A stretch of 16,134 nucleotides of DNA from Octopus sinensis (lineage: Eukaryota), in the NCBI RefSeq assembly GCF_006345805.1, contig NW_021825252.1:1-16134 (forward strand), read 5' to 3'. Below, piece after piece: positions 1 to 16,134 of this stretch. The translations under genes were made by a program, and so were the position numbers. Under the pieces are notes generated by a model. The model made no database searches and had not been told where the DNA came from. It worked only from the letters and a program-made list of their open reading frames with translations. Within the stretch, counting starts at the first letter, position 1. Each line of letters opens with the position of its first letter.

Positions 1-520
1 ATAATATTTCTTCCTTGAATAAAAAGCAATCTGTGTTTTCTTTTCATTAAAAAATAATTAAGCATGCTATCATTTCAATAAAACTTTTGGTTTTGTTAAA
101 CGAAATTAAGGCAAAAAAAAAAAGAAAAGACTTCTTCAGAAACAAAATAGTTTTTCCTTCCTTCATGCCAAGTTTGGAGAAAATATCTCTTTTGCATCTT
201 ACTTTTTTGGTCTCTTAAATATTCTGCATTTTGTGGCATTATTTCAAGCCAGCCGGCTTTTTTGCGCAAACTGCACGTGCAATTTTCTCGCGTATGCGTA
301 GTATCGATCGCAACAGCTGATGTACTAGCACGTACAAATGCACGTTCCCACGGCTTTGCCAATCGCATTCTTACCTGGAATCGATTTTTGTAATTTTTAA
401 AGACTTATACATGCCCTGATACCATTGGTATCTACATATCAAATTTGAGTGCAATCGGATGGAGGATGCCTGAGATCCTAGAAGACACACAGACAGACAG
501 AACGGATTTTATAAAAGAGA
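1..520 (-). mobile_element. Probable non-autonomous Helitron-like element, 5' end (continues beyond window start)
   Basis: Minus strand starts A|TCTCTTTTATAAAATCCGTT(CTGT)n..CCGATTGCACTCAAATTTGATATG. A 5' TC, then a (CTGT)n tract, then CCGAT..AAATTTG is an architecture typical of invertebrate non-autonomous Helitrons. The 3' CTRR/hairpin is not visible. Confidence 0.45.
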
Positions 521-1084
521 TGTATATATATATATATATTTAATAACGAACCATGTAATTCACTCTCTGGAAAATTTATTTCTGTAAAATGTTGGGAGTG
601 GGTACAATTTCCAAGGCTTCCGCCTCACCCCACCCCGTTTTGCAGACCCAAAAAGGGTTTTGTAGCATCCAACAAAAACCAAAAATAATAATTTCCAATG
701 ATTTGGGAATGGGGTGGGAGGACGCCATTTTTGACCCGTTCTGTTTTTAGCGGCTGAACATTGTAAATATTACAATCGATTAACTTTCAGTCTTGCGCGC
801 CCAGAACCAAGGACATCGGATATACCACTGATTTCTCACCGGTATAAAAACAATAAAGTATATCTTTTTTTACGTCGCGGGTTTGTGTTTCTTTGACTGG
901 TAGAGTCTGGATATAAAAGCAACGGAAAGTGATTGCACCAACTTGCACCCCAAAAGTGCAAGAGGAGATATTCACATATTCCTTACACAACAATGTCTCT
1001 TTCAACACGCAACTTCACATGAAGAATCCGGCAAAACAAATGCATAAAAGTATGCCTGTGTCTGTGTGAATCTTTTATCTTTAA

Positions 1085-1200
1085 CGTGTTTCAGACATTA
1101 GACTGTGGCCATGCTGGAGCAACACCTTGAAGAATTTCTAGTCGAAGAATTGAACCCAGTACATCTTTGTGTTAAGCCTTGTATTTATTCCATCGATCCC
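1085..1200 (-). mobile_element. SINE family A 3' tail fragment
   Basis: GTTTCAGACATTAGACTGTGGCCATGCTGGAGCA.. matches 7580-7615. Confidence 0.65.
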
Positions 1201-1269
1201 TCCATATAACACCTTCTTTTTCACTCGCTCATCCTCTCTCTCTCTCTCTATCTATTTCTAACAAACTGA

Positions 1270-1680
1270 GTCACAATGCAAATATTTCCTTCAGGCATTA
1301 CACAGTATAATGTGTGATTTAAAGGGATTTGACTGCTATTTCTGCAAGAGAAAATATCGATACAACTATATTCACAGATATACAAGAAGTGACTCCCAGA
1401 CCTCAAAAAGAATTATAGTTCCTCATCCACGCCAGAAATTTTAAGGGGACGGGTTAAATCGACATTTACCGAAAGGGGTCTAGTCACCAGATAGGGGTCC
1501 TGCATGGCCTCATTAGACACACATAAGAGAGTACGCTGTAATTAATTGGTAATTCCAACGAGCCTACTTTCATTGCAGATAATCCCCTCAGATATTACAC
1601 AGTATGATGTGTGATTTCAGGAGATTTGACTGCTATTTCTAGAAGGAGATGTATTAGTACAACTATATTGATATATATTA
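1270..1680 (+). repeat. Diverged direct repeat pair (~85 nt) flanking a SINE B tail fragment
   Basis: TTACACAGTATAATGTGTGATTT..GATTTGACTGCTATTTCT..TACAACTATATT at ~1298-1372 and ~1594-1669. The segment ~1425-1480 resembles a minus-strand SINE B tail. Confidence 0.75.
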
Positions 1681-1720
1681 TTGTTGCTATGGTGTGTGTG
1701 TGTGTGTGTGTGTGTGTGTA

Positions 1721-1938
1721 TCAGTGGGGAAATTGGTAGAATCGATGCCATGCTGGAGGAAATGGTTAATCGCATTTTGTACAGCTTCATGTTGTGAGTT
1801 CAGGTTCTGCCTCGGTCGATTTATCCATTTCATCGTTCCAAGGTCAATAAATTAAGTACCAGTCAAATACTAAGGATAAAGTAATTGATTAGCTGCCCAC
1901 AGTAATTGCAGGCGTTGTGCTAATAGTAAAAAGTGAAT
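1721..1938 (+). mobile_element. tRNA-derived SINE family B, diverged near full-length
   Basis: Head ..TTGGTAGAATCG.., B-box-like GAGTTCAGGTTC, central GGTCGATTTATCCATTTCATCGTTCCAAGGTCAATAAATTAAGTACCAG, tail ..GCAGGCGTTGTGCTAATAGTAAAAAG. Related fragments occur elsewhere in the window. Confidence 0.65.
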
Positions 1939-1997
1939 TAGAGAGAGAGAGAGGGGGGGTAGATAGATCTGTTATAGTATGTGTGTGTGTGTGTGTA

Positions 1998-2100
1998 TAA
2001 GCCGATGAGGTGACAGAATCGTTCACACGCAGGGTCGTTGGAGTCAATTAGTTGCCTCTACTAGAATTCCAGGCCTTGTTTTCTTTAGACAAAGAATGAT
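1998..2100 (+). mobile_element. SINE family B, internally deleted copy
   Basis: Head GACAGAATCGTTCACACGC is joined directly to the tail GGGTCG..AATTCCAGGCCTTGT..TAGACAAAGAATGAT. Confidence 0.5.
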
Positions 2101-3136
2101 CACATATGCGTATGGTAGAAAGCGGAAGTCTCCATGGGTGCCCTGGGACTGAATGTCGATGTGGGTGAAGATTACAAGGAAAATCTCTGCTCCCAAATTC
2201 TGAGAAGAAAAGAGAGTAACAGACAAATGGATGGCTGTGAGATTTGGCTGTTATTTCTTGCAGCAGGTCTACTGTACATTAAGCATTGATACGTTATATA
2301 TTTAGATCTTGTTTTTTCTGCATCCTTCTCTCGTTTTCTGTGTCCATCTTTGCATATATTTTTGCTAAACTCTTGCTGTTGTTTCTAGCATATGAAATGT
2401 TGCAGTTTCATGTTGTATTGGATTTGTGTCGTGTGACAAATAGGTGTACAATTTATAAACTGCAATTAATTTCAGAAGAACAGTAGATTGGAGGGGCATT
2501 TAGCTGCTATTTCAAACAACTCTAGCTATCATGTACACTTCAGCTTTCATCAGCTAATATATAAATATGTATGGAGTTAGAAGAGACGGTATGATGTTGT
2601 TTCAACGTAGATTTGGCTGCTATATCTAGCAGCTCTGGCAATCGTTTGAATTTTACACATGATTAATTTAATTTTCTCATTAAATTAAACTTTAATTTGC
2701 ATTTAAGTATTACAGTGAAATTAATACAACAACCAAAACTAGTTACAAACACACTTACATATGCTAGAAACAGCAGCTATATAGAAGTATTTCATGTTTC
2801 TTTTTACACAGTTTCCTTTCCAAAAACGTGTGTCTACGTAAAGTTTGTGCTTCAGTACAAGAGACTGAGTGAATATGTATAGGGGATGGGGGTCGGTTTT
2901 CTGAAATAAAATCTGTGAGACTGGTGCCCCTAAATCAGCATAAGCAACAAGGGTATGGATGTATTCGGCAGAAGAAGGAATGGAAGCCACATTTAGGAGA
3001 ATATCTTTGCATCGTTTAGGAGTGTGTGAGGGAAGACGACTGGGAACAAATGAATGGATTGATATCTATGTATATACATTTGTACTTTAATATTATATAT
3101 CTCCCTCCATCTAACTATACAACATGCATTCACATA

Positions 3137-3295
3137 CAGGTGTGGCTGTGTGGTAAGAAGCTTGTTTCCCAACCACACACTCGGGGGTTCAGTCCCACTG
3201 TATGACAACTTGGACAAGTGTCTTCTACTACAGCATCTGGCCAACCAAAGCCTTGTGGGTAGAATTTGGTTGGCAGAAACTAAAAGAAGCCCATC
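3137..3295 (+). mobile_element. SINE family A, 5' half only
   Basis: A box TGGCTGTGTGG at 3143-3153 and B box GGTTCAGTCCC at 3186-3196; ends at the (TA)n tract. Confidence 0.85.
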
Positions 3296-3314
3296 ATATA
3301 TTTATACACATACA

Positions 3315-3317
<3 letters not shown>

Positions 3318-3363
<46 letters not shown>

Positions 3364-3364
3364 G

Positions 3365-3400
<36 letters not shown>

Positions 3401-3403
3401 TAT
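3318..3403. repeat. (TA)n microsatellite
   Basis: Direct reading. Confidence 0.95.
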
Positions 3404-3407
3404 AAAA

Positions 3408-3864
3408 TGAGATAGGGGTTGAAAATTCAACCCACATGGGATAACATATATCCAATATACTGCTAGATAGGTACCCAACAAGACTAATACATAGATGTTA
3501 AAAATTGCCAAACAATCAGTTCATCTATGTATTATATGGGCAAAGGTAATAATATTACCGTAATTAATACTACAAAATTAGAAAATGGAGAACATACTAA
3601 ATCAATAAAACATCAACTATCAGATGATACCCAATCAATACTTTATTACACCATTACATATCAGTAAAGGCATTATACAAAATATACAGTAAATGTAAAT
3701 AGACAAGGAAATATAAGTATAAAATATAAAATATAATATGTAATTATATCATATCTGACAGCTGTTTCGGCAGCAAGGGCAGTCATACCTCATTTAACCT
3801 ATAAACCATAAAGGCAGGTATAAATGAGGCATTAACAAGGATGCCCCACGGCCTCTTCAGAGAA
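3408..3864 (-). mobile_element. Hammerhead-bearing non-coding repeat, copy 1 (Penelope pLTR-derived or retrozyme-like)
   Basis: Colinear homology to 7057-7508 in opposite orientation. Includes the exact 16-mer AGCAGTATATTGGATA (3464-3449 vs 7451-7466) and the terminal ATCCCAT(A)GTGGGTT...AACCCCTATCTCA. Confidence 0.7.
3753..3864 (-). ncRNA. Type I hammerhead ribozyme (Penelope-like minimal type) with extended stem II; core intact
   Basis: Minus strand reads UUCU-CUGAAGA(3860-3854)-GGCCGUGGGGCA...UGCCCUUGCUGCC-GAAAC(3768-3764)-AGCU-GUC(3759-3757)-AGAU. All core nucleotides are present, G10.1-C11.1 closes stem II, loop III is palindromic (AGCU), stem I is UCU/AGA. Predicted cleavage between 3757 and 3756. 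Confidence 0.8.
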
Positions 3865-4199
3865 TTTAATTTGTTATAATTGTGAAAAAATTATTTTTCC
3901 ATATACATATAAATATAAAAATATAAAAATGTAAAATATAAAAACTTATGCATAAACTTCATAATGCTACACATATATAATATAATACTCATATAATATA
4001 ATACTCATTGGTACAATAATGCAAGGTAAACAAAACAAAATAAAACAAAATATATATCAGTGTATATATTAATATTAATAAGCACAGTTATTATACATAT
4101 TTGGCTAATAGTTTTAAAAAACTAACACATAGGGAGATGTATGCGCACTACTATTTAAAGTAAAATCATACCTATACCTGAAAAACATATACACAAACA

Positions 4200-4955
4200 T
4201 GAAGCTAGGAAGAAGTGCTGCTGGTGCATTTCAAGATGGGAAACACACAAATACTTCTTTATTCTTAATTGATACATTTAATCAATAAAATATTTCTTCC
4301 CATTATTGATAAAATAATCTCATCTGTTTTGGCAATTGTCGACCCCTTCATGATAGATAATACCTTCAACATTCCATCAAACACAAAGCACAACTCTTTT
4401 TTAGTCCGAGACACTACCTTGGGAATGGATTGTCTATATTTATCGGATACTATGCCTTGTTGTTCTTGTTGGAAATGACGACAGAGGACCCGCTTTTCAA
4501 CAGTTGCGATGATTCTACCAAAGAAAGTTTTGATAACAAGTCTACTCTTCAATGACAAGCAGAGGGTAGCAAGTCTATGATGAAGCTGAGAAACAGTCAC
4601 GTGATGAGGAACCCACACTCTGAATTCAAACACTTTTCCCAGTTCATGAAGGTGTTTTATGATCGAACTATGACTAAAGTTGAACTGCCTTGCTTAATCT
4701 TTTGAGGTTTGCTTTGAATTTTGCTCGGCTGAGTTCGATATTGATAGAACTCGATCATTAGATCACGGAAAATCTGTAGAAGAAATCTTTCCTGGGCGAA
4801 ACTGGTCAAACCATAGCTGGAATGTCCAGGCAACTCACAGCATTGTTTCCATGGACAGAACGACAAATATTTCTTGCTGCTTCCATTGCTAAGGGGTCCC
4901 TTTTCTATTCGTACAACATGAAGTGTCTAATAAACGAAGTCTGATCTAAACTCAT
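4200..4955 (-). pseudogene. Highly decayed mariner-family transposase
   Basis: From ATG 4955: MSLDQTSFIRHFMLYE*KR..AARNICRSVHG, then QLWFDQFRPG, SHSSIIKHLHELGKV, WVPH (4615-4604), FFGRIIATVEKRVL (decayed FLDRIVTGDEKW), CV*WNVEGIIYHE, and a remnant resembling HDNAPAH at ~4238-4214. Multiple stops and frameshifts. Confidence 0.85.
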
Positions 4956-5142
4956 TTTAAAAGATTAAAATCGATACAAACTTAAAGTTTAAGGTTTAAA
5001 GTAATCCGCAAATAAAAATATTAGAATGTAAAAGAAATATTTATTTCAAATATTGAAAAGAACCGTGGTCATGTGAAAAATGCAGGTCATGTGAAGAATG
5101 AGGTCATGTGAAAAATGCAGAAGACAGTTTCCCAACCTATTA
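4956..5142 (-). mobile_element. 5' UTR and probable 5' terminal inverted repeat of the mariner relic
   Basis: Plus strand ...TTTCCCAACCTAT|TA (5128-5142) resembles mariner termini (..CCAACCTAA|TA), ~185 nt upstream of the transposase ATG. No 3' TIR was found. Confidence 0.5.
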
Positions 5143-5149
5143 TACCTCA

Positions 5150-5205
5150 TTACCCCAGCACGGCCGTAGTCTGATGACTGAGTCAAATAAAAGAATAAAA
5201 GAGCA
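5150..5205 (+). mobile_element. SINE family A extreme 3' tail fragment
   Basis: CCAGCACGGCCGTAGTCTGATGACTGAGTCAAATAAAAGAATAAAAG aligns to the family tail CCAGCATGGCC..AGTCAAATGACTGAAGCAAGTAAAAG. Confidence 0.55.
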
Positions 5206-5443
5206 AAAAAATATCTAAATAAATACAAAATATAATTTGAGGTAGTAATTATTTTCTGGGAAACAAAACCATATCCTCAAAATAATGACTGAAGTGAATA
5301 ATTAGAGTTTAAAGCTGCACTAATGAGTCATCCTTTATTCCTCTAACGAACTCCATAAGATAAAATTTTTCTGTATTCACCATCCACACGCATCTCTACC
5401 GGTAAATATTCAGTGAAGCTCTTGCAGAGCGACGAAAGCTTAC

Positions 5444-5482
5444 CTGCAGCTCTTTCTAGCAATGATAGTAATTCATGATCCC
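5444..5482 (-). CDS. Candidate 39-nt phase 1-1 exon (GDHELLSLLERAA)
   Basis: Minus-strand acceptor TTTACATTTCAG| and consensus donor CAG|GTAAGC; a single open frame. It lies on the opposite strand to the other candidate exons. Confidence 0.3.
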
Positions 5483-5507
5483 CTGAAATGTAAATATATA
5501 TATATAT

Positions 5508-6291
5508 AGAAGCATCAGATGTGGTGTGCAAGAGAGACGTCTGCGCTGGTATGGTCATGTGGCAAGAATGGATGAGGATAGCTGTGTGAAAAAGTGCCAC
5601 ACCCTAGCGGTTGAGTGAATCTGTGGAAGACGTAGACCCATGAAGACCTGGGATGAAGTGGTGAAGCACGACCTTCGAACTTTAGGCCTCACTGAGGCAA
5701 TGACTAGTGACCAAGACTTTTGGAAATATGCTGTGCTTGATAAGACCCGGCAAGCCAAATGAGACCATAACCTCGTGGCCTATGCCAGGGGCGTAACCGG
5801 CCCACTTATGCGTACCTTTTCCTTCTTTGGACACTAAATTCTGCTTGTGAAGACCTGTTGATGCAAATGAAATCAAAATCAAGTTCGATGTCTTGCGTCC
5901 GTGCTACCGAGGTGGAAAGAGCACCATCCGAGTGTGATCGTTGACAGAGCAGCTAACCGGCTTCCATGCCAGTGGCATGTAAAAGGCACCATTCGAGCGT
6001 GATCGTCACTAGCATCGCCTTACTGGCACCTGTGCCAGTGGCATGTGTAAAAAGCTTTGTGCGAGGTCGTTAACAGTACCACCTGACTGGCCCCCATGCC
6101 GATTGGCATGTAAAAGCACACACTACACACTCGGAGTGGTTGTCGTTAGGAAGGGCATCCAGCTGTAGAAACTCTGCCAAATCAAGATTGGAGCCTGGTG
6201 CAGCCATGTGGTTCACCAGCCCTCAGTCAAATCATCCAACCCATGCTAGCATGGAAAGAGGACATTAAATGATGATGATGATGATGATGAT
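5508..6291 (+). mobile_element. RTE-clade LINE, 5'-truncated 3' end
   Basis: 5508-5762 translates RSIRCGVQERRLRWYGHVARMDEDSCVKKCHTLAVE*ICGRRRPMKTWDEVVKHDLRTLGL...AK*, matching the RLRWxGHVxRM / GRPxxTW C-terminal signature of RTE ORFs. It is followed by a ~510-nt 3' UTR and a (GAT)n tail (~6271-6291). Confidence 0.88.
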
Positions 6292-6424
6292 TTTTTTGGC
6301 CGCTCAGTTGTATCTATCAATTTATCTTTGTCTGTGTGTGTGTGTATATATATAATATATATATTATATATATATGTATATATATATATATATTATATAT
6401 ATATATAATATATATTATATATAT

Positions 6425-6610
6425 GGATTTCGTAGACAGAAACTGAAAGAAATCAATTGTATATATATGTATGTATATATGTAAGTATGTGTGTGTCTTT
6501 GTCTCTGTTTTTCGTCCTCATCACTGCATCACAACTGCTGTTTGTTTATTTACATCCCCATAACTTACTGGTTTGACTAGAAGAAACTAATAGAATAAGT
6601 ACCAGGCATA
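6425..6610 (+). mobile_element. SINE family A, diverged middle/3' fragment
   Basis: GTAGACAGAAACTGAAAGAA, ..TTTACATCCCCATAACTTA.. and ..ATAGAATAAGTACCAGGC match the family body. Confidence 0.65.
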
Positions 6611-6687
6611 TCAACATAAAAAAAGCACTAGGCTGTGTCTCATATTTTTGTTTGCTCACTCAGTTGTTTCTATCAATTTGTCTCTGT

Positions 6688-6688
6688 A

Positions 6689-6750
<62 letters not shown>

Positions 6751-6985
6751 ATACATACATACATATATAATATATATATATATAATACATATATATATAT
6801 AATATATATATAATATCTGTATATATATATAGATATATATATAGATATATATATATAATACTATAATATATATATAATACATATATATAATAAATATATA
6901 TATATATATATAATATATATATATAATACACACACATATATATATGTATATATATATTATATATATATATATAAGATATATATTT
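6688..6985. repeat. (TG)n followed by long imperfect (TA)n
   Basis: Direct reading. Confidence 0.95.
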
Positions 6986-7056
6986 ATACTCTTGTGCATG
7001 TGTATTTTGTTTCATATTGTATTTGCATTTGTATATTTTTATAATTGTACTTTATA

Positions 7057-7174
7057 ATCCCTGACAAGGTCTTGAGATATATAACTCATTTTTAACTGCA
7101 TATTACCTCAATACATCTGACTAATATAGGCACAATGAGATACCTTTATCTACAGGCTGAAACAGCTGTAAGAT
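7057..7174 (+). ncRNA. Degenerate type I hammerhead ribozyme, paralog of 3753-3864
   Basis: AUCC-CUGACAA(7061-7067, G8 to A)-GGUCUUGAGAU...AUCUACAGGCU-GAAAC(7159-7163)-AGCU-GUA(7168-7170)-AGAU. Same topology, with a 91-nt stem II containing CUCAUU/AAUGAG (7085-7090/7134-7139) and AUAUUA/UAAUAU helices. Confidence 0.7.
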
Positions 7175-7508
7175 CCATTTTATATGTAATATTTTTATGG
7201 TATTATCTTACTTATTGATGTAAATTGTTTTATTCTGTTGGATTTGGATGTTCCTATTGAAGTAGTTAATAAATAATATGAATTGGTAATATCTGTAAGT
7301 CGATGATTGAAAGGAATCTGTTCCTCCAATTTCTTATTTGTATTATGAATTTGAGGTAAAATATTTTAACTTCGCCCATCTAATACAATAAATGAATTAA
7401 TTGCATTGCAATTATAAGCATTTATGTATTTGCCTTTTGGGTACTTCACCAGCAGTATATTGGATAACTGATATCCCATAGTGGGTTACACTCATAACCC
7501 CTATCTCA
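7057..7508 (+). mobile_element. Hammerhead-bearing non-coding repeat, copy 2
   Basis: Aligns by eye to the reverse complement of 3408-3864 across the ribozyme, the AT-rich body (e.g. GCCCATCTAATACA vs GCCCATATAATACA) and the 3' hairpin. Confidence 0.7.
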
Positions 7509-7560
7509 CTTTGTACTTTTATGCATATATATATATATATTATATATATATATATATATA

Positions 7561-7965
7561 CTCTTTACTCTCTTTTACTTGCTTCAGTCATTTGACTGGG
7601 GCCATGCTGGAGCACCGCCTTTAGTCGAGCAAATCGATCACGAGACCTATTCTTTGTAAGCCCATTACTTATTCTATCGGTCTCTTTTGCCGAACCGCTA
7701 AGTGACAGGGACGTACACACACCAGCATCGGTTGTCAAGCAATGCTAGGGGAACAAATACAGACACACAAATACACACACATACATATATATATATGCAT
7801 ATATACGACAGGCTTCTTTCAATTTCCATCTACCAAATCCACTCACAAGGCATTGGTTGGCCCGGGGCTATAGCAGAAGACACTTGCCCAAGATGCCACG
7901 CAGTGAGACCGAACGCGGAACCATGTGGCTGGTTAGCAAGCTACTTACCACACAGCCACTCCTGC
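7561..7965 (-). mobile_element. tRNA-derived SINE family A, near full-length, with internal microsatellite
   Basis: Minus-strand head GAGTGGCTGTGTGGTAAG (A box) and GCGTTCGGTCTC (B-box-like), then ..CTTGGGCAAGTGTCTTC.., an internal (TA)/(TG) tract, and the tail ..GGTGCTCCAGCATGGCC..GACTGAAGCAAGTAAAAG. Homologous to other copies in the window. Confidence 0.85.
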
Positions 7966-7971
7966 GTCTAC

Positions 7972-7978
7972 ATATATA

Positions 7979-8036
<58 letters not shown>

Positions 8037-8150
8037 TTATATATATATATATATTTATATATATTATATATATTATATATATATTTATATATATATATAT
8101 AATATATATGTATACATGTATATATATATATAATAAATATCTATATATAT
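7972..8150. repeat. Imperfect (TA)n microsatellite
   Basis: Direct reading. Confidence 0.95.
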
Positions 8151-8886
8151 AATACACACGCACACACAATATATGTGCACATTCATATATATTATATCAA
8201 AGTCAATGTCTTGTGTGTGTGTCTTTCTAGCTTGTAAGAAGATGAAATTTTATAAATATTACTTCATTTGTGTCTAATATCTATGGTTAAAATTTCATCA
8301 ACAGCCAAAATATATGAATTGTCATGGGGGTTGTGGCCATTATGCAAAGAATATAATTTCCAAATTTCGTAAAAATCAATTCAGTGCTTTTGACCTAGTT
8401 TTGATCATAAAAGAAATTACTAAAATTTGGCAGTTAAGGCCCCCATTAGGGTGTCTTAGAATCCTCATGAGAAGTGGAAACTTTGAGAACACTTCTTGAT
8501 GTGTGTCAATTACCCATGGTTGAAATTTCATCAACATCGCAAATTTATGAATTTTCATTGGGGTTCTTCCCCCTTTAAGCCATCTCAAATTCAAACCAAA
8601 CATATTGCATTATACTCACCCTTATACATTGAATCTAAGTTTCAAATATCATAAGGATCCATTCAGTAATTTTGGTCGATGAAATTATATAAAACACACA
8701 GCATTACCATTCTCCCTAGGCTTGGATTTTGTGTTCCAAATTTCATTAGGATCGGTGCAGCAATTTTCGAATATATAAGTAACACACAGACACACATAAA
8801 GACATTGACTTTGATATAATATATATGAATGTGCACATATATATATACATATATATGTGTGTGTGTGCGTGTGTATTATATATATA
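8142..8886. mobile_element. Non-autonomous TIR (MITE-like) element embedded in (TA)n
   Basis: Perfect 44-bp inverted repeat at 8169-8212 / 8799-8842 plus a second perfect 27-bp block at 8142-8168 / 8860-8886. Internal direct repeats at ~8266-8333 / ~8500-8567. No coding capacity. Confidence 0.8.
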
Positions 8887-9040
8887 TATGTATATTATAT
8901 ATATGTGTATATATATATGTATATAAATATATATATTGTATATATATATGCATATATATATATACATATATGTGTGTGATATATATGTGTGTATATATAT
9001 GTGGTGTATATATATGTATATATATGTATATGTATATATA

Positions 9041-9076
<36 letters not shown>

Positions 9077-9138
9077 TATATATATATAAGTATATATATA
9101 TATAAGTATATATATATATAAGTATATATATATATATA

Positions 9139-9186
<48 letters not shown>

Positions 9187-9202
9187 ATATGTGTGTGTGT
9201 GT
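8841..9202. repeat. Compound (TA)n/(TG)n microsatellite with short higher-order units
   Basis: Direct reading; includes three TATATATATATAAG-like units at ~9078-9125. Confidence 0.95.
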
Positions 9203-9265
9203 ATCATCATCATTGTTTAATGTCCGCTTTCTATGCCAGCCATAGAAAGCAAACGTTAAACGATA

Positions 9266-9300
<35 letters not shown>

Positions 9301-9315
9301 TATACATATATATAC

Positions 9316-10677
9316 GTGTATACGTGAACTCTAATGTTTGGAATGTTTACGTGACGGTGCGTTTACTAAACATTAGTAAGAATATTTGCAGTGTACTTTG
9401 TTAATATAATGCCACTTAGTCTGTTACCAATTCGTCAGCAGACTATTAAGCTTCGATGGAAGGATAATTTAAGTATTGGATCTATTGCAAAGATTGTTAA
9501 CAAGTCAAAAAGTGTTGTACACGGTATTCTTAAAGTCTACGATGATTGTGGTTCGTGTGAAGCAAGAAAGTTTACAGGTAGGCCAAGAAAAACGACTAAG
9601 AGAGAAGATCGTGCTATGGTAAAGTTTGTTAAAAAGGACATATTTAAAACTGCTGCTGCTGTTTCTCAGAAAATGAGCATTGTATTGAAGAAAACTTTAT
9701 CTCGAAAAACTGTGTCTCGTTGTTTAGTTGAACATGACCTACAAGCAATAGCACCTGCAGTGAAGCCATTGATCAGCTCTAAGAATAAAAGTGTCGACTT
9801 ACCTTTGCAACCGAACATGTGTTGTGGTCTCAAGAAAAATGGCAAACGGTGCATTTCAGTGATGAATCTAAGTTTATGTTATTTGGCTGAGATGGGAAAA
9901 GGTACGTTCGTAGAAAAGTAGGTGAAAAATTGTCGCCTAAATGCCTTAAGACAAGTGTTAAATTCGGTGGAGGAAGTGTCATGATTTGGGGGATGATATC
10001 TGGAGATGGTGTGGGCCCTTTGGTGCGATTACATGGAATGGTAAATGCAGGAGTTTATAAACAACTTGTAAAAGATCATGTCTTGCTTGTGCTGAGAAAT
10101 TCAATTAATCGACCACCCATATTCATGCAGGACAATGCCCCATGTCACAAGGCTAAAGTGGTCATGAACTTCCTCAAGGCTGAAAAAGGTTATTGTTATG
10201 GAATGTACTGCTCAAAGCCCAGATCTCAATCCTATTGAAAATGTATGGAATATTCTAGGAGAACGTTCGAAAGCCAGAAATCCTAAAACAACTGAGCAAT
10301 TATGGAATGCCCTTCAGGATGAATGGAATAAGATCACCCAGCAAGAAATTGAAAATTTAATTTCCTCATGCAATCGAAGATGTCAGAGTGTGATTGAAGC
10401 TAAATATTAAATAATTCCAGTATTCTCTGTCATTTTTGATTATTTTGTTATTTCTTCTACCGTTCTGATCATTTTGGCCGCCATGGGTTTTGCAGTAAAT
10501 CACTACATCATCCATAACTTTTGTATTATCCTCTCAAATTACTCCAACATCTCAGACAATAACAATTAATATTGTATTTATTGTCTGTGAAAATTATAGA
10601 ATATAAAAACTTTGATAAAAACTTATACTTACTTTTCTAACGAAAACAATGCCGTTCTGAACATTTTGCCGCAACTG
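9316..10677 (+). mobile_element. Tc1-family DNA transposon, 5'-truncated, right IR/DR end intact
   Basis: Carries a transposase pseudogene. The right end ...CATTTTGCCGCAACTG (10677) is followed by TA, i.e. a CAG-type terminus with a TA target. An inner direct repeat lies at 10460-10485. No matching left TIR was found; the 5' boundary is approximate. Confidence 0.85.
9409..10410 (+). pseudogene. Tc1 DD34E transposase pseudogene
   Basis: N-terminal HTH and GRPRKT motif, then FSDESKF (D at 9861), KFGGGSVMIWG, QDNAPCH, SPDLNPIEN, with exactly 34 residues between the second D and E after frame repair. Lesions: frameshift ~9787, TGA at 9888-9890, frameshift ~10187, and a C-terminus ending EAKY instead of the usual AKGGxTKY. 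Confidence 0.92.
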
Positions 10678-10679
10678 TA

Positions 10680-10720
<41 letters not shown>

Positions 10721-10724
10721 ATTA

Positions 10725-10768
<44 letters not shown>

Positions 10769-10785
10769 GTATATATATACATACA
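10678..10785. repeat. (TA)n/(TATG)n at the Tc1 right flank
   Basis: Direct reading. Confidence 0.95.
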
Positions 10786-11054
10786 CTGCTAAACACGCAG
10801 TTTTCGGCCACTGACATAATGTTATAGGTATGTTGTAAGAGTGGTCTGTTTGGCTTACTACTCTGGCTTCAACTGCATCTGAAAAATCTGGTATTGAGTC
10901 TGTCCATCTAAGATGGTTAGATGTAGTTCCTCTCTGGACAGATGGACAGAGATTAAAATACAAAATGATAAAGCAAGTGTTTAACAGTCAACCCCATAAA
11001 TTTGACCTTAAAAATGGTCTAAACACTTTGACTTTCACAGGAGTCTATACAGGG

Positions 11055-11086
<32 letters not shown>

Positions 11087-11431
11087 AACAAATATATATA
11101 CAAAATAAATATGTACAGTGATGATGATGATGATGATATATAAATGAAGCTGAAAACACACGCACACATATGAAACTAATAAAATGATGAAGATGGAGAG
11201 CCCCTTCCAATGTGGAAAGGGTCAGTTAAGTAACATTTACATATTTCCCGAAATATAAAAAGATGACTTTTGCCTTTCTACATTGTAAGAAGCTGTCAGT
11301 CTCCAATGACAAGGCTTCTAGCAAACCACAAGGCTCTTCAGTACATGTGTGTGTGTGTGTGTGTGACTATCTATGTATATGTAAGTATGCACACACACAC
11401 GCACACATGTCTGCATATATAGTTTTGTATG

Positions 11432-11478
<47 letters not shown>

Positions 11479-11830
11479 GTTTCTCAGTGTATTTGCTTTG
11501 TATGTTGTAATTAGCAATACTGTTAATTATAGCAGTTGCTTAATCACTAGACTGGAGGCAGATACAATACACACACACACTAAATATATTATATATATAT
11601 GTGTATGTATTATATTTATATATATATGTAAATACGCATCTATCTATGCACACAGAAAAAATTGTATGTACATTTATATATGTGTGTGTGTGTGTGTTTT
11701 ATGTGATCAAATACATAACAGCTTGTGTGCAAATTTCACACTACACACCCACACACGAGGCGTTAACGCCCACTTTTTCCTGCTATTTATAAATAAGCCT
11801 CATCAGTAGGGATTATCACATTTTTGCCAG

Positions 11831-11896
11831 TTCTTTCAACTGAACTCACAGACAGAAAGACTTCAGGCTGAAATTCAAACGCAATTATTGACTCAA
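11831..11896 (+). CDS. Candidate internal host exon (FFQLNSQTERLQAEIQTQLLTQ)
   Basis: Acceptor TTTTTGCCAG| and donor CAA|GTAAGT; 66 nt with only the phase-0 frame open. Protein not recognised. Confidence 0.5.
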
Positions 11897-12020
11897 GTAA
11901 GTACTTTTATGATAATTATCTTCATTAACGACTTCATTAACACATTTACAGTGTGAAATATTCCTTACAACTATTTCAAACGTAATTATGCTGTTATGTT
12001 GAAAATTGTTTTATTTTCAG

Positions 12021-12104
12021 GCAGTATTTTTCATACTAGAAACTGTTCAAACATTTCACAGAGTACATTATAAAGCAAACATTTCATTTCCAGAATTAAT
12101 ATAA
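12021..12104 (+). CDS. Candidate terminal coding exon (AVFFILETVQTFHRVHYKANISFPELI*)
   Basis: Acceptor TTTTATTTTCAG|G after a 124-nt GT-AG intron (11897-12020). Continues in frame from 11831-11896 to TAA at 12102-12104. Confidence 0.42.
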   Translation, partial: AVFFILETVQTFHRVHYKANISFPELI

Positions 12105-12509
12105 GGATAGTTTGGTTATGACAAGGTCAAAACTATTTGATGGAAATAAGGAAATGGAAATGTTCATCTAAGGATACAGCATTTTAAGTTGTTTCCAGTA
12201 GATTTCTAATTCTCAAGTGAAATTTAAAATTTGTAAATCAATTTTATGGATGTTAAATTGTTTTTTGTAAATTTAATGTTTTTCAAAGTTTAGTCAAGGG
12301 AGAAGGGTCTTACCGATGGCCCTTTATATTTCCAGGGTCTTCAAGAGTGGGGAATGGGAGAAAGACATTCTCAAAACAAGAGACCTAATATACATCAGAG
12401 AAATCCTCTGCTAAAAGGGCCAGGTGATGGTGTTGAAAAAGGTTATTGATTAAGTCTGAAACCCAGGGTGGCAACAAAAGGGTTTGAACTCAGATCACTA
12501 AGAACCACA

Positions 12510-12727
12510 TAAACCCTTTCATTAGCAACCCAGCTGAAACTGCTCTGAGTATAAATGTCTTATTTTCATAAGTTTTAAATTAAAATCTTCCACCAAAACT
12601 TAGTCACAATTTATGTTCCTAACTCTAACTCATAATACGAATTTATTTTACTAACTTCTTTGTTAATCCAAAGTAATTAAAAGAAACACAGATCATCTCA
12701 AAATAAATACAGTAGCGAAGGGGTTAA
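12510..12727. mobile_element. piggyBac-type MITE (~210 bp)
   Basis: Left TAAA|CCCTTTCATTAG (from 12514) and right GTAGCGAAGGGG|TTAA (to 12723): degenerate CCC..GGG TIRs with a TTAA-like target duplication. Confidence 0.6.
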
Positions 12728-12827
12728 ATACTACAAGGAATATTGTCAAATATATAATTCCATCAGACCACCACCTCAGATTGGCATTTTAATTATTGTC
12801 ACTAGCATAATAAAAATCAAAATAAAT

Positions 12828-12905
12828 CTCGGCAGGATTTGAATTCAGCACAAAGAGAATAAATACCACAAGGTATTAAGTCCATATGTTCTAAAGACTC
12901 TACTA
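12828..12905 (-). mobile_element. SINE family B head fragment
   Basis: CTCGGCAGGATTTGAATTCAG..AAATACCACAAGGTATT..GTCC..TAAAGACTCTAC is the reverse complement of the family B head. Confidence 0.5.
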
Positions 12906-13825
12906 ATTGATCTTTTTCTTTTTTCAATCAATGAAATTCTTTAAAACTGATTTTTGATTTTAATATTAAACTTTGTATATAAATGGAATTGTTCTGGTGA
13001 TTTCATTTCTATTTTAATCTTGAAGCAAAAAGAAGAATTGTTTAATATTAAACAATTTGGTGACAACATATATTTTCTCTCTCAGCACATCTTCATCCTA
13101 CATCAACATTTTAATGTGCAATGCATTAAATATGTTTTCTCACCATCTTCGATATTATTTATCAGATGGATGGCTTCTGAGAATTACTTCACATTGTCTG
13201 CAATTATTATAAACTCTATTACAAAACCAACAACAAAGACCCAAAAATGCCCCTAAAAACATGTTAGATAATAACAACTTATGGGTGGGGTCATGGCTAG
13301 AAAGTCTGACCATAGGGTGATTAGATAAGAATTTTCTTTCAGTTAAACATCAACAACAGAAGCCATAATTTTAATTGATTTTAAACAAATATATTTGTTA
13401 CATTTCAAATATAATTTTTATAAAAATAATTTTAATATTTCAACTTTATAAATTGTATTCTGACATTATAAAAGTTAAACATCCTATTAAATTTTAAAAG
13501 ATTATAGTTTTGATATATTTTTATAAATTACATTTAAATATTGTATTTGAAGGAATAATCTATGTTATAATTTGGTAAATTTAGAAATATTCTTGGAGAT
13601 TTCTGTGGAATTATCAGCTTGGTTGAGAAATAGAATAGCGAGGGGATTTTTTATTTTTATAAATTGTAGATTTGTGGATGAGAAAGACATGAATAATAAT
13701 TGAACAGAGGGTGTGTCATTTATAGAGATAGGTTAACAGACTAAATGGTGGTGGTCGTGGTGGTAGAAAGATTTCAAGTTATGAATGTAATGTGTGGCTG
13801 ATGTGTTTTACTCCTTTAGTTATTG

Positions 13826-13910
13826 AACCATGGCCATGCTGGAGCATTGCCTTTATGTATTTAACTGATCGTATTATCACTGGTATTTCTTTTTAAATCC
13901 GGTACATATT
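13826..13910 (-). mobile_element. SINE family A old tail fragment
   Basis: GGCCATGCTGGAGCATTGCCTTTA matches 7600-7625. Confidence 0.5.
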
Positions 13911-14016
13911 TTAACTAAACGGAAATAAAAATAGAATAAATAAATTTATTTTTAATAAATTCAAAATAACACAATGATTGTGATGGTGATGTTGATGATG
14001 ATGAAGGTGATAATGC

Positions 14017-14047
<31 letters not shown>

Positions 14048-14338
14048 GTAAGTATTTGCATCCAGACTGAAGAAAGTGAAATTTATACAGAACAATGCAT
14101 ATTCATTAGAAAAACCACAGTTTCTAAGGGTTTTAAAAGCAAAACCCTTGAGATGACCCTGAATCTGTAAATGAATGTGTTATCAGTTTGCAAAGAGGTT
14201 TCAATTATATTTATTTTTGTCTAAAGGCAGCTTAGCCATTGTGACACAAAAGCAGATTGTTAGATGTTGAGAGGGAGGGAGGGGAAAGGAAATCAAAAGA
14301 ACAACAAGGATCAAATGATTTCAGAGTGATTATTTGAC

Positions 14339-14339
<1 letters not shown>

Positions 14340-14409
<70 letters not shown>

Positions 14410-14416
14410 AGAGAGA
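14340..14416. repeat. (GA)n microsatellite
   Basis: Direct reading. Confidence 0.95.
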
Positions 14417-14693
14417 AAGGAAAGAATATTTACGAAATATATTATATTTTTAATAAATGACAGCTGAAACTAATGAATAAGATGATGATGGTGATGAGAG
14501 TGGGGTGTTTTTTGTGTGGCGGTGGTGGTGGGGATGTGAATACTTGCATTTTGGGGACCAATGTGTAAACAAAACCTTGAGTTGTTGAGTAAATGTAAAT
14601 GAATGCTTTATCAGTTGGAAACAACTGGAATTATTTCAAAATGGATTTTAGACTCTTAAGAGGGAGGAAGTGAAAATCAAATCCAAATAACAA

Positions 14694-15051
14694 CAGGAGT
14701 GTCTTTGTGATAAGAGGCTTGCTTCCCAACTACATGGTTCCAGGTTCAGTCCCACTGGTGGCACCTGAGCAAGTGTCATCTACTATAACCAAAGCTTTGT
14801 GAGTGGCTTTGGTAGACAGAAACAGAAAGAAGTCCACCCTGAAGGTATGAGTGTGTGTTTGTGTATATATGTATGTATGTATATATATATATATAATATA
14901 TATATATTATATATATATGTGTGTGTGTTGTGTGTGTGTGTGTGTGGTTGATAAATATATGAGTGCAATTATGAAGGTGTTTAATCTGTTCTAGTGCATG
15001 TGTGTTTGTGTGTGTGTGTGTGTGTATATATATATTATATATAGATAAATA

Positions 15052-15086
<35 letters not shown>

Positions 15087-15420
15087 TAGAGTTAAACGCG
15101 GGTGTTGTTCAAATTCTTTTACTTCCTGGTACCTGTTTATGTATGTTTTCTGTGTTAATTGTTAACAAGGAAAAATACACATTCATTTATATATATATAT
15201 ATATATATGATTGTGCATCTGTGACTGTCCACCCTCACCATCGTTTGAGAACCAGTGTTGCTTTGTTTACACACCTATAACTTAGCAGTTCAGCAAAAAA
15301 GACCAATAGAAAAATACAAAGCTTACAAAGAGTAAGTCCTCGGATCGATTTCGTCTATTAAAGGTGGTGCTCCAGCATGACCACATTCAAATTACTGAAA
15401 CAAGTAAAGGAATAAGAGAA
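14694..15420 (+). mobile_element. SINE family A copy split by an expanded internal simple-repeat region
   Basis: Head at 14694-14835 (GGTTCCAGGTTCAGTCCCACTG) and tail at ~15210-15420 (TAAAGGTGGTGCTCCAGCATGACC..CTGAAACAAGTAAAGG), separated by ~370 nt of (TA)/(TG)/(GATA) and other sequence. Confidence 0.75.
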
Positions 15421-15774
15421 TACATATACATATGTGCACACATACATATAAGTTAGTTCCTGGGAGATTATTTGCAGAGAAACCCAACCTGAGCTCTGGG
15501 CTGTTGGATTCCAGACCAATACCAAAATTCTTCAAGCATAAGAAATGCCGGTTTCACAACAGTAACACCATAGTTATGTTACACAGACATATACACAGAT
15601 ATATATATATATATATACATACATGTGTATATATAAACATGTGAGTGTGTATGTGTATATATATACACACATATATATACATACGTATATAAAAATAAGC
15701 ATATCTATATAAATGTGTGAGTATTTATGAGAAGGTTGTATGTTATTTCAGGAAAATTTCTTTATTATTTCTAA

Positions 15775-16081
15775 CAAGACTATGGCTATGCTGGAGCACT
15801 GCCTTTAATTGAGCAAATCGACCCCAGTATTTTTTCTTTGTAAGCCTAGTACTTATTCTATCAGTCTCTTTTGCTAAACTGCTAAGCTATGGGGGACATA
15901 TACACACACATACATATATATAGAGAATGGGCTTCTTTCAGTTTCCATCTACCAAATCTACTTACAAGGCTTTGGTTGGCCCCAGGCTATAGTAGAAGTC
16001 ACTTGTGCAAGGTGCCACACAGAGGGACTGAACCCAGAGCCATGTGGTTGGTAAGCAATCTACTTACTACACAGCCGCTCC
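15775..16081 (-). mobile_element. SINE family A copy with internal deletion
   Basis: Colinear with 7561-7965 (GCTGGAGCACTGCCTTTA, TACTTATTCTATC, GGACTGAACCC) but lacks the segment equivalent to ~7720-7765. Confidence 0.85.
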
Positions 16082-16134
16082 CACACCAATACACACATAG
16101 AAATGTATATACACACCATGTACATATGTGTATA

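What the first reader, a model, noticed from the sequence alone, without database searches (positions are those of the whole stretch)
3753..3864. Intact-core hammerhead ribozyme with an ~85-nt stem II in place of the usual short hairpin
Seen: the minus strand has the full core CUGAAGA / GAAA / GUC, a 2-bp stem III closed by the palindromic loop AGCU, and a 3-bp stem I. Stem II runs 3853 to 3769, with a GC-rich basal helix (GGC..GGGGCA / UGCCCU..GCC) and an inner ~16-bp helix (3816-3832 / 3785-3800) capped by a 15-nt loop. Established: minimal type I hammerheads with palindromic loop III occur in Penelope-like element pLTRs and are thought to cleave as dimers. Inference: a stem II this long is atypical for those motifs and would be missed by descriptor searches that cap stem II length. 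It may mark an undescribed hammerhead variant in which the insertion aids folding, dimerisation or protein binding.
Basis: partly seen in the sequence, partly recalled or inferred. Interest (0 to 1): 0.85.

Follow-up and report, generated by a model that had tools for sequence, protein, structure and literature searches.

The report
Hammerhead ribozyme motif with giant stem II
The window really contains a sequence with a complete hammerhead self-cleaving-RNA core whose second helix is about 30 base pairs instead of 4, and an older broken copy lies 3.3 kb away, so it is probably an unusual retroelement-type hammerhead relic rather than a chance match, but nothing yet shows that it cuts.

Summary
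The minus strand 3864-3753 reads UCU-CUGAAGA-[85 nt]-GAAA-C-AGCU-G-UC|AGA. All invariant hammerhead (HHR) core positions are present, with a G10.1-C11.1 pair and a GUC cleavage triplet. The 85-nt stem II folds as one hairpin (-36 kcal/mol, z about -5).

Chance is unlikely. Shuffled windows give a loose match in 0.9% of cases, and none has a comparably stable stem II. In 536 kb of real DNA there were 69 canonical-size hits and none with a long stem II. The 3' half, GAAACAGCUGUC, is identical to that of over 100 canonical invertebrate type-I hammerheads that Rfam recognises.

I also found a diverged second copy at 7058-7174 (+), inside an inverted duplication of about 870 nt. It keeps 10 of 11 invariant core positions (G8 is A) and a long stem II. 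Its basal helix differs from copy 1 by three compensatory pair changes. The architecture therefore predates the duplication.

Against function:
- No Rfam hit at any threshold.
- Stem I is only 3 bp.
- There is no same-strand partner for dimer cleavage.
- No Penelope-like element ORF and no retrozyme-type tandem array.

Verdict: a hammerhead-lineage variant with an expanded helix II, probably a weak or inactive relic. Interest is moderate.

The parts
3861..3863 (-). Copy 1, stem I 5' strand (U2.3 C2.2 U2.1). It pairs with 3754-3756.
   Evidence: sequence read. Only 3 bp, and the helix is not predicted to form on its own.
3854..3860 (-). Copy 1, 5' core CUGAAGA (C3-A9, with N7 = A).
   Evidence: It is one of three CTGANGAG sites in the window.
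3769..3853 (-). Copy 1, stem II: an 85-nt imperfect hairpin. The basal helix is 3842-3853 with 3769-3781. A 5-nt bulge lies at 3837-3841. The upper helix is 3816-3836 with 3782-3800. The apical region is 3801-3815.
   Evidence: -36 kcal/mol, z -4.8 to -5.6, 33 pairs including 5 G.U. The plus strand reaches only -24.1 kcal/mol.
3757..3768 (-). Copy 1, 3' core plus stem III: G12 A13 A14, A15.1 C15.2, loop AGCU, G16.2 U16.1, C17. ACAGCUGU is an 8-nt palindrome. Predicted cleavage falls between 3757 and 3756.
   Evidence: The 12-mer is identical to that of over 100 natural type-I hammerheads, 14 of which score above the RF00163 gathering threshold among 20 loci tested. A dimer through the palindrome is predicted at -9.7 kcal/mol relative to two monomers.
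3754..3756 (-). Copy 1, stem I 3' strand (A1.1 G1.2 A1.3).
   Evidence: In constrained folds this strand is taken up by a local AU hairpin with the downstream flank.
7058..7174 (+). Copy 2, a decayed paralog in inverted orientation. It reads CUGACAA at 7061-7067, where G8 has become A at 7066. Stem II is 91 nt (7068-7158) with G10.1.U11.1 at its base. GAAACAGCUGUA lies at 7159-7170, followed by AGAU at 7171-7174.
   Evidence: Local alignment to copy 1 scores 177, against 73.5 +/- 13 for shuffles (0 of 2000). Without the 3' half it scores 114 against 62 +/- 11, p about 0.001. Stem II still folds as a single hairpin but only at -13.6 kcal/mol, z -1.1.
3137..3940 (-). Arm 1 of the duplicated unit. 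In order it holds an AT-rich stretch, the hammerhead motif, about 350 nt of unique sequence, (TA)n at 3296-3404 and a SINE-like repeat at 3137-3290.
   Evidence: MAFFT alignment A2. BLAST matches 3405-3648 to 7511-7267 at 74% identity, E = 8e-34. Inverted repeat I1 appears.
7001..7964 (+). Arm 2 of the duplicated unit. It has the same order of parts as arm 1, plus about 190 nt more of the SINE-like repeat.

Best explanation
The sequence descends from a genuine type-I hammerhead ribozyme of the invertebrate retroelement kind, the kind with a 2-bp helix III capped by AGCU. Its helix II has expanded from the usual 4 bp plus loop into an imperfect hairpin of about 30 bp. This odd architecture existed before a local duplication produced the two copies now at 3753-3864 (-) and 7058-7174 (+). 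The base of the long helix stayed paired in both copies through compensatory substitutions.

Copy 1 still has every catalytic nucleotide. It could in principle cleave between C17 (3757) and A1.1 (3756) by the ordinary hammerhead mechanism, in which the 2'-OH of C17 attacks its own 3' phosphate, with G12 and G8 acting as general base and acid. But it has a 3-bp helix I, a 2-bp helix III and no loop-loop tertiary contact. It would therefore behave at best as a slow minimal hammerhead, and would need a second molecule to build the 8-bp intermolecular helix III (ACAGCUGU with itself). Copy 2 is dead (G8A).

Shown: the sequence anatomy, the hairpin stability, the strand bias, the paralog, and the identity of the 3' half to natural hammerheads. 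Inferred: a retroelement origin, weak or absent present-day activity, and relic status.
For: - All core positions, G10.1-C11.1 and the GUC triplet are present.
- Stem II has z = -4.8 and is strand-specific, with 5 G.U pairs and no A.C mismatch.
- Chance matches are rare and lack a structured stem II.
- GAAACAGCUGUC equals the 3' half of over 100 natural hammerheads, which have 5-6-bp stem I and 14-nt stem II. Of 20 loci tested, 14 pass the Rfam RF00163 threshold.
- The paralog is homologous across the whole motif.
- 10 of 11 invariant core positions, and 14 of 16 positions of the 3' core, are shared, against 43-53% in neighbouring segments.
- Of the 12 pairs in the basal helix of stem II, 3 changed on both sides and 4 changed on one side while staying paired. 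In all, 95.7% of cells pair, against 51.5% or less when the partner is slid.
- The probability of 3 or more double transitions among 8 G-C pairs is 3e-4 at the arms' background rate.
- The literature reports Penelope-like-element hammerheads with longer helix II, shorter helix I and palindromic helix III, low activity even as dimers, and some Naiad elements with core halves 35-50 nt apart (PMC4209133, PMC8557442).
Against: - No Rfam hammerhead hit, even at E <= 10.
- Stem I is 3 bp and is not formed in constrained folds.
- No same-strand second copy exists within 16 kb.
- No RT or GIY-YIG ORF, no tandem array.
- No other relatives turned up by pattern scans or protein-proxy searches.
- None of about 130 natural relatives has a long stem II.
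- With only two sequences the shuffle control for covariation is weak (51 of 500). The compensatory count stops being significant if the local G/C transition rate is 0.45-0.6.
- Core conservation (10 of 11) is not unusual against the arm-wide mean of 75%.
Confidence: 0.6

Rival explanations
1. The conserved functional unit is the hairpin itself, either a pri-miRNA-like or other hairpin RNA gene or a transposon-derived foldback. The hammerhead-like letters on its flanks are then coincidental or irrelevant.
For: - The geometry fits an animal pri-miRNA: a lower stem of 12 positions, a bulge, an upper stem of about 21 bp and a 15-nt apical region.
- The upper-stem arms are about 80% identical between the copies, while the lower stem covaries.
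- Copy 2 keeps the hairpin topology although its G8 is mutated.
- The strand bias fits any minus-strand RNA.
Against: - The flanks are not merely similar to a hammerhead. All 11 invariant positions are present, and the 12-mer is identical to the canonical natural 3' half.
- By my estimate the chance of that next to a given hairpin is about 1e-8 or less.
- No Rfam miRNA family matches the site.
- Copy 2's hairpin is no more stable than shuffles (z -1.1).
- The 5-nt one-sided bulge is unusual for a pri-miRNA.
Confidence: 0.15
2. It is a functional, host-retained hammerhead variant in which the long helix II is an added domain (protein-binding, regulatory or a folding aid) and self-cleavage is used at this locus.
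For: - Copy 1 has an intact core after about 25% divergence between the arms.
- There are compensatory changes in stem II.
- A G.U strand bias is present.
- Co-opted hammerheads with very large helices have a precedent in the discontinuous CLEC2 hammerhead, whose helix I is 150-1500 nt (PMC6155905).
Against: - Zero changes in about 17 constrained positions has probability about 0.1 under neutral decay at half the arm divergence, so selection is not required.
- Stem I is marginal and there is no partner copy.
- The surroundings are microsatellites and decayed transposons, with no recognisable gene.
- No orthologs were available to test conservation.
Confidence: 0.12
3. It is pure coincidence. 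An AT-rich, repeat-laden genome threw up a hairpin flanked by CUGANGA and GAAA...GUC, with no hammerhead ancestry.
For: - The hammerhead consensus is short, and matches are expected by chance in large databases (PMC3088659).
- A loose descriptor hits 0.9% of shuffled windows.
- Chance hits were seen in the collections (L012, L121, L126).
- There is no Rfam support.
Against: - Chance hits have unstructured spacers and no stem I.
- None of 28 shuffle hits and none of the hits in 536 kb of real DNA has a stable long stem II.
- Helix III has exactly the canonical sequence.
- The motif was already present in the ancestor of the two copies.
Confidence: 0.08

Closest known systems
Canonical metazoan type-I hammerhead (Rfam RF00163 Hammerhead_1), as carried by invertebrate non-LTR retrozymes and satellite-like repeats
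   Same: - The core is identical.
- It has G10.1-C11.1.
- The 3' half GAAAC-AGCU-GUC is identical (a 2-bp helix III with a palindromic tetraloop).
- The topology is type I, with helix I open.
- Shown by 123 hits in invertebrate-associated metagenome contigs. Of 20 loci tested, 14 are above the RF00163 threshold.
   Different: - Natural members have a 4-bp helix II with a 6-nt loop (14 nt), a 5-6-bp helix I with an internal loop for the loop-loop contact, and N7 = U or C.
- Here helix II is 85 nt, helix I is 3 bp and N7 = A.
- No tandem array of 170-400-nt units is present.
- The Rfam model does not score it.
Minimal hammerheads of Penelope-like elements (Cervera & de la Pena 2014, PMC4209133; Lunse et al. 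2017, cited in PMC6765202)
   Same: - The trend is towards a longer helix II (6-8 bp) and a shorter helix I (2-5 bp).
- Helix III is palindromic.
- Action is presumed to be as a dimer.
- Activity in vitro is very low.
- The location is next to (TA)n-type microsatellites, which some PLE clades target (PMC8557442).
   Different: - No PLE ORF and no pLTR arrangement is visible in the window.
- There is no unpaired nucleotide between A9 and 10.1.
- Helix II is about four times longer than any described.
- The second copy is inverted, not tandem.
Naiad PLE 'HHR_half_core' cases (Craig et al. 2021, PMC8557442)
   Same: Hammerhead core halves are separated by an unusually long spacer (35-50 nt) that does not fit standard descriptors. 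They occur in elements with a (TA)n insertion bias, and the paper says these elements survive only as old remnants in cephalopods.
   Different: - Those cases were flagged only by string matches, and no stem II structure was reported.
- The spacer here is 85-91 nt and forms a stable hairpin.
Discontinuous hammerhead of mammalian CLEC2 3' UTRs (Martick et al. 2008, via PMC6155905)
   Same: It is a natural hammerhead in which one helix carries a very large insertion while the core stays intact.
   Different: The insertion there is in helix I (150-1500 nt) of a type-III motif. That motif is conserved across species and is shown to cleave. Here the insertion is in helix II of a type-I motif and cleavage is unproven.

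Membership tests
Hammerhead ribozyme (clan CL00010), type I | Invariant core: C3 U4 G5 A6 N7 G8 A9, G12 A13 A14, A15.1-U16.1, H17 | tested here: met
   Copy 1 reads CUGAAGA ... GAAA ... U-C. Copy 2 fails at G8, which is A at 7066.
Hammerhead ribozyme (clan CL00010), type I | Three helices around the core, with helix II closed by G10.1-C11.1, helix III closed by a loop and helix I open | tested here: inconclusive
   Helices II and III are present. Helix I has only 3 pairs and is not formed in constrained folds, because its 3' strand is taken up by a flanking AU hairpin.
Hammerhead ribozyme (clan CL00010), type I | Scores at or above the gathering threshold of an Rfam hammerhead covariance model | tested here: not met
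   No hammerhead family matched at gathering, nor at E <= 10 in 3600-4000 or in the whole window. Natural relatives with the same 3' half score 34-47 bits. The 71 extra nucleotides in stem II and the short stem I explain the miss but do not replace the test.
Hammerhead ribozyme (clan CL00010), type I | Tertiary contact between loop 2 and a loop or bulge of helix I (extended, fast hammerheads) | tested here: not met
   There is no loop 1 within a 3-bp helix I, and the apical loop of helix II is about 30 bp from the core. The mismatch and bulges near the base of helix II could substitute, but that is speculation.
Hammerhead ribozyme (clan CL00010), type I | Site-specific self-cleavage 3' of H17, giving 2',3'-cyclic phosphate and 5'-OH ends | not testable with these tools
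   This needs in vitro transcription and cleavage assays, or end-specific RNA-seq.
Penelope-like element hammerhead (pLTR min-HHR) | Lies in the pseudo-LTR of an element encoding RT and usually GIY-YIG endonuclease, typically in tandem or partial-tandem copies | tested here: not met
   No RT or endonuclease match was found among the ten stop-to-stop ORFs scanned, and no RT-like reading frame of 50 aa or more is evident in the window. There is no direct repeat of the motif, and the only other copy is inverted. A heavily 5'-truncated copy would also lack the ORF, so origin from a PLE is not excluded.
Penelope-like element hammerhead (pLTR min-HHR) | Short helix I, palindromic 15.2-16.2/loop 3, G10.1-C11.1 | tested here: met
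   ACAGCUGU is an 8-nt palindrome, and a dimer is predicted to be favourable.
Penelope-like element hammerhead (pLTR min-HHR) | Extra unpaired nucleotide between A9 and 10.1; helix II of 6-8 bp | tested here: not met
   A9 is followed directly by G10.1, which pairs with C11.1. Helix II has 33 pairs over 85 nt.
Metazoan non-LTR retrozyme | Tandem repeats of about 170-400 nt, each carrying one type-I hammerhead | tested here: not met
   TRF finds no repeat with a period above 21 nt. The descriptor finds a single intact motif in the window.
Animal pri-miRNA hairpin (rival) | Stem of about 35 bp (about 11-bp lower stem, about 22-bp upper stem), apical loop of 10 nt or more, mature arms conserved | tested here: inconclusive
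   The geometry fits, and the upper arms are about 80% identical between the copies. No Rfam miRNA family matches the site. Small-RNA reads cannot be tested here.

The most novel reading that the evidence does not exclude
A new hammerhead architecture in which helix II is a pri-miRNA-sized hairpin of about 30 bp, kept paired by compensatory substitutions. The ribozyme would cut 12 nt downstream of the hairpin base and so define the end of a hairpin RNA. That RNA could be a Drosha-independent small-RNA precursor or a protein-binding module carried by a so far undescribed retroelement family.
Probability: 0.08. Interest if true: 0.75.

Novelty: new variant of a known kind. Interest (0 to 1): 0.45.

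Why it matters
Hammerheads in animal genomes are found with descriptors and covariance models that assume a short helix II. If a lineage with a 30-bp helix II is real and widespread, current censuses miss it. It would also show that helix II can carry a large added domain, as helix I does in the CLEC2 hammerhead. The paralog pair gives a natural experiment: copy 1 has an intact core, and copy 2 carries G8A. If it is only a decaying relic, the value is smaller. It would then document how a retroelement hammerhead degenerates, and show that a perfect core can persist by chance through about 25% divergence.

Tried and rejected
- **Rfam.** I ran it at gathering and at E <= 10, on the site and on the whole window. 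It gave no hammerhead hit. The only hits were microsatellite look-alikes of mir-297, mir-466 and similar families.
- **Exact look-ups of window ORFs** to find the source contig. Nothing was on record.
- **The 142-aa frame at 4268-4693**, which I thought mariner-like from memory. It has no Pfam hit and no homolog, so I dropped the idea.
- **A six-frame peptide of the motif** used as a proxy for paralogs in the protein collection. No hit at E <= 10.
- **A 59-aa frame of the shared 350-nt region** searched against 1.8 billion representatives. It gave two weak hits to long proteins, which I read as uninformative.
- **Pattern scans for long-stem-II relatives.**
  - The GGC...GCC form with a 60-90-nt spacer gave none in metagenome or viral contigs.
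  - A looser form with a 50-80-nt spacer gave one chance hit in viral contigs.
- **Sampling a related genome** through Tc1-family proteins (ENA assembly ERZ21867824, five loci, 103 kb). It shares only the Tc1 element with the window. It has none of the SINE-like repeat, no copy of the motif and no Rfam hammerhead. I take it to be a different species.
- **Naming the organism.** A cephalopod origin remains a lead from memory only.
- **Supplementary files of the two PLE papers.** They are not held, and the Lunse et al. paper is not held.
- **A covariance model built from the natural family.** I considered it and rejected it as circular, because those sequences were retrieved with the candidate's own core string.

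Full report
**What is there**

Read on the minus strand, 3864-3753 is UCU-CUGAAGA-[85 nt]-GAAA-C-AGCU-G-UC-AGA. In hammerhead numbering:
- C3-A9 lie at 3860-3854.
- Stem II lies at 3853-3769.
- G12-A14 lie at 3768-3766.
- A15.1 and C15.2 lie at 3765-3764.
- The loop AGCU lies at 3763-3760.
- G16.2, U16.1 and C17 lie at 3759-3757.
- The scissile bond would fall between 3757 and 3756.

Every invariant core nucleotide is present. The 10.1-11.1 pair is G-C and the triplet is GUC. Stem I is three pairs (3863-3861 with 3754-3756).

The 85-nt stem II folds as one imperfect hairpin of 33 pairs at -36 kcal/mol, with z = -4.8 against dinucleotide shuffles. The complementary strand reaches only -24.1 kcal/mol. 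The helix has five G.U pairs and no A.C mismatch, so the structure belongs to the strand that carries the core.

**Is it chance?**

- A deliberately loose descriptor finds only this site in the window. The descriptor asks for the core, at least 3 closing pairs for stem II, a compact stem III, a UH triplet and at least 3 pairs for stem I.
- In 3000 dinucleotide shuffles it matched 28 times (0.0093 per window). None of those had a stem II of comparable energy density.
- A collection scan allowing a 50-80-nt spacer returned one hit whose spacer is unstructured (z = +0.6). That is what a chance hit looks like.
- Rfam gives no support. No hammerhead family matches at gathering or at E <= 10.

**Link to natural hammerheads**

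I scanned metagenome contigs with CTGANGAG...CGAAACAGCTGTC and a short spacer. Of 123 matches, 100 are exactly 33 nt long. These are canonical type-I hammerheads with a 4-bp stem II, a 6-nt loop and a 5-6-bp stem I. Among the 20 loci I tested, Rfam scores 14 above the RF00163 threshold.

The candidate's 3' half, GAAAC-AGCU-GUC, is therefore letter for letter the helix III of a large natural invertebrate family. One common variant even shares its stem II base (GGCC...GCC). None of these relatives has a long stem II. The retrieval used the candidate's own core string, so the independent information is only that this exact half is a common natural form.

**A second copy**

A 19-mer at 7156-7174 (+) matches GCCGAAACAGCTGTCAGAT at 17 of 19 positions. 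Aligning the surroundings shows homology across the whole motif. The score is 177 against 73.5 +/- 13 for shuffles (0 of 2000). With the 3' half removed it is 114 against 62 +/- 11.

Copy 2 (7058-7174, + strand) has these features:
- It reads CUGACAA, so G8 is A.
- Its base pair 10.1-11.1 is G.U.
- Its 3' half is GAAACAGCUGUA|AGAU.
- Its stem II is 91 nt. It still folds as a single hairpin, but at -13.6 kcal/mol and z -1.1.

The two copies lie inside two arms of about 870 nt, 3137-3940 (-) and 7001-7964 (+), which align at 75% mean identity. Both arms have the same order of parts: AT-rich stretch, motif, about 350 nt, (TA)n, SINE-like repeat. I could not decide whether this is an inverted segmental duplication or two insertions of a composite element.

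**What the paralog says**

- Ten of eleven invariant core positions are shared.
- The 16-nt 3' core is 14 of 16 identical, while adjacent segments are 43-53% identical. That is unusual locally, with P about 0.002 before correcting for windows. It is not unusual against the best-conserved part of the arm (76-82%) or the arm mean.
- In the basal 12-pair helix of stem II, three pairs changed on both sides (G-C to A-U twice, C-G to U-A once). Four more changed on one side and stayed paired. In all, 95.7% of cells pair, against 51.5% or less when the 3' partner is slid.
- At the arms' background G/C transition rate (0.137), three or more double changes among eight G-C pairs has P = 3e-4. If the local rate is really 0.45-0.6, P rises to 0.2-0.6. 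With two sequences the shuffle control is weak (51 of 500).
- The upper-stem arms (CUCAUUU / AAUGAG and their neighbours) are about 80% identical.

The long helix II and the core were therefore both present in the common ancestor. The helix base appears to have been kept paired afterwards.

**How it would work**

The chemistry would be the standard hammerhead reaction at C17. But stem I is three pairs and does not form in constrained folds. Its 3' strand is captured by a local AU hairpin. Stem III is two pairs, and the apical loop of helix II is far too distant for the usual loop-loop contact.

The 8-nt palindrome ACAGCUGU allows a double-hammerhead dimer, predicted at -9.7 kcal/mol relative to two monomers. 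That is how newt and PLE hammerheads are thought to act (PMC4209133, PMC6765202). Here there is no same-strand partner, because copy 2 is antisense and carries G8A. Any activity would need two transcripts and would probably be slow.

**Context**

The window is eukaryotic and full of TA, TG and AG microsatellites. It also holds:
- a SINE-like repeat in three copies;
- a decayed Tc1-like transposase at 9370-10407.

No RT or GIY-YIG ORF and no retrozyme-type tandem array is present. PLE membership is therefore not shown.

The literature describes a trend in PLE hammerheads towards a longer helix II and a shorter helix I. It also reports Naiad elements with core halves 35-50 nt apart and a (TA)n insertion bias (PMC4209133, PMC8557442). 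These make a truncated retroelement origin plausible, but that is inference.

**Verdict**

The best reading (confidence about 0.6) is a hammerhead-lineage variant with an expanded helix II that predates a local duplication. Copy 1 is formally intact but probably weak or inactive, and copy 2 is dead.

Rivals:
- The hairpin itself is the functional unit, miRNA-like (0.15).
- A host-retained functional variant (0.12).
- Coincidence (0.08).

Novelty: a new variant of a known kind. Interest is moderate (0.45). The architecture is unusual and has one supporting paralog, but there is no activity, no orthologs and no family context yet.

Noticed in passing
window 3137-3940 (-) and 7001-7964 (+): Two arms of about 870 nt lie in inverted orientation at 75% mean identity, separated by about 3.06 kb. 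Both have the same order of parts, and identity along them is very uneven (43-88%). It is unresolved whether this is a segmental inverted duplication or two insertions of a composite element. A transcript across both arms would form a long dsRNA.
   Followed up: partly
window 3137-3290 (-), 7594-7964 (+), 15778-16104 (+): A SINE-like repeat is present in three copies, each next to (TA)n. Its reverse complement has a tRNA T-arm-like head, but ARAGORN calls no tRNA. From memory it resembles an abundant octopus SINE, which would make the window cephalopod. This is untested.
   Followed up: partly
window 9370-10407 (+): A decayed Tc1-like transposase (Pfam HTH_Tnp_Tc3_2 and DDE_3) carries frameshifts and stops. 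It is 85% identical in DNA to copies on long contigs of ENA assembly ERZ21867824, which share nothing else with the window. The same transposon family therefore appears to occur in another species.
   Followed up: partly
L006 1027-1059 (-) and 1477-1509 (+); L089 (two decayed copies): Some metagenome contigs carry two canonical hammerheads in inverted orientation a few hundred nt apart. The set also contains naturally decayed copies with single core mutations, such as CUGACAGG, CAGACGAG and CCGAUGAG. These are useful as a picture of how such motifs erode.
   Followed up: no
window 6680-6770, 8810-9330, 11340-11410, 15580-15700: Sub-threshold Rfam hits to mir-297, mir-466, mir-3149 and mir-1277 all fall on TA/TG microsatellites, on both strands. 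I read them as composition artefacts, not miRNA genes.
   Followed up: yes
window 4268-4926 (-): Open frames of 142 and 89 aa lie just upstream of copy 1 on the same strand. They looked mariner-like to me but have no Pfam match and no homolog among 5.8 billion proteins.
   Followed up: yes
window 5067-5120: An 18-nt tandem repeat (GGTCATGTGAAAAATGCA, 3.1 copies) lies at the edge of the GC-richer block 5000-6300, which sits between the two arms. The content of that block is unidentified.
   Followed up: no
L003 18422-18550 (-): A 5S rRNA gene scores just above the Rfam threshold in one of the ENA loci fetched through the Tc1 family.
   Followed up: no
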